NCBI GenBank assembly: GCA_965198115.1 | Contig: OZ240241.1 | Span: 5,920,001 to 5,984,000 of the forward strand | DNA from: Candidatus Latescibacterota bacterium | GTDB taxonomy: Bacteria; Latescibacterota; UBA2968 | Length of the DNA stretch: 64,000 bases | Reading direction: 5' to 3' | In this document: in pieces, positions 1 through 64,000 of the stretch | How the letters are laid out: the number at the start of each line of letters is the position of its first letter | Numbering within the stretch: position 1 is the first letter of the stretch | Program-made: the position numbers and the translations under genes | The notes under the pieces: model-generated | Databases searched by the model: none | Seen by the model: only the letters and a program-made list of their open reading frames with translations | What the model was told of the DNA's origin: nothing

Positions 1-1
1 C

Positions 2-1960
2 GACCGCCCGGATTACGTTGTCTTCGATCTCGACCCGCCGGAGGGCCAGGACTTCTCAGAGGTCGTCGACCTAGCAATCGACTTTAGAGTCCATCTCGAA
101 TCCCTCGGCTACACGACCTTCGTCAAGACGACGGGCCGCAAAGGGCTCCACGTCGTGGCTCCCCTCGAACCCACGTCGTCCTTCGACGAAGTCTTTGCCG
201 CAGCCAAGGATGCCGCAACACCCTTCGTGAATTCGAATCCAGACCGCGCAACCCTGCATATCAAGAAAGAGGCTCGTAAGGGACGGATCCTGGTCGACGT
301 CTACCGCAACAGGCCACAACAAACCATCCTCTCCCCCTACAGTGCCCGCGGTATCGAGCAAGGCTCGGTCAGCACCCCGATGACTTGGGAAGAGCTCGAG
401 ACCCTCGAGGATCCTTCCGTCCACAACATCCGCACACTACAGGACCGTCTCGTCGAGGAAGGCGATCCCTGGGAGGCGATCGCGGCCTACGCGACGCCGC
501 TCCACACGGCAGTCCCTAAATCGCGCGCATCGGCCAAGACACGTCCCGCTTCACGCACGTACAAATCGCCTGATGCGTTGAAATCCTACGAGGATAAACG
601 AGACTTTTCGACCACGCCCGAGCCCCCACCCGGTTCGGTAGCAGGCTCCGGAAACGGATTCGTCGTTCATCGCCACCACGCGTCGCGGCTGCACTATGAC
701 CTGAGGCTGGAACATGATGGAACCCTGCTCTCGTGGGCGGTCCCGAAAGGGCTGCCACCTCGACCGGGAATCAAACGCCTCGCAGTAAAAGTCGAGGATC
801 ATCCACTCGAATATCTCGACTTCGAAGGACGCATTCCGAAAGGTGAGTATGGCGCAGGACCCATGTGGGTCTTCTCTCGGGGTACCTACGAGATTACCAA
901 GGACAAGAAAGACTCCTTCTACTTTCGTCTCAACAGCCGGGAGCTCAACGCCGAATACCGGCTCATCAACACTCGAGAAAAGGAGTGGCTGCTCGAGAAA
1001 CTCGACGAGCCTCAGGTGGACTGGTTCACCCACCCCGTCGATCCAATGCTCGCGGATACGGCCGAAGCGCCACCGAACGCGGACGATCACACCTTCGAAG
1101 TCAAATGGGATGGCATCCGTGCACTCGTCAAGATCGAGGAGGGCGATCTGCGGCTGACCAGTCGGAGCCAGCGCGACCTGACCTACGCCTTCCCGGAGCT
1201 CAGCGACGCCGAAAAGTCCCTACGCGCGACATCGGCGATTTTCGATGGCGAGATCGTCTGCCTCGACGACGACGGAAAACCGGTCTTCCAGCACACGCTC
1301 AGTCGCATCCAGCAAAAGACAGAAGGATCCATCAAACGAGCGCAGGCACGTCATCCCGCCGTGTGCTATCTGTTCGACTGCCTGTATCTGGACGGAAGAC
1401 CAGTCGTGGCGGAGCCGATCGAGCGACGTCGGGCGTGGCTCGAGGATGCCATCCGGCCCGAAAGCGCCTACAGGATGAGTCAGGCCCTCGACGACGGAAA
1501 GGCGCTGTTCGAAGCTGCTCAGGAGATGGGTTTGGAAGGGATCGTGGCCAAAGAACGCGGATCGGCCTATTATCCGGGTAGACGGAGCGCCAGTTGGCTC
1601 AAAATCAAGGTTCGCCAGACGACAGAATGTCTCGTTATAGGCTATACTCAGGGAAACGGGGACCGGGCGTCGACGTTCGGCGCCCTCCAGCTCGGGGTTC
1701 TCGATGAGGAGCATCTCCGGTATGTCGGCAAGGTCGGCACGGGATTCGACGACCGGCTCCTGAAATCCGTATCGAAAGTGGTGAAGGCCGTTCCCGAGAC
1801 CGACCGTCCCGTCGACACCAAACCCATCGACGACAAAAAGACCACGTGGATCGAGCCGACAATCGTTTGTGAGCTCCAGTACGCGTCCTGGACCGTGAAC
1901 GACACGCTTCGCGAGCCGGTTTTTATCCGCCTGCGCCCAGATCTGTATATTGAGGCGTAA
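2..1960 (+). CDS. ligD: Non-homologous end-joining DNA ligase D (polymerase-phosphoesterase-ligase order), 5' end outside the window
   Basis: Frame is open from base 2 (DRPDYVVFDLDP...KTTGRKGLHV, primase-polymerase domain). Phosphoesterase motifs KRDFSTTPEP, HHASRLHYDLRLE and EDHPLEY. Ligase motifs EVKWDGIR, EGIVAK and WLKIK. Confidence 0.95.
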   Translation, partial: DRPDYVVFDLDPPEGQDFSEVVDLAIDFRVHLESLGYTTFVKTTGRKGLHVVAPLEPTSSFDEVFAAAKDAATPFVNSNPDRATLHIKKEARKGRILVDVYRNRPQQTILSPYSARGIEQGSVSTPMTWEELETLEDPSVHNIRTLQDRLVEEGDPWEAIAAYATPLHTAVPKSRASAKTRPASRTYKSPDALKSYEDKRDFSTTPEPPPGSVAGSGNGFVVHRHHASRLHYDLRLEHDGTLLSWAVPKGLPPRPGIKRLAVKVEDHPLEYLDFEGRIPKGEYGAGPMWVFSRGTYEITKDKKDSFYFRLNSRELNAEYRLINTREKEWLLEKLDEPQVDWFTHPVDPMLADTAEAPPNADDHTFEVKWDGIRALVKIEEGDLRLTSRSQRDLTYAFPELSDAEKSLRATSAIFDGEIVCLDDDGKPVFQHTLSRIQQKTEGSIKRAQARHPAVCYLFDCLYLDGRPVVAEPIERRRAWLEDAIRPESAYRMSQALDDGKALFEAAQEMGLEGIVAKERGSAYYPGRRSASWLKIKVRQTTECLVIGYTQGNGDRASTFGALQLGVLDEEHLRYVGKVGTGFDDRLLKSVSKVVKAVPETDRPVDTKPIDDKKTTWIEPTIVCELQYASWTVNDTLREPVFIRLRPDLYIEA

Positions 1961-2136
1961 GCAGGAGTCAGAAAAACACGAAGGGGGGCCAGAGGTTCCC
2001 CTTGATACACGACAGGCAACTCGTTCTACGCAATTTTTGGCAACGACGTCCCGGGAAACTGCGGAGGTATACCCAGGTATCCCCGTTTCCTTGGGGTCTT
2101 CGTGTCTTAGCGTTGAATACTCCCCAGAGGTCGTTT

Positions 2137-3750
2137 ATGCCACGCAACATCGACGATATCGGTTGGAACGCATCGAGTGAAGTCGGCGCCGTCGCAGCAG
2201 GAGGTGCGGGTGCAGTCGATGCTGGTCTCCAGATACTCGAAGCTGGAGGAAACGCAGCAGATGCCGCCGCGGCCACCATCTTCGCCCTCCAGGTCACCGA
2301 CCACGGCGCGTGTTGCATCGGCGGCGAGGTCCCGCTCCTGATCCACATCGCGGAAACGGGCGAGACAAAGTCGCTCTCCGGAATGGGGCGCGCTCCGCTA
2401 TCTCAGGACGCCATCGATTGGTACATGAAAAACGGGATCCCAGGTCCCGGCGACATGAAGATGGCGCCTGTGCCGTCCGTCGTTGACCTGTGTATCACCA
2501 CACTCAAGACCTACGGTACGAAGTCCCTAGAACAGATCATCGCACCCACGCTTGTCATCCTTGATGCCGGTACGGAGGAATGGGAACCCAAGCTCGCCAG
2601 GACCCTGCGTCGGATGGTCGACGAGGAACAAGCGACGTCCGGAAGCCGTGAGGAAAAACTCCAAGCCGCGTGTGATCGTTTTTATGGTCGCAGCAAGCGC
2701 TATAACGACATCGCCGAGGAACTCGAGGCTGAATTCAAGAAACACGGCAGCTTCCTGCGCATCTCCGACCTCGCGAACCATCGTACCCGCATCGAAGACC
2801 CTGTCACCGCCGATTATCGAGGCCATACCGTCTGCAAGTGCGACACGTGGACGCAGGGCCCCTTCCTCCTTCAAGCTCTACGCCTGATCGAAGGTTTCGA
2901 TGTGAAGGAGATGGGTCATCTCTCGGCAGACACCATTCATCTTTCAACCGAGATGCTCAAACTCGCCATGGCCGACAGGGACGCCTACTATGGCGATCCC
3001 GAGTTTGTCGACGTTCCGCTCGATACACTCCTCTCGGACGAGTACACCGACATGCGCCGACCCCTGATCGACATGACCACGGCGGATCTCGAAGCACGAC
3101 CGGGAGATCCATACGAGATGAAACCCGTCGCTCAGAACGGCGTATTTCGACCTGGTGGTGACGGCACTACCACCTGCGTCGTCGCAGACCGCTGGGGCAA
3201 CGTCGTCGCCGCGACGCCCAGCGCGAACGTCGACCGCAGCCGGATAGATGGGGGCGAGGCGGGCGTCACCTACGGCAACCGGCTCAAAAGTCTCAACACC
3301 GTACCTGGCCATCCCAACTGCATCATGCCGGGAAAGCGACCGCGCATCACCCTGACGCCCACCCTCGTCCTCAAGGATGGCAAACCGATTTATGCCATGA
3401 GTGTGGCCGGCGGGGACAAACAGGACCAGGCGATGCTCAATCTCATCATCAACGCCGTCGACTTTGGTATGCTCCCGTCAGACGCCGTCACCGCGCCCCG
3501 ATTCTGTACCTACCATCATCAGAACTCATTCGACCCGAACCCGGACCGATCGCAGACGTTCAACAACGCCGGCGCCCTCGAGCTCTGCTCTGACATCCCG
3601 GAAAGTGTTCGATCGGACCTGGCGCAGCGAGGCCATCCTGTCGAGGCGAAAGACGGCGCCATCGCCACTCCCGTGATGCTCAAAGTTGAAGACGGCACGA
3701 TCCACGCCGCCGGCGACCCGAACGCCAGACGCCACGCCGACGGGCTATAG
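2137..3750 (+). CDS. ggt: Gamma-glutamyltransferase family protein
   Basis: AGGNAADAAAA, DRDAYYGDP, nucleophile region GTTTCVVADRWGN and PGKRPR. ATG at 2137 follows an AGAGG RBS. Confidence 0.88.
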   Translation: MPRNIDDIGWNASSEVGAVAAGGAGAVDAGLQILEAGGNAADAAAATIFALQVTDHGACCIGGEVPLLIHIAETGETKSLSGMGRAPLSQDAIDWYMKNGIPGPGDMKMAPVPSVVDLCITTLKTYGTKSLEQIIAPTLVILDAGTEEWEPKLARTLRRMVDEEQATSGSREEKLQAACDRFYGRSKRYNDIAEELEAEFKKHGSFLRISDLANHRTRIEDPVTADYRGHTVCKCDTWTQGPFLLQALRLIEGFDVKEMGHLSADTIHLSTEMLKLAMADRDAYYGDPEFVDVPLDTLLSDEYTDMRRPLIDMTTADLEARPGDPYEMKPVAQNGVFRPGGDGTTTCVVADRWGNVVAATPSANVDRSRIDGGEAGVTYGNRLKSLNTVPGHPNCIMPGKRPRITLTPTLVLKDGKPIYAMSVAGGDKQDQAMLNLIINAVDFGMLPSDAVTAPRFCTYHHQNSFDPNPDRSQTFNNAGALELCSDIPESVRSDLAQRGHPVEAKDGAIATPVMLKVEDGTIHAAGDPNARRHADGL

Positions 3751-3776
3751 CAACTACATTCGTTCTACACTCTGCA

Positions 3777-3852
3777 ATGGAGCCAACCACAATCACCCGG
3801 CTCGCGGAGACCGTCTACGAGTCCTCCGCGATGTTGGCGGGCATGCAACTAG
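3777..3852 (+). pseudogene. 25-codon gene start truncated by IS1380, possibly an O-methyltransferase dimerisation-domain N-terminus
   Basis: MEPTTITRLAETVYESSAMLAGMQL runs directly into the IS left end. No continuation is visible after the IS. Confidence 0.35.
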
Positions 3853-5422
3853 CCTGAATCATGCATGAATTTGAGTTTAGGTTGTTTTGGAGTGATGTGA
3901 TCACGCACAGGATTTGTTCTCGGCTTCTTCGGATGTCCAAGGTCCCGTAAGCGGTCTCTACGAGTCGCAAGAGTCACGATTTTCGTCCGGAACAGGTGTT
4001 GTTTTGCGACGTGTACATAGCTGTCCCCGGTATAGATCGGCGTTGTTACTGCGTGTTCGTTTCGAGCCTGGTGATGATTGACACCAAGACGTTTTTGAGT
4101 GGATACGATGTTGGAAAATGGAATCGGATTCTTCGTGCGCTTTCAATGACTCTCGCGCCGATTTTGAGGAAACGGTTCTGTATCGTGTTGACCTGAGGTT
4201 TGGTCCACGCGGTGCCCTTGAGTCCCTGTGATCGGAGTGCGTGAAGCAAGGCGTATGCAGCACTGTGTAGAAAGAGTCGGAACTGGTTGGCTTCAAACTT
4301 GTGGCACGATGTTCGATCGGATACGATCATAGATAAAGCCGTCTCGATTACTCTGTAAATTGGTCACGCGGTATCTTGGATTTGCTTCGCCGTTTGTGAC
4401 TTCAGCCTTGTGAATGATCCGGCGAGGCTGCCGGTAGGTGCCAGCCTGATATGAGAAGGATGAGAACAAGCGAATCGTCTCCTTATGCTCGCTCAGACGT
4501 AGCGCTTGGTCCATCAGGTTTTGTCCAGCCGCTTTGAGCTTGGAGTTGGCGCCCTGGCCCAGAACGTAGTAGATACCGTTGTCTTCGCAGAAATCGTGCA
4601 TCTCTGGTGAGCTGAACTTTGAGTCTGCGCGAACGATGATCTCCACGTTTGGCCAAGATCCGCGTAGGTGTTCCACCAAGCGCTTGAGAATAGAAACGAC
4701 CTGTTTACCGTTCGTCGGATGCCCGGGTCTCAAGATCGTCGTAATGAGCTTGCCGCTTTGGCCTTCATAGATATGTAGCGGCATATAGCAGTGTTCATTG
4801 TAATACGCGTTGAAGAGTGAAAATTGTTGCGCACCGTGCGTTGGGTCATCCGTGTCGTCGATATCGAGAATGATGCTTGGGGGTGCCTGGTCATACGATG
4901 CGATGAACCCGTCTACAAAAGCCCGTGCGAGCCGATACAAATCCGAGCGTCGCACATCATTCTCAAGTCGTGTCATCGTTGATTGGCTCCCGAGATCAGG
5001 ACCGGAAAGAGGAAGCCGATCGCAGGCAGCCTTGACGCCCGGATCGTGGCGCAAATCATCACAATCGACGGCATCTTCATAGCCGCAAGCGATCTGAAAA
5101 ACACGCTGCTTCACAAGATCCAAAAGCGTGTGATCGATATAGCTTGGGTGACGACGATCTCGCAAAGCATCTACCATTCTGGCGATCAATCCCATCTGAG
5201 ACTCAAGGGCGCGAAGCAACAGAACTCCACCGTCACTCCTGACGGCGCCACCGGCAAAATCAGCCTCAACTACCTTGCCCGAAATGCTTGCGAATGGTAA
5301 CCGGATCTGACTAGGTTCTATCACGGTAGTTCCTTCCAAGTGTTGTTTTGATGTGTCAGCCCTAATGTAGGGAAAAACAAACACTTGTACAAGGAGACTA
5401 CCTTTTTTATGCATAATTCAGG
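3853..5422 (-). mobile_element. IS1380-family insertion sequence
   Basis: Terminal IRs CCTGAATCATGCATGA (3853) and TTATGCATAATTCAGG (ends 5422) match at 14/16. Flanks are CTAG and CTAA. Confidence 0.88.
4046..5414 (-). pseudogene. IS1380-family transposase, frameshifted with an apparent internal deletion near 4320
   Basis: Motifs SDGGVLLL, GYEDAVD, LDIDDTDDPTHGAQQ and RADSKF. The C-terminal SDRTSCHKFEANQFRL is in another frame, and the usual RG-x-MEN-x-IKE segment with the catalytic Glu is missing. Confidence 0.85.
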
Positions 5423-5539
5423 CTAATTGTATTTAAATAAGTTAGCATAAAAGAGCTTAGTGTCACCGCAGGACTCAAGAAGGTCGAGAAATCCAGCCGA
5501 TACCCCATCACCCACCAGCTCTGTGCGGCGAGACCGCGT

Positions 5540-6805
5540 CTACCCTTCCATCAGGCTCGAGATTTTCCGATCGAGTAGTGCGCGTTCTCGGTTGGAGGAG
5601 GTCTTTTTTCTCGCAGTGGCGAAAGCCTCCCGAGCACGGTCGATTTCGCCGGCTTCGACGTGCAGCTGCCCGAGCGTTGCTTCGAAGAGATAGTATCGAT
5701 CCAGCGCGGCTAGACGTTCGATTTAACCGATGGCGCTGATTCCGGCGGCCGGTCCCTGGACTTTCGACAGCGCGATGGCCCTGTTGAGCTGATAGATCGG
5801 GGACGGCTTCAGCTCGATGAGTGTGCCGTAGAGGTCGAGAATCGCACTCCAATCGGTTTCTGCCACGCTGGGGGCGATGCAGTGGAGCGCAGCGATGGCT
5901 GCCTTGAGATGGTAGGTCGAGACACGAAGGGCTTCAGATGCTCTTTCGAGATCTCTCAGACCTTCGGTGATGAGTGCGCGATCCCATCGAGAGCGATCCT
6001 GATCCTCGAGCAAGACGATATCCCCGTGTTCGTCCAGCCGTGCGTCGAAGCGCGCCGCGTGGAGTTTCATGAGTGCGAGCAGAGCCCACGTGACATCGGA
6101 GTGAAAGGCCGGGTGATCGGCGAGCATCCCACACAGACGAATGGCCTCCTCGCATAGACTGCGCCGGATGACTTCCTCGGAATGGGACGATGCGTAGCCT
6201 TCGTTGAAGAGCAAGTATAGGATGGTGTGGACTGAATCGAGCCGTAGTTCGAGACGGCTTCCGGATGGCAGGTCGAGCAGGTCTTCTCGCTCGCGGAGAC
6301 GCTGCCGCGCACGCTGGATTCGCTTGTGGACGTTTGCATCGGATGTGAGGAGAGCGTCTGCGATTTCTCGTGTGCCAAAGCCGCACAAAGACTTGAGCGT
6401 GACGGCGATTCGCGATTCGGTGGGAAGGTCGGGGTCGCAGCAGGCGAACATCATTCGCAGCTGGCTGTCACTGATTTCGTCGTCGAGGAAAACCGTGTCC
6501 AGGCGTTTGTCGTCGAGCGTGGCCTGAAGTTCGTTGGCCACATCACTCTGAAAGCGATCGACGACTTCCTCGTGGCGCAGGAGATCGAGGGCTCGGTTCT
6601 TGGCCACGCGATACAGCCATCCTGAAGGATTGTCCGGCACCGAGCCGAAGCGCCAGCGCTCGAGCGCTTCCACGAGGGCGGCTTGAGCGACATCTTCGGC
6701 CAGGTCGATGTGACGGGGACCGAAAAAATGTGTAAGAGCGGCTACGAGACGCCCCGACTCGTGACGGAAGAAGTGATCGAGGATTTGGTCAGCGCTTTTC
6801 GTCAT
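5540..6805 (-). pseudogene. ECF sigma-70 factor with C-terminal TPR-like extension (YciI-associated type), in-frame TAA at 5723-5725
   Basis: AEDVAQAALVEAL, LRMMFACCDP and LYLLFNEGY. The same frame resumes after TAA as IERLAALDRYYLFEATLGQLH...MEG to TAG at 5540. Confidence 0.85.
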
Positions 6806-6947
6806 TGGCTAAGCGAACCGCGGAAAACCAGCCACTGAGAACACGGAGATCACGGAGGTGGAGGAGATCCCGGACCCCCAGGCCCTAAACGGGAACAGGG
6901 CCTGGTAGTCGGGAGGATCTTTGTCGACGCTGGCAAGTCCCCTGCAA

Positions 6948-7322
6948 CTAATTGGGGCAGGCGTGTTCGATAATGGCGACTCGGCGGACTTCGACTTTGC
7001 CGCCAAGTTCGAGGGCAGGACAGTCTTTGGCGAGTTCGGAGGCTTCGTCGAACGAATCGGCTTCGATCATCACAAAACCGCCGATGAGTTCTTTCGATTC
7101 GGTGAAGGGACCGTCGGTGATCGTTCTGTCGGGCTCGACGGTGTTACCTCCCTTTTCGAGTGGCTCACCGCCCTTGTAGATGCCCTTGTCACGAAGGGTG
7201 GCGATCCAGGTGAACCACTTCTGCATATGATGCTGCATTTCTTCAGGGCTCAGATCGTTGTCGGATGGTTCTCCGCCCCTGAAAAGGAACAGGTAGTCGG
7301 ACACGGGGACCTCGATCAGCAA
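6948..7322 (-). CDS. YciI/DGPF-domain protein
   Basis: GGEPL, TDGPFTESKELIGGF and CP...VEVR motifs. Confidence 0.9.
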   Translation of the reverse strand: MLIEVPVSDYLFLFRGGEPSDNDLSPEEMQHHMQKWFTWIATLRDKGIYKGGEPLEKGGNTVEPDRTITDGPFTESKELIGGFVMIEADSFDEASELAKDCPALELGGKVEVRRVAIIEHACPN

Positions 7323-7721
7323 TTAGGAAACTGCGGCCTCGGTCGCAGCATCAGATTCCTCGAACGCTCGGCTACCACAGGGACCACCCGGGGCGCTTCT
7401 CACTTCGACCTTCCCACCCGCTTCGAGAACCGGACAGTTTTTGGCCTCTTCAGTCGCGGCCTCGAGGGAGTCGACGTCGAGGATGACAAGGCCGCCGATC
7501 AGTTCCTTCGCCTCGACCAGTGGACTGTCGGTGACGGTGCCATCGGACAGAACGACACAGCCCTCCTCGTCGCTCAGCGGCTCGCCCCCCTTGTAGATGC
7601 CCTTTGCACCCAGCGATTCGATCCACGTCTGCCACTTCTGAAAGTGGACCTGGAGCTGTTCATCGGACCAGTTCTGTTGTCGGGCGTTTCCGCCACGGAA
7701 TAAGAGCATATAGTCAGCCAT
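7323..7721 (-). CDS. YciI/DGPF-domain protein (tandem paralog)
   Basis: GGEPL, TDSPLVEAKELIGG and CPVLEAGGKVEVR. Clearly similar to the neighbouring gene. Confidence 0.88.
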   Translation of the reverse strand: MADYMLLFRGGNARQQNWSDEQLQVHFQKWQTWIESLGAKGIYKGGEPLSDEEGCVVLSDGTVTDSPLVEAKELIGGLVILDVDSLEAATEEAKNCPVLEAGGKVEVRSAPGGPCGSRAFEESDAATEAAVS

Positions 7722-7803
7722 AGAGAGAAAACCTCAATCAGGAATCAGGAAATTACCGTATTAGGAAATTGACGGGTTCGCTACGGAGTGATGACGCTCC
7801 TAC

Positions 7804-8172
7804 TTAACTTTCGTTCCCGGATTGAAAGAGGCCGAGGATGGCTCCGGACGGGTCCTTGATGATGCCGAACCAGCCCATATTCGGGATTTCGGTTTTCTCG
7901 TTAATGACCTCTCCGCCGAGGGATTTGGCCTTCTCGACGGACACGGCGACATCGTCGACGAGGACGTAGGGCATCCAGGCTGTGGGTGCATCTTCGCACA
8001 TTTTGGGCGTGATGCCACCTCCGGTGCCGTCATCGCCGACTCCGACCATCGTGTAGGTCATATCGCCCATCGGCATATCTTCGAGCTGCCAATCGAACAA
8101 CTCGCTGTAGAACGACTTCGACTTACCGGCGTCGTCGGTGTGCAACTCAATGTGGCAGAAAGGATTACCCAT
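7804..8172 (-). CDS. VOC/glyoxalase family protein
   Basis: FCHIEL...FYSELFDW, WMPYVLVDDV and DPSGAILGLFQ. Confidence 0.9.
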   Translation of the reverse strand: MGNPFCHIELHTDDAGKSKSFYSELFDWQLEDMPMGDMTYTMVGVGDDGTGGGITPKMCEDAPTAWMPYVLVDDVAVSVEKAKSLGGEVINEKTEIPNMGWFGIIKDPSGAILGLFQSGNES

Positions 8173-8398
8173 TGATTCCTCCAAGAGGGAGATGGTGGTT
8201 TCTTTCGGCTTTCATTGTAAAGACGGATGGTGGGTGAGACAATGGACACTGATGATAAGGAAAATGCAGAATCAGGGAAACGCGTTGGGAGCTTGGGAAT
8301 GACGGGCGGGGCTGAAGCGGCCAGGATGGTAGGCAGTGAGGAGGCAGAAGGCAGAAGTGAGGAGGGAAGGGGAACGGCGGCGTTTCACAGCATCTGTG

Positions 8399-9721
8399 GA
8401 GTGTGTAAGATTAACCGTATAACTGGTGATAGAATCCTATAGTGAAGAAACAGGAGGTTCTATGGCCAGGAATGCTGAAGTCGATCGTCTCCTCGATGAG
8501 CTGATCAAGAACTGTGACGGTCCCGATGACCTACTGGGCGAGAAAGGTCTGCTGAAGCAACTGACTGCCGGGCTGGTGGAGCGGATGCTCGAAAGCGAGA
8601 TAACCGACCACCTGGGCTACGAGAAGCACGATTCTGACGGTAAGAACAGTGGTAACTCCCGCAACGGCAAGACTCCGAAGACACTGAAGACCGACCGTGG
8701 TGCGATCCCGATCGAAGTGCCTCGGGACCGCAATGGTGAGTTCGAGCCCCAGATCGTCAGAAAGCGCCAGAGACGGTTCGACAGGTTTGATGACACGATC
8801 ATCTCGCTGTATTCCCGTGGGATGACGACTCGAGCGATTCAGGAGCACCTGAAGGAGCTCTACGGGGTCGATGTCTCTCCCTCGCTGCTCTCCAGTGTGA
8901 CTGATGATGTCATCGAGGAGGTCAAGGCCTGGCAGTCCAGACCTCTGGACACCATCTATCCGATCGTCTATCTGGACGCGATCCGCGTCAAGATTCGAGA
9001 CGATGGAAGCGTCACGAACAAGGCCGTCTACCTTGCGTTGGGCGTTAATCTATCAGGAAACAAAGAGCTCTTAGGCCTTTGGACGGCTCAGAACGAAGGC
9101 GCGAAGTTCTGGATGTCGGTCCTGACCGAGCTCCAGAACCGTGGCGTCAACGATATCTTCCTGGCCTGTGTAGATGGGCTCAACGGCTTCCCTGAAGCGA
9201 TTGAAGCCGTCTTCCCGAGGACAGATGTTCAACTGTGCATCGTCCATATGGTGCGGAACAGCTTGAACTACGTCTCCTGGAAGAACCGCAAAGAAGTCGC
9301 CCGAGACCTCAAAGCGATCTACCAGTCCGCCACACTTCGTAAGGCCGAGAACCAACTGGAGAAGTTCTCTGTGAAGTGGGACAACACCTACTCGATGATC
9401 GGTCGGTCCTGGCGTGAACACTGGGAGCACATCACCCCGTTCTTCGCCTACCCACCAGAGATCCGGAAGGTGATCTACACGACGAACGCCATCGAGTCAA
9501 TGAACGCATCGCTCCGGAAAGTCACGAAGAACAGAGGCGCGTTCCCGAATGATCAGGCCGCCATCAAACTCCTGTATCTGGCGATCCGAAACATCTCCAA
9601 ACGATGGACCCGGCCACTGAACGATTGGAATGGGGCCATCAACCGGTTCGCCATCATGTTCGAAGATCGTGTCCCGTTAAAGTAATCGTGTCACCAGTTA
9701 CACAAATCTCTGGACACACCC
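8399..9721 (+). mobile_element. IS256-family insertion sequence, intact
   Basis: 8-bp target duplication CATCTGTG at 8391-8398 and 9722-9729. Imperfect IRs GAGTGTGTAAG...TAACTGGTGA and TCACCAGTTA...GGACACACCC. Confidence 0.95.
8462..9685 (+). CDS. IS256-family transposase
   Basis: RNGKTPK, PRDRNGEFEP, YLDAI, DGLNGF, CIVHMVRN and YTTNAIES. Confidence 0.97.
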   Translation: MARNAEVDRLLDELIKNCDGPDDLLGEKGLLKQLTAGLVERMLESEITDHLGYEKHDSDGKNSGNSRNGKTPKTLKTDRGAIPIEVPRDRNGEFEPQIVRKRQRRFDRFDDTIISLYSRGMTTRAIQEHLKELYGVDVSPSLLSSVTDDVIEEVKAWQSRPLDTIYPIVYLDAIRVKIRDDGSVTNKAVYLALGVNLSGNKELLGLWTAQNEGAKFWMSVLTELQNRGVNDIFLACVDGLNGFPEAIEAVFPRTDVQLCIVHMVRNSLNYVSWKNRKEVARDLKAIYQSATLRKAENQLEKFSVKWDNTYSMIGRSWREHWEHITPFFAYPPEIRKVIYTTNAIESMNASLRKVTKNRGAFPNDQAAIKLLYLAIRNISKRWTRPLNDWNGAINRFAIMFEDRVPLK

Positions 9722-9767
9722 CATCTGTGAGGGCGCCGCTTCTCTGTCGGACCTGCTTCAGCGGGCA

Positions 9768-11258
9768 ATGAGGGGACCGATGTTGGGCGCACTCGCCATG
9801 CTTGCCGCTGGCATCTGCGTGTCCATCATCTTCCAACGCCAGTGGGAAGACAACGAACGCCTCACATTCCCGCTCGCCCAGTTTGCCGTAGAGCTCACGT
9901 CTGGCTTCGATCAACCCAACCGTGTTCCCCGCCATCTTCCGCAACGCGGTCTTCTGGGCGGGCTTCTTCGTCGTGTTCGTCTGGAACATCATCGGATACT
10001 TCGCGATCGATCTTCCCGCCATCACCCTCTACGGCGGTGTGAACAGCAAGCGTGTCATCGTCTCCAAACACTTCCCCGACCTTATCTTCCGTGTGATGCC
10101 TCCCGTCGTAGGTCTCACCTACTTCTGCGATCTGGACATCCTGCTCAGCTTCTGGCTCCTCCGCATCGTCGCCATCCTCAAAATCGGAGCCATGAACCTT
10201 ACCGGTTTCAGCATCGGACAGGAAGGACAGCAAGCCAAACAGATCGAAATCATCAACCTCGAAAGTCACGGAGCGATGGTCATGCTGGCTGTCTGGTCGA
10301 TCTGGGTGAGCCGGGAGCATCTGGGTCGCGTCTGGCGAGCCGCCGTGGAAGGGCCGAACTCGTCAGCCAACGATGGCATGATCTCCTATCGAACAGCCGT
10401 AGTTTGTTTTGTCGCAGCCACCCTGTTTGTCATCGGTTGGATGAACGCCATCGGCATGTCGATTCCCATCGCCGTTCTCCACACCATCATCATCTACATC
10501 GCCTACCCCTCACCGTCGCCAAGTTCACGGCCGCCAGCGGGTTTCCCCACATCTTCCCCGTCACCTACAAGGGCGGCGCGATGCTCGAAACCTTCGTGGG
10601 CACAGCCAACCTGAACGGTCCCGATGTGGTCGGGATCGGTTTGGTCAACTCGAGCGCGTTTTACGGGAATCTACGCATCCCGGCCTGGCCATCTCTCCCC
10701 CACCACTTCAAGCTGCTTGGTCGCATCGCTCGCAAACCGTCCCGGCTGGCGTGGATGGCCGTCCTGGCCTTCACGGTTGGCATCCTGACATCATTCCCGT
10801 TCGTCATCAGTCTGGGCTACAACGAGGGTGGGCAAAACCTGGGGACGAATCCGTTTGCCCCGGACGGCGGATCCGTCAACATCTACAATGGAATGGCCGC
10901 CAAGATCCTGGAATCGGATCGGACCGTGTTTGATCCCGCAAAAATGGCCGTCTGGCTGCTCGGCGCCGTCGAAGCATCCGTCCTCGTCCTGCTGCGCAAC
11001 CACCTGCCCTGGTGGCCCCTGCACCCACTGGGTATCGCCTTCCAGAACACCTGGGGCCCCGAGCTGTATGCGTTTTCGATCTTCATGACCTGGATGGCCA
11101 AAACCATCCTTTTACGCATCGGTGGCATCGGTCTCTACCGACGTGCTGCGCCCTTCTTCGTTGGTCTCCCCGTCGGTTACGTCTCAGGCATCCTCGTTTC
11201 TGGCATCGTCGATATCATCTGGTTCCCCGACGGCGGCCATTGGGTCCACGGCTGGTAG
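9768..11258 (+). pseudogene. DUF6785/DUF6784-type polytopic membrane protein (putative peptide transporter), 5'-truncated and frameshifted
   Basis: WEDNERLTFPLAQ and C-terminal WPLHPLG...LRIGG...YRRAAPFFVGL motifs. The hydrophobic middle part is in another frame (9922-10510). Confidence 0.65.
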
Positions 11259-11424
11259 GCAGGACACAGAAGTATTCCCTCGAGTTCAAAGCCGATCGGC
11301 GATGTAATCGCGTCGTCCGCACCCCGACACCGTTTGTCGTCTTGACAAAGGCCACGCGTTCCCCAGATACTGATTCATTCGAGCATCGCACATCAGCGCA
11401 GTGGTCAGCTATTATGGAGGAACG

Positions 11425-12114
11425 ATGAGCTGGGTTGCCCGAGAGCACGATCCCGAATGGCCGTTCGACCTGTTCGCAACCGATTTCCAGCTGGACTCGG
11501 TCACAGCCGCTCTGCTGGTCGTCGACATGCAAGGCAGCGATATGATGATCGATCCCAGCGGCGAGCTGGGTCAGAAGCATCCCGAGATCCCGGCCTACTA
11601 TAATCACAGAATGAAGGAAACCGTAGTTCCCAACATCGTCCGTCTTCTCGATTCTTTCCGCTCGGCCGGACGACGCGTCGTCTACACACGCAACGGACGT
11701 ATCACACCCCACGGGGCCGAAGTCACAGCGCGATTGCGTCGCCATAAACCCAAACCGGGTGCGCCTCCACGCTACAGGGGCACACCCGCCTACGACGTCA
11801 TGCCCGAGCTCGCACCACGCGAGGACGAGCTCATCGTCGACAAGCTCACCTCGGGCGCATTCAACTCGTCGATTCTCGATCACTCGCTGCGTAATATGAG
11901 CGTCACCGACGTCGTCATCGTCGGCATCGCGACGGACATGTGTGTCTTCGGTACGGCCAGAGTTGCGGCCGAGCTGGGCTACAACTCACTGCTGTGTGAA
12001 GATGGTTGCTGCACGTACACGGCACGCGCGCAGGAGGACGCGATGCTGATGCACGCCCGCGTTTTCGGCCGTGTCGCGATCACCGACGACATCATCGCCG
12101 AAATGGATAGGTAG
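11425..12114 (+). CDS. Isochorismatase/cysteine hydrolase family protein
   Basis: Catalytic D-K-C motifs ALLVVDMQ, DKLTSGAF and GIATDMCV. GGAGG RBS. Confidence 0.9.
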   Translation: MSWVAREHDPEWPFDLFATDFQLDSVTAALLVVDMQGSDMMIDPSGELGQKHPEIPAYYNHRMKETVVPNIVRLLDSFRSAGRRVVYTRNGRITPHGAEVTARLRRHKPKPGAPPRYRGTPAYDVMPELAPREDELIVDKLTSGAFNSSILDHSLRNMSVTDVVIVGIATDMCVFGTARVAAELGYNSLLCEDGCCTYTARAQEDAMLMHARVFGRVAITDDIIAEMDR

Positions 12115-12263
12115 CAAAGGCTATGGAATGAAAAAGCCCCCACAATTTCGGAGGCTTTCGTAAATCTGATATCGATCCCACTGTTCGCGATTCCGCGAAT
12201 CTATTTGCTAGTATAGGTCTTCCTAAACACCGAACACGGAACACCTGCGGCCAATTTGCCGCG

Positions 12264-13572
12264 CTAAGCCACATCCGGCCGCTTCGACACCCCATCCTTC
12301 TCCCGCTCCGCCCGAATGAACTCCGTCAGCTCCTCGACCTTCTCGGGATACGCCTCTGACACTTCCTTCCGCTCGTACGGATCCGACCCGATATCGAAAA
12401 GTTCTGTCTTCTCGGGTCGGAATTCCTCGTCCGTACTCAGCTTCCAATCCCCGATCCGCCCCCCGAAATTTCGACCGCGGAAGTTCCAGAAAGTGTTCGA
12501 TCGATCGCATCGTTTTCTCGTGTCAGCAGCGGCCAGATGTCACGCCGTCCCACATCGGATCGTGCGATGGCGTGTAACCGATCAGGTTCGTCAGCGTCGG
12601 CATCCAATCGACCATCTGAAGCGGATGCGTCACCTTGCCCGGTTTCAGCCTACCGGGCCATCGCATCACCGTCGGTGTGCGGATACCGCCTTCATACATC
12701 TGCGCTTTCTGCCCCCTCAGAGGAAGATTACTTCCCAACCGCGGCATCTCCTCGAATCGCCCCGGATACTTGTCCGTGTCGTGCAATGGATCGTCTGGGA
12801 TCGCGCCATTGTCCGACCCGAAGATCACAATCGTGTCATCCACTTCAAGCTTCCTGGCCAACGTCTCCAACAATTGACCGATCGCCCAGTCCATATGACT
12901 CGTGTAACCGGCGTAGACTTTGAAGGAACGGTCGCGCGCAGGGTCGACGTCGTAGGTCTGGCCGCAATAAGCATCGATCCAGTGTTGCGGTGCCTTGACC
13001 GGTGTATGAACCGCCGTAAACGGAACGTAGGCGAACCACGGACCCTGCCGATCTTCGATCCACTGAATCGCCTCGTTCACGATCAAGTCCGTCACGTGGC
13101 CGCGCTCTTCCGTCAGCACCCCATTACGATGCCACGTATAGCTGAACTCGCCCTCCTTGTAGCGGTGGCTGTAAGGGTCGACTCCCCCTGCCAGACTTCC
13201 GTATGAGTGATCGAAACCAAAATTGTTCGGACAGAATTCCGGATCGGATCCGAGATGCCATTTCCCGAACAGCCCCGTCTCGTAACCCGCGTTCCTGAGC
13301 GAACCAGCGAGTGTCTCGTATCCATCCGGCAGCACTGGCGCATTCGACGGCACCGTCGCGTGTCGTCCGAACCTCCCCGGATGTCGTCCCGTCATCAACG
13401 AACACCGCGTCGGCGTACACATCGGACAGACATAATGTTGATCCAGCTCCACCCCCGTCTGCGCCAGCCGATCGATATTCGGCGTCCGAACATCCGACCC
13501 GTGATAACTAACGTCCCCCCACCCTAAATCGTCGGCGAGCATAAACAAAATGTTCGGTCTATCCTTCGCCAT
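12264..13572 (-). CDS. Arylsulfatase, with two single-base deletions near 12540 and 12490 shifting the C-terminus
   Basis: PNILFMLADDLG, formylglycine motif CTPTR, GKWHLG, SDNG and YEGGIR. The tail GDWKL...ELFDIGSDPYE is recovered by restoring one base in each of two homopolymers. Confidence 0.88.
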
Positions 13573-13794
13573 CACGATTCTCCCATCTCAAATCTCCGTT
13601 GTCCAATATCCGCCGATCCCTTCCAAATGGGGATCTGTTCGCAGCCGAGAGGTACATCCTGAGCGAGTCGAAGGGCTGCTCCCACCGAACAATAGGGTAC
13701 TGCCAACGGCCCACTGCCGACTCCCTACGGGCAATGGCCTAAGATCACCGCCGTAACACTCCCTCAGAGATCTCAGTGCCCTCAGTCTTGGTTC

Positions 13795-15282
13795 TCACGC
13801 CTCCGTGGCCAACCGCAGCCCCGGCGACACGAAAATCCTGTCCGCCAGATCGAAACCGCCCTGCACGATCAGCGCCAGTGCGGCGGCCGGAATCGCCCCT
13901 TCCAGTATCAATCCCATATCGTCCAGCCGAATACCCGTCAGAATCGGTTGCCCATAGCCACCGGCCCCGATCAGAGCACCCAGTGTCGCCGTACCAACGT
14001 TGATCACGGCCGCCGTTTTGATCCCAGACAAGATAGACCGCGAAGCCATCGGAAGTTCCACGAGCCACAGTCGGGCGCGTGATCTCAATCCAAGAGCAAT
14101 CGCGGACTCCTGCAGTGCGTTCGGAATGTCGTGGAGACCAGAGTAGGTATTCCTCACAATGGGCAGCAGACTGTAGAGGAACAGGGCCATGATCGCAGGC
14201 GGCCCTCCGATCCCGAGCAGGGGAATCATGAACACGAGCAGCGCCAGCGAAGGCAACGTCTGAATGATGCCAACGATCCCCAAAATGACCTGGCCGAAGC
14301 GAGTCGATTTTGCCGCACCGATCCCCAGAGGAATGGCGACTACGATCGCCGCGGAAAGGGAAATCAGGACGAGAGTGAGGTGGACCTTCGTGTTGAGGAT
14401 CAACCGGTCGACCCGGGTTTCTACCTGCACATCCGACCGAATGGCAAACTCGTCCGCCAGGAAGTCCGCGGCGACCTGACTGTCAGGAATCTTATCCAGC
14501 TTCACCCGCGCGTTCATCGCAATCATCTTCGCTTCAGGAATCCGTCCATTCAGCTGCTGGAACGCACGTACGACGTCCGGGAAGCGCGTTTCGAGATCGG
14601 CACGATAGATGATGACGGAGTTGTAGACCGGAAAGTGACTGAGGTCGTCTCGCAGGGTTCGAAGCTGGTAGTAGGCGATCTCGGCATCCGTCGAGTACAT
14701 ATCCATCGCCTGAATCGAGCCACTCTCAAGACCGCGATAGGCCAGGTCGTGATCCATTCCCTGAACATTCGAGTGAGGCAGGCTGTAACGATCTCGCATA
14801 GCCGGCCACCCATCTCCGCGATCCATGAACTCGTTCCCGAACCCCAACGTCAATTCTGGATGCCGTCTCAGGTCCGAGATTGTCGCAATTCCCAGTCGCT
14901 GCGCCACATCCTCCTTCATCCCGATCGCGTAGGTGTTGTTGAAGCCGAGCGGTTCCGCCATCCGGATCCCCTCCGCCTCGAGCGTGGCGCGCGTGTCTTC
15001 TTCCGATTCGATCCCCCGACCCGCAAAAATCTCCTGACTGATCGTCCCCGTGTACTCGACGTAAGCGTCGATGTCCCCGCTCCGCAACGCACCCCACAGG
15101 ACCCGCGTCCCTCCCAGCTCACGCCTGTGCGCAACCGAAACTCCTGCATCCCGCGCAAGATGCGTCAACACCTCTCCCAAAATCACCGACTCGGTGAATT
15201 TCTTGGACCCAACCGTCACATCCTGCGCCGCAACGCTCGTTCCAACCGCGAAGAAGAGAACCAGGCCAATCGTTTTCGTCAT
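13795..15282 (-). CDS. Osmoprotectant/ergothioneine-type ABC transporter, fused substrate-binding protein and permease
   Basis: Signal peptide, GSKKFTE, YVEYTGT and FNNTYA (OpuBC/OsmX-like). C-terminal permease with QTLPSLALL and an EAA loop. Confidence 0.9.
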   Translation of the reverse strand: MTKTIGLVLFFAVGTSVAAQDVTVGSKKFTESVILGEVLTHLARDAGVSVAHRRELGGTRVLWGALRSGDIDAYVEYTGTISQEIFAGRGIESEEDTRATLEAEGIRMAEPLGFNNTYAIGMKEDVAQRLGIATISDLRRHPELTLGFGNEFMDRGDGWPAMRDRYSLPHSNVQGMDHDLAYRGLESGSIQAMDMYSTDAEIAYYQLRTLRDDLSHFPVYNSVIIYRADLETRFPDVVRAFQQLNGRIPEAKMIAMNARVKLDKIPDSQVAADFLADEFAIRSDVQVETRVDRLILNTKVHLTLVLISLSAAIVVAIPLGIGAAKSTRFGQVILGIVGIIQTLPSLALLVFMIPLLGIGGPPAIMALFLYSLLPIVRNTYSGLHDIPNALQESAIALGLRSRARLWLVELPMASRSILSGIKTAAVINVGTATLGALIGAGGYGQPILTGIRLDDMGLILEGAIPAAALALIVQGGFDLADRIFVSPGLRLATEA

Positions 15283-15393
15283 AGGGCCACTTTCAATCCA
15301 TATTGCACGCCCGCGATGAGTTGGGCGGAGCCCGTCTCTACCGCCCTCTGCTCACCGTCGACCGCCCCCAGTTTCTGCCTACCATCGAACACT

Positions 15394-16428
15394 TCAGTGC
15401 GTTCTCCCGGACAACGGATCACGGCCAACGCCCTTCGTCATTCTGTTCAAACTGAACCGCCGCTCCGAATCGAACCACTGCCCATTCAGCTCCAGTCCCG
15501 CCGCCGTCACGACGTCATCGATTTCCTCGAGCGAATACTTGTAAGAATTCTCCGTATGAATCGTCTCGCCCTCCGTGAACGTAACCTCGAGATCAAGCGC
15601 ATCGATCTCTATCGTCTGTTCTGTCTGACTGACGATGTACATCTCCACGCGTCCTTGGTCGGCATCGTATACCGCCTTGTGCCTGAACGTGTCGAGCTCG
15701 AAACGCCCGCCTAATTCCCTGTTGATTCGGCCGAGCAGATTCAGGTTGAACTGCGCCGTAATTCCCTTGGGCTCGTCGTAAGCCCTTTCCAGGATCGAAA
15801 TCTCCTTCCTGAGATCGATCCCGATGAGCAGCCGATCCTCGCGGGACATCGTCCCCACGATCTCGGACAGGAAAGTCGTCGCATCTGCACGATGCAGGTT
15901 TCCGATACTGGATCCCAGCCAGAGAATCAGCTCTGGACCGCTGTTCAGCTCCTTCAGCATCGAAAGACCGGTGTGGTAATCGGCCCTGACGGCCACCATC
16001 TCCAGTGCCTCGAAATCGGGCAGCAGCCCATCCGCGCTGTTCTCAATCGCCGTTCTTGAAATGTCGATCGGCATGAAATGAAGGTGGTCACGAGTGCGAA
16101 GGAGCTCTTCGATCAGCAAACGTGTCTTGACGGCGCTCCCGCTTCCCAACTCCACGAGCGTCAGATCGTCTGGCGCGTTAACGAGAATGTCTCCCGCGTG
16201 AGTGACCAGAATCTCACGTTCCGACCGTGTGAGGTAGTACTCCGGAAGCTCGCAGATCGCGTCGAACAGACCCGATCCGATTTCGTCGTAGAAGAACCTG
16301 CTGGGAAGAGACTTTCGATCCGCGGTCAAGCCATCGGCGACGGCCTCCGCGAAACCGTCTCCGTCCGCCGTATTCGCCGCCTCGATCACTTTGAATCGCT
16401 GTCTCTCGCCAACAACCATGCTTTCCAT
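15394..16428 (-). CDS. egtD: L-histidine N-alpha-trimethyltransferase
   Basis: FYDEIGSGLFDAICELPEYYLTR, ELGSGSAVKT, LGSSIGN, AYD..GITAQFNLN, RVEMY and IHTENSYKY. Confidence 0.9.
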   Translation of the reverse strand: MESMVVGERQRFKVIEAANTADGDGFAEAVADGLTADRKSLPSRFFYDEIGSGLFDAICELPEYYLTRSEREILVTHAGDILVNAPDDLTLVELGSGSAVKTRLLIEELLRTRDHLHFMPIDISRTAIENSADGLLPDFEALEMVAVRADYHTGLSMLKELNSGPELILWLGSSIGNLHRADATTFLSEIVGTMSREDRLLIGIDLRKEISILERAYDEPKGITAQFNLNLLGRINRELGGRFELDTFRHKAVYDADQGRVEMYIVSQTEQTIEIDALDLEVTFTEGETIHTENSYKYSLEEIDDVVTAAGLELNGQWFDSERRFSLNRMTKGVGRDPLSGRTH

Positions 16429-16466
16429 GCGTCAGATTCCTATAACACCACTGATCTGAGAGGTTG

Positions 16467-17210
16467 TCATTCCTCCTCCAACGGTCGTCTCTGCGCTCGA
16501 ATGAACTGTTGAACAAAGCTATTCGCGGGACGGTTTAGCAGATCGTCGATCGATCCTCTCTGAACGACCGTCCCCTCCCGCATCAGCACAATCTCGTCTC
16601 CAAAAAATCCCGCTTCGCTCATGTCGTGTGTCACCATCACAACCGTTTTCCCGAGGGATCGAAAGATCCCACGCAACTCGTCCTGCAAGCCTACCCGAAT
16701 CATCGGGTCCAGCGCGCCCAGCGGTTCATCCAGCAACAGAACATCCGGATCGAGCATGAGCGCCCGCATCAGACTGACGCGCTGCCGCTGGCCACCCGAC
16801 AACTCGCCCGGATATCGATGCAACGCGTCCTCCGGGAAGTGCGTCAGGTCGCCCAGCTCCTTCACGCGGTGTTCGATCGTCGGAGCGACCTCCCTCAGGT
16901 GCCGAGCCATCAGCGTCACATTATCACGTGTCGTCAGATGCGGAAACAGCCCACCTTCCTGGATGACATAGCCCATCTTGAGACGCAGAAGCGGGGCATT
17001 CTCGTGTGTCAGCGTCTCGCCCTCGAAGGTCACCGTACCTGTGTCAGGGGTTATGAGACCGACCATCATCCGGATCAACGTCGACTTCCCACAACCGCTC
17101 TGTCCGATCAGCACCGTCGTCCCGCCCTCGGCCACGGCGAAATCCATCTGTCGCAGGGCCACCGTTTCCCCGAACCGCTTTGATACCCTTGTGAGTTCAA
17201 AAGTATTCAC
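16467..17210 (-). CDS. ABC transporter ATP-binding subunit (OpuBA/ProV-like)
   Basis: GQSGCGKS, LSGGQRQR, LLLDEP and VTHD. Confidence 0.95.
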   Translation of the reverse strand: MNTFELTRVSKRFGETVALRQMDFAVAEGGTTVLIGQSGCGKSTLIRMMVGLITPDTGTVTFEGETLTHENAPLLRLKMGYVIQEGGLFPHLTTRDNVTLMARHLREVAPTIEHRVKELGDLTHFPEDALHRYPGELSGGQRQRVSLMRALMLDPDVLLLDEPLGALDPMIRVGLQDELRGIFRSLGKTVVMVTHDMSEAGFFGDEIVLMREGTVVQRGSIDDLLNRPANSFVQQFIRAQRRPLEEE

Positions 17211-18235
17211 GATAGGTATGGCCGGTTTGGGGTGGTGGAGGAGGTCTCCGGCACTCCCGCTCTCCCCGTCTCACGCTCATTTTTGACCTGCATCAGCCTG
17301 GGACTCTCTCCCCCTGCCCCCTTGCTCCCCTGCTCCCCTGCCAGCATCTCAGCCGCCACGCGATGAACAATGGCGTGAAGATCGGCCGTTGCGCTGTCCG
17401 ACGCCGCGTATCCGCCCGACAGCACAATTGCCATCGGAATGCCACGTTGCTTCGCCGTCTCCAACACGAATCGATCACGATCCGCGAGACCTTCACGCGT
17501 CAACGCCAGCCTGCCGAATCGATCGCCCTCGACCGGATCGACACCGGCGAGATAGAAAAGGAGGTCGGGCCGTGACGCGTCGACCGCCGTTTCGAGTGCA
17601 TCCTCCAGCCGCATCAGGTAGGTCACATCGTCCGCACCATCATCCAACTCGACGTCCAGATCCGATCGCTCCTTCTTGAATGGATAGTTGCGCGCTCCGT
17701 GCATCGAAAACGTGAAAACCGCCGGATCGTCTTGGAAGATGGCAGCATTGCCGTTCCCCTGGTGCACATCCAGGTCCACGAGCAGTACACGCTGCACGGC
17801 GCGATCCCGTTGCAGTGTGCGCACTGCGACCGCCACGTCGTTCAGCACACAGAATCCCTCGCTGTGTTCCGGATAGCCGTGATGCATACCGCCAGCGAGA
17901 TTGGCGGCCAGACCGTCCTCCAACGCCAAACGACCCGCCAGAGTCGTACCCTTCGTGGCCAGCCGTGACCGTCGCACGATGGCGCGTGTCCACGGCAACC
18001 CCATTCGACGCACGACCTTTCGGTTCATCAGACCGTGTCTCAGCCGGAACAAAAAGTCGGCGCCGTGAACAAGACCGAGATCCTGCCACGACGCCGGTTC
18101 GGGCGTCACGATGTCTTTATCCGTAATCAACGCTTCCGAACGGAGAACCCGAAGCAAACTCGCGAACTTCCCCATCGGAAAGCGATGCCCCTCGGGGAGA
18201 GGCGCCGTGTAGCCTTCGGCGAAGCAGACGCGCAC
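17207..18235 (-). CDS. Histone deacetylase family protein
   Basis: HRFPMGK, GGMHH, GFC, DLDVHQGNG, AGVD and GGY. Confidence 0.93.
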   Translation of the reverse strand: MRVCFAEGYTAPLPEGHRFPMGKFASLLRVLRSEALITDKDIVTPEPASWQDLGLVHGADFLFRLRHGLMNRKVVRRMGLPWTRAIVRRSRLATKGTTLAGRLALEDGLAANLAGGMHHGYPEHSEGFCVLNDVAVAVRTLQRDRAVQRVLLVDLDVHQGNGNAAIFQDDPAVFTFSMHGARNYPFKKERSDLDVELDDGADDVTYLMRLEDALETAVDASRPDLLFYLAGVDPVEGDRFGRLALTREGLADRDRFVLETAKQRGIPMAIVLSGGYAASDSATADLHAIVHRVAAEMLAGEQGSKGAGGESPRLMQVKNERETGRAGVPETSSTTPNRPYLS

Positions 18236-18238
18236 GAC

Positions 18239-19291
18239 TCAGTCCACTTCCGCCGTCTCGTGATCCAGCGTGTCCCCCAGGGTGGAAGACGTGATTCGCA
18301 GATCGGGGCAAGCCGCGCACAATGCCTGCGTCACGCGATGGACCGCCTGCTTGACACCCCACGTGGGACGTGGATGACCGATCGGCGAAGGCTTCACCAG
18401 CAGCTGGCTGGGAGGGCGATGGATCACCGCGATGGCCAGGTGCTGGGCAAAGGCTCCCTCCCGAACCATCGTCTCAACCAGCATATGCCCACGATCTCGA
18501 TCCTGAAAAGCCTGACCGAGCTTGATGACCACCCGCACACCTCCGTGATCGGCCTGCCAGGTCGATCCATCGAGCGCGTCAAGAAGCGAATCCGCGTCGA
18601 AGGACCCTTTCAGAATCACGTTCGGCACGTCCTCGACCCTCTCCTCACGCGCGACTTCTTCGACCGGCGCGAATCGCTTCCACTCGTAGTAGTGAATAGG
18701 GACGCCTGCATCGATTGCCTTGCGCTCGTACTTCGTGGGAAATCGTCCATCGATTCGATCGACAGCCACAGACGCGTGGCAGGACCGTAACATCGACTGT
18801 CGGGTGTAGGCTTCCTCGATCCATTCTGCGTAACCAACATGGTCCGTCGCGATCGTCACGATCCCGTCGGGAACCAACCTGCGTCCGACCAGCTCCAGGA
18901 AAGATGTCTGAATCAGTCTCCGCGAGTGATGTCGCTCCTTCGGCCAGGGGTCGGAAAAGTTGATGTAAATACGATCCAGTCGTTCGGGTCCAAACAAATG
19001 GTCCAGAGAAAATGCCGCATCGCCCAGAAGGATACGGATGTTGGTCAACCCATCTTGCTCGATCCGCTTGAACACACGATGCGCCGAAGCCAGAGACCGA
19101 TCGATTCCAACAAAGTCTCGTTCGGGGCGTTGTTGCGCCTGGTGGATCAGGAAGGCCCCGTTGCCAAATCCGATTTCAACCTCCAGACACGACGCTCGTC
19201 CGAAGATCTCTTCCCACTCGACAGGCCAATCCAGCTCGGTCCACGGGATCAGATGCGAGTGAAGAAGGCTGCTGAAAAGTTGTGACGTCAC
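18239..19291 (-). CDS. trmB: tRNA (guanine-N7)-methyltransferase with C-terminal extension
   Basis: EIGFGNG, FSDPWPKERHHSRRL, ATD and TKYERKA, plus about 130 extra C-terminal residues. Confidence 0.9.
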   Translation of the reverse strand: MTSQLFSSLLHSHLIPWTELDWPVEWEEIFGRASCLEVEIGFGNGAFLIHQAQQRPERDFVGIDRSLASAHRVFKRIEQDGLTNIRILLGDAAFSLDHLFGPERLDRIYINFSDPWPKERHHSRRLIQTSFLELVGRRLVPDGIVTIATDHVGYAEWIEEAYTRQSMLRSCHASVAVDRIDGRFPTKYERKAIDAGVPIHYYEWKRFAPVEEVAREERVEDVPNVILKGSFDADSLLDALDGSTWQADHGGVRVVIKLGQAFQDRDRGHMLVETMVREGAFAQHLAIAVIHRPPSQLLVKPSPIGHPRPTWGVKQAVHRVTQALCAACPDLRITSSTLGDTLDHETAEVD

Positions 19292-19368
19292 TGTGCTCGA
19301 ACATACCGGCGAGTCAACAACGAGTCAAATTCGCAAATGCGAGACGTGGTCGCCGGAAGGGTATCGCA

Positions 19369-20109
19369 TTACTCCTCGATCCCCCGCTCTTTCATCCACG
19401 CCAGGACGATTCGATGTGCACCGTCCTCGGCCTGCTTCCTGGGTGTGTCGCCGGTCGGATTCTTGACGGTCGGATCGGCTCCCCGTTCTATCAGCTCCTT
19501 CGCGACCGTCAGGTGACCGTTTCGGCACGCGAAACCGAACGCGCTGTCGAGCGCCGCTTTGGCGTCGCGGGGCTTATCCCAACAGGGGAGCGCCCCGGCG
19601 TCTTCGACCACGTTTCCGTCCTCATTAAAGTAGGACGCGACGAGATCCCTGCGTCCTGCACCTGCTGCAATCATCAGATTCGTCGCGGCTCCTCGGTCGA
19701 TCAACAGATTTGCGACATTGACGCACCGAAAGATGACAGCGTTCCACAAGGGCGTTGCCGCGAGAATAACACCCCCATCAGAATCGATCTTGGCTCCCGC
19801 GTCGAGCAGGATTTCCGCTAATCCTACATCATCATTGCTCGCAGCCCAATGCAGAGGGGTCTCGCGACTGTGGTCGACCTTCGCGTGCGGAATCCGCGCG
19901 TTTACATCTGCACCTGCTTCGATCAGCAGTCTTGCCACATCCGCCTGACGAGGGGTGTGGCTGGGAAAATCCGCGAGCGTGTGCAACAGGGTACGCTTAT
20001 TGTCGTCCGTCGTTTTGTGGACTAGGTTCGGATCGCCCTTCAACAGTCGTTCCAACGACCCAACGTCGCCCTCCCGTACCGCTTTTCTCGCTTGCTCGAT
20101 GACACTCAT
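19369..20109 (-). CDS. Ankyrin repeat protein
   Basis: ETPLHWAASNDDVGLAEILLDAGA and ACRNGHLTVAKELIERGAD repeats. Confidence 0.9.
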   Translation of the reverse strand: MSVIEQARKAVREGDVGSLERLLKGDPNLVHKTTDDNKRTLLHTLADFPSHTPRQADVARLLIEAGADVNARIPHAKVDHSRETPLHWAASNDDVGLAEILLDAGAKIDSDGGVILAATPLWNAVIFRCVNVANLLIDRGAATNLMIAAGAGRRDLVASYFNEDGNVVEDAGALPCWDKPRDAKAALDSAFGFACRNGHLTVAKELIERGADPTVKNPTGDTPRKQAEDGAHRIVLAWMKERGIEE

Positions 20110-20186
20110 CGATACCCTCCAGACGTTTCAATAAACAAGATGAACTTCAAGCTACATCGAAGCGTATCTCCTGTCTACAGGTTGTC

Positions 20187-21737
20187 ATGTATTGTGCTTA
20201 TCGTATACCGATCGTCCATTCCTTCGTGACTTCGAGCCTTCGTGGTGCGGTCCCTTTGAACACACCCAAGAAAATTCTCTCCGGCCTCTTCTATTCGATC
20301 GGAAGCGGCTATGTCGTCCGGATCGCGAGCGTTGGCTTTACGATCTGGCTCAAGCGTGAACTCGGACTCGAGCCCTTCGACGCGGCCCTCTTCTACTTCT
20401 TCTCCTTCTTCATGCTCGCGAATTGCACCGAAGGCCTCGGTTGGGCCCTCCTTCACTATCAAGACAGAGTCGACGAATTCCGGGAAACGCACCTGACGCT
20501 TAACCTGCTCCTTGGTCTGGCTCTGGTCGTCATCTGCGTCGCCATCGCTGCGGGTCTTCATTGGTCCGACCCCGATGCTCACGCCTGGGGCGTCGTCGCC
20601 CTACCTATCCTGGCTGTGCTCTACCTTTTCAAACGCCTCTCCACGACCTCCGAATTCTCTCTCCGTAAGGATTTCGAATTTGGACGGCTTTCCCTCATCC
20701 ACGGTCTGAGCACCATCGCCGCGCTAGCTGCCGCACTCTGGTGTGCCCGAGGCGGACTGGGCGAGTGGTCTCTGCTCATAGGTGGCTGGAGCAGCTTCTC
20801 CACTCTGTCGGCGGTCTACACCACCCTGTTCGTGACTGCTGTGCTGGCGTCGCACCCGGTCGACATCACACGACTGCGTATCGATCGTGCGTGGGCAGGT
20901 AAATTGGTTTCCTACTGCAAATGGATTTGGAGCGGATGGGTCCTGCAGATTTTCGTGTGGCACTACGACAAGCTGGTCATCGCGTGGATGCTGTCGGATC
21001 GAGACTTGACGCTTTATGAAAACGCGTGGTGGCTCATGCAGATCCCCACGGGCCTCCTCGCGCATATGATCTTCAACTACACGAACAGCCTGTATTCCCG
21101 ATACCAGCACGAGCGCGATCGACTGTCCGATTTCTTCACCAGAATGGCCAGCCTGATCGTAAGGGCCGCAACACCTGTCGCCATTCTGTTCATACTTCTT
21201 TCGGACGACATTGTTCGTGTGTTCGGGCAGGCGTGGGTTGGAACGGCGCCCATCATCGTCTGGCTGGGTGTGTTCGCCGTCTTCCGGCCGCTGTTCGAGG
21301 AATGTTACGGTCTGCTATGGGCGGTCGGCCGCACGAAACAGGCCGCGGGCGCGATGGCGATCCAGGCGTTCGCGGCGATCGCTGTCCTGCCGTTTGGGGC
21401 AGCGATGGCAGGTGTAAGAGGTGTGTCCTACGCAGTCGGTGCGGTGGCCGTCCTGGGAATCATCACGTTGGTGTCTCTGCTGAGGGACATTGTCGACGTC
21501 AGATGGACCCGCGTCGCCGTTCCACCAACGGTGGGCATCGCAACGATGGTCGGTGTCGATCGCCTCGTCACGCCCGCTGTTCCCGACTCTCTCACCGGCA
21601 TCACGCTGCACGCCGCCGTCCTGCTCGTTTCCTTCGGTGCGACGCTCCTGATACTCGAGTACCGAACCATCCGCCAGAACACAGACGACGTCATCCGCAT
21701 CCTTCGCAACCGCCCCAACGAAGACCCACAGGCGTAA
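20187..21737 (+). CDS. Oligosaccharide flippase (Wzx/MOP family); start codon uncertain
   Basis: About 12 hydrophobic segments, with LRKDFEFGRL and YDKLVIAWML patterns typical of PST flippases. Confidence 0.75.
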   Translation: MYCAYRIPIVHSFVTSSLRGAVPLNTPKKILSGLFYSIGSGYVVRIASVGFTIWLKRELGLEPFDAALFYFFSFFMLANCTEGLGWALLHYQDRVDEFRETHLTLNLLLGLALVVICVAIAAGLHWSDPDAHAWGVVALPILAVLYLFKRLSTTSEFSLRKDFEFGRLSLIHGLSTIAALAAALWCARGGLGEWSLLIGGWSSFSTLSAVYTTLFVTAVLASHPVDITRLRIDRAWAGKLVSYCKWIWSGWVLQIFVWHYDKLVIAWMLSDRDLTLYENAWWLMQIPTGLLAHMIFNYTNSLYSRYQHERDRLSDFFTRMASLIVRAATPVAILFILLSDDIVRVFGQAWVGTAPIIVWLGVFAVFRPLFEECYGLLWAVGRTKQAAGAMAIQAFAAIAVLPFGAAMAGVRGVSYAVGAVAVLGIITLVSLLRDIVDVRWTRVAVPPTVGIATMVGVDRLVTPAVPDSLTGITLHAAVLLVSFGATLLILEYRTIRQNTDDVIRILRNRPNEDPQA

Positions 21738-21833
21738 CAATATTCCGTGGGTGTTCTCCGTCGTCTCAGCTTCCTCTCAGTGATCTCAGTGGCGCCTCTC
21801 CGGTGCCTTCTGTATACCCGTAAAGTTCCAATC

Positions 21834-22718
21834 TCACCCCAGCAGATCGCCCAATGCCACATCGATCGTCCCGTGTCGAAACGTAAAGCCCGTTTCCTCG
21901 AGACGAGCAGGTAACACCCGTGAGCTCGCCAGTAGCAACGCATCGGCCATCTCGCCGAACGCCAGCCTCGCCGCGAATCCTGGCATCGGAAAGATCGTCG
22001 GTCGATGCAGAGCGCGTCCGAGTGCTTTGGTGAACTCTTTATTCGTCACCGGCTCGGGCGCCACCGTGTTAGCCGGTCCCGATAAGTCGGTCGTCAGCGC
22101 GTGTAGAACTGCGCTGGTCACATCCTCGATCGAGATCCAGCTCATATACTGGTTTCCATCCCCGATCTTCCCACCAACGCCCATTTTGAAGGGCGTCAAC
22201 ATCTTCGCCAAAGCACCCCCTTCGGTGCTCAACACGACGCCCAGTCTTAGATGAACGACCCGAACACCCGCTTCGATAGCGGGCCCTGCTGCGGCTTCCC
22301 ATTCCTTGCACACATCCGGAAGGAAACCCTCACCTGCCCCACTGACTTCTGTCAGTTCCGTATGGCCCCGATCGCCGTAGTACCCGATCGCCGATGCGCA
22401 GATCAATGTCGGTGGAGACTGCTCCATCGCCGCCATCGACTGGGCCACTGCCTCCGTGCCCTGCACCCGGCTCTCTCGAATCCGTTCCTTCTTCTCCGCC
22501 GTCCATCTGCCTTCCGCAATGTTTTCGCCGGCAAGGTGTACGACGGCATCGATACCCTGGAGTGCTCCAGACTCGATCCCTGACGCGGGGTTCCAGTGTC
22601 CCTCTCCCTCCCCCGGCGCCTCTCTGACGAGGCGGATGACCTCGTGATCGGCAGCCGTCAGGACCGGAACCAGAGCCGACCCAACAAGACCGGATGCACC
22701 CGTCACTGCGATTTTCAT
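21834..22718 (-). CDS. TIGR01777-family NAD-dependent epimerase/oxidoreductase
   Basis: TGASGLVG, HLAGENI, SAIGYYG and G.G.QYMSWI. Confidence 0.93.
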   Translation of the reverse strand: MKIAVTGASGLVGSALVPVLTAADHEVIRLVREAPGEGEGHWNPASGIESGALQGIDAVVHLAGENIAEGRWTAEKKERIRESRVQGTEAVAQSMAAMEQSPPTLICASAIGYYGDRGHTELTEVSGAGEGFLPDVCKEWEAAAGPAIEAGVRVVHLRLGVVLSTEGGALAKMLTPFKMGVGGKIGDGNQYMSWISIEDVTSAVLHALTTDLSGPANTVAPEPVTNKEFTKALGRALHRPTIFPMPGFAARLAFGEMADALLLASSRVLPARLEETGFTFRHGTIDVALGDLLG

Positions 22719-22888
22719 GCTTGCCTCCGTAGGAAGGATCCCTGATAGGAATAGGCCGAGAATTCAAATGCGGGCATTCGGAAAGAGATCTGACCGCATC
22801 CCACCGCTCTATTTGGTGAAACGAACTGCCACGCCCGCTCTCCGCCGCCGAAGCGGCGCAGCCGCGAAGGCGGATCGCTACTCGGATG

Positions 22889-23452
22889 TTACAGCTTCTC
22901 GATCGCGGCTTTCAACTCGGCCGGTTCGAAACCCCACGGCCCCCTCTCACCCGCATAGGCGATCAGACCCGCTCGATCGATCAGATACAACCGCTCCGGC
23001 CACGCGACTTAGGCTTTCATGACCGCATCATCCATCTCATCCACGTATGTCTTGATCCCATAGGCCATGGCTGCTTCGCAGTCCTCTGCAACCGCTCTTC
23101 GCTCTTCGATCGTCTTCGGGTCACTGATGTCTGGGCCCTTGCCTTCTCCCAGGTGCCATCCGTCGAGCGGATGGGCTTCCCGAATGTAGACAACCAGGAA
23201 CTCCACTTGCTCGTGATAGTCCCGGTAAAGATCCCGAAGGCTGACCGCCTCGCGAACGAAAGGTGGTCAGGTGAAACTCCCGAAAACCAGCGCCACCGAT
23301 CTTTTCCCCGCGAAATCCGACAATCTAACCCGGGACTTCCCGTGCGTATTACCCAATTCGAAATCAGGTGCGCTCTCACCGGCGCGAGGTGTCTGCGACT
23401 CGTGTTTTTCGTACCACACGTCGTATTCGTTCCGGTTCATGATAAACGCCAT
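22889..23452 (-). CDS. Iodothyronine deiodinase-like selenoprotein (Sec UGA at 23267-23269; extra in-frame TAA at 23009-23011)
   Basis: One continuous frame reads APDFEL...FGSFT-UGA-PPF...VYIREAHP.DGW...KA-TAA-VAWPERLY...GPWGF, the deiodinase signature. Confidence 0.85.
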
Positions 23453-23460
23453 CCACGACC

Positions 23461-24018
23461 TCAGTCGCTTTTCGAATTGCTCTTCTGAAAGACGCCCAAC
23501 GCCGAATCCAATTGCTCTACGAAAAAGCCCCCGTCTTCGAGTGGGGCCAGCGTGGATTTAACCTCGCTGAATCGTTCCCTGGCTTCGACATCTTCGGGGC
23601 TCTCAACAAGATCCACAATGAGCGAATAACCTTCGGCCAGGCGTTGCCCGGATTCTGAACCCGTTCTCACCGAACGCGTGTGAAACGCCTCGAAATGCGT
23701 ACGTGCCGCTGCGTGGTCGCCAGCTGCAAGATAGTGCGCGCCCAAAAGCCAGTGCGCGTTCCCCATCGGTTCGTCCCCTCGCTCTTTCGCAAGATCCGGA
23801 TCAGCCGATTTCCGTCCCATCAACAAACCGTGTTGCAAACCGGCGCGTCCCAACGCCACCGACAAACCCAGATTCTTTTCCTCCCAGTAGAAGTGGCGCT
23901 GCAACTCGTTGTACAATTTGAGCGCCGCCACAGTGTCATCCTGTCCGTCGAGAAACTCGACGACCGAATAGACATCTCCCTCGCGCAGTCTTTCGAGCGC
24001 CTCCTCCTTCACCGACAT
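23461..24018 (-). CDS. Hypothetical helical (TPR-like) protein
   Basis: ORF in operon-like position between the TauD and deiodinase-like genes; AHWLLGAHYLAAGD helix. Confidence 0.6.
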   Translation of the reverse strand: MSVKEEALERLREGDVYSVVEFLDGQDDTVAALKLYNELQRHFYWEEKNLGLSVALGRAGLQHGLLMGRKSADPDLAKERGDEPMGNAHWLLGAHYLAAGDHAAARTHFEAFHTRSVRTGSESGQRLAEGYSLIVDLVESPEDVEARERFSEVKSTLAPLEDGGFFVEQLDSALGVFQKSNSKSD

Positions 24019-24034
24019 TTCTTCCTCGGCCAAC

Positions 24035-25279
24035 TTAGTGGACATCGATGATTTCGCGGGGCGTTGTGCAGCCACCCGTGATATGCGCCTCGAGCCATTC
24101 AGGTTCGTCTTGACGCGGCAGTGTCAACGCCGGTTCACCCTTACAGCTCAACCGGTAGAGCAGCCGGGCGTCGACCAGCGCACGGATGTTCGACTTCACC
24201 GGTGGTGAATTGTGAAGGGTCATATAGTTGTCCCACAGTGTCACGTCTCCGGGGACGTGAAGATGGTCGTATCGGAATTCGGGCTTGAGCACGTACGCCT
24301 CGAGCCGGTCCAAGAATGTCCTCGAGTCATCCATCGTCATCCCATCCACCTCGACCGCTGGACGCACACGTGGACGCGAGGCCCAGATGGGACTGTGCAA
24401 TGACTTGATCCCGGATCGCGGGTTCGTACGCACCAGAGGAGCAAGCCAGCCTTCGTCGCCCTCGTTCAGACGTCGTCGGAGCTGCGTGCCCTCGAGCTCT
24501 TTCCGTTCGGATTCGGGTAGCGCCGCGAACGCCGCCGCCGTGTCGGCGAACGCCGTCTCCCCGTTCAACGGAAGGCGCTTGCGCAATCGGATCAGCTCGT
24601 CATCCGAGCCTTCCAGATACGGATGTGGATCACGGGTCGAATCAGGCTCCTCCACCCAGGACCCACCGGGCCCATCGCGCGCAACGGGAGACTTGTGGAC
24701 AAGGAACATCGACACGTAGATCGGCAGGGGCTCGTATTCGATATCCGTATGCCAGGATCCTCCCGGACCCACCTTCACAGGCTCCTTCTGCTTGGCCGAA
24801 TTTCCTCGAAAGTTGGAGACGATGAGCACCGTCGGTGATTCGTGCGGCAAACACTGCAGCTGATCGGGGAAGGCGGTGTTGACGTTGGCCACTCTGCGTT
24901 CCTCGAACGGGATCCACTCGATCGGACCGTCACTGTCACCATCGGACTGCGCCGGTTTGCCACCCCGAAGGAAGTTGTTGGGGTGGGGCACGGGCGCCCC
25001 CCAGTGGTTCGCGAAGCGCTCGAAGTGGGCGAGCGAAAACGTGTCGAGATCCTGCCCGGCAATGCTCACAATCCCGAATCGGCTCAAGGCGTCTAGCAGA
25101 AACGTGACTTGCTCAGGGCTCAATCGGGGGCGAAGATCGACACCGATGAAGCGTCGCCCAGCTCCGCTGGAAGCCAGTGGACCTTCACTGCAAGCATCGC
25201 CGCCAAAAAGGTCCTGCAGTCGTGTTTCCAGGTCCTGCTGTCCCATTTCTCGATTCATAGCCCTACGTCCCATAGACAC
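24035..25279 (-). CDS. TauD/TfdA-family Fe(II)/2-oxoglutarate dioxygenase
   Basis: WHTD, GETAFADT and GDVTLWDNYMTLH...R..YR. Confidence 0.88.
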   Translation of the reverse strand: MSMGRRAMNREMGQQDLETRLQDLFGGDACSEGPLASSGAGRRFIGVDLRPRLSPEQVTFLLDALSRFGIVSIAGQDLDTFSLAHFERFANHWGAPVPHPNNFLRGGKPAQSDGDSDGPIEWIPFEERRVANVNTAFPDQLQCLPHESPTVLIVSNFRGNSAKQKEPVKVGPGGSWHTDIEYEPLPIYVSMFLVHKSPVARDGPGGSWVEEPDSTRDPHPYLEGSDDELIRLRKRLPLNGETAFADTAAAFAALPESERKELEGTQLRRRLNEGDEGWLAPLVRTNPRSGIKSLHSPIWASRPRVRPAVEVDGMTMDDSRTFLDRLEAYVLKPEFRYDHLHVPGDVTLWDNYMTLHNSPPVKSNIRALVDARLLYRLSCKGEPALTLPRQDEPEWLEAHITGGCTTPREIIDVH

Positions 25280-25432
25280 GGTGTCAGCGAAAGAAATCTA
25301 CGCACATAATAACACGATCCGTTCCGTCATCCACATGTCTGATCGCGATCTCAGGTCTGCAAACGAGATCGCCCGCCGTTCCGAAGGAACAACGGGCGTT
25401 TTCTATAAATCTCCGAAATGTTCGGTTGCTAT

Positions 25433-25669
25433 TCAAAGTGTCTTCTGGCGAACGCACGTCCAGATCCTGATTTCAAATACTTCTCGAAATCTCGGGCCAT
25501 CTCCTGTGATTCGAAGGCGATGTACACTCTCAGCTTCCATGTCGGTACCGTGATGTGCTTTCACACTTGCCATCATTGTGTTGCTTGAATCTTTCCCCAA
25601 TGTCCCACGCATAGCCTCTATAGACTTTGCCGGATATGCTAAGCTCTCAAGGACATACACGTAGTGCAT
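25433..25669 (-). pseudogene. Small GIY-YIG nuclease, frameshifted, flanked by REP-like hairpins
   Basis: MHYVYVLES start. Downstream frame gives FEKYLKSGSG. Upstream hairpin AGCTCGCC-GACA-GGCGAGC. Confidence 0.65.
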
Positions 25670-25857
25670 TCCCTGCCTGATCGACTATGGACTCGAAGGC
25701 ATGTGCCAGAGTTTAATTAGATTCAGCCGACCGTGCCAGGTGAGAACAGAAATGCCCGCCGTCGCCCAAGGGCTATGGCGGGCACCAGCCTTCGCTTGTT
25801 CACTATTTTTCCTCACTGGCCTGCCAGCCATAGCTCGCCGACAGGCGAGCGTAAGGC

Positions 25858-25868
25858 TGGTGGAGGCG
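25858..25868. repeat. Distal att site (duplicated tmRNA 3' end)
   Basis: TGGTGGAGGCG(T)GCGG versus TGGTGGAGGCGGCGG at 62172. Confidence 0.8.
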
Positions 25869-25937
25869 TGCGGCGCCACCCAAAATGTCTGTAACATGCT
25901 GTGACCGTGTGCATCAAGGCAGACAAATCGCCGAAGA

Positions 25938-25956
25938 TACCCCCAAAACTACCCCC
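25938..25956. promoter_or_regulatory. Integrase arm-type binding repeats (TACCCCC x2)
   Basis: The same heptamer occurs three times at 62040-62068 and inverted at 62010-62016, near the other att site. Confidence 0.65.
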
Positions 25957-26089
25957 ATTTTGGAGGCGCTGCCAACGGGCGGGGGGTCACCCTGAACCCT
26001 CAACCGGCGCCGAGTCCCCCGGCACCACGGCGAGTACTGGATGTCGCTGTAGGTGACACGCACGTAGCGCGGGCTTCGACCCGTTTCGT

Positions 26090-26683
26090 TATGGAGGTGC
26101 CGAAGCGAACGCGCGGACGCTCAGCAAAAAAGTGCGGCGTGAGAACACCGGTGAAGAGTTGATGCATGCTCGTAACGGGATCGCACACCGCCATGGCGCC
26201 CAGCGTATCGCCGTGATACGCACCGCGTAAGGCTACCATCTTCTGTTTGTCAGATTTTCCACGCGCGGCTTGATACTGGATCGCCGCCATCTTCATAGCA
26301 ACTTCGACAGCTACCGAACCGGAATCCGAAAAAAAGACGGCATTGAGCCCTGGGGGTGCTATCTGGATGAGTCTTTCGGCCAGCCGGATCCCGGGTTCGT
26401 GTGTAAGCCCGCCGAACATGACGTGGGACATGTAAACAAGTTGGTCTTCGATGACTCGATTCAGAACAGGATGATTGTAGCCATGGATGGCGCACCACCA
26501 GGACGACATGCCGTCGATGAGTTCTTTTCCGTCGGCGAGGCGCAGCCGAACGCCTTCGGCGGAAACAACAGGAAAAAACGGGGGTTTTTCCCCGGTATCG
26601 CCGCCGAGTATGGATGCCGCCAGACCTGCGCGCGGTCTGCAGCCAGCAGTTCCTTCCAATGCGTATCCGGCATGTTTCCTCAT
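26090..26683 (-). pseudogene. bioA: Adenosylmethionine-8-amino-7-oxononanoate aminotransferase, N-terminal fragment
   Basis: WRHPYS, DGMSSWWCAIHGYNHP, SHVMFGGLTH, DSGSVAVEVAMKMA and YHGDT. Frameshifted and truncated. Confidence 0.85.
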
Positions 26684-26759
26684 GCGACGACTTCCTGAAA
26701 TCTTTAAGCAAATCCAGGGTTACTTCCCACGCGGCCGTGTTACTGCCTGTGGTGAGTTA

Positions 26760-27040
26760 ACACGCCCTGCCCGCCGTGCTTGCGCGCAGGCCCTTCCAGG
26801 TGTGCACATGGCGATCAGCACTAGCGCGAAAGGGAGGGCGGTGGCGAGGATGGCCGCCTGCGCAGCCACGAGGCCGCCTCCGAGCAGCAACCACCAGCAC
26901 GAACGCCAGCAGCAGCAGGGCGAGCAGCAGGTTGGCTTCGCACAGCCGCTTGATCCCCTTGTCCATCCCGCTGACAACCGACGCCAGCGCCATGCCGGTG
27001 ATGCCGATGATCAGCAGCACTTGGGTGGTTGTCGGTCGCC
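26760..27040 (-). pseudogene. BCCT-family transporter fragments
   Basis: SVVSGMDKGIKRLCEAN and LLLGGGL.AAQAAILATALPF pieces joined by a deletion. Confidence 0.6.
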
Positions 27041-27590
27041 GGCACGGGCGCTTATCGTGGGCTTTGTCCGGGTACACCTGACGCCAGGAGAGCCACCAGC
27101 GAAGGCACGGTAGGTGAGCCATAGGTACAGGTCGAGTCCCAGGGCGCAGCGTTGAGCGCTGGCCGTGGTGTAGTTCAGTCGAGCAGAGCAAGATCGCTCG
27201 AACCCGATCTTCGGTGCCGATCACAGTCTGCTACCCCCACCCGCGGGGGTAGTTGGAAGACACCCTCTCGCGTTCGGGTAGAGGAATCAGCTCCTTGAAG
27301 AGGTCCCAACTCGCTTTTAGGGGGTTCACTACGGGGGGAATCCGGATATCAGCACCCGGACTATACTCGATCTGCATTTTGGATGCAAGCACTCGACCAA
27401 GATCAAAACCGGCACTCGATGGAATGGATCACCCACTCTCTCGTTGCAACGTTGAAGCGGCGATGTCAGGCGGCTGGCGATCCCGTGGCTACCTTGACGA
27501 TATAGGCGAGTGTAGTGATACTTGCACTATTGATCGGGACCCGTAGGATTCGGAGTGCATTCGTGCTACGCTCTTTTGTTGTTTTAGCAA

Positions 27591-28007
27591 CATCGCGAGC
27601 GTCTCGCGAAGCATCCACACACGTTGACGGATGTCGTGCTTCTGTCTAGCGATGCGCGGATGGGTAAGCTGACTCACGAGGAAGAGAAAACGGCACGATC
27701 GGTAATCGCAGAATGGCGTGAGTTCTATGGCTTCGGGACGAAAAGAGAGCATAGAAAAAAGACCACGGGAAGCGCCAGACATTCATTGAACTCCTCTCAG
27801 AAGAAAAGATGAATCCAGAGGAAGCAATGAGACGACTCAAGAGGTCCGTTGCCTCGAGTATGACGATGAGGGGAATTTGGTGCGGATCTACTGGACCGAC
27901 CATTATGGAGGAGGATTCCTCTGGATTGCGGCGGATAGGTAGTCGATAAGTTCTGGATGTGAGGAAGAGGGATTAAGATCCTGGGTTTCTTCCGGCTTTG
28001 CTGATCG
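27591..28007 (+). repeat. ~420-bp repeat, copy 1 (inverted copy at 57000-57423)
   Basis: Near-identical reverse complement of 57000-57423. Includes the 3' end of the DUF3800-like gene. Confidence 0.92.
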
Positions 28008-28970
28008 AATGCAGTGATCAACCTGAAGCTGTCCGATGGCTGGCGAAAGTTTGGCAGCATACTCATCTTGGGAAGAAGCGAAACGCAAGAAGTAGGCCAC
28101 ACTCCCCGCAAGGACATCTGTCAGTTGTAGGCCAGCATGGTCGTGCGAAGGCCTCATCCTTGTCTCGCTCACAGCCACTGGGAAACGACATGGAATATCG
28201 TTGATGATGAAATCCCTCTTCGGCAAGTGTGGATCTACAACAGCATCCCAGATCCGTCCTTGCTTAGCGAAGTTCCCTGATTCGTCATGGATGAGTACGA
28301 TGCGTCCATCATTCTGAGCCCTCCAAGCACCCATGAGGCAGAGGGTATTGCTTAGCGCGAGATCCAGACAGTCCGGCGATTGATCCAACAGTCTTGGTCC
28401 AAGGTTCGTCTGCCCTGCCCGCAGAAACATGAGCAGATCATCGAGCTCGGTCGGTGAAGTTCGGTTGTCAATGAGGGCAAAGAACCGCCTGTACTCTCGC
28501 AAGGTTCTCTTGCGCATCATCGCTTGAAAGCGAGTAAGGAGTTCTCGGAAGAACCTTCTGCCGCCGAATGCTGGGAGGCCGTAGTACATCAAGTTCGCCA
28601 GGACTACGTTTCCACCACCTGCGTAGAGATCGACGTCATCCGCGTGCGCGGCACTCTCAGCGACCAAATCGACCATCTTGGTTACAAGGGCGAATTGCTT
28701 GTCAGTCACTGACAGCTTGTAGCTGCGCGGATTGGATGCGATGTGGGAGATAAAGTCGGCCACCATAGCCTGTTGCGAGGGGCGTCGGCGGAGAGCAGAG
28801 TGCTTCAGTTCCGCTGCTTTCACGGCTGAAAAGAAGGTGTCCTTTATCCCTAAACATACTTCTTCGGTCAGATTCAGGGTAGCGAGCACGAATGCTGGTT
28901 GCTGTCCATTCAGCAAATCTGCGCCAGTGAATCCACACTCGTCGAGGAAGATCGATTCGTTTTTCGACAT
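27903..28970 (-). CDS. DUF3800-like protein (predicted nuclease-fold, defence-island associated)
   Basis: N-terminal IFLDECGFTGADLL..QPAFVLA, ELKH, IHDES and C-terminal S...AGLQLTDVLAG. Confidence 0.7.
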   Translation of the reverse strand: MSKNESIFLDECGFTGADLLNGQQPAFVLATLNLTEEVCLGIKDTFFSAVKAAELKHSALRRRPSQQAMVADFISHIASNPRSYKLSVTDKQFALVTKMVDLVAESAAHADDVDLYAGGGNVVLANLMYYGLPAFGGRRFFRELLTRFQAMMRKRTLREYRRFFALIDNRTSPTELDDLLMFLRAGQTNLGPRLLDQSPDCLDLALSNTLCLMGAWRAQNDGRIVLIHDESGNFAKQGRIWDAVVDPHLPKRDFIINDIPCRFPVAVSETRMRPSHDHAGLQLTDVLAGSVAYFLRFASSQDEYAAKLSPAIGQLQVDHCIRSAKPEETQDLNPSSSHPELIDYLSAAIQRNPPP

Positions 28971-29812
28971 TTGTCTGTGCGGCCAGGGACGGCAGCAGCC
29001 TTCAAAGCACCGCCATTGCAGGTAACGATCGGCGTGCCGGGCCGCCACTTGCTGATTGATCGAGCAGCGAAGCCGATTGCGGAAAACGAAGAACGGACGC
29101 GGATCTGTACGGGGTTGGGGTCGAGATGCTTGGGCTCGGGCACGTTTAGTTAGGCGTGGGGAACCCCTATGAAAAGAGCTCAGGGAACTTATTCTTTAGG
29201 ACTTTCGTTTCTTGGGCTCCAGAAGGCAGGAGCGCGCAGATCCCCTTGAGCTTCTCAAAATCTGTCATATTCCCCTGCATCTTGTAGTTCATCGCCAGCG
29301 TTGTCAGGATTCGCGTCAATGAACTGAGCTGTCGGTGATGAGCGACATTTAGAACTCCCACCCTCTACATTCCAAGCGTCGGATACGATCGGCTCGCGCC
29401 GGAGTATCTCAACATTCGATATTCGCCGCTCCGACTATGTAAGCCAGGCCCTTGCGGGCCGTATTCGCGTCTCCCTGACCGCAGAGGTACAGAGCGAGGA
29501 TCTCATCGCCCGAAACAATGCGCTGGAACAGTGTCAGGAAGTACCGGGTCTACGGTCGTTGCAAGGGGCTTGTCTCGTCGTCTTCCGTTCAATCGCCGAC
29601 TGGTTGGGATTCGGCGTGAAACATTCGGCTCTGCAGGGCGGCGGATTTCTGCTTGATTTTGCCTTCCTTCCCCAAGGCCCCCCAGAGCCGACAGGCGATC
29701 TGTCCCGCGTGCGGAAAAAGGTTGTCCGACGCGTGGTCTTCCAAGTGGGTGACAATGGCGTCGCCTACAAGGTTGGTTCCGACCAGTTCCACTTCAGGCC
29801 GCCAATAATGAC

Positions 29813-30130
29813 GTGAGTTGGGGCACATTGGAGAGGGGAGCTAAGCCTCTGGACGTTCTGATCATAGGCGCCGGTCCTGCCGGGTGCGCGACGGCCATCC
29901 GGGCGCGCCAAGCCGGGTTGGGTGTCGTCATGGTGGAGGCGAAGGAATCGCCGCGCCTCTCGCCCGGGGAGACGCTTCATCCGGGCATTGAGCCTTTGCT
30001 AAGTCAGATGAGTGTCCGTGATGAGGTCCTGAGGGCCGGTTTTCGGCGCCACCACGCCATCTGGTTCACGAAAGACGGTGTGCGCCAACTCACTCCATAC
30101 GGCGAAGACGAAAATGGCCCATGGCTAGAC
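29813..30130 (+). pseudogene. FAD-dependent oxidoreductase/halogenase-like N-terminal fragment
   Basis: DVLIIGAGPAG and PGETLHP. Similarity is lost after ~30130, where an IS remnant begins. Confidence 0.65.
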
Positions 30131-30134
30131 TTCC

Positions 30135-30200
30135 AGTCTGCGCACTTCGGCCTCGATCTCGGCTTCTTTCTTCTTCATCCGGCCGTAGGAAAGGTTCCCT
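30135..30200 (-). mobile_element. IS1182-like transposase remnant
   Basis: LSYGRMKKKEAEIEAEVRRL motif only. Confidence 0.45.
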
Positions 30201-30409
30201 TCCGGCTTGTAGACACGAAACCGAGTAGAAGTGCTCAACGGAAACCTCCAATTCAGAGTCGGAACCTTGATCGCACTTCTACAATACGAAATCTTCCTCC
30301 GGCTGGGTACTCCGACAGGCTCCTGGGAAGAAACCACAAGAACCGGGGCGCTGACGCGCTTCCTACACTCCGCTACGGCCCTGCGGGTGACTCCGCCCCT
30401 CCGCTGCGG

Positions 30410-32203
30410 CTACAAATCGCGCGTCTCTTCATCCACTGGCAGCGTGTCCTGTGGTTTTTCAGGCCATCCGAAGGACTCAAACGTTTCAACATCTTTACCG
30501 AGCGGGAAGAACAACTCCCCCAACACTCCTTCGCTATACCCCAAGTTTTCAGACTTCGAACTCTTGAAACAGTAGGCATACCCGCCGCTCGGCCCGATGA
30601 CGATTCGCCCCGTTGATTTCAGTTCCTCCGAGTCCTTGATGTGAATCACAACGAAACGGTCCCGTTCGATCCACACGCTGTCCACGATATCGCCCAGCCG
30701 CGCGTAGATATGGTTGATGCACTGCAAGGCGTGCCAGCAGGCGCTTGCCGCCTCCTGCCTGTGTTCCACCGCGACCCGGGTGATCTTCATCGCCAGAGTC
30801 GCAACCGCGCCGTAGCTCTTGACGATCTCTTGCGGGTTGCACGCCGACACCTCCCAAGTCTTCGTTGAAGGACTCATCGGGGCCGATGGGTCATCGAACA
30901 TTTCTTCGAATGACTTGTACGTACGTCCGCTTCCCCGGTGAACCACGGGTATGACAAACTCGTCCCGTCCGCGCTCGTCGTTCCAATCGCGTTCGTCAAG
31001 AGCAATCTCCTTTGCGACCGCATCTTCGTCGTCCGCGTCGCTCCTCTCCTCGGACCCTTGCTCCAACTCCAGAACCGGGTGTTCAGACCCGGTATCTTCG
31101 CGTCTTTCGGCGCGGCGCAGATCCCCAATTCCTCGGCCGTCCGTCTCGAGATCCTCCGTGGCAACCTTTTCTTCGACCCGTTCCCGCCGCTTGATGTCCG
31201 ACGAAACCACCTGGCCGTCGGAGTTTCGGGTTTCCAAACGCGTTTCCTCTCGTTCCTCCTTGCGCTCCTTGACTGTCGCCCGCCTGTAGCGCTCCGTCGC
31301 GGACCTCTTGACCGGTCGCGGCAACAGGGCGCCGTCCTCTCCGACGGTCTCCGCCGGCGCGGGCGACGGCCGTATCAAGCCGCCTTCCGTCTGCGTCAAC
31401 GCGTCGCGCATCATGCCCGAGATCTTCAGCAGCACCGTTTCCTCGGTGGCCCCTCCGTTCAGCACCACGAACCGGTACTCTCGCTGTGCCGCGTGCGTCA
31501 TGGGCTTGGCGAACAAACATGCCGCCATCCGCCTCACTTCATCCTCTTCCCCGGTCAGCATGTCGTACAGTCGGTCGGTGTAGACGACCGGCCCATGAAT
31601 GATCCACTGGTTCCTGTGCTTCGTTCGCGCCCCCGCCGCCCCGTTGCTTGTCCCGGTTAACCATGCATCCTTTTCGCGCGGACCGATCTGCTCTGTCACC
31701 ATTCTCGCCAGAGCTTGGGCGAACTTCGCCGGCTGCCCGATCTCCGACACGTGATCGTAGTCTTCATCCAGCGAGGCTCTCCATGCATCCCACTCGGCTT
31801 CATCCGGTCTGATCGACGCGCAGAAAATCCACCAGTCCTTGCCATAGGAAAAGCTTTCTGTTCGCGTCTTTCTCCTGCTGTGCTCGACCCGGTGCACGGG
31901 CTTCATTACCGATCCCACGAGCTGAAGGGCATCGTTGAGGTCCGTGGTCGCACGTCGCTTCGCCGCCTCTTGCGGCGTCTCCGCTTCCACCGCCACGTCC
32001 TCTTCCCTTGCGAACCCTTCCTGCTCATCCCGAATCAATACCACCCCGTATTCCCGGAACCGTTCCGGCTTCGAGATGAGCAGGGTCTCTCCGTCCTCAA
32101 GCGCATGCTCCCGCCTGCAGCCCTTCACGAGGCTTCGAATCACCGTCCTCTCCGCTTCTTCGCGCAAGTCAATGTAGCTCGTCGTCATGACTCGTCGACA
32201 CAT
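30410..32203 (-). CDS. Hypothetical 597-aa protein
   Basis: Long uninterrupted ORF with WIFCASI, HGPVVY and FAKP...QREYRF motifs, a charged linker and a C-terminal domain. Confidence 0.75.
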   Translation of the reverse strand: MCRRVMTTSYIDLREEAERTVIRSLVKGCRREHALEDGETLLISKPERFREYGVVLIRDEQEGFAREEDVAVEAETPQEAAKRRATTDLNDALQLVGSVMKPVHRVEHSRRKTRTESFSYGKDWWIFCASIRPDEAEWDAWRASLDEDYDHVSEIGQPAKFAQALARMVTEQIGPREKDAWLTGTSNGAAGARTKHRNQWIIHGPVVYTDRLYDMLTGEEDEVRRMAACLFAKPMTHAAQREYRFVVLNGGATEETVLLKISGMMRDALTQTEGGLIRPSPAPAETVGEDGALLPRPVKRSATERYRRATVKERKEEREETRLETRNSDGQVVSSDIKRRERVEEKVATEDLETDGRGIGDLRRAERREDTGSEHPVLELEQGSEERSDADDEDAVAKEIALDERDWNDERGRDEFVIPVVHRGSGRTYKSFEEMFDDPSAPMSPSTKTWEVSACNPQEIVKSYGAVATLAMKITRVAVEHRQEAASACWHALQCINHIYARLGDIVDSVWIERDRFVVIHIKDSEELKSTGRIVIGPSGGYAYCFKSSKSENLGYSEGVLGELFFPLGKDVETFESFGWPEKPQDTLPVDEETRDL

Positions 32204-32643
32204 CGCCCGTCGCGTGAACCTGAGCGCATTCGGGATGCTTCAGCGCCAATTCTGTGCTGTGCAGGAACACACTGGCGACCTCAGGCCGCCCCACCCGTCA
32301 GCGTCTGCCTTAGCCCCTGTGCGATAATCCGATCTTCCCCGTCGTTGAGCGTGTGTGCTCAGCCTGCGATTCCCCACCGAGCGGACGTGAGGCGGCTGGA
32401 AGAGCAAATCTCGGCCGGGCATTGACCCACCATGCCGCCTTTCCTATATTAACAGTCCCCACTCGACAGGCTGTGCTAAGTCTTTATTCTTCACATAGAT
32501 CGAAGGAACTCGGCCCTCTCCCCGCCAACAAGAGGGGTGTTCCGTGGACAACACGGCTGAATTCGAGGATCTTGTTCAGAAACTCGACACGTTCGAACAG
32601 GAGGCCAAGAGTCTCCAGGAAAAAATCGCCCGCCTGATGCACG

Positions 32644-32997
32644 ATGCACGGGAAGTTTCGGGTGTCCCTTCCGGACCGGACGGGGCCGCCGAAGGCTTCT
32701 CCGAGGGAGGCGAGTCCTGATCCGACCGAGATCGCTCCGACGATGGTTCCGGGCAGGTGGACGCGACGCGTTCGCCTGCCTTTCTTCTACGTGCTGACCA
32801 CGCTGCTCATCGCGCTGGCCCTCGTCGCCGTGCTCGTTTACCGGTTCGCCGGCCCGCGTGCGGAGCGATGTCCGGAATGTCAACGCAAGCGAGAGGACGA
32901 TCACCCCATCTGCCCCTGCGGGTGGGTTTACGAGTATCCAGAAACCGACCAGCCGCTCGAGTATGGCTCCTCTTCATCAGAGGAGGTCGACCCGTGA
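32644..32997 (+). CDS. Small membrane protein with Cys-rich zinc-ribbon tail
   Basis: One TM helix followed by CPEC...CPCG. Confidence 0.5.
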   Translation: MHGKFRVSLPDRTGPPKASPREASPDPTEIAPTMVPGRWTRRVRLPFFYVLTTLLIALALVAVLVYRFAGPRAERCPECQRKREDDHPICPCGWVYEYPETDQPLEYGSSSSEEVDP

Positions 32998-33375
32998 AAA
33001 TGACCCTTCTCCTGTGTGCGTCGTTGCTGGCTTCGCCCCTTGCGGCGGAAACCGATCCCGAGACGGGTCGGTTTTCCTACGCCGTCAACAACCCGTTCGT
33101 CGACGACACCCTCGCTCGCATCGCACTCATTCCCTTACACACCGCCCGAGGGAACAGCGGAACCACCCCCGTGGAAAGAACCGAACTGGTAGGGCATGGT
33201 ATAGCCTTGCTCCGTCACCGACCCGTTTGGAGCACCCGACCCTGGTCGCTATGGTCGGATCAGCCCCGTGACCAACCGAAACACCCGCACTGGAAAATTG
33301 CCGGTTTTACTAATCGCCTTTGCCGTTCTAGTCGGGATACGGTTGGTCTTGTTCTTCCGATTGATGCCGCGCCGC

Positions 33376-33860
33376 ATGCTCGACGGTCTCAAGACGCTTC
33401 GGTTGGCCACGATCCGCGAGTGGTACCGCGAGCAGGCTGACCTCGCCAGGAAAGAAGCCCTGCCCTACGAAGGCTACCTGCTCGAACTGATCAACCGGGA
33501 GTGCGAGACACGCGCCCACAATCGGATCCAGCGGCTGCTCCGGGAGTCTCGTCTCCCCCTGGAAAAGAACCTGGACACGTTCGACCGGACTCGGCTGCCC
33601 ACAAAGGTGGACGGCCTGGTCGCCACGCTCCTGCAGGGCGACTTTCTCGATCGCTCCGAGAACGTACTGGCCTTCGGCAACCCCGGGTCCGGAAAGACCC
33701 ACCTCCTGTGTGCTATCGGCCAGCACCTGATCCTGGAAGGACACCGGGTCCTGTTCACGCCCTGCAATATCCTGGTCCAGCAACTCCTTCTCGCCAAGCG
33801 GGATCTGGATCTCCCGCGGCTCCTCAAACGCTTCGACCGTTTTGACGGCCTGATCGGGAA
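33376..33860 (+). pseudogene. istB: IS21-family helper ATPase fragment
   Basis: LKTLRL, LLELINRECETR and GNPGSGKTHL. Truncated before Walker B is complete. Confidence 0.85.
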
Positions 33861-34108
33861 GAATGGTTGACGCCGGACAGCTGTATGGTGAACTTCGTCA
33901 GCATTTGGGTGAAGTCCTAAGGGAATTGGCTCGTCAGCGTGAAAGCCGCGTAGAGGAGGGCCACCTCCTTGCAGATCACGTGCATATGCTGGTGTCGATT
34001 CCGCCGAAATGCGCTGTGTCTCAGGTCGTTGGGTATATCAAGGGCAAGAGCGCGATCCACGTCGCTCGCAGTTACCTGGGACGAAGGTCGGGTAGTGGTT
34101 CACTTTGA

Positions 34109-34981
34109 CTAACTGCGATCCTCACGGTTAATCCGCCCGCCTTTCATCAGCTTCCGTTCCTCATCTTCCAGCAGCTTCACTAAATCCTCGACGGCCCAGA
34201 CCCGATCCATCAGGCCAGCGGCCATTGCGGGCGTCCTTCTCTTCAGCGTCTTGTGCTTCCGGCAGAAGTTGTAGTAGAACATATGCAGGGCAATAGCGTG
34301 CACGTGGTTGATCCACTTTTTTGAGAAGCCATTGGTCAAGCGCGTGAACCGCCGATTTCCCATCCTCATCGTCAAATTCGACCGCTCGATATAGGACGTG
34401 GAGATATGGGCGGGATCTGGGTTGCCGACCACAGGCCGAACGTCGATACCGATGCACTTAGCTGGGCTGTAAGTCCTGTCCGCGTCGGGATCGGTCCCGT
34501 ACTGCTTCACGAGCTGGGCAAAGTCACAGGCCCCACCAAAAGCCTGCTCAATGGCCTCCGGATAGAAACTCAGGCCGTCAGATGTAATTTGGGGCCGATT
34601 CAAGAGACGACCGGCAACGTCGCCCACGAAGAGGTTGGCGTAGTTTGCGGTCCGCAAACCTACCTGATAAGCAATCATCAGTTTGGTATCTGAACACAGA
34701 GCCGTCCACGTCCAGCAATCTCCGTCACCCTGGGCGCCCTTCTTGCGATTCCCTTCCTTGCATCCAACGAAAGACCAAATCTCATCCATTTCAATCCGCG
34801 TGCAGGGAAGGTCACGGACTCTCCAGTCGTGGAAATCACGGCACAAGCTGCCGACATCGGCCAGCAACCGCAGGACCGTCAGCTTAGCAGCTCCGGTCAT
34901 ACGGCACGTAGACGCAATCGAACAACCTTCTACGAGGGCTGAGATGACCGCCATCCGCTTCTCCGTGCTGAGCTTTCGCAT
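34109..34981 (-). CDS. IS1-family DDE transposase (HTH plus DDE), intact
   Basis: LVEGCSI..TCR HTH, EMDEIWSFV, ITSDG and STSYIERSNLTMRM..RRFTRLTNGFSKK. Confidence 0.92.
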   Translation of the reverse strand: MRKLSTEKRMAVISALVEGCSIASTCRMTGAAKLTVLRLLADVGSLCRDFHDWRVRDLPCTRIEMDEIWSFVGCKEGNRKKGAQGDGDCWTWTALCSDTKLMIAYQVGLRTANYANLFVGDVAGRLLNRPQITSDGLSFYPEAIEQAFGGACDFAQLVKQYGTDPDADRTYSPAKCIGIDVRPVVGNPDPAHISTSYIERSNLTMRMGNRRFTRLTNGFSKKWINHVHAIALHMFYYNFCRKHKTLKRRTPAMAAGLMDRVWAVEDLVKLLEDEERKLMKGGRINREDRS

Positions 34982-35009
34982 TGACCTAGCCCTCTTATCA
35001 AGTTATCTT
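34981..35009 (+). promoter_or_regulatory. Predicted sigma70 promoter pointing antisense into the tRNA
   Basis: TTGACC (34981-34986), 17-nt spacer, TATCTT (35004-35009). Confidence 0.5.
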
Positions 35010-35045
35010 TCAGCGTCAAGTTGGAAATGGTGATAGTGGTTTTAT

Positions 35046-35121
35046 TGGTGGAGATAGGGGGACTCGAACCCCCAACCCCCCGGGTATAAGCCAGGTGCTC
35101 TACCGATTGAGCTATATCCCC
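35046..35121 (-). tRNA. 76-nt tRNA with anticodon UAU (Ile) but alanine-type acceptor stem (G3:U70, A73), encoded CCA
   Basis: GGGGATA TA GCTC AATCGGTA GAGC A CCTGG CT-TAT-AC CCGGG GGGTT GGGGG TTCGAGT CCCCC TATCTCC A CCA gives a complete cloverleaf with U8, G18G19, U33, TTCG and A15:U48. Confidence 0.93.
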
Positions 35122-35137
35122 ACCATTTTCATGTCTT

Positions 35138-35176
35138 ACCCCTTCAGCTGTTTGCGCAGCTGAAGGGGTCTTTTTT
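35138..35176 (+). terminator. Intrinsic terminator oriented for plus-strand (antisense-to-tRNA) transcription
   Basis: 13-bp stem ACCCCTTCAGCTG / CAGCTGAAGGGGT followed by CTTTTTT on the plus strand only. Confidence 0.7.
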
Positions 35177-35190
35177 GTTTCCCCTGGCTC

Positions 35191-35874
35191 TCACTGCTCC
35201 TGCCCATCGTCTTCATCTACGTCGTCAATATCTCCTGTAGCGACATCATCGCCCAGGTTGCGCTGGAAAACAATGAACGCATCAAACCACTTGTCCTGTC
35301 GTTCAGTAGGCCACTCTGGATCGAAATCCGGGAATTTTGCCATCAACATCTGCTGCATAGTCTGTGGCTGAGGTGAAGATGAGGTCTTGCGCTTCGCCTT
35401 CACCGAAGTGGATTTCAACCGCGCGCGGCGCGTTTGAATACGTGGACTGACGGTGATACCCGCAGCCTTGCATCCGCGCCGAAAGAATCTCGTCCCTTTC
35501 TGTAGAGTGCTCCCCTCCAAGCCTTGTTCCCGGAATGCGTCCTCCAGCTGTTTTGTGGTCGCCTTCTCCAGATCAAAGTCGTCGTTGAAGATGAACGAAA
35601 ACCGTTTGCGGAAAACACGCTCCAGAATAGGAGGCGAAGTAGATTCGTCTGCCCCCGCAAGCTCCCGTAATTCTTCTGTGGGGTCTCCATCCTCAGTGAT
35701 TAACCCGAGGAAACACAACGTCCCCAAGATCTGCCCTTGCGTGCCTCCGGACTGACTTGGGAACAAGCTCTTGTCGATGCGTGCCGGAATGCCCTGTTGG
35801 AAATCTGAGACAACCCTCTCGAAAGTGCGGTACGCCAGATACGGTGGTTTTGGATCGAAGTCGGGTTGTGCCAT
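35191..35874 (-). CDS. DUF5343-like protein (transposon cargo)
   Basis: PPY...TF, P.RIDKS, L.FLGLI..DG.PT, AT..QL..AF and T..K..RFF pattern. AAGGAG RBS. Confidence 0.7.
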   Translation of the reverse strand: MAQPDFDPKPPYLAYRTFERVVSDFQQGIPARIDKSLFPSQSGGTQGQILGTLCFLGLITEDGDPTEELRELAGADESTSPPILERVFRKRFSFIFNDDFDLEKATTKQLEDAFREQGLEGSTLQKGTRFFRRGCKAAGITVSPRIQTRRARLKSTSVKAKRKTSSSPQPQTMQQMLMAKFPDFDPEWPTERQDKWFDAFIVFQRNLGDDVATGDIDDVDEDDGQEQ

Positions 35875-35901
35875 AGCGCTCTCCTTTCTTTGTGTGCTAT
35901 A

Positions 35902-35930
35902 AATGTAGTTATGCCATGTGCCGTTGTCAA
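35902..35930 (-). promoter_or_regulatory. Predicted sigma70 promoter for the DUF5343-like gene and tRNA, with an operator-like motif in the spacer
   Basis: TTGACA, 17-nt spacer, TACATT on the minus strand. The spacer motif CGGCACA-T-GGCATA recurs inverted as CGGCACA-GGC-GGCATA at 35964-35979. Confidence 0.6.
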
Positions 35931-36013
35931 TGCCAAAACTGGACTTTTTCTAATTTTTCGTTGCGGCACAGGCGGCATAGACGCACAGTACATTAGTTAA
36001 AAGGAGGTGCCAC

Positions 36014-36260
36014 ATGCGGCGGACACGTTGTTGTAGTTAAGTTGTTTACAGGACCATTAGTTCGGCGTGTTTGGGATGTAACGGACGGTGTCGTCTTCGC
36101 TGTGCACGATGACAGGTTTGCCGAATTGGAGCAAGGCAAGGGAAAAGCGCCGCTCTTTGGGTTCCCGCTTGCAGACGTGTACGAGATGAGCGAAAGCGAG
36201 GTCCCCCCAAATCCTGATTGGTTGCAGATGCACCATTGGCGACCAACAGTGGGATCGTAG
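36014..36260 (+). CDS. Small hypothetical cargo protein, one extra base just after the start codon
   Basis: AAGGAGG RBS and ATG at 36014. Removing one base gives MRGHVVVVKLFTGPLVRRVWDV...FGFPLADVYE. Confidence 0.55.
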
Positions 36261-36287
36261 GGGGAGGTGCAACGCTGACCAGCATAG

Positions 36288-36326
36288 AAAAGCCCCCTGC
36301 CTGTGTAGGCAGAGGGCTTGATTTTT
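36288..36326. terminator. Bidirectional terminator between convergent cargo genes
   Basis: AAAAGCCCCCTGCCT-GTGT-AGGCAGAGGGCTTGATTTTT. Confidence 0.65.
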
Positions 36327-36333
36327 GACACGC

Positions 36334-36474
36334 TCACTGGCTGTCTTTGTCGTCCTTGGGTTCAGTAGCCTTATCTACAAGCCACTTCGCCAGCTGGTTT
36401 GGGTCCTTCGGTCTCGGGCCGCGTCCATCCTTTTCCTTGTCGTTCTTCGCCTGTTTCTTCGGTTCGTTTTCCAT
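36334..36474 (-). CDS. 46-aa charged protein with RPKDPNQLAK motif (absent from the ORF track)
   Basis: MENEPKKQAKNDKEKDGRGPRPKDPNQLAKWLVDKATEPKDDKDSQ. I recall this motif type beside this group of IS1-like transposases. Confidence 0.6.
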   Translation of the reverse strand: MENEPKKQAKNDKEKDGRGPRPKDPNQLAKWLVDKATEPKDDKDSQ

Positions 36475-36787
36475 ACCCGAAATCTACGTCATCAGCGAAA
36501 TCGGTTCAAGCACTCAGCGTGTCGAACTATCTTTCAAAGTGAACCACTACCGAAGGTCGAACTTCGTTGGGCAGAGTTTCTGGGCAAGAGGCTACGGGTC
36601 TCCACCGTAGGCAAGGATGAACATTCAGTTCGGGAATACATCCGAAACCAAGAACAAGAAGACCGACGCGTTGATCAGCTCAATCTGCTCAGATAGTTGC
36701 CACCTTTAGGTGGCGCGAGGTTTTAAACCGCTTTGAGCGGTTCACAGGCATTCAAGCCTCCGGCTTTGCCGGAGGTAATGACTTCAC

Positions 36788-36922
36788 GTGGTCCCACAGA
36801 GCAAAGGCAGCTCCGACCATCTCGACAACTTGCAACTGCTGTGCGGAGCCTGCAATTTCACCAAGGGAACTGGAACGCAAGCCGAGTTGATCGCGAGACT
36901 CCAAGCACAGAGCTACGTTTAG
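36788..36922 (+). pseudogene. HNH endonuclease C-terminal fragment
   Basis: VVPQSKGSSDHLDNLQLLCGACNFTKG. Cut at the IS200 right end. Confidence 0.7.
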
Positions 36923-36940
36923 AAGGAGGGAAGATCAGCC

Positions 36941-37528
36941 ATGGAAGTCCTGCTGGAAATCCTGAACGAATATGCCGCGGTCATACAAGCATTGGCGTCC
37001 ATCGGTTTAATTACTGTCACCTTAGCATTATGGTGGGCGACTATAAAGATGGCGCGGTCAACGCAGCTACTTGTACACGAGAGTCGCATGCTCCGAGAGG
37101 ATACAAAGAGACCTCAGATTTCGGCGAAACTCAGGCCGATGGCCGAACACGGAGACTTTATTCAACTCGTTTTAAATAACATGGGTCGGGGGGCGGCGTT
37201 GAATGTAAGATTCCAGCTAGAAGGGGATGAAGAGGACTTTGCAAATCACGAGATGACACTTAGAGGAACCTCGGCGCCCATCAGCTTTATGTCGCAAGGG
37301 GAGTCAGACATTTATGAATTGGGTGTGGGACGTACTCTTTTTGCCGACTCTCCAATGAAGCCTTTTACAGTTGTGATTAACTATGAGGATGTGGACGGCA
37401 AGTCGCATGAGAAGCGTATCGAGCTCGATGTGAAACAATTCGATGGCTTAGAGTGGTCGGGGGCGTCCGTGGCGTGGCGTCAGATGAAGGCGTTGGAACG
37501 AGTTGCGAAGCATTTTAAGAGCAGTTGA
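36941..37528 (+). CDS. Hypothetical protein with N-terminal TM helix
   Basis: GGAGG RBS, a TM segment, then N.GRGAALNV and a beta-rich domain. Confidence 0.75.
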   Translation: MEVLLEILNEYAAVIQALASIGLITVTLALWWATIKMARSTQLLVHESRMLREDTKRPQISAKLRPMAEHGDFIQLVLNNMGRGAALNVRFQLEGDEEDFANHEMTLRGTSAPISFMSQGESDIYELGVGRTLFADSPMKPFTVVINYEDVDGKSHEKRIELDVKQFDGLEWSGASVAWRQMKALERVAKHFKSS

Positions 37529-37589
37529 AGGCTCCGTTGGAAGCGCCTTCCTTATGGGGTTTTGTCTGAGGCGCATGGGAGAATAAGCC

Positions 37590-37915
37590 ATGTCTCGTCA
37601 ACGAGACAGATTGATTCCCATCGGTGCCGCCTCGCCCCAGGCGCGTCACCACTTCACCCGCTTCGATCAGGTGAATCAGCTTGTCGGGGCCAGCGAAGCG
37701 GACCCCGATCTGGGCTTCATGGCGCGGGTGATGGCTGTGCAGCCTGCCTCGCACCAACTCCGGCGAGCGGCTCCAGTACAAACGCGTCAACGGACCGTAC
37801 AAGCTCATCATGACCGCGACGGGTGAGTACAAGCTGCCCTTCGGGAATCTTGCTGTTGGCCTGGGTGTGCACGGAGGCCGTGCGCGCTCAAAGCCGCGAG
37901 TTAGTCCTAGGGTCT
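37590..37915 (+). pseudogene. Plasmid replication initiator RepA remnant, copy 1
   Basis: HFTRFDQVNQLVGASEADPDLGFMAR...YKRVNGPYKL...KLPFGNL, frameshifted. Confidence 0.65.
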
Positions 37916-38139
37916 TGCCACGGGCGTGCTGAGCCTCTCGCCCTCGAAGTCCGCCATCGCCCCCACGCGCCTTCAGCTCGTGGAATAAATTTCTGGGGGA
38001 AGAGAAAAGATGAAGAGGAAGACATCCTTCGCGAAAGGCGATTGAGATTGCAGGCGCCATTCCCCTGACGCGGAAGCCCCAAGAAGCTACGATCGTACCA
38101 AGGATGCGGGCATTAGTAAGCATAATGGCACTATCAATT

Positions 38140-38575
38140 ACTGTCTTAACAGCCGTGTGTCTTGCGCCCTGCGCCATGGACGTGAGTGATCTTTCCACAC
38201 ATACGGACCTGATGAGCCTTTCAGGGTACAAGATGTACGGTCCACAAGGGATCGGGGCATTGTATATTCGCCGTGATCTCAAAGAGTCGATGGAGCCACT
38301 GTTCTACGGAGGTGGGCAGCAGGAAGGCCTGCGTTCCGGGACCGTTCCAATGCCCCTCTGCGTCGGAATGGCCAAGGCCGCAGAAATCGTTGGTGGAGAC
38401 GACGGGAAAAAGGAGCGCACACGGGTCGCTCGACAGCGCGATACATTCATTAGCCTAATCCAAGGCGGGAATTCGTCGGTCACTGTCAATGGACCGATTG
38501 GCCAGCGGCGTCATCCGGGCAACGCCAACATTTGTTTTCACGGATTCGATGCGCGAGACATCCTCGGCGTCCTTC
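38140..38575 (+). pseudogene. Cysteine desulfurase (IscS/DndA-like) internal fragment
   Basis: DLMSLSGYKMYGPQGIGALY, GGGQQEGLRSGT and RHPGNAN. Lacks both termini and the catalytic Cys loop. Confidence 0.8.
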
Positions 38576-38578
38576 GGT

Positions 38579-41500
38579 ATGAGCGGAATGACACTTGACT
38601 GGAACAGTATCAGGCCCTTGGAGGGCGGACGAGACAAGGGCTTCGAAGAGCTATGCGCCCAGCTTGCCCGGGCGGAAAGGCCCTCCGGGTCTACGTTCGT
38701 GCGAAAAGGGACTCCGGACGCTGGAGTAGAGTGCTACGCAATCCTGAGTGACGGCGCCGAGTGGGCCTGGCAGTCCAAGTATATCGACGGACTCGGGGAC
38801 TCGCAGTGGTCTCAGATCGACGGAAGTATCAAGACGGCACTCGAGAAGCATCCAAAGCTGGTCCGCTATTTTGTCTGCGCGCCAGTAGATCGCGCAGATG
38901 CACGGATTGAGGGACGGAGGTCGGCGAAAGAGCGCTGGGATGACCACGTCGCGAAGTGGAGCAGGTGGGCATCCGATCGCGGAATGACGGTCGAATTCGT
39001 CTATTGGGGCAGCCATGAGCTGCTCGAACGCTTAGCCCGACCGGTCCATATCGGGCGTGTCCGATTCTGGTTCGATGTTCGAGGCTTCGATGCCCCGTGG
39101 TTTACGGCAAGGCTCGATGAGGCATTGCTGACTGCGGGTCCTCGCCACACCCCCGAGGTCCACGTTGACCTGCCCATCGCGTGGGAGTTCGAAGTGTTCG
39201 GACGCACTGATCGCTTCTTCGACCGCGAGATGGCTAGTGCCCGGAGAATCCGCAAGAAATTGAGAGCAGTCGAGTACTCGGAGGGCGCGGCCGAACCGAC
39301 TGTTGATGCTGGGTTGGCCGCCGTGTCGTCGAAGGTTCAGACGGTCCTCAACGTGATAGGCACCATCGACGTGCAGGCAATGGGTCCGCTGCCGTTCAGA
39401 GCCATCTCGGAGCAAGTCCACGCTGCAGAAGAAGCAGCCGAGGAACTTTCACGACTCCTGGGCGAACGCGAACGACGGTTGGAGGCCAAGCAAGAATCGC
39501 GGGACACGAAGGCGCGTCGGTCTTCCTACGGGAGTAACCCGTTCCGAGATCGCAGGATTCGGCTCCTACGTCTCATCTCCGAACTCGAAGCGGCGCGGAA
39601 GTCGTTCGTGCACGCGGATAAGGTTGCGGACAGCTCTTTGATGGTCCTCCGAGGCGCAGCAGGCACTGGCAAGACTCATTTGCTATGTGACGTTGCACGA
39701 CAGCGCGTCTCTGCGGGCCGACCAACGGTGTTGCTCATGGGCCAACGCTTCGTGAGCAATGATGAACCTTGGTCCCAAGCGCTTCAGCAATTGGACCTAT
39801 CCAGTCTGTCGGTAGAGGAGTTCGTCGGTGCGCTCGAAGCCGCGGCGCAGGCCGCCGGCTCACGAGCACTGTTAGTGATCGACGCGATCAATGAGGGCGC
39901 CGGACAGAACATCTGGCCAAGCCATCTCACCGCCTTTCTGGCATACTTGGAGCGCTCGCCATGGATTGGCGTGGTGCTGGCGGTCCGTTCGTCCTTCGAA
40001 GAGTTCATCCTTCCCGCAGTCGTACGCTCCCGTGCCGCCGTCGTGACGCACTCAGGATTCAGGGGGGTTGAGTACGACGCCACTAAGACTTTCTTCGTCC
40101 ACTACGATTTGGAGCTTCCATCGACCCCGCTCCTTGCGCCGGAGTTCCAGAACCCTCTGTTTCTCAAGACGTTGTGCCGGGGTCTCCATGCGAAGGGCGA
40201 GCGTCGCCTCCCTCGCGGCTTTCACGGCATCACAGCCGTGTTCGACCTGTATCTCAGTGCGGTGAATGAGCGGCTAGCGTCGAGTCTTGACTTCGATTCC
40301 CGGATGCCATTCGTACGACAGGCTGTGGGAGCTGTTTCGGAGGCAATCCTCGACTCAGGCGAGTCCTGGCTCACCTTGACGAAGGCAGGAGAAGTCGTCA
40401 ACCGCTTTCTTGCCGGTCGGGACTTTGAGCGATCTCTCTACCGGGGACTGGTCGCAGAAGGTGTCCTTCTTGAGGAAGTGGCGCGACCGCAGGACGCGAA
40501 TGCCGAGGTGGTAGTCGTCATTGCATACGAACGTTTTGCTGATCATCTCGCAGCCAGGAGCTTGCTGGGCAGTTACCTCGACGTCAACGACCCCCCCTCT
40601 GCGTTTGCGGCGACGGGAGGTCTGGCGTTCATCTGCGATGACAAGCACTACGTTTCACCCGGCCTCCTTGAGGCCCTATGCATCCAGATTCCCGAACAGA
40701 CCGGACAGGAACTCATCTTCGTCGCTCCAACTTGTGCCGATCGATGGGGACTTGGGGACGCGTTCCGGCAGAGCCTCGTCTGGCGCACATACGCAGCTTT
40801 CTCGGAGGACACGCGCCGAGCGCTGAACAAGCTGTGCCGAAGCGAGCAGGACTGGCGCGACACCCTCGACGTGCTGCTCACCGTGGCCACGTTGCCCAGA
40901 CATCCGCTCAATGCGTGGTTTCTCGATCAGCGGCTTCGAAGAGACGCGATGCCGGATCGCGATGCGTGGTGGAGCTTGTACCTCCACCACGCGTATGGTA
41001 CCCACGGTCCCGTCGACAGGCTTGTGGATTGGGCGTCCTCGCTGGATCCGAGCACGTCGATTGATGACGAGGCCGTTGACCTGTGCGCCGTCGCGCTGTC
41101 GTGGATGCTTACCACCTCGAATCGGTTTCTGCGTGACCGCGCAACGACGGCTCTCGTGAGCCTTCTTACAGATCGCCTGGCGGCTGTGGTTCGGCTCGTT
41201 GGGCGGTTCGCTGATGTTGACGATCCGTACGTGGCCGAGCGTGTCCACGCCGTGGCGTACGGGGTCGCCATGCGCTGTCACGATCCTGTCGCAGTCGGTA
41301 CTCTGGCAACGTGTGTGTACGAGAGAGTCTTCGCTTCGGGGAGTCCGCGTCCGCATATCCTCCTCAGGGACTATGCACGCGGCGTTGTCGAGCGTGCGCT
41401 GCACCTTGGGTCGAAGATTGACGTGGTCCCCGATCGCGTTCGCCCGCCCTACAAGAGCACATGGCCCACAATCCCGACCGAGGAGAACATCAAGACGCTG

Positions 41501-43204
41501 CTACCCGATTGGTCCAAGGGAGCCCATGACAGCGGTGAGCTTGAGTGGGCGCGGAACCGAATCGGCAGCTCAGTTATGGATGACGACTTCGCGCGCTATG
41601 TGATCGGCACCAACTGGTCGGGGAGCGACTGGCTGTCATTCAAACTGGAGGAACCGCAGTGGAAACCGCCGCCGCGACCCGAGGATTTGTTGTGCTCCTT
41701 GGTTGGCGAGTTCTCGTCCGATGAGCGTACGGCCTGGGAAGAGTTTGAGGCCGCTGACGAGGCGTATTCGGCGGCATTGCGGTCGGTCTCTCATGTTTGG
41801 TTTGCGCAACGTGAGAAAGATGGCACATCGCGGAGCCTTGATCTTTCGAACTCGGAGGGCCTTGCGCAGGAGTTGGAGGCGGCACGCCCTGCCGAGGTTG
41901 CGGCGTTGGAAGCGAAACGAGAGCAGGCAATCGTCGCCTTGGAGGCGGTTCTCTCTGGCGAGCATGCGCAGCGACTAGCCAAGATCTGGTCCGCGCGGGA
42001 AAACGACCACGAGTCACGTCGTCCGCCTCGGTTCGAGCTTCACGAGATCCAGCGCTACGTTCTCTGGCGGGTCTTCGACCTGGGATGGACGACCGAGCGT
42101 TTCGGGTACTTCGACTGGTTCTACAGCGGATACCACGGACGTGATGCATCGAAGGCAGAGCGGATCGGCAAGAAATACCAGTGGATCGCATACCACGAGA
42201 TCATGGCGCTAGTTTCCGATCACTACCAATACCGAGAGTGTTTTCGAGAGGAAGAGGGCGATCAGGCGTATGAAGGACCTTGGCAGGGTCGCCTTCGAGA
42301 CATCGACCCTTCGTGCACGTTGAGATCTCTACGAGGCGGAGGCTCCTGGGACGGCCATGCAGTCTCGTGGTGGGGGTCGGCTCGGTACGATGCTTGGGGA
42401 GATCCCCTCAGGCCTCTCGACTGGGTCCTGAACGCTAACGACTTGCCGAAAGTCGAGGACCTGCTCGTCGTCACCAACCCCGCGGACGACTCGCGCTGGG
42501 TGAACGGCCAAGGTTTCTTCTCTTGGAAGCAGCAACCACCGACAGATCGGGAATCGACCGACGTCGAGCGTCGTGAGCTTTGGTACAAGTGCACAGGCTA
42601 CTTGCTCCGGGCAGATGACGTGGAGTCCTTCTTGCGGTGGGCCGAGGGGACCGACTTTGCGCGTTGTTGGATGCCGGAGGCGGTCAAGGTCGACGAAATC
42701 TTCCTGGGCGAGCACGCTTGGGCAACGGCCTCTCACTACTTCCAGCACCCATATTACGGTGACGACGGCTGGACCCAGCCGGCCCACGGCTGCCCAGTGA
42801 AGGTCCGGACCGTCACGTGCGAGTATCTGCGCGAGACAAGTGGCTTCGACTGCTCCATCGAAGAGAGCTACACACTTCGTCTACCCGCCATCGACCTTGT
42901 CAACGGCCTCGGAATCTGGTGGAGCGGGCGTGGCGCCGACTTCGTGGATGGTGCGGACCGAGTCGTTGCACAGGATCCAACAGTTCATTCCGAGGGTCCG
43001 GGCGCCATGCTCCTTAGAGATGATCTACTTGGAGAGTTTCTGGCCCGCGAGAAGCTCGCGATCTGCTGGGCTGTCTTTGGTGAGAAGCGCGTGATTTCGC
43101 CGGGCTTTGGGACCGGGCCCCATCATCCCCGGCTCCGTGTGTCCGGGGCGTACGTGCTTGCAGAGGGACGCGCAGTGGGCTTCGTCAAAACCCATGATCG
43201 ATGA
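38579..43204 (+). CDS. Large STAND/NACHT NTPase with N-terminal PD-(D/E)xK-like nuclease, AVAST (Avs2-like) antiphage protein
   Basis: N-terminal FEELCAQL...PDAGVECY...WQSKY. Walker A GAAGTGKTH, Walker B LLVIDAINE, NPLFLK and C-terminal ERIGKKYQWIAYHE. About 1540 aa. Confidence 0.78.
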   Translation: MSGMTLDWNSIRPLEGGRDKGFEELCAQLARAERPSGSTFVRKGTPDAGVECYAILSDGAEWAWQSKYIDGLGDSQWSQIDGSIKTALEKHPKLVRYFVCAPVDRADARIEGRRSAKERWDDHVAKWSRWASDRGMTVEFVYWGSHELLERLARPVHIGRVRFWFDVRGFDAPWFTARLDEALLTAGPRHTPEVHVDLPIAWEFEVFGRTDRFFDREMASARRIRKKLRAVEYSEGAAEPTVDAGLAAVSSKVQTVLNVIGTIDVQAMGPLPFRAISEQVHAAEEAAEELSRLLGERERRLEAKQESRDTKARRSSYGSNPFRDRRIRLLRLISELEAARKSFVHADKVADSSLMVLRGAAGTGKTHLLCDVARQRVSAGRPTVLLMGQRFVSNDEPWSQALQQLDLSSLSVEEFVGALEAAAQAAGSRALLVIDAINEGAGQNIWPSHLTAFLAYLERSPWIGVVLAVRSSFEEFILPAVVRSRAAVVTHSGFRGVEYDATKTFFVHYDLELPSTPLLAPEFQNPLFLKTLCRGLHAKGERRLPRGFHGITAVFDLYLSAVNERLASSLDFDSRMPFVRQAVGAVSEAILDSGESWLTLTKAGEVVNRFLAGRDFERSLYRGLVAEGVLLEEVARPQDANAEVVVVIAYERFADHLAARSLLGSYLDVNDPPSAFAATGGLAFICDDKHYVSPGLLEALCIQIPEQTGQELIFVAPTCADRWGLGDAFRQSLVWRTYAAFSEDTRRALNKLCRSEQDWRDTLDVLLTVATLPRHPLNAWFLDQRLRRDAMPDRDAWWSLYLHHAYGTHGPVDRLVDWASSLDPSTSIDDEAVDLCAVALSWMLTTSNRFLRDRATTALVSLLTDRLAAVVRLVGRFADVDDPYVAERVHAVAYGVAMRCHDPVAVGTLATCVYERVFASGSPRPHILLRDYARGVVERALHLGSKIDVVPDRVRPPYKSTWPTIPTEENIKTLLPDWSKGAHDSGELEWARNRIGSSVMDDDFARYVIGTNWSGSDWLSFKLEEPQWKPPPRPEDLLCSLVGEFSSDERTAWEEFEAADEAYSAALRSVSHVWFAQREKDGTSRSLDLSNSEGLAQELEAARPAEVAALEAKREQAIVALEAVLSGEHAQRLAKIWSARENDHESRRPPRFELHEIQRYVLWRVFDLGWTTERFGYFDWFYSGYHGRDASKAERIGKKYQWIAYHEIMALVSDHYQYRECFREEEGDQAYEGPWQGRLRDIDPSCTLRSLRGGGSWDGHAVSWWGSARYDAWGDPLRPLDWVLNANDLPKVEDLLVVTNPADDSRWVNGQGFFSWKQQPPTDRESTDVERRELWYKCTGYLLRADDVESFLRWAEGTDFARCWMPEAVKVDEIFLGEHAWATASHYFQHPYYGDDGWTQPAHGCPVKVRTVTCEYLRETSGFDCSIEESYTLRLPAIDLVNGLGIWWSGRGADFVDGADRVVAQDPTVHSEGPGAMLLRDDLLGEFLAREKLAICWAVFGEKRVISPGFGTGPHHPRLRVSGAYVLAEGRAVGFVKTHDR

Positions 43205-43544
43205 TCCCAACGGTGAGGCACTGGCCCTAGCCGATTTCCTGGCCGAGGTGACGTCCGTGCCCGCGTCTTCTCCCGTGGTCTTTGACGATCCGATCACGAG
43301 CATGGACTATCGCCGAATCCACGAAGTCTGCGACCGCGGCCAGGGCTGGTCAGTGCACCCTCCTGATCCGGTCGACCGTGGCCGATGCGATCGAGACGTG
43401 GCGGCGGCTGGCAGCGCGAGGGAAAGGGATACCGCACCCTTTCCGTCAGCGAATGTGACTTGCCCCTCGTGCTGCGAAGCGTACCTAAGCTGGTTGATCC
43501 AACCGGTCATGTATCTGAACCGGTACAAGGTTACCGGACGGAGC

Positions 43545-43830
43545 CTATTCCACCCAAGCGCCAATAATCTGCAAGCAAAAGCCTAGAACCAGAAGTCCAA
43601 GCCCTTTCTTGGCGCTCTTGGACTGAAGGAAAAAATGGGAAATCAGCGGTACTTTGAGGAACTCATCATCATCAGAATCATCGTTAGGCATCCAGTATGT
43701 GCTGCCTAACCGAATTGCTTCTTTTTTGGACAAAGAGGCCGCAGGCCAATACCACGGCTCCTAAGATGTCAAATATTAATCCAATAGTCGAAACTACACG
43801 ACTGTCTATCAGAAGGCAGTGCCAGTCCAT
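43545..43830 (-). CDS. Small two-TM protein, frameshifted near 43733
   Basis: MDWH...IGLIFDILGAVVLA joins SKKEAIRLG...GLGLLVLGFCLQIIG. Confidence 0.55.
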
Positions 43831-43879
43831 GGGCTTTTCCCTCTCTTGCTTCGGGTTGTCTGAGAGCATGACGCGGCGG

Positions 43880-44270
43880 CTTGATTCCCATTGCTGAAGC
43901 CTTCTCTGATCTGAGCGGCGGGCCGGTGGCGGCGCTCCGCGCGCCACCACTTCACCCAGGCCGACCAGGTGAACCAGCTTGTCGGGGCCAGCGAAGCGGA
44001 CCCCGATCTCGGCTTCATGGCGCGGACGATGGCGCTGTGCTCCCTGCCCCGCACTAACCCCGGCAACCGCCACCAGTACAAGCGCGTCAACGGTCCCTAC
44101 AAGCTCATCAATGTCGGTCACCGGGGATCACAAGCTCCCCTTCGGCAATCTGCCGCGCTTGATTCTGGCCTGGGTCTCGACCGAAGCGGTGTGGACCTAA
44201 AGCCGCGAGCTGGTGCTAGGGAAAGTCGTTTTCCGAGTTCATGCGGACCCTGGGGGTCTACAGCAGCGGG
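43880..44270 (+). pseudogene. Plasmid RepA remnant, copy 2
   Basis: GFMARTMALCSLPRTNPGNRHQYKRVNGPYKL...KLPFGNLPRLILAWVSTEAV, with a stop and frameshift. Confidence 0.7.
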
Positions 44271-44487
44271 GGCCGGGATCGTGTTCATGGGACTTCGACC
44301 CCGAACGGCCGTCGGTCGAGTTGCCGGTATCGCCGAGCAAGATTGAAGCCGATGAGCGGTCCGCGCCCGGTCCAATGATCCTGCTTGAAGGGGGCTTGCT
44401 TGGCCCATCGAGACACGCTCGCCCGAATCTCCTATAATCAGGCGACAAGTCTGAAAGGTAGACTGCTCCCGGCTCGAATGAGCGGTC

Positions 44488-44575
44488 GTGAGGAAGTCGG
44501 AGTTCAGCGGAGCCAAATGGTCGGAATTCTCAAAGAAGCCGAAGCGGGCGTCCCGATTCCCGATCTGCGTCGCCC
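44488..44575 (+). mobile_element. IS3-family orfA remnant
   Basis: MRKSEFS / QMVGILKEAEAGVPIPDL. Confidence 0.55.
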
Positions 44576-44585
44576 GAGTCGAGAG

Positions 44586-44628
44586 CCGTGAGGTTGCTGA
44601 CGATGAAGAGCTGGACGAAGCACAGAAG
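44586..44628 (-). repeat. 43-bp perfect inverted copy of hsdR bases 45302-45344
   Basis: CCGTGAGGTTGCTGACGATGAAGAGCTGGACGAAGCACAGAAG is the exact reverse complement. Confidence 0.95.
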
Positions 44629-44806
44629 ACAGGCCACGTCGATAGCCGCCCAAGCACGACCGGGAAGGCAGAATGATGGATCAAGCCATCCACAACAATA
44701 TCGTCTCCTTCATCCGTGGCATCGAAGCCAACCTCGGGTCGCGTTCGCATTTATCACCGGACAGTCGGACGCTTTCAGCAGACGCCAAAAGGAGTGAGTC
44801 CCCGCG

Positions 44807-47662
44807 ATGGCGATGATCACACCCGAACGCGATCTTGAAGAGTCCCTTGTCACGAAGCTACGGGACCTCAAGTACGAATACCGCCCCGACATCCGCGATC
44901 GAGCCAAGCTTGAAGCGAACTTCAGGGAGAAGTTCGAGGCACTCAACCGCGTCAACCTCACCGGCGGAGAGTTCCAGCGACTCCTCGACGAGATCGTCAC
45001 ACCAGATGTGTACGAAGCCGCACGCTCCCTCCGGAACCGGGAAGCGTTCATCCGTGACGACGGCACGCCGCTCAATTACACCCTCGTCGACATCAAGGAC
45101 TGGTGCAAGAACACCTTCGAGGTCGTTAATCAGCTCCGCATCAATACGGACAACAGCCATCATCGCTACGACGTCATATTCCTGATCAACGGCGTACCCG
45201 TTGTCCAGATCGAGCTCAAGACGCTTGGGATCAGCCCCCGTAGGGCGATGGAGCAGATCGTCGACTACAAGAACGACCCCGGTAACGGATACGCCAAGAC
45301 GCTTCTGTGCTTCGTCCAGCTCTTCATCGTCAGCAACCTCACGGACACGTGGTACTTCGCCAACAACAACGCGCGGCATTTCGCCTTCGACGCTGACGAG
45401 CGGTTCCTTCCCATCTACCAGTTCGCGGCCGAGGACAACACGAAGATCACCCACCTCGACGACTTCGCCGATCGGTTCCTGGCCAAGTGCACACTCGGCC
45501 AGATGCTCAGCAAGTATATGGTCCTCATCGCGAGCGAGCAGAAGCTCCTGATGATGCGCCCGTACCAGATCTACGCCGTCAAGGCCATCGTCGACTGCAT
45601 CGACCAGAACTGCGGCAACGGCTACATCTGGCACACGACCGGCTCGGGCAAGACGCTCACCTCTTTCAAAACCTCGACACTCCTCAAGACCAACGAGAGC
45701 ATCCACAAGTGTCTGTTCGTCGTCGACCGCAAGGACCTCGACCGCCAGACCCGCGAGGAGTTCAACCGATTCCAAGAGAACTGCGTCGAGGAAAACACCA
45801 ACACCGCAGCGCTTGTCTGCCGCCTCCAGTCCGACGACTACGCGGACAAGGTCATCGTCACGACCATCCAGAAGCTCGGGCTCGCCCTCGACGAGAACAG
45901 CAAGCACAACAAGCAAAACCTCGCTCAGGGGCGGTCAACGTTCAAGCAGCGGCTCGGGCAGCTCCGCGACAAGCGGATGGTCTTCATCTTCGACGAGTGC
46001 CACCGCTCGCAGTTCGGCGAGAACCACAAGGCCATCAAGGAGTTCTTCCCGAACTCCCAGCTCTTCGGCTTCACTGGCACCCCGATCTTTAAGGACAACG
46101 CGACCGTCAAGCAGATCGAGGGAGACATCGCCACCCTTCGAACCACCAAGGACCTCTTCCAGAAGGAGCTCCACGCCTACACCATCACCCACGCGATCGA
46201 GGATCGGAACGTCCTCCGCTTCCACGTCGACTACTACAAGCCAAAGGACGCCCCCGCCCTCAAGCCCGGTGAGACCCTCGCCAAGCAGGCGGTCGCTCAG
46301 GCCATCCTCGACAAGCACGATGCCGCGACCGGAGACCGACGCTTCAACGCGCTGCTGGCCACCGCCTCGATCAACGACGCCATCGAGTATTACAAGGTCT
46401 TCAAGCAGCTTCAGACCCAACGCCCGGCCGACGACCCCGAGTTCGTCCCCCTCAAGGTCGCCGCCGTCTTCTCGCCGCCAGCGGAGGGCAACAAGGACGT
46501 CCAGCAGATCCAGGAGGACCTCCCCCAGGAGAAGGAGGACAACCAGCACGACCCCGAGGGCAAGAAGACCGCGCTCAGGGCCATCATCACCGACTACAAC
46601 CAGCAGTACGGCACGAACCACGACATCAACAACTTCGACCTCTACTACCAAGACATCCAGCAGCGCATCAAGGACCAGCAGTTCCCCAACCGCGACCTGC
46701 CCCGGAAGGGCGAGGAGAAGGTCGACATTACCATCGTCGTCGACATGCTCCTCACCGGCTTCGACGCCGTGTACCTCAACACGCTCTACGTCGATAAGAA
46801 CCTCAAGCACCACGGCTTGATCCAGGCCTTCTCCCGCACCAACCGCGTCCTCAACGCGACCAAACCCTACGGCCACATCCTCGACTTCCGCCAGCAGCAA
46901 GACAGCGTCGACGCCGCTATCGCTCTCTTCTCCGGTGCGCAGGCTGACCGGGCCCGCGAGATCTGGCTGGTCGAAAAAGCTCCCGTCGTCATCGACAACT
47001 TCGAGCAGGCCGTTGCCGACCTTGGCGAGTTCATGCAGTCGCAGGGCCTCGAAGCCAAGCCCGATCAGGTGAACAACATGATGGGCGACGACGCCCGTGC
47101 CCAGTTCATCAAGCGATTCAAGGAGGTCCAGTGCCTCCAGACCCAACTCGACCAGTACACCGACCTCACCGACGAGCAGCGCGAGCAGATTGAGCAGGTC
47201 CTCCCCGAGCACGACCTCCGCGCCTTCCGCGGCACCTACCTCGAAACGGCCCAGCGCCTGAAAGAGCAGCAGGGCACGCCCGGCGGGGACGGCGAGCCGG
47301 CCAACCTCGAGATCACGGATAGCAGATCGCCCGAGCACCTCAGCTCCGAATGTCTGGTTCATCTCTTTCGAGACGCACACCGGAAGGGGGACGATCGCCG
47401 TACGAGCGCAATATTGCCGGTCCTGCTCGGTCGCTGCGAGGCGATCCTCAAGACGAAGATCCTAGATTCGGAGCGCGGTGCCAGTGAAATGCGGGAAGAG
47501 GTGTTGTCCAGATTCGGCGAGGTGCTCGCCAGCGACGGCCGACCGAGCTCGACATGTATGAGTGCAGATTCAATCGAGCCTTTCACGCCCTACGCTTCGA
47601 TGTTGTGGATCGCGAACGTAGACGCCTCTAGGGCGCACTGTGGAAGTACCACGTGGGGATGA
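44807..47662 (+). CDS. hsdR: Type I restriction enzyme R subunit, C-terminus replaced by unrelated sequence after ~47310
   Basis: RYDVIFLINGVPVVQIELK, WHTTGSGKT, DECHRSQ, FTGTP, MLLTGFD and QAFSRTNR. Codon style changes abruptly near 47310. Only scraps of hsdM are present (44676-44720, 47820-47880). Confidence 0.9.
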   Translation: MAMITPERDLEESLVTKLRDLKYEYRPDIRDRAKLEANFREKFEALNRVNLTGGEFQRLLDEIVTPDVYEAARSLRNREAFIRDDGTPLNYTLVDIKDWCKNTFEVVNQLRINTDNSHHRYDVIFLINGVPVVQIELKTLGISPRRAMEQIVDYKNDPGNGYAKTLLCFVQLFIVSNLTDTWYFANNNARHFAFDADERFLPIYQFAAEDNTKITHLDDFADRFLAKCTLGQMLSKYMVLIASEQKLLMMRPYQIYAVKAIVDCIDQNCGNGYIWHTTGSGKTLTSFKTSTLLKTNESIHKCLFVVDRKDLDRQTREEFNRFQENCVEENTNTAALVCRLQSDDYADKVIVTTIQKLGLALDENSKHNKQNLAQGRSTFKQRLGQLRDKRMVFIFDECHRSQFGENHKAIKEFFPNSQLFGFTGTPIFKDNATVKQIEGDIATLRTTKDLFQKELHAYTITHAIEDRNVLRFHVDYYKPKDAPALKPGETLAKQAVAQAILDKHDAATGDRRFNALLATASINDAIEYYKVFKQLQTQRPADDPEFVPLKVAAVFSPPAEGNKDVQQIQEDLPQEKEDNQHDPEGKKTALRAIITDYNQQYGTNHDINNFDLYYQDIQQRIKDQQFPNRDLPRKGEEKVDITIVVDMLLTGFDAVYLNTLYVDKNLKHHGLIQAFSRTNRVLNATKPYGHILDFRQQQDSVDAAIALFSGAQADRAREIWLVEKAPVVIDNFEQAVADLGEFMQSQGLEAKPDQVNNMMGDDARAQFIKRFKEVQCLQTQLDQYTDLTDEQREQIEQVLPEHDLRAFRGTYLETAQRLKEQQGTPGGDGEPANLEITDSRSPEHLSSECLVHLFRDAHRKGDDRRTSAILPVLLGRCEAILKTKILDSERGASEMREEVLSRFGEVLASDGRPSSTCMSADSIEPFTPYASMLWIANVDASRAHCGSTTWG

Positions 47663-48231
47663 CGGGGACGAGCGCTTACTCTCCGAAGAAGAGGGGCTCG
47701 CGCTCTTGTCTGAGGCAGGCCGAACACCTGCGACACAGGAGAGGTGTACGGCCCCCGCGACACATGTCGTATCTTGGGAAGGCTCCGGCAGCGAGCGGAG
47801 ATGCCCTCCAAGCAGACCGGCTACGAGGCGGGCGAGTACAAGCATGTCGTGCGGGGCCTCATCTTCCTCAAGTTCATCATGTCGCGGCGACCATCTGTCA
47901 GAGATTCACCCCGCAGTCCAAGCATGAATGCCAGGACCAATGACGCTGTCTGTAGATGTCGATTCAACGAGGGATGCAGGATCAAGACGCCCGGAGCCCA
48001 TCGAGTAGTTCAACTCCGGCCAGGAGCCAGGCGCTCATACCCTCGCCTCCGACACAACGCCACTTCACCCGCGCCCCGTCCACCCATCACACCCGGAAAA
48101 CCCACCCACCCCGCATGATCCACCGGAAATTCCAATTGTCGCTGACCGCGCATTGACTCAGGGTTTCTGCTACCCCTGAGGGGTCGTTTCCTCACATTCT
48201 GCTACCCCCTTTGTCTTTCGCGGGAGCAGAA

Positions 48232-48400
48232 ATGGCGAGGAGCATCAGCATGGCGACCAAACGGGAGCTCGTGGTGGAAGTTGGACGCCGATATCGGGTG
48301 GCTTCAAGCGGCGAGAAGCGCAGGATTTTGGATGAGTTCGTGGCCCTGACGGGCTACCATCGCAAACACGCCCTGAGGCTTCTCAACGGTGGTGAAACGT
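48232..48400 (+). mobile_element. Integrase-core (IS481/ISNCY-like) transposase N-terminal remnant
   Basis: RRYRVASSGEKRRILDEFVALTGYHRKHALRLL. Confidence 0.65.
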
Positions 48401-48550
48401 GCTACCGCCGCTCGGGCCGTCCTCGCTCTCGGACGGTCGGGATTCGGTCCGGGGAGGTCGCGGCGTTCGCGTACTCGATCCGCGCCACCGCACGGATAAT
48501 TTCTTCTTCCGTCCGGGCCGTCTCCCGCGCTTGAATCATCTCCTAGCGGG

Positions 48551-49375
48551 TCATGGAATCGGTTCCCATTCCTCCTGCTCGTATTCCGTGGCCGCATCGG
48601 TCGGGCTCATGCTGAGCCACTGGGGATAACCGCCGAGCCACAGCACCGCTCCGGCCAGTCCGTAGGACGCCTTCTCGTTCCGCAGCCGGACGGCCGATCG
48701 CGTGGAATCTGGGATCGGGACCGCCCGCAGCTCCCACAGCGCCCGAACGGAATTGCGCCAGTCGGTCGAGCCGGAATAGATCGCCGCCTCGCCCTCGCTC
48801 GCCTTCGATGGGTGCGAGATCAGCAGGACCGCGCAACGGGCCGAACACGCCCAGGCATCCAGCGCCGACACGAACGCCCGGACCTCGGAACGCGAATTTT
48901 CGTTTCCGCCGAACGCCGCCGCCGAATCGATCACCAGCAGCCGCGCGTCCCGTCCTCCGGTGTACTCCATCACCCATTTGGCGCTGCCCGTCCACGCCGC
49001 CGGCGCTCCCGGGGACTTAGACGCCCACAGGGGGCCGCCTCCGGACAGGTCCAGGGCCACCAGCCGGTCATCGGGATCGGGGGCCGGGGAGTATCCCGCC
49101 ATCCGACGGGCGAGTTCGTCGGGCTCGTCTTCCCAGGACGCTATGACCGCGACCGCGCCGCCCGCCCGGCAACGTCAGCGGGGGGCCGCTCTTCAGCCAT
49201 ACCGAACACCGGACGCGACCGCCACGGCAAGTTGCAGCGCCAGGCGCGATTTTCCGACCGCGCCCGGTCCCGACAGCAGGCACACGCGAGACGCCGGCAG
49301 CCATTCCGGAATCAGCCACTCGCGGGCCGGGGCCGTCCAGTCGGTCCGGATCGCGCGGGGGGATAATTCGATCAA
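48551..49375 (-). pseudogene. AAA_25/RepA-like SF4 helicase domain, frameshifted near 49180
   Basis: REWLIPEWLP, GPGAVGKS, SWEDEPDE, LLVIDS, GGNENSR, ISHPSK and SGSTDW. Confidence 0.75.
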
Positions 49376-49430
49376 AAAAACTCCTCAATGTAGTGGGTCA
49401 AGTTTGAATTCCCAGGGGGACGATGATCGG

Positions 49431-49622
49431 TCACTTCGCGGTGTCATCTAATTTTGCGTCAGCCTTTTCTTCCACGACGGACAACACGACATCCTTCGGA
49501 ACCTGTGCCACGATGACTTTTTTATTGAAGAACGCGTAGGACTTACCGCTGTCCCCCATCATCTTTGCCTCGATCAACTGGTCTTCCTTGTCGGCCCTGA
49601 ATTTGACGCGATACGTCGGCAT
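49431..49622 (-). CDS. Small hypothetical protein
   Basis: GAGG RBS, then a 63-aa ORF beginning MPTYRVKF. Confidence 0.5.
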   Translation of the reverse strand: MPTYRVKFRADKEDQLIEAKMMGDSGKSYAFFNKKVIVAQVPKDVVLSVVEEKADAKLDDTAK

Positions 49623-50466
49623 TTTTGTCTTTCCTCGGTGTTGGAAATTAGCAACCCATTGTGGAGCATCGGTCATTTACCAGCCTCACCCGTGACTCTC
49701 CCAATCTGGACGGACCAGGATGGGGCCTCCACATCGTCCGCGCTCATTGCGCCTTCGTCCGGGCGTCCGGGCGCGGCGCTCCCTCGCCCGCAGCCGATCC
49801 TTGACCAGCGGCAAGTTCTTGCAGTCCCACAGCTCGTTACCTCGAATCAGGAAGCCGGTGCCAGCACGATCAACGGCAAAAATCGCAGTCGTACCGTCGG
49901 GCCGCCAGTCCGTTTACGAAGGGGATCGGAATTAATTGTTGACAGCACCGATATCGAACACCTCGTGGCGCGATCCGAACTGGCGGCACACTTAACACCC
50001 GCTGCACCCAGCCGCCGGCAAGGCCGTCAAGGCGCTGGCCGACTATGCGCGGGAGTACTGGGATCGGAACCGCCAGGAGCAGCTCGCGCAGGAGCGTGAC
50101 GGTCTCGGGAGAACCCGCTGATGGGGAATGCCTTGGATCGCGCGCGGGCGGCGCAAGCGGAGAACGAGGCACTGAAGGTGAGCGCCCAGGAGACGACTGC
50201 TGCGCTGCAGGAGACGACAGCCGAGCTACAGGACCTGAAGGGGGAGCTAAAGTGGCTTCAGCTTCACACCAAACGCGAGCATGAGCTGGCGCGGGACCCC
50301 AAGCGGTTTCGGCGGGAGCTGATCATGTGTGCGGTCGTGGCCGTCGGCGCGACCTCCTCACGCTCGTGACCACGCTCGTTCTGGGCAACATCCTCCGAGA
50401 GATGGCCATCGAGATGTTCGACACCCTCCGCGTCTGGTGGACCGGGTGAGCGGCTCAAGAAATCGG

Positions 50467-51330
50467 CTAGACAGCCGCCTTGAATGAGTCCGTGATCACG
50501 GACTCGATCACGGCACTGTGATTTTCTAGATTCTCCGGCGTAAGGCGAATTCGGTAGCGCCCCGATCGTTCGTCATAGTCCATGACATCAAGGCCAGCTG
50601 TCTCCAATTGCTGCAGTGTTGAATCGGATCGCTCAAGCCTCGGCTCAAACCGGATAAACGTCTTTTTCGGCCGGAAGATCACAAGGTTGTTCGGCGCGCC
50701 ATTCTTCGCGAGCCCGATGTAGAACCTGTTGTACTTGAGTTCCAGATCAGGGTTTAACCGTTTCACGATCTCCAGGATGGCATCTGCCATCGCGACGGTC
50801 TTCGGAGAGCCTAGGTTTTCCCAATAACTACGATCTGTAACCTCATGGGTGTCCTCGTCTTCCTCCACTAAGCCAAAGTTCAACTGATCGACCACTTTGG
50901 TGAACACGAGACCTGTTGAATCTCCTGTTTGAAATGCGCTCATCTGTAGTGCCATGAGCGGAATCTGACCGTTGAAAAGACTGATCACGTTCAGGAATCT
51001 GGCAGTGATGTCCTCGGCCACAATTACGGCAGAGTGTTCATACTGGGGATAGCGCTTCCTCTCAATGTCCCAGTACTCAATTGTACGAATGATGTGAGAT
51101 TCGTCCGTGGCCCCAAGCTGAATCTCCACTTCGTACCGTCGACTCGTATCAGCACCCTGCAGCAACAGGTCAAGCCGACCCGCCCGAGGCTGGATTCGCT
51201 CCTTGTCTTTTAGGATAACATCTCCGAGGCCCAATAGCGCTGGGTCATCGGCAATTCGATCCTGCACCCATCTCTCGGTGAACTGTTGGTGGTTCTTGAG
51301 GAGAATACGTTCGAACTTCACGTAGGTCAT
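50467..51330 (-). CDS. NucS/EndoMS-like PD-(D/E)xK endonuclease-fold protein with DUF5655-like C-terminus
   Basis: ERWVQDRI, GRLDLL, YEVEIQLG and IRTIEYWD. C-terminal LKYNRFYIGL...FRPKK. Confidence 0.65.
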   Translation of the reverse strand: MTYVKFERILLKNHQQFTERWVQDRIADDPALLGLGDVILKDKERIQPRAGRLDLLLQGADTSRRYEVEIQLGATDESHIIRTIEYWDIERKRYPQYEHSAVIVAEDITARFLNVISLFNGQIPLMALQMSAFQTGDSTGLVFTKVVDQLNFGLVEEDEDTHEVTDRSYWENLGSPKTVAMADAILEIVKRLNPDLELKYNRFYIGLAKNGAPNNLVIFRPKKTFIRFEPRLERSDSTLQQLETAGLDVMDYDERSGRYRIRLTPENLENHSAVIESVITDSFKAAV

Positions 51331-51418
51331 CGGCGCGCCCCTAGGCTATTTTCCACGAGCGAAAGCTGTTGTGCAGTTTCATAGCGAACTGACGGGTATT
51401 GGGACAACGGAAGCACCG

Positions 51419-51631
51419 TTACGCCAACAGCAGACGCTCGCCCTTGGGTTCCGGTATTGGATCGCCGAACTCTCTCGCTGTATCAATCCAGAGTTCCATC
51501 GCTTGAGTGACGTTCCTGAGAGCGGCATCCTGAGTGTCTCCATGAGCCATACATCCGGGAAGTTCTGGAACTTCAGCCACGAAAGCACTGTCTGCGTTGC
51601 TCCAATAGAGAATGATCTCGTACTTATACAT
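51419..51631 (-). CDS. hicB: HicB-family antitoxin (no hicA seen)
   Basis: FVAEVPELPGCMAHGDT...IPEPKG. Confidence 0.88.
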   Translation of the reverse strand: MYKYEIILYWSNADSAFVAEVPELPGCMAHGDTQDAALRNVTQAMELWIDTAREFGDPIPEPKGERLLLA

Positions 51632-51855
51632 CGCAGTCAGGAAGCTCCCCAGCCACGGTGGTCACGTAATTCAGTCTCTGGAAAACCTGCAGGGATGAGT
51701 GGCCGCGGTCTCAGGACACGGCACCGAGTCGGTAGCTGCCCAGCGCGACAGATTCCGTTCCGCACCATCCTGGCTGGATCTGCTGAGCGCCCTGCGGGTA
51801 GCGACTACGGTTTCACCACGGACGATCAACCATGCTAGAGCCTGAAATCCCAACC

Positions 51856-53490
51856 ATGACCCAGCACCCTCTACAGGAACAACTGCGAAACCCGCTCACA
51901 AAAAAAGGCGACGAAAGAGACCGCTCTCGCATCGTGTCTGCGTTTCCCGTACTCAAGTCCGATGCTCGCTCGGGCTGCCTCGTTCTCCGCCGCTATCTGG
52001 ATAGGCGCCCGGAAAGGCTCTTCGATAAAGTCAGCTGCAATGTCTACTTAGATTGGCTCCAGGAGCGCGACGCAAACGACCATCGTGCGCTCAAGAAGTA
52101 TCTTGATCAGTTTGGCAGTGAAATCAGCAGCGCGTTGCTCTTCTTAGAGGACATTAACTCCAGGACATAGCACGACGAGTCGTTTGCCGAACACGACGAA
52201 TATCGTCTTCTTCGGAATATTGACGTCCACATTCACCCTAGCTACCTGCGCGTTGTTGAGGCGATCTTGGCCCCACTGATTCGACCCTTGGCCTACTTCC
52301 GTCGAATCCGTCGAGGAAAGGGTACCGATGGACTTGACGTCTGGAATGTAGTGCAAGAGCTCAAGTCCATGGGGCAGCCGGAGGACCTCTTGACTTCACC
52401 CTACAACCATGTGATCAGAAACGGAATTGCTCACGGGGCAATCGTGTTTCGTCGTAACAGGAAAATATGTTATCGCGACAAGAGGGGCAACGAGGAGACA
52501 CACTTCGCCGGGACGGTCGTACGCATGTTCGACGACCTCTTGGATACGTGTAACGGATTGGCGTTGGCGCTCAAGATGTTCTTTCTCACAAGACGCAAGC
52601 GAGGCTACAAGCAACCTCGTCAGCTACTCATGGAAGAACTTCAGGAAGAAACCCGGACGCCGTGGTGGACAATAGATGGATGCGTGGAGTCAGAGATTCC
52701 CGGAAAGACTCAATTGATAGTCTACGCTCAGCCACAGACACTCCACCACGGGCTCGTGCAGTGGTCAGTCGTCCAATCTGGAATATTGGCCGAGTTCTTT
52801 GCTACTGGCTACGACCGATATTTGCTGTCTCTCCGGTCACGACGAGCGTGGTCCGGCTGGGCGGCGTTCGACGGGCGAAAGTTGAGGCAGCTGCGGGAGG
52901 CACGAGTTAACGATATGGTGCAGTATCGGGGCATCGTCGAGAGTGACCTAATATATGTTCCTTGGATATCGGTACCTAGAATCCTGGCGAAAGCTATCGT
53001 TCTCTTGAAGAGCCTGAAGCTCTCCATGCGGTTAGCTATGCAACAGCTCAGGCAGGACCTGGGGATTCCCTTGATCGTCTGCAGAAGCGCCAGTATTCAT
53101 CGAAACGGGTGGGGTGCCGTTCTGAGAGCGGACGTCGTCGTGGAGGGCATTTATGGGAAGCCAGCGGTTGACGCCATATCCAAGTACAGACGGCGTATTG
53201 CTAGACTGGCGAAAAGATACGCGCGGAAGTTGAATCGTTTGACGACAGCGACCTATCTTCCGCTCGCCTTTCTTCAGGTCAACATATACCGGCGGGACTA
53301 CCGACGCCGACGTTTAGGTGAGATCGGCTTGGGTAAAGACTTGATTTGCACGTTGAGCTTCCAGCGTATGCGTCGAATAAAGTCACCGGACATAATCGGG
53401 GCGACAGTCCACGTCATCGGCAAATGGCGCATCGCGTGGAACAGGGCATGGCTACAGACATGGTCTGAGAACGGGGACGACGTGACGTGA
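51856..53490 (+). pseudogene. ~545-codon hypothetical gene with HEPN-like RxxxxH motif, in-frame TAG at 52168-52170
   Basis: ORFs 51832-52170 and 52267-53490 share one frame. IRNGIAHG motif. Confidence 0.65.
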
Positions 53491-53770
53491 ATTGAGAAGC
53501 ATAGTAGGGGTGTCGGCGGGATCGAATGCGGCGAGTGTGACTCCGCGGGGAAGAGAGCATCGCGGCGCTCTGCCGCCGCGAAGGCCTGGCGCCACTGGCA
53601 GTACCACAATTGTAAGGAAGGGCCTAGGAGTCAGGATCGGGACGCGCTGAAAGTCATTCCTGGGGCTTCTTACGGTGACCAGCCGCCTTGAGCCGTAGCC
53701 GAGGGGCGCTGTCACCCGCAGGGTAGCACAGCGTAAAACCCTCTTACCGGTGGACGGTTTTCAGCTGCAC

Positions 53771-54173
53771 TTACCGATGAAGGGCGACGATCTCGCCGGC
53801 GATCTGGCGCTCGAGAAGGTCGATCTGCTCCTGCAGCGCGGCGACCATCCCCTCCACATCAGCCGCCGTCTCGTCCGAGATTTGCTTAATGGCACGGAGG
53901 CGCGTGTCCGATTTTTCGTCCTCATCGTTCGCAATCCCGGCGATGACCTCGATGCGATCCCGGCGGAGCGTGAGCGGAATATCGGACAAGTCAACCCGAA
54001 ATTCAGCCTTGCACCGGGCCTTCTCGGCCAGAAATGCATCATCTTTGAGCCAATTGTAAATTTTGGAACGCGTTACACCCACATTCCAACGCCATTTTTT
54101 TCGTGTTCTGGCCCGAGATCTCAAGCCTGGCGCACACATTGGGCGCACTCGATGTGCTTTCGGTGAGTGTCAT
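53771..54173 (-). pseudogene. Phage terminase small subunit-like HTH protein, 5' frameshifted
   Basis: GVTRSKIYNWLKDDAF HTH, then LSDIPL...RLRAIKQI helices. Confidence 0.45.
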
Positions 54174-54382
54174 GGCCCCTCTTTTTGCGTCATTCTAACA
54201 AACGGGTGCTTTTCAGGCCAAAATATAGGCCCTTTGCCAGTGGTGGACTAGGATCCAGCGTTTTGGAATCAACTGGAATCAATTTATAGCCGGTCGAAAT
54301 TAAATGGTTGACAGCACCGATATCGAACCCCTCGTGGCGCGATTCCGAGGTTCTGTGAGCGAGAAACGTTTTGCGTCTTCGG

Positions 54383-54416
54383 TTAGAGTGTGATAACCTC
54401 CTTTATCACACTCTAA
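54383..54416. promoter_or_regulatory. Perfect 14-6-14 palindrome, likely tyrosine-recombinase core site
   Basis: TTAGAGTGTGATAA-CCTCCT-TTATCACACTCTAA, ending 20 bp before the recombinase start. Confidence 0.75.
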
Positions 54417-54435
54417 AATCGGGAGGCCCCGCGAC

Positions 54436-55422
54436 ATGAACCGACCGCCCCGCTTCAGCCCGCGCCCCTGTTCGCCCCGACGCCCAAGGCCGCCCGGCGC
54501 TTCCCGAGTTTTTCACCGCCCAGATCAACAACCCCCACACCCGCCGGGCCTACCTGAGTGCCGCGCGGCGTTTTGACGCCTGGTGCGACGCCCGCGGCAT
54601 CGCCCGGCTCACCGACGTGCAGGCCTTCCACGTCGCCGCCTTCATCAAGGATCTGCAGGGAGCGTGCTCCCCGCCCACCGTCAAGCAGCACCTGGCCGCT
54701 TTGCGCATGCTTTTTGACTGGCTGGTGACCGGCCACGTTCTGGAGGTAAACCCCGCCCACGCCGTGCGCGGCCCCAAATACGTCGTCAGAAAAGGCAAGA
54801 CGCCCGTCCTGACGGCCGGGGAAGCCCGCGAGCTGCTCGAGAGCATCGGGACGGTCCGAACGACGAAGCGCCAGGACGGAGTGGACGGGGAACCGTCCCT
54901 TGTCGGCCTGCGCGACCGCGCTCTGATCGGCGCCATGGTCTACACCTTCGCCCGCGTCAACGCCGTGCTGAAGATGAAAGTCCGCGACTTCTTCGTGCAG
55001 GGCCGCCGCGGATGGGTGCGGCTGCACGAAAAAGGCGGCAAGGAGCATGAAGTCCCCTGCCACCACAACCTGGAGCGGTATCTGGACGAATACATCGCCG
55101 GCGCCGGCATCGCGGAGGACCCGGACGCGCCCCTGTTCCAGACCGCGGCCGGGAGAACGGGCCGGCTCACCGGCAACGCTCTGTGGCAGCAGGACGCCTA
55201 TCGCAACGCATGATCCAACGGCGGGCAAAGGCCGCCGGCATCCAGACCCGGATCGGCAACCACACCTTCCGCGCCACCGGCATCACCGCCTACCTGAAGA
55301 ACAGCGGCACGCTCGAGACGGCGCAGCACATCGCCAACCACGAGTCCCCACGGACCACCAAGCTCTACGACCGGAGGCAGGATGAGATTTCGCTGGACGA
55401 GGTGGAACGGATCGCCATTTAG
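54436..55422 (+). pseudogene. XerC/D-like tyrosine recombinase (resolvase type), frameshifted
   Basis: PTVKQHLAALRMLFDWL, GLRDRALI, FARV, EKGGK, HTFRATG, ANHES and TTKLYDRR spread over several frames. Confidence 0.88.
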
Positions 55423-55639
55423 GGTCTCTTCGACTCTCAAAAAGTGGCCCAGGAAGCCGTCAGAGGTGTTTCTGGCCTGGAGGTGGACCGCCGCACCAAC
55501 CCCAAAAACCGGCACGAGTTCAAGCGCGTGACGTAGCGTAGGAGCCGCGCCAGCGGCTTGATACGGTGGTCGTGATTTTGGCATCGTGACATCCTCCTAT
55601 TTCCAAACACTTAGGATGTCCACCAAAACGGGTCAACTC

Positions 55640-55881
55640 CAATCATGTAGAGCGTATAGGGACCGAAGCCGGTTGCCGGGGTTGCTGCGGGCGCCATCGT
55701 TCGCGCCATGAAGCCGCGCTCCGGGTCCTCTTCACTGGCCCCCGACCAACTGGTTTACCTGATCAGCGAGGGTGAAGCCCCGCCGTGCCGGTGGTGGGGT
55801 TTCGCGGAGCGCCTGGATGGGGCCGCCCAGATCGGCCAAGGCTTCCCCGATGGGAAACAACTCGCCGCGTTGACGCTGCAT
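55640..55881 (-). pseudogene. Plasmid RepA remnant, copy 3
   Basis: Shares the leader CATGGGAGAATAAGCCATG with copy 1. FTLADQVNQLVGASEEDPERGFMAR. Confidence 0.65.
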
Positions 55882-56999
55882 GGCTTATTCTCCCATGTTC
55901 CCCAGAGGGTCACCACTCATCACCGGAGGCGATGGCAGTTGGCGCAGCCTGTCCAGTCTTCGAAAGCGAATGAGGTTGGGTCAATAGGTGTGTAAACGTA
56001 TCAGGCGGCATTCTTTCGCTGAGATTTAAACCAGCGAGCCCGGGTGACAGCCCGGGGAAAGGAACGTCGCCTCTCTTTTTACACACCCTTTGTGTTACGG
56101 CTTACGATAGATTCCCGCTCAGGTTACGCTATTCGCATTCTCACGCACCAAGAACTGACGACCGGAGATAAGGGGGATGAACTCTCTGGGCGTTCCGATG
56201 TAGACCGCCCTTTTCATTTTCCCACACGCGCGAGAAATAGGCTCTCGAACCGCGAAAATAGCGCGTTTCGACCGATTAGGCTCAAGACGTGGCCAGGCCA
56301 GGTCCCAGCGGGCATAGGGGGGTGGAAAACCTGTGGCCGTCCGACCGGAGACCGGTTGAGACGCTTTCTTTTGCTAAAACGTCCTAAAAAACACTTTTGG
56401 ACGGGGCGTCGCGGCCGTCGTCGACGAAAGGGGGCTTTTCAGGTGTCGGAAACACTTAAACGAGTTCAAAAACAGGGACTTGCGATAGTCGACAACAGCC
56501 ACGAGGTGTTGCGGCATTCCTGGATCGCCAATGGCAAGGAATACGAGATCATCCTGAAGGTTTCTCCCCTTCCTTCCCGATCTTTTTCCGCCCAAGAGAG
56601 CTCCCGGAGTTGGCTTCCCTGCTGAGTAGGGGGAATTATGACGCCACCGCTGCACCTTCGCGCTCAGCTCGTGGAGCAGCACCTCGACCCGCCTGAGCCT
56701 CCTGCTCCTGCGGATCGACGGTGGCGAGCTGGCGCTCGTCGTCCTTGGCCCGGAGCCCAGGCGTCGGGGCGGTGTCCAGATGCAGGCTCGCCCGGCTTCC
56801 CTGTCGAGGATGTGCTAGGAGCGGAGGTAGGGCAGCCGTACGATCGGGTTATCACAACGGCAAGCTGTCCCGGACATCTCCCCGCTCTGGGTTCGATAAG
56901 CCAGATGATGTCTTCCAGAAAGGCCCCCCTAGAAGGACCTGTTTCCTTCCACCCCGGTAGAGTTTCCTGGTCCTGTTCTCTACCGGGGTGCTTCACTCA

Positions 57000-57423
57000 C
57001 GATCAGCAAAGCCGGAAGAAACCCAGGATCTTAATCCCTCTTCCTCACATCCAGAACTTATCGACTACCTATCCGCCGCATTCCAGAGGAATCCTCCTCC
57101 ATAATGGTCGGTTCCAGTAGATCCGCACCAAATTCCCCTCATCGTCATACTCGAGGCAACGGACCTCTTGAGTCGTCTCATTGCTTCCTCTAGATTCATC
57201 GTTTCTTCTGAGAGGAGTTCAATGAATGTCTGGCGCTTCCCGTGGTCTTTTTTCTATGCTCTCTTTTCGTCCCGAAGCCATAGAACTCACGCCATGCTGC
57301 GATTGCCGATCGTGCCGTTTTCTCTTCCTCGTGAGTCAGCTTACCCATCCGCGCATCGCTAGACAGAAGCACGACATCCGCCAACGTCAACGTGTGTGGA
57401 TGCTTCGCGAGACGCTCGTGATG
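57000..57423 (-). repeat. ~420-bp repeat, copy 2 (inverted relative to 27591-28007)
   Basis: Near-identical reverse complement, with a few substitutions and a 6-bp indel. Confidence 0.92.
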
Positions 57424-57500
57424 CACCCTCTTCTTTTTACCTGTTAGCTGCTGAACCGCGTCCTCCAGACGCATCTTCTCACGCTTCGCACGTTCGAGGT

Positions 57501-58073
57501 TCACCTCCTGCCTCCAGCCGGGACACTGACTCTTACATCTTCCACCATCTCACGTAACTCATTGAGGAGCGATTCAATCTCCTTCAGCTTGAGTCCCGCA
57601 CGTGTAGATTCCAACTTTCCGACCCGACCGAGCAAGCGGTCGATCAGTATCCAGTAGTCCGGACGTCGCTTCGTCGCCGAGCGGTTGATTTGGCCATTGT
57701 CGTCGAGTTCGGCGCGGATCTCCGACACCCGCAGGTCTGACGGTTCCTTTTCGATTCGGCCGAGTAGCTTCTCCACCCGCTCCTGCTTGATCCCCACGGC
57801 GTCCATCTGCGCCTTGAAAGCGCGTTTTAGCTGCAATTTTGCAAGACGGATCTCGTCGTCGATAGACCCGATCGGGATACGCTCCCAGGCCTCCTTCTCG
57901 CTCTCCGTAAGAGCTTCTGCGTAGACGCCATGACGTAGGTTGTTCATCTGTCCTTTCGGTGTCTTGCCGCCGTGCATCCTACAGCGACCGTTCTCCATCG
58001 CTCGATTCTTGCAGCGGCCGCCAGATCGGGTTTTCGCGTGACACCGTAACCATTTGCATGGGGTAATTCCCAA
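57501..58073 (-). CDS. HGGxSTG-like domain protein (terminase small subunit-like)
   Basis: RCHAKTRSGGRCKNRAMENGRCRMHGG, NNLRHGVY and IDDEIRLAK. Confidence 0.7.
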   Translation of the reverse strand: MGITPCKWLRCHAKTRSGGRCKNRAMENGRCRMHGGKTPKGQMNNLRHGVYAEALTESEKEAWERIPIGSIDDEIRLAKLQLKRAFKAQMDAVGIKQERVEKLLGRIEKEPSDLRVSEIRAELDDNGQINRSATKRRPDYWILIDRLLGRVGKLESTRAGLKLKEIESLLNELREMVEDVRVSVPAGGRR

Positions 58074-58249
58074 AACTGATATCCTGGGCCGAGAGTGGCA
58101 GCTAGCGATACGCCAGAGCCCACTGGGCGAACATCGCGATCACTTCCTGATACTCCTTCGTCCGGTCCTGGAGCTTCTTGCCCAGCGCGTGCATCTTGTC
58201 GGTGACTACCTTATGCTCCTTCCTGGCGACACCTCAACGGCGTCAGCGG

Positions 58250-58453
58250 TCATCTAGCAGGCTCCGCACGGTTTCGGGCATGGACGCGGGCGGCGATCCA
58301 CTCGGATACCTCGGCGTCCAACCAGCCGACGGCCCGCGGACCCAGTTTGATCGGCCGCGGGAACCTGCCTCCCTGGATATAAGCGTACAGCGACGACCGT
58401 CCCAGCCCGGTGCGTCTCGACACCTCGGGCAGTCTCAGGATCTGATTGGCCAT
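58250..58453 (-). CDS. alpA: AlpA-family excisionase/regulator
   Basis: ILRLPEVSRRTGLGRSSLY...FPRPIKLGPRAVGW. Confidence 0.93.
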   Translation of the reverse strand: MANQILRLPEVSRRTGLGRSSLYAYIQGGRFPRPIKLGPRAVGWLDAEVSEWIAARVHARNRAEPAR

Positions 58454-58643
58454 CTCTATCCTCCCCTGGTGGGTCATGGACGACTCTCACCCAGTACTGC
58501 CCGACGGTTTCCCGTTGTACGAAAACGGGTTTCCGTAGTCCGCGCGGCATCCCGTTGCCGGACATAGGGATGGCACCGTTGTACACAAAAAGGCCGTCGG
58601 CCCAGAGACGGCACCGACGGCTGGAGTTGATGAGTGAGCCGGT

Positions 58644-60701
58644 CTACATCTCCGTCTCCCATTCTATGGTTGACTCGTACCGTATGCGGCCCGTGTACTT
58701 GTTCTTAATTGCGTCCTTCAGATGGCTATAGAGCGGCGGATGATCTCTCTCGATCGCGCCCAACGCCCGGTGGATGGCAGCGCCGACCGCGGCCTCGTCC
58801 CTCCTCCCGCCTCGAATCCGGTGCCGACCGTGACGGTTTACCCCACGATTCAACTCGCGCTGCATCCAGTTGATTCTTTCCTCAATTTCCTCTCGCGTCT
58901 CCGGGTCGAGGGCGACTTCCCCTTCGTACGCAGCGCGCAGGGTCTCTTCCTCATTCTTGAGGGCATCTTGGTATAGCGTTCGTTCTTGGGGAGACATCAC
59001 CTTCTCCTCTGCTGTTTCCACGACAGACCCGCTCTCCCAGGGCGATCCCCCTACCGGCTCGCCACCCGTCATCACACGCCTCACCTCGCTGGCCCCTTCT
59101 GGGGGCTGCCCCACCTTAAGGAGGTGGGCAATTGCACGCATCCCTTTGTCTGAAGTAATGACCGTCCAGCGGTGTCCGTTGTAAACCCCCTCCCAGTGCG
59201 CGCCCTTGCACTGGAAGGCGAAGCGGGATTGCTCGTCGACCGGGAAATCGACTATGACGTCCTGGCCTGTCCCTTCGCCTTCTTGCGCTACCAACGCCAC
59301 AGACGGCGCGGCCTCTCTCTGTGGCTTCCTGAGGGCGTCCGGTGGAGTCCCCTGGCGCTCTTCCTCCAGATGCCTCTGCCTGTACTCGACCGTCCAGCGC
59401 CCCCTTTGGCTCGGCTCCGCAGCCAAGTCCACAGCCTCCAATAGAGCTTTAAGGTCGTAGCCAAGCAGATCCTCGACCAACACCCCCGCCTGTAGTTCTG
59501 GGTCGTGCTTAGCTGCCTGGATGTACGCCGGCCACGAGAGTGCAAATGGGCAATCTTCTGGCCAAGGTACCCGACCCGGTGGTTCATCACCTGCCCGCCA
59601 CACGCACACGATCCCGTCGATTCGCGCCGCCTTCCGACACGCCTCTACGACCGCGCGTTCCAACTCGTCCAGGTTGTCCGGCCAGCGCCGACCCGCCGTG
59701 AAATACAGCCACTCCGCCGCGATGAGCTTAACCTCGGCCCCTGGCGCGTCGTAGTCTCCCCGATTGTACCGTTTGACGAAATAGTGGATCAACAGTGGCA
59801 CGTCCCCAGAGCGCGCGCACAAAGGCGGCACCTCGATTATCCCTCTCTGAAACGCGCGGAGCAGGTCTCTCGGAAACTCACCTTTACTCACAGCCCCTTC
59901 TACGTCTTTCACGGTTCTTTGCACCGATGCTATGACGCGCGTTCTGCCCCTGTCGATTTCTTCTATCACTCTCACCTGTACCTCGCGCGGCGCGAGGTCA
60001 ATGTCCTTGAGAAAAAGGGTATCCGAGACACCAGTACGCAACGTTTTGACCTCGAAGAGACTCGGGCAGTATCTGTCAACTGGCTCGTGGCGCGGTGATT
60101 CTGAAGGGGAGAATTTCCAGCTGTCGGAGGAAGAGCGCAGTGAGCTGTTCGACATGGTTCTAACACCCAAAAAGGCAGGCACCCGTTGAAGTCTCCTCTG
60201 CATCTTAGATTGCACAAAATCAGGGGTGAGACCGTCGCACCTGATCCTGGAAAACTTGCCCGGGGCGCGTTGCCCCAATTGATGCACACACCTTGCCGCA
60301 ACCTCCTGCTCAGCCCCCGGTTCGCCAGCGATAAGTACCGGGGTGTCCAGGTCGCAGCACGCCGCTATGCGCTCTATCACCTCCAGCATGGGCGGCGAGA
60401 CGCCGACCAGGCCGTGTTGGTGGCACTCGACTACTGCGTGTAGATTCATCTCCAGAATCGTCCCTGACGGCGCTGCAGCCAGGGCTTCAAGCTCAGCCCA
60501 TGGTACGGAGATGGATCTGTCACTGGGGGGCGGCGGGTGGACCCGCCGGATTGCGCCACTTTCAAGGAGTGCGCTTAGTTGCTTCCCAGCAGCTCGGTAG
60601 GCTGAAAACAGCATGCCCGGTTCATGGGTGGCTCCATTATGCGTGAACCCTTTGATGGCCACATAGGTCGTGGGAGTGGGCCCCAGTATCATTCGGTCCA
60701 C
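58644..60701 (-). CDS. Degenerate sigma54-activator-like AAA domain fused to a C-terminal putative DNA-binding domain
   Basis: LVGVSPPM, PVLIAGEPGAEQE, TLFLKDI, VPPL..R..DVPLL and WPDNLDELE. C-terminal AIHRAL..I....PPLYSHL. Confidence 0.7.
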   Translation of the reverse strand: MDRMILGPTPTTYVAIKGFTHNGATHEPGMLFSAYRAAGKQLSALLESGAIRRVHPPPPSDRSISVPWAELEALAAAPSGTILEMNLHAVVECHQHGLVGVSPPMLEVIERIAACCDLDTPVLIAGEPGAEQEVAARCVHQLGQRAPGKFSRIRCDGLTPDFVQSKMQRRLQRVPAFLGVRTMSNSSLRSSSDSWKFSPSESPRHEPVDRYCPSLFEVKTLRTGVSDTLFLKDIDLAPREVQVRVIEEIDRGRTRVIASVQRTVKDVEGAVSKGEFPRDLLRAFQRGIIEVPPLCARSGDVPLLIHYFVKRYNRGDYDAPGAEVKLIAAEWLYFTAGRRWPDNLDELERAVVEACRKAARIDGIVCVWRAGDEPPGRVPWPEDCPFALSWPAYIQAAKHDPELQAGVLVEDLLGYDLKALLEAVDLAAEPSQRGRWTVEYRQRHLEEERQGTPPDALRKPQREAAPSVALVAQEGEGTGQDVIVDFPVDEQSRFAFQCKGAHWEGVYNGHRWTVITSDKGMRAIAHLLKVGQPPEGASEVRRVMTGGEPVGGSPWESGSVVETAEEKVMSPQERTLYQDALKNEEETLRAAYEGEVALDPETREEIEERINWMQRELNRGVNRHGRHRIRGGRRDEAAVGAAIHRALGAIERDHPPLYSHLKDAIKNKYTGRIRYESTIEWETEM

Positions 60702-60782
60702 AAGTCCCTCCGTTCAGGGAAAAGGAAAGGGCTGGCCGGTGGAACGGCACCGGTTCGGGAGAGCGACACCCTCCGGCTCGGG

Positions 60783-61994
60783 TTACTCGGCGCCATCTTG
60801 CTGCAAGCCCTCCAGGTAGTCGGCCCAAGCCTGCAACATCTCACGGCGCTGCTCAAGGTAGGTCGTGCGGTTGTAGGCACGACCGAGGGGGTCACGAACA
60901 GCATGGGCCAACTGCTGCTCGACGTACTCCGCCGGATAGTTCAGGCGCTCCACCAGCACAGTGCGGGCCATAGCACGGAACCCGTGGCCAGTCATGACGT
61001 CCTTGTAGCCCAACCGATGAAGGGCGGCATTCACAGTGTTCTCGCTCATGGGCCGTCCCTTCCCCCGGACACTGGGAAACACGTACCGCCCCCGCCCGCT
61101 CAGGCTCTCCATCTCGCGCAAAATCGTCACTACCTGGCGGGGTAGCGGCACCACGAGCGGGTTACCGCCCTTACTGGGGGTGTACTGCCACTCGGCGCCG
61201 GCCGCGGCGTCCAGGTCGAAGTCATCCCACTCGGCCCTGCGCAACTCGCCAGGCTGGACGAACAGCAGCGGCGCCAGCCGTAGCGCCCCCCGGGTGGCTG
61301 GTTGCCCGCCGTAGGCATCGATTGCACGCAGCAGCGCTGCGATTTCGGCTGGCTCGAGGATCGCGGGGTGGTGTTCCGTCTCGGCTGGCAGCAGGGCTCC
61401 GCGCAGGTCGGCGGATATGTCACGTTCGGCACGGCCAGTGGCAACGGCGTAGCGGAACACTTGACCACACAGGGTGCACACTCGGTGGGCAGTCTCAACG
61501 TGTCCGATTTGCTGGACACGTCGCAGGGCTTCCAGCAACTCCCAAGAGGAGATCTCCGCAATCGGCCGACGGCCCAGCATCGGGAACACGTGCATTTCCA
61601 GTCGGCGCAGGTTTCGGTCCGCATGGGAGGACACGACCCTGTGGCGATGCACCGATTCCCACCACTCCCGCGCCAGCGCTTCCATAGTATCAGCTGAAGC
61701 CCGCGCCGAGGCCGTGCGTCTGGCTCGTCGATGGGCACTCGGGTCCACACCCTGGCTTAGCAGCTCGCGGGCCTCGTCGCGACCCCGCCGGGCGTCCTGC
61801 AGCCCCACTTCAGGGTAGACCCCCAGGGCAAGCAGCTTCTCTTTGCCGTGATAACGGTATTTCAGCCGCCAGTAATTCCCACTTCGCTGGACGTGAAGGT
61901 AGAGGCCACCCCCGTCGAACAGCTTGGCACCCCGCCCTTGAAAGGTTGCGGCCTTCACAGCGACTGCACTCAGCTTGTCTCTGGTACGTGGCAT
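60783..61994 (-). CDS. P4-like integrase (tyrosine recombinase with arm-binding domain), catalytic Arg replaced by Gln
   Basis: DGGGLYL, WRLKYRYHGKEKLLALGVYP, FVQPGELR, HGFR, QLAH and AYNR. Confidence 0.93.
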   Translation of the reverse strand: MPRTRDKLSAVAVKAATFQGRGAKLFDGGGLYLHVQRSGNYWRLKYRYHGKEKLLALGVYPEVGLQDARRGRDEARELLSQGVDPSAHRRARRTASARASADTMEALAREWWESVHRHRVVSSHADRNLRRLEMHVFPMLGRRPIAEISSWELLEALRRVQQIGHVETAHRVCTLCGQVFRYAVATGRAERDISADLRGALLPAETEHHPAILEPAEIAALLRAIDAYGGQPATRGALRLAPLLFVQPGELRRAEWDDFDLDAAAGAEWQYTPSKGGNPLVVPLPRQVVTILREMESLSGRGRYVFPSVRGKGRPMSENTVNAALHRLGYKDVMTGHGFRAMARTVLVERLNYPAEYVEQQLAHAVRDPLGRAYNRTTYLEQRREMLQAWADYLEGLQQDGAE

Positions 61995-62171
61995 TGCACG
62001 GGCCTTGTTGGGGGTATGTGATCTCTCCAATCTCGGTTCTACCCCCGAATATACCCCCAAATACCCCCGGAAGTCAACGGACCACAATGGACGCCACCAG
62101 ACCATTCAGACAAAAAACCCGTAAGTCCGCGGAGACTTACGGGCCTTCTTGGACTTCTGCGAATTAAGAAA

Positions 62172-62539
62172 TGGTGGAGGCGGCGGGAATCGAACCCGCG
62201 TCCGAAAGCGCTTCTGCGACGGCGTCTACGTGTGTAGCCTGCCTACTTGAGTCTCGCGCGCCGTTGCCCCGGCAGGCTGGGTCAACGGCGCGCCAGCTAG
62301 AGACTATTTCGCTCCTGGTCCCTCTAGCGGAGGACCACGTGCTAGCCTGCTCTAGTCGACGCCCCGGTAGGGCCACACAGGCGAGGCCCAGCGGAACGGG
62401 CTGAACCTAACGGTTGGTCAGGCAGCCATTGCGTACGAGTTATCGTCCGCAGTTGCGGTTTTTCCCACGGTTTAACGAGGTAATGGACCTCGACACGCAG
62501 CCTTCGCATCCCCGCCCTCGTCGAAGCCTGATCGCCCCC
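62172..62539 (-). ncRNA. ssrA: tmRNA, tag peptide (A)ADDNSYAMAA encoded at 62418-62450
   Basis: 5' GGGGGCGAUCAGGCUUCGAC, 3' GGGUUCGAUUCCCGCCGCCUCCACCA, and a resume-codon context followed by a tag ending AA-stop. Confidence 0.96.
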
Positions 62540-62649
62540 ACAAGGTGAAGATACTGCCTGCCCGCTCGTAGCCTCAGCGCAGGCGAGTCCTTCTTCTTTC
62601 TTCTTTTCTTTCTTCTCAAAAGATACCGGCATCGCCATCCCGGGTCAAT

Positions 62650-63135
62650 TCACGAACTCGATCCGAGCTCGTTCTCCCGAGCGTTTGCAAGTTCGGCTTC
62701 CAGCTCATAGATCCGCTGTTGCAGATCTGCCGCGTTCCGTTCGCCACGAACGTTCTTACCGATCGACCGCACGATCGACCGCAAAACGAGCAGCGCGATG
62801 ACGATCGCGATGCCTTTCGAAACATTCAACACGATGTCCTGTACAAGCCTTCGCGTCTCACGGTCCTCTATCTGCTCTGCCCAGGCATCGATATTTTTCC
62901 CGTAAAACACAGACACGCCCTGATCGTTGATCAGCTCAATAATCCCGTTCTGAGGAGCGGCCGCGTTGAGTGAAATCGACTGGTCAAACTGATCTGTCAG
63001 CCGAATCGTCGTTCCCTCACGACTTCGAAGCTCCACGAGATGAGTCCCGTCCTGGTTTACAACCTGAATGATCCGGTCTGTCGAATCCTGGGCCACGAGG
63101 GGGGACACCAAGCAGAGAATCAGATAACGTCGCAT
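62650..63135 (-). CDS. Hypothetical exported/membrane protein
   Basis: AAGGAG RBS, signal peptide, one TM helix and a coiled-coil tail. Confidence 0.65.
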   Translation of the reverse strand: MRRYLILCLVSPLVAQDSTDRIIQVVNQDGTHLVELRSREGTTIRLTDQFDQSISLNAAAPQNGIIELINDQGVSVFYGKNIDAWAEQIEDRETRRLVQDIVLNVSKGIAIVIALLVLRSIVRSIGKNVRGERNAADLQQRIYELEAELANARENELGSSS

Positions 63136-63227
63136 TGTGGTACTCCTTGGGATAACAGGATTAACACAAATATACGACCAACTCACGCAGTGCAGCGGAA
63201 GCTGGACAGGATTCTGACAGCCGACAA

Positions 63228-64000
63228 TCATCCCCTTCGAGAGGTACTTTTCAGGTCCGAATAATTCGCCCAGATCATCTCTTCTTCTCCATCCTCATTC
63301 GCCGTGACCACGGGGCAGCCGTCGTCCGCCACCACGATCGATCCGCCCGCCTGAAAATGGTGGTATGAGAAACCAACGCGATTGCTGGCAACGATCGGCG
63401 CTCCGATCTCCTTCGCCCGGCGTAGCACTTTCTCGTCTTTTGCAAGGTTTCCACGGTTGTTCTGCCAGAAAATGAGATCTGGCCGATCGTTCTTGAATGG
63501 CTCCCAGGCTTCTTCCCGCGACCCATCCGCACAGATGATGCACCCGATCCGGAGACCTCCGACTTGCATCACAATCGTACCCTCGCCCGGCGAGATGATT
63601 CCTCGTTCCTGCCGATATCCTGCCTCGACAGGATTGTAATCGGCGATCCAGTCACTGTAATCGCCCGGACCGTATGAGTTTATGTTGGGCCAGAGGTAAC
63701 TCTTCCGATACACGCCCACAACGCCCTCGGGCCCGACCCAGACCATCGAAATGTAGGGCCGGTTCTGATGGACCTCGTTGAGCCCCAACGCGACATAGCC
63801 CCCGAATTGCTTGGCGAGATGGCAGAACCCGTAAACCTCGGGGCCGTCGATGCTCCGCCCGTGACGAAGTGGCTCGGGCGTGTAGTCCGAGGTCAAACCC
63901 TCGTGAAGAAACACGTAGTCAGCGCCTTCCCTGAACGCCCGTCGAGTCCAGATCATCGCCTTATGGACATTGTGATTGACTTCACACGCGATCGTATCCA
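63228..64000 (-). CDS. Carbon-nitrogen hydrolase (nitrilase family), 5' end outside the window
   Basis: E-K-C triad motifs FLHEG, YRKSYL and IICADG. Frame is open to the window edge. Confidence 0.88.
   Translation of the reverse strand, partial: DTIACEVNHNVHKAMIWTRRAFREGADYVFLHEGLTSDYTPEPLRHGRSIDGPEVYGFCHLAKQFGGYVALGLNEVHQNRPYISMVWVGPEGVVGVYRKSYLWPNINSYGPGDYSDWIADYNPVEAGYRQERGIISPGEGTIVMQVGGLRIGCIICADGSREEAWEPFKNDRPDLIFWQNNRGNLAKDEKVLRRAKEIGAPIVASNRVGFSYHHFQAGGSIVVADDGCPVVTANEDGEEEMIWANYSDLKSTSRRG

Follow-up and report, generated by a model that had tools for sequence, protein, structure and literature searches.

Organization of the transposon

The window, a stretch of 64,000 nucleotides, contains an IS1-family transposon with passenger genes (Table 1), which is inserted in an IS200/IS605 tnpA gene whose two halves were found on either side of it. 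The empty site is represented in contigs of runs X1 and X3 (two studies), which join position 34081 to 36551 and skip 2469 bases. A DDE transposase, terminal inverted repeats and an 8-bp target duplication, the attributes of the IS1 family, in which such duplications measure 8-9 bp, are all present, and plasmid relatives of the transposase carry the annotation IS1 family. The transposase matches PF03400 above the cut-off; its match to NF033558 (E 1.4e-14, 54.5 bits) is under the 100-bit cut-off of that model.

Table 1. Positions of the transposon, its genes and its regulatory signals in the window
Feature	Position	Strand	Description	Basis
Left target-site duplication	34083..34090	+	8 bp; right copy at 36552-36559	
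IS1-family transposon with passenger genes	34091..36551		2461 bp	Terminal repeats, target duplication, empty-site joint
Left terminal inverted repeat	34091..34108	+	18 bp; partner at 36534-36551	100% complementary
IS1-family DDE transposase	34109..34981	-	290 aa; 0 AUA codons	PF03400, E 3.4e-6
Antisense promoter (putative, sigma70-type)	34981..35009	+	TTGACC-17-TATCTT	Consensus scan, weighted score, shuffles
Transposase promoter (weak candidate)	34992..35019	-	TTGACG-16-TAAGAG	Score 13.2, inferred
Predicted antisense RNA	35016..35177	+	About 160 nt; spans the whole tRNA	Inferred from promoter and terminator
tRNA	35046..35121	-	76 nt; anticodon UAU, C38, encoded CCA	Rfam RF00005, 70.9 bits
Intrinsic terminator (putative)	35138..35176	+	Stem of 13 bp, then a U6 tract; plus-strand polarity	Scan
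DUF5343 passenger gene	35191..35874	-	227 aa; 0 AUA codons	Pfam, E 2.5e-5
Promoter-like site	35902..35930	-	TTGACA-17-TACATT; strongest in the element	Consensus scan and weighted score
Small ORF	36334..36474	-	46 aa; RDPNQLAK-type motif	Six-frame translation; similar ORFs in relatives

Read along the minus strand, the element consists of the RDPNQ-type ORF, a strong promoter (35930), DUF5343, a hairpin, the tRNA, a weak promoter and the transposase. Small ORFs of the RDPNQLAK type are typical of the left end in these IS1-type elements; in plasmid L035 the gene in this position is annotated as 'histone H1'. The Pfam match of the DUF5343 protein is just under the curated cut-off (Atlas feature score 0.96). 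Relatives of it were absent from the viral contigs, and no solved relative was found. Judging by its sequence, the promoter-like site upstream of this gene is the likely source of a transcript reading through DUF5343 and the tRNA. Divergent from DUF5343 lies a unit at 36014-36260 (plus strand) with a strong ribosome-binding site, an 8-codon ORF and a 72-aa ORF without Pfam match; it ends in a two-way hairpin near 36290-36320. Further along the plus strand of the window are genes for a 1571-aa P-loop protein (38489-43204) and a 951-aa product resembling, by eye, a type I restriction subunit (44807-47662), which suggests that the region is rich in defence genes.

Identity of the tRNA

The tRNA has a canonical 7/5 fold with a 5-nt variable loop, and the hallmarks of allo-tRNAs (an 8/4 or 9/3 acceptor branch, a long variable arm) are absent from it. 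ARAGORN labels it tRNA-Ile. Beyond the anticodon, the identity of Ile tRNAs includes A38 and C4-G69; both are missing here, the corresponding positions being C38 and G4-C69. The acceptor stem (G1-C72, G2-C71, G3:U70, G4-C69, A73) instead matches the host tRNA-Ala(UGC) at every position, and the tRNA-Ala identity set of G3:U70, A73 and G2-C71 is complete. Among the 66 CCA-ending tRNA genes of the host, G3:U70 is restricted to two tRNA-Ala genes and the tRNA of the element, and this pair is described as sufficient for recognition by AlaRS (PMC11415595). A tRNA with U34 in a UAU anticodon is reported to bind strongly to AUA and weakly to AUG (PMC3919564). Over 1867 long ORFs of the host, AUA is the second rarest codon, at 2.5 per 1000. 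Because TilS and four CAU tRNAs, one of them Ile2-like by eye, are encoded in the host genome, no extra reader of AUA is needed. From its acceptor stem and anticodon, the product is likely an Ile-to-Ala missense tRNA which would place alanine at AUA codons. Annotations of tRNA-Ile(UAU) on mobile elements can accordingly denote Ala- or Ser-type molecules.

A role as private decoder for the genes of the element was considered and rejected: the transposase and DUF5343 genes contain 0 AUA codons where about 1.2 are expected, which is not a significant difference. The host also possesses an array of 20 tRNA genes (C1:2870558-2872531), which includes another UAU tRNA lacking G3:U70.

The putative antisense transcription unit

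The original prediction placed a promoter, TTGACC-N17-TATCTT, on the plus strand just before the tRNA, and this site is present at 34981-35009 as it stated. By weighted score it is one of only two plus-strand sites reaching at least 15 in the whole 64 kb, and its score was matched in at most 1 of 60 shuffles (p about 0.03). Its -35 box adjoins the ATG of the transposase, and it overlaps the weak candidate promoter of that gene. Plain consensus scanning over 6 kb was not discriminating, as it yielded four promoters against 1.9 +/- 1.3 in shuffles and seven terminators against 5.6 by chance; since these numbers are near chance, the case rests on comparison with relatives.

The terminator hairpin comprises 13 Watson-Crick pairs (35138-35150 with 35157-35169) and is followed by CTTTTTTGTTT on the plus strand and by the A-rich tail AAGACATGAAA on the minus strand, so that the U tract is one-sided, as had been predicted. 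The RNA expected from this promoter and terminator is calculated to fold into a rod plus the terminator (-72.8 kcal/mol; z -5.7 including the terminator). Its duplex with the tRNA precursor is predicted at -343 kcal/mol, compared with -73 and -64 kcal/mol for the single strands. The rod-like fold was rejected as a family trait: it gave p 0.02 in the window but was found in just 4/16 elements, and 4/53 host tRNAs passed as well. Action on host tRNAs in trans is unlikely, the longest matches being 18 nt exact and 22-24 nt with mismatches, and the best-matching host tRNA is identical at 54/76 positions.

The leader and trailer of the tRNA are complementary (35022-35032 with 35121-35131), and base pairing is also possible between the 3' ACCA and the four nucleotides that precede G1. 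Such pairing may slow processing of the tRNA; it is not a family trait among the relatives compared.

Related elements and their tRNA cargo

Relatives of the transposase were taken from metagenome, viral, plasmid and genome collections. The first set was obtained from 216 loci with a transposase start by removing 39 redundant and 3 short ones, leaving 174; a locus belonging to an unpublished genome was excluded. A replication set of 61 new non-redundant elements was drawn from 79 loci. Across both sets, a tRNA whose body and anticodon disagree lies upstream of the transposase gene in 30/235 non-redundant elements.

In the first set, based on ARAGORN calls and T-arm matches checked by eye, 18 elements (that of the window included) have the tRNA on the transposase strand, 3 have it on the opposite strand and 153 are tRNA-less. 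The ARAGORN calls upstream on the transposase strand are concentrated near the gene, with 15 in the first 500 nt, 1 at 500-1000 nt and 0 at 1000-1500 nt. The replication set contributed 12/61, one of which (L361) was found by a pattern that required a T-arm and no bracket feature. By eye, the tRNA bodies are of Ala, Ser, Leu, Arg, His, allo or Sec-like type, the anticodons are mostly UAU or UUA, and body and anticodon agree in none of them. Six (L005, L300, L332, L333, L031 and L315) are allo-tRNA-like, and in three of the elements (L031, L300 and L315) the tRNA and the divergent promoter share a strand. Two of the tRNAs, in L412 and L419, have long-arm Sec-like bodies with Ala anticodons and no G3:U70, together with very strong antisense promoters.

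On a FastTree phylogeny of 163 transposases, the tRNA label changes 15 times for 17 labelled rows; the tRNA is therefore not one inherited block. Some tRNA-bearing pairs are nevertheless kin (L043/L052 and L060/L333). The slot occupied by the tRNA was also scanned in 63 tRNA-less relatives (every second of 128 elements), and protein toxin-antitoxin genes were found in 7/63 (HigB in three, Fic in two, Panacea in one and an AbiEii-type gene in one) and HTH-IrrE regulators in 8/63.

One relative, L123 (1290-1490, approximate, minus strand), is a 200-bp non-autonomous element which has the terminal repeats of the family and an 8-bp duplication, lacks a transposase and carries an Ala-body tRNA(GUC) as its sole cargo. 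No convincing tRNA was found in three further mini-elements. A search with the pattern of G3:U70 and a non-Ala anticodon returned 7 viral and 48 genome matches (L120-L174, 55 tRNA genes), among which the anticodons GUC, GAU, GAG, GAA, CUA and UCU recur across phyla. Some of these genes have the appearance of erroneous tRNA-Ala sequences; others resemble genuine missense or suppressor tRNAs. None of the matches lies beside an IS1 transposase by HMM and 2/45 assessable ones are bracketed. With the exception of L123, these tRNAs were rejected as members of the same class, several being located in rRNA or tRNA operons and resembling sequence errors.

Conservation of the bracket

Conservation of promoter and terminator polarity in homologous elements had been proposed as a check of the antisense RNA, and it was found: an antisense promoter and terminator bracket the tRNA in 14/30 tRNA-bearing elements, compared with 3/202 tRNA-less elements and 1/53 host tRNAs. 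In the first set the bracket was detected in 9/18 tRNA-bearing elements, 2/153 tRNA-less elements and 1/53 host tRNAs; with criteria fixed before the replication set was scored, it was detected there in 5/12 tRNA-bearing and 1/49 tRNA-less elements. The p values for the bracket are overstated, since kin are not independent.

The two signals were also scored separately. In the first set, 12/18 elements have a strict antisense terminator in the 110 nt upstream of their tRNA, while the next two 110-nt windows contain it in 0/18 and 0/18; the controls gave 4/53 host tRNAs and 5/153 tRNA-less elements at matched distance. Terminators in the sense orientation were found within the same 110 nt in 2/18. 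Antisense promoters scoring at least 14 are present in 10/18 tRNA-bearing elements, 4/53 host tRNAs and 22/153 tRNA-less elements, and the replication set gave 5/12 against 1/49 for the terminator and 7/12 against 6/49 for the promoter. The element tRNAs differ from those of the host in having a sense promoter of their own in 1/18 (28/53 in the host) and a sense terminator of their own in 0/18 (22/53).

The strict bracket fails in 16/30 tRNA-bearing elements, and in four elements from Chloroflexota samples a sub-threshold promoter was seen by eye directly at the tRNA end. Under looser rules the contrast between tRNA-bearing elements and controls shrinks: a loose terminator test over 310 nt (antisense or both) discriminated poorly (T 13/18, C 25/49, N 13/21), and the promoter alone gave T 10/18 against 29/83 for elements with divergent genes (p 0.12). 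At the strict thresholds, the predicted antisense transcription unit is supported by comparison with relatives.

A second copy of the unit

Close copies of the unit were absent from 167 other genomes of the phylum and from plasmids. A second copy was found in one contig of run X3 (another study), which spans the unit at a depth of 2. Its tRNA differs at 6/76 positions, all of them compatible with the fold: in the anticodon stem G31-C39 is replaced by A31-U39 and U29:G41 by U-A, with no alteration of the anticodon or the acceptor stem. In the terminator, a G-C pair has become A-T by compensatory change and the loop has been replaced, with the U tract kept, and the promoter has unchanged hexamers and two substitutions in the spacer. 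At this depth single errors are possible; the paired changes are unlikely to be errors.

Comparison with known systems

The original prediction likened the arrangement to type I toxin-antitoxin systems, except that the toxin would be a tRNA. The likeness to the hok/sok kind lies in an antisense RNA antitoxin encoded on the opposite strand and in the association with mobile elements (PMC10767807), and the antisense part of the comparison has gained support from the relatives. The class assignment has shifted: the antisense RNA covers a tRNA and not the ORF of a toxic peptide, and no minus-strand ORF of at least 50 aa, the size to which the test was limited, lies under it. The closest class is type VIII, in which both toxin and antitoxin are RNA, as described for SdsR-RyeA, encoded on opposite strands, and for CreTA (PMC10767807). 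SdsR and RyeA overlap on opposite strands, as is predicted here. The signals for such an overlap (promoter, terminator and tRNA) are present and conserved; by architecture, the pair would work in a manner closer to type VIII. It differs in that an entire tRNA adaptor, carried on an IS1 transposon, is the candidate toxin and would act via the ribosome. CreT, as described in PMC10767807, differs in that it sequesters a tRNA and needs CRISPR-Cas. In Rfam only the tRNA reaches its gathering score, and there is no sequence link to a type VIII RNA family.

The tRNA itself resembles the allo-tRNAs and irregular tRNAs reported by Mukai et al. 2017 (PMC5389517; review PMC7609411), which have non-cognate anticodons, UAU being the commonest. 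These are described as having Ser or Ala identity, as lying near transposon genes and toxin-antitoxin systems, and as being toxic in E. coli in some cases (PMC5389517). The tRNA of the window differs from them in its canonical 7/5 fold and short arm, and allo-tRNAs fill the same slot in relatives. The word 'antisense' does not occur in the text of Mukai et al. 2017, one supplement of it or the review PMC7609411, and the purpose of transposon-linked, anticodon-mismatched tRNAs was left unsettled there (PMC5389517). The reversed bracket offers a testable answer, namely that mismatched transposon tRNAs are kept off by antisense RNA and would therefore be conditional.

A further mismatch between identity and anticodon is known from tRNAProX of Streptomyces and relatives, which is reported to be toxic when expressed in E. 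coli; it differs in its Pro identity and in having a dedicated partner, ProRSx (PMC10404621). The strings 'transpos', 'antisense' and 'mobile' have 0 occurrences in the available text of that paper. In the literature searched, largely open-access papers, neither an antisense-controlled tRNA toxin nor an antisense-controlled tRNA gene was found.

Antisense RNAs are familiar in insertion sequences in another form. RNA-OUT of IS10 and other antisense RNAs of IS elements are short transcripts whose promoter adjoins the start of the transposase gene and reads away from that gene. RNA-OUT overlaps the translation start of its transposase. The RNA predicted here differs in that it covers the tRNA and would start near 35016, about 35 nt upstream of the ATG (34981), so that the ribosome-binding site is left uncovered and overlap exists solely with the read-through leader. 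As a transposon, the element resembles IS1-family members with passenger genes, which we take to be the class called 'transporter IS', in its DDE transposase, short repeats starting with GGTA, 8-bp duplication and cargo between the repeats; it differs in that the cargo includes a tRNA of conflicting body and anticodon, together with a transcription unit running in reverse.

Proposed function and alternatives

The reading that we prefer, at even odds of being right and on evidence drawn from sequence, is that the tRNA acts as a mistranslating toxin which an antisense RNA made in cis keeps silent, the two forming a module of RNA toxin and RNA antitoxin. The view of the tRNA as a toxin, already part of the original prediction, has thereby acquired a mechanism, alanine acceptor identity combined with a UAU anticodon, the remainder being predicted. 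Apparently having no promoter or terminator of its own, the tRNA would be made by read-through from the DUF5343 promoter, and the hairpin, which should not terminate in the DUF5343-to-tRNA direction, would let the precursor pass. By established identity rules AlaRS would charge the tRNA, which would read AUA well and AUG weakly. The antisense RNA would pair with the whole precursor, and either processing would be blocked or RNase III would cleave the duplex. In the least certain step, antisense transcription would stop upon loss of the element, phage shut-off or stress, and mature tRNA might then accumulate and mistranslate AUA-containing proteins.

AT-rich incoming genes would suffer most, since AUA is rare in the host; by the same rarity and the weak reading of AUG by U34, toxicity to this host could be mild. 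Growth effects of comparable molecules have been reported: missense allo-tRNAs arrest E. coli (PMC5389517), and tRNAProX impairs it (PMC10404621). Mukai et al. also describe six allo-tRNA(UAU) amber variants which were inactive in E. coli, yet two of them killed cells (PMC5389517). Somewhat short of even is the chance that IS1-type transposons widely carry code-rewriting tRNAs as toxins, a cis-antisense 'anti-tRNA' RNA keeping each one locked until it is released, for example, by phage shut-off. That set might include missense and ochre tRNAs with Ala, Ser, Leu, Arg and His bodies, directed at the rare-codon targets AUA, UAA and AGU. If true, a functional tRNA would for the first time be the effector of a toxin-antitoxin or defence system. 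The 160-nt unit is small enough for a direct test in E. coli.

The main alternative, though rather unlikely, is an antisense switch on transposition. The tRNA would serve or poison the transposase of its own element, or simply ride in the read-through leader, with the host proteome as a bystander; the antisense RNA would act in the manner of IS10 RNA-OUT and cut the DUF5343-tRNA-transposase transcript, and its promoter would occlude that of the transposase. This agrees with the overlap of the two promoters and with the lack of a sense terminator after the tRNA, and a clustering of codons in the transposases of relatives speaks for it as well. In the transposases of six relatives whose UAU tRNAs are of Ser or allo type, AUA accounts for 2/48 Ile codons where the column is strongly aliphatic and for 19/36 at other columns, a result that was the same under another alignment; tRNA-less elements have no such bias (140/1396 at aliphatic columns, 64/562 elsewhere). 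The near-absence of AUA from core aliphatic columns fits real mistranslation in cis and counts in favour of the preferred reading. AUA clusters at columns 150-195 in five of the six UAU relatives (17/21 against 37/204), and AGU clusters likewise in four Arg-body relatives (13/22 against 58/252), even at an invariant Ser; the AGU counts of the latter are 8, 7, 6 and 2, compared with GC-matched values of 2.7, 2.1, 3.5 and 1.5. These clusters are unexplained by the toxin model and point to a transposase-linked role. In the window, AUG codons of the transposase at small-residue columns rank 2 of 153 and 7 of 201, a post hoc comparison.

Such a link is not general. The transposase of the window has no AUA; the columns that hold this codon in relatives are occupied by AUC. 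In six elements with ochre anticodons, the aligned columns of the first 270 transposase codons are free of in-frame UAA and UAG, the transposase of L059 contains no CCG, and L123 has a tRNA of this kind without any transposase. In L060 and L333 the clusters appear for the non-cognate codon too, so ancestry contributes to them. Elements in which clusters of the cognate codon (AUA or AGU) were seen at columns 150-195 are L226, L300, L332, L333, L005, L060, L426 and L431. Read-through of ochre codons in the elements' own genes was rejected, there being no in-frame target in the six transposases, one of which (1/6) ends in UAA.

It is quite unlikely that the antisense unit is a by-product, in which a divergent promoter fires anyway, the terminator shields the upstream cargo and a tRNA, being costly, persists only in the backward-transcribed orientation. 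Divergent promoters do exist in 29/83 elements with divergent genes, and units of promoter, short RNA and terminator without a tRNA occur in L004, L009 and L307. Against this, the terminator lies immediately past the tRNA, and in no case does it separate the tRNA from the promoter (0/30 in the 90 nt at the tRNA 3' end), and an antisense terminator at the same distance is present in only 6/202 tRNA-less elements. In L431 the bracket accompanies a tRNA located 564 nt from the transposase start, and the compensatory changes in the second copy have kept the cloverleaf on the sense strand.

Very unlikely is a harmless or helpful adaptor which decodes AUA as Ile or acts as a decoy outside translation, and whose level the antisense RNA would only tune. 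The ARAGORN call and the second UAU tRNA in the host array are in keeping with it, as is the observation that in two genomes of the phylum the acceptor stem of tRNA-Ile(GAU) differs by one base (C70). It is disfavoured by C38 and G4-C69, which depart from Ile identity, by the TilS of the host, by the disagreement of body and anticodon in all tRNAs of the relatives (by eye) and by the reported sufficiency of G3:U70 for AlaRS (PMC11415595). Chance matches to promoter and terminator consensus, which the near-chance yield of the plain scan in 6 kb would allow, are largely refuted and highly improbable given the frequency of the bracket in tRNA-bearing elements over both controls, its replication with pre-set criteria and the compensatory stem change.

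Other IS1-type elements and remnants in the host genome

A second IS1-clade element (L031) is located in the same genome, G000, at C1:4042221-4044128, with an in-frame TGA in its transposase gene. Its divergent promoter faces a 9/3 allo-tRNA-like gene and then a 267-aa ORF, the tRNA being on the strand of the promoter. At C1:6472679-6472711 a 33-bp element, consisting of two terminal repeats only and flanked by an 8-bp target duplication, interrupts a gene. A copy of the transposase end, 95% identical, was found at C1:1128935-1129402, where it is cut by a long ORF which appears, by eye, to be transposase-like.

Follow-up and report, generated by a model that had tools for sequence, protein, structure and literature searches.

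The window analysed here is a stretch of 64,000 nucleotides from the genome of a Candidatus Latescibacterota bacterium. On its minus strand it contains a tRNA gene with the anticodon UAU, which lies together with protein-coding genes inside a transposon. The following features were annotated (window positions):

34083..34090, plus strand: 8-bp target duplication, first copy (second copy at 36552-36559); the target is a split IS200/IS605 tnpA gene
34091..36551: complete IS1-family cargo transposon, 2,461 bp, delimited by inverted repeats, target duplication and empty-site joint
34091..34108: perfect 18-bp inverted repeat downstream of the transposase
34109..34981, minus strand: single-ORF IS1-family transposase, 290 aa, intact, no ATA among 14 Ile codons
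34981..35009, plus strand: predicted sigma-70 promoter (9/12 consensus matches), directed into the tRNA in antisense
35016..35178, plus strand: cis-antisense RNA predicted from its promoter and terminator, about 165 nt long and spanning the entire tRNA
35046..35121, minus strand: tRNA gene with an Ala-type acceptor (G3:U70, A73, encoded CCA) and anticodon UAU, supported by ARAGORN, Rfam, host comparison and a diverged copy
35138..35179, plus strand: intrinsic terminator with a 14-bp stem and a T-run on the plus strand only
35191..35874, minus strand: DUF5343-like passenger gene, 227 aa, no ATA among 10 Ile codons
35902..35930, minus strand: predicted sigma-70 promoter (10/12) for DUF5343, tRNA and transposase
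36334..36474, minus strand: 46-aa basic peptide, weakly resembling short terminal ORFs of related IS1 elements
36534..36551: perfect 18-bp inverted repeat at the cargo end

The transposon and its genes

The original prediction described the tRNA as transposon-borne, and the perfect 18-bp inverted repeats, the 8-bp target duplication and the insertion in an IS200 tnpA gene confirm this. The empty-site joint (34081-36551) was found in three of four sequencing runs compared. This joint and a diverged copy in another study (see below) may point to mobility, but several copies of IS200 are present, and the empty site could belong to one of the others. The same genome holds one full copy of the element, one truncated relative (95%) and one 47% relative, which carries a tRNA of its own (L068). 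The transposase matches PF03400 with 27.9 bits (cut-off 24.1), and its top homologs are named IS1 family transposase. We take the element to belong with the IS1-family single-ORF elements with passenger genes (ISfinder). It shares with them the PF03400 transposase, the terminal inverted repeats, the 8-bp target duplication and the presence of cargo genes, but its cargo includes a tRNA, of which the literature covered, mostly titles and abstracts, gave no published case.

On the minus strand the order is 46-aa peptide (one of the similar ORFs is annotated as "histone H1"), promoter, DUF5343-like gene, hairpin, tRNA, 64 nt and transposase, and the DUF5343-like gene is likely co-transcribed with the tRNA and the transposase. 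An alignment-based structure model of the DUF5343-like protein reached a pLDDT of 78.5, while a single-sequence model was poor; compared with the PDB, the model gave no match at E<=0.001, with BrxA and IdeR as weak matches only. We rejected a fixed partnership between DUF5343 and the tRNA, as none of 29 chromosomal DUF5343-like loci contained a tRNA. The DUF5343 profile had no match in the 79 loci L022-L100 other than this element's own. Both real DUF5343 matches in viral contigs are followed by an off-code tRNA, of amber type in L259 and with UAU in L260; two further viral matches were false positives and were dropped. The tRNA of L259 (L259:2471-3610) is Leu-like with a CUA anticodon, and no IS1 transposase match was found in that locus. 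A single-copy chromosomal DUF5343-like gene is present in 62 of 76 genomes of one family from the host's class (L264-L292), near accA-like and queC-like genes (named by eye).

Elsewhere in the window, the neighbourhood of the insertion site looks defence-like (38489-47662), with an ATPase-domain protein of 1571 aa and subunit R of a type I restriction system, and a tmRNA gene with the tag ADDNSYAMAA lies at 62172-62539. ARAGORN also reports a tRNA-Pro at 3683-3755, but Rfam does not back this call, which is probably spurious.

Structure and conservation of the tRNA

The 76-nt gene folds as a canonical 7/5 cloverleaf, and its variable loop has 5 nt. ARAGORN calls it tRNA-Ile(TAT), and the score against Rfam RF00005 is 70.9 bits (cut-off 29). 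All four stems are paired, with G1:C72, G2:C71, G3:U70 and G4:C69 in the acceptor stem, U29:G41 in the anticodon stem and several G:U pairs; A73, an encoded CCA and the anticodon loop CU-UAU-AC complete the picture. The intact cloverleaf with CCA, G3:U70 and UAU that had been proposed from the letters is therefore borne out.

Contigs from two sequencing runs, X1 (35048-36580, depth 9.6) and X2 (35048-35260, depth 8.65), are identical to the window, though both possibly come from the source sample itself. These contigs speak against a misassembled anticodon or U70, as neither a TGC anticodon nor C70 occurs in them.

A diverged copy was found in run X3 from another study, in which one contig spans 34253-36552 with 48 substitutions and 39 gap positions relative to the window. 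This is a single contig of depth 2, and low-depth contigs may carry errors. Over 34940-35260 it has 20 differing letters, 18 of which are listed. Six changes fall in the tRNA: U20C, G31A with the compensatory C39U, C32U, G41A (which turns a U:G into a U:A pair) and G46A. None of the listed differences lies in the acceptor stem, the anticodon or CCA. Next to the tRNA, the antisense promoter keeps its hexamers and differs at two positions of the spacer; in the terminator, a G:C pair is replaced by A:T in a compensatory manner, and the loop differs. Paired changes of this kind are unlikely to be sequencing errors. Random decay in homologs, instead of conservation of G3:U70 with UAU, had been named as a finding that would refute the idea; the X3 copy retains both through its six tRNA changes.

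The leader of the tRNA contains UGGU, which is able to pair with ACCA and hide the 3' end. We rejected this as a special lock, since one other of the 74 host tRNA calls, an ordinary tRNA, has UGGU as well. An imperfect inverted repeat of 9-10 bp flanks the tRNA (35020-35131); flipping this segment would place the tRNA in sense between promoter and terminator, and both known copies have the same orientation.

Alanine and isoleucine identity marks

The alanine identity assigned in the original prediction agrees with the comparison to the host's own tRNAs. Over the acceptor stem, N73 and CCA, all 18 positions agree with host tRNA-Ala(UGC), and among the 74 host tRNA calls G3:U70 occurs only in the three tRNA-Ala genes and in the transposon tRNA. 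From the tRNA-Ala set, G3:U70 with G1:C72, G2:C71 and A73 is present and the NGC anticodon is absent, with UAU instead; from the tRNA-Ile(UAU) set, A35, U36, A37 and A73 are present, and C4:G69 and a Watson-Crick 3:70 pair are absent. In the accessible text of PMC9976931, G3:U70 is the main AlaRS determinant and C4:G69 an Ile determinant, and that of PMC11028032 describes the anticodon as unread by AlaRS, SerRS and LeuRS.

As controls, UAU tRNAs were taken without fixing the acceptor, which gave a set of 132. Of these, 103 are well-folded viral tRNAs (from 111 distinct genes in 120 loci of about 4,600 stretches) and 29 are housekeeping-type tRNAs from Patescibacteria, the phylum of the Peribacteria match (30 loci fetched; UAU pattern in 159 of 301 genomes). 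G3:U70 was found in none of the 103 viral and none of the 29 Patescibacteria controls. C4:G69 is present in 27/29 Patescibacteria and 50/103 viral controls, while the transposon tRNA has G4:C69. C38, which had been put forward as a mark against isoleucine, fails in that role: the transposon tRNA has it, but so do 8/29 and 9/103 of these ordinary UAU tRNAs, respectively, and we rejected it.

Two further parts of the original prediction are not supported. The first is the origin of the gene from a tRNA-Ala by two anticodon substitutions. Identity to host tRNA-Ala(UGC) is just 51/76 over the whole gene and 5/17 in the anticodon arm, and a recent anticodon mutant of the host tRNA was therefore rejected. 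The second is the use of E. coli IleRS rules for this host. The host IleRS has eukaryote-like motifs, is missing the C-terminal zinc motif and presumably belongs to type 2 (eukaryote-like). The E. coli rules may not hold for such an enzyme, because in E. coli it is a Trp in the zinc domain through which IleRS rejects UAU (PMC3575796, accessible text). The host AlaRS gene is full-length and intact. Judged from these marks, the transposon tRNA is likely charged with alanine by AlaRS, and mixed charging with Ala and Ile by the host enzymes is possible.

AUA decoding in the host

The host genome encodes TilS, a CAU tRNA with an Ile2-type acceptor and a separate, array-borne UAU tRNA with C4:G69, and therefore has no need of the transposon tRNA. 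As had been expected, AUA is rare in this GC-rich host and commoner in AT-rich genes: in 4,131 crude ORFs it makes up 5.1% of Ile codons (2.6 per 1000 codons, in 64% of ORFs), against 18-20% in ORFs with GC3 < 0.55. According to the accessible passages of two papers, in B. subtilis an unmodified UAU anticodon is a strong reader of AUA and a weak one of AUG (PMC3919564), and on E. coli ribosomes both AUA and AUG are read (PMC3575796).

The element's own genes contain no ATA among 24 Ile codons (14 in the transposase, 10 in DUF5343), and its two small ORFs have none either. We rejected avoidance of AUA as self-immunity. Against matched backgrounds, 24 Ile codons would include no ATA with a probability of 0.09-0.28, and 22 of 36 tRNA-less transposases likewise have none, so the absence is unremarkable. 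Transposases of related UAU elements, moreover, retain ATA (4/14 Ile codons in L035, 3/14 in L056 and 3/8 in L028), which also speaks against self-immunity. As a separate observation, ATA recurs at transposase codon 193 (L080, L083, L091, L094, L035, L322, L329), even in high-GC3 transposase genes without a detected tRNA; L091 comes from a genome flagged as unpublished.

A predicted antisense unit over the tRNA

The promoter and terminator on the plus strand delimit a predicted antisense unit that is new here and was absent from the original prediction. The RNA would begin roughly 35 nt before the transposase gene does and would leave the ribosome-binding site of the transposase uncovered. The promoter is a weak match (9/12), and 1.3 such sites are expected by chance in the region. 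A promoter pointing back in this way was found in 4/4 same-orientation UAU IS1 elements (this one, L035, L056 and L260) versus 31/103 tRNA-less elements (Fisher p=0.01, post hoc). As about 30% of tRNA-less elements have one, it could be a generic leftward promoter. Promoter and antisense terminator occur together in this element, in L056, in L260/L417 and in L416, where a long-arm UAU tRNA lies at a SWIM-DDE transposase, and at 0/53 host tRNAs.

The pattern is not general. The antisense promoter was found in none of five other odd tRNAs of the same orientation, the terminator is absent from L035, none of the 24 records matching the G3:U70-UAU pattern (see below) has both signals, and 8 of 10 long-arm UAU candidates from 120 loci, L381 included, have neither. 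Near L381 are a transposase resembling IS1595 and, by eye, a RelE/HTH-like pair.

Related tRNAs and the cargo of IS1 elements

A search of genomes and metagenomes for homologs had been suggested, and the class does recur. The class pattern, G1G2G3/U70C71C72A73 with UAU, matched 9 genome and 15 metagenome records from unrelated phyla, two of which (L026 and L042) represent the same gene. There were no matches to it in viral contigs. No close homolog of the transposon tRNA was found in plasmids or in 60 relatives, and single-protein transposase scans of viral contigs gave no matches. Among the matches, L035 belongs to an IS1 element, L026/L042 and L028 lie beside IS1595 transposases, L023 has a serine recombinase and L034 the start of a Cas9 gene in its context, and for many others no mobile context is evident. 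L023 comes from a genome with an ordinary Ile(UAU) gene as well, which makes its G3:U70 copy an extra one. In L034 (2500-5072) the tRNA lies about 60 nt upstream of the Cas9 gene; further features are an upstream antisense terminator and neighbouring genes that look BREX-like by eye. Three matches from Bacteroidota (L022, L025, L027) form a subfamily with a disrupted anticodon stem and a common downstream motif.

UAU is found on different non-Ile bodies in L035, L056 and L260 (IS1), in L026/L042 and L028 (beside IS1595) and in L416 (before a SWIM-DDE transposase). Of 56 IS1 loci from genomes, plasmids and metagenomes, nine were dropped as duplicates or 5'-truncated. The remaining 47 were found from the transposase and include this element and the pattern-found L035; 12 of them contain a tRNA-like gene. 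In viral contigs such a gene lies at most 400 nt upstream in 6 of 73 distinct IS1 loci (from the best 80 of 234). L090, one of the 12, and the tRNA-less controls L091 and L093 come from genomes flagged as unpublished. Together with L260, a deleted element found via DUF5343, there are 23 tRNA-like genes in 19 IS1 elements, mostly directly upstream of the transposase. By eye, eight are Ala-type, seven long-arm Ser/Leu-type, two Arg-type with the Ser anticodon GCU, in which C35-U36 is kept, and six other. L329 and the third gene of L308 may be cognate; nearly all other cargo tRNAs look off-code, and some have degenerate D or anticodon arms (L066, L076, L068). Ala, Ser and Leu account for about 12 of some 50 core host tRNA genes. 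The cargo of these elements, whose members are kin and not independent, thus favours tRNA bodies of anticodon-blind synthetases, as would be expected under selection for wrong charging.

Several individual cases are recorded here in their own right. L068, in a second IS1-family element of the same genome (G000:C1, about 4043058-4043145, minus strand), is a 9/3 allo-tRNA-like gene with G73, driven by a divergent 11/12 promoter. The transposase of this element has a TGA at a conserved Trp. In-frame TGA codons at conserved Trp positions (69 or 90) occur in three IS1 transposases (L068, L076, L094) and represent either decay or read-through. Off-code cargo in L067, L073, L314, L309 and L308 includes an Ala body with UCA (opal), Arg bodies with GCU (two elements), a Ser body with GUA and compact Ala bodies with Gly-type loops in tandem clusters. 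Elsewhere in the host genome (L258, G000:C1:2870558-2872531) about 20 tRNA calls form an array among IS elements; one is a further Ile(TAT), mismatched at C1:A72, and others are two short-arm Leu and one long-arm Thr(TGT).

A possible mechanism and its alternatives

The tRNA is real, conserved and transposon-borne; the core idea of the original prediction, that it miscodes, is a hypothesis. We tentatively favour a reading in which an AlaRS-charged tRNA that inserts Ala at AUA is held off by the predicted cis-antisense RNA, in the manner of a type I toxin-antitoxin system. Starting from what is observed in the DNA, namely the gene, its identity marks, its place in the element, its conservation and a consensus promoter and terminator, we infer the following steps. 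Transcription from 35930 would read through the DUF5343-like gene and the hairpin, which has no U-run on the minus strand, into the tRNA. RNase P and 3' trimming would release the tRNA, and host AlaRS would charge it. Its unmodified U34 would read AUA, and weakly AUG, and competition with the lysidine-containing tRNA-Ile2 would lead to partial substitution by Ala. The antisense RNA would normally pair with the tRNA precursor and trigger its decay. When antisense synthesis stops, through loss of the element or when a phage shuts off host transcription, the stable tRNA would accumulate and spoil proteins, those of AUA-rich foreign genes most.

The alternative that survives best, though we consider it rather unlikely, is that the tRNA acts outside decoding, either as a decoy, be it of anticodon nucleases, of synthetases or of modification enzymes, or as a signal for processing or stability by which the transcript of DUF5343 and the transposase is split. 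Of the allo-tRNA(UAU) amber variants, six were tested and none supported translation; the authors proposed non-translational roles (PMC5389517, accessible text). The degenerate arms of L066, L076 and L068, the usual position of the tRNA just upstream of the transposase, and the leader that can mask the 3' end point the same way. In the present element, however, every arm is canonical, G3:U70 and UAU are kept while other positions change, and the leader motif is shared with an ordinary host tRNA. Neither a decoy nor a cut signal would need the bias of the tRNA bodies toward anticodon-blind synthetases.

It is also unlikely that a low, tolerated level of miscoding raises proteotoxic stress or the mutation rate and so favours transposition instead of killing or defence. 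This draws on the same identity and conservation evidence as the toxin reading, and at 2.6 AUA per 1000 host codons the damage could be mild. Missense tRNAs that act as mutators (E. coli mutA) and the control of transposases by proteases lend it support. Yet the genome shows no transposition burst, with one full copy and one truncated 95% relative, and most related elements have no tRNA (6/73 viral loci have one).

We regard as improbable a role as supplementary AUA decoder, charged with Ile by the host type-2 IleRS and helping AT-rich mobile genes. UAU tRNAs are indeed the normal AUA readers in Patescibacteria (159/301 genomes match) and common in viral contigs, C38 is compatible with them, and the zinc motif with the Trp through which UAU is rejected in E. 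coli is missing from the host IleRS. What weighs against it is that none of the 132 controls has G3:U70, that the C4:G69 of 27/29 Patescibacteria tRNAs is absent here, that the host already has TilS, the CAU Ile2-type tRNA and a second UAU tRNA with C4:G69, and that the element's genes contain no AUA.

Neutral decay of a captured tRNA, to which the several G:U pairs, the degenerate family members and the 51/76 identity to host tRNA-Ala could be ascribed, is very improbable and already largely refuted by the compensatory and pair-improving changes in X3, the Rfam score of 70.9 bits and the recurrence of G3:U70 with UAU, a combination that 24 further records of unrelated phyla also have. Scarcely credible, too, is a private decoder by which the element would recode AUA in its transposase: the transposases of L035, L056 and L028 have 3-4 ATA codons, but the positions in L035 and L056 do not coincide, and for the present element it is refuted by the absence of ATA from transposase, DUF5343 and both small ORFs.

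Relation to known systems and significance

The nearest known class is formed by the allo-tRNAs, which according to the accessible parts of Mukai et al. (NAR 2017, PMC5389517) and PMC7609411 combine a mismatched identity and anticodon, most commonly have UAU and are found near a transposon-related ORF and toxin-antitoxin genes. In PMC5389517, members with G3:U70 inserted Ala in E. coli, and cells were killed by two of the allo-tRNA(UAU) variants. The transposon tRNA resembles them in its identity-anticodon mismatch, in UAU and in its link to a transposon ORF; an allo-tRNA has Ser or Ala identity with a non-cognate anticodon, which applies here, and a 9/3 allo-like gene (L068) lies in another IS1 element of the same genome. 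Allo-tRNAs differ in having an 8/4 or 9/3 acceptor branch and a long variable arm, whereas here the branch is 7/5, the variable loop has 5 nt and the identity is Ala. Judged by these features, the transposon tRNA would work like an allo-tRNA(UAU) without belonging to the class, which is defined by the 8/4 or 9/3 branch. The text passages and one supplement file of PMC5389517 and the accessible text of PMC7609411 name no IS1 element or antisense RNA.

The tRNA-ProX of Streptomyces are likewise natural bacterial tRNAs of hybrid identity that mistranslate, but they have a Pro body with an Ala, Asn or Thr anticodon, often a dedicated ProRSx, and are of chromosomal type (PMC10404621, PMC11415595, accessible text). 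Here an Ala body carries an Ile anticodon on a transposon, with no synthetase in the element; the terms "transpos", "mobile" and "phage" do not occur in PMC10404621. The tRNA-Ile(UAU) of Mycoplasma mobile, of B. subtilis tilS suppressors and of Patescibacteria share an unmodified UAU that reads AUA, with AUG reading weak or dependent on the ribosome. In the accessible passages of PMC3575796 and PMC3919564 these are charged with Ile and replace the TilS system, whereas the present tRNA has G3:U70 with G4:C69 in a host with TilS.

The proposed control has its own parallel. In type I toxin-antitoxin systems of the hok/sok type, a short cis-antisense RNA overlaps a harmful gene on a mobile element, and the toxin is a small protein. 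The transposon likewise has a predicted cis-antisense RNA with its own promoter and terminator over a potentially harmful gene, but the toxin would be a tRNA, and the antisense unit covers the tRNA only. In the literature, covered mostly at title and abstract level and with few subscription papers, we found no canonical Ala-body UAU tRNA, no tRNA cargo of IS1 elements and no antisense-locked tRNA toxin.

Natural bacterial tRNAs of mismatched identity have been published; the one described here is canonical, needs just host enzymes, lies in an intact 2.5-kb element and has a predicted off-switch, which makes its role directly testable in a laboratory strain. Annotation based on the anticodon mislabels such genes as tRNA-Ile. 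More broadly, though this is more doubtful than the reading for the single element, transposons of the IS1, IS1595 and SWIM-DDE families might carry miscoding tRNAs as RNA toxins, the AUA-reading ones locked by cis-antisense RNA. If the mechanism is true, the element would hold a toxin-antitoxin or abortive-infection module in which both partners are non-coding RNA and the toxin acts through the genetic code, rewriting it at a rare codon. It would also give a function to the unexplained allo-tRNA(UAU) class and be a natural source of tools for sense-codon reassignment.
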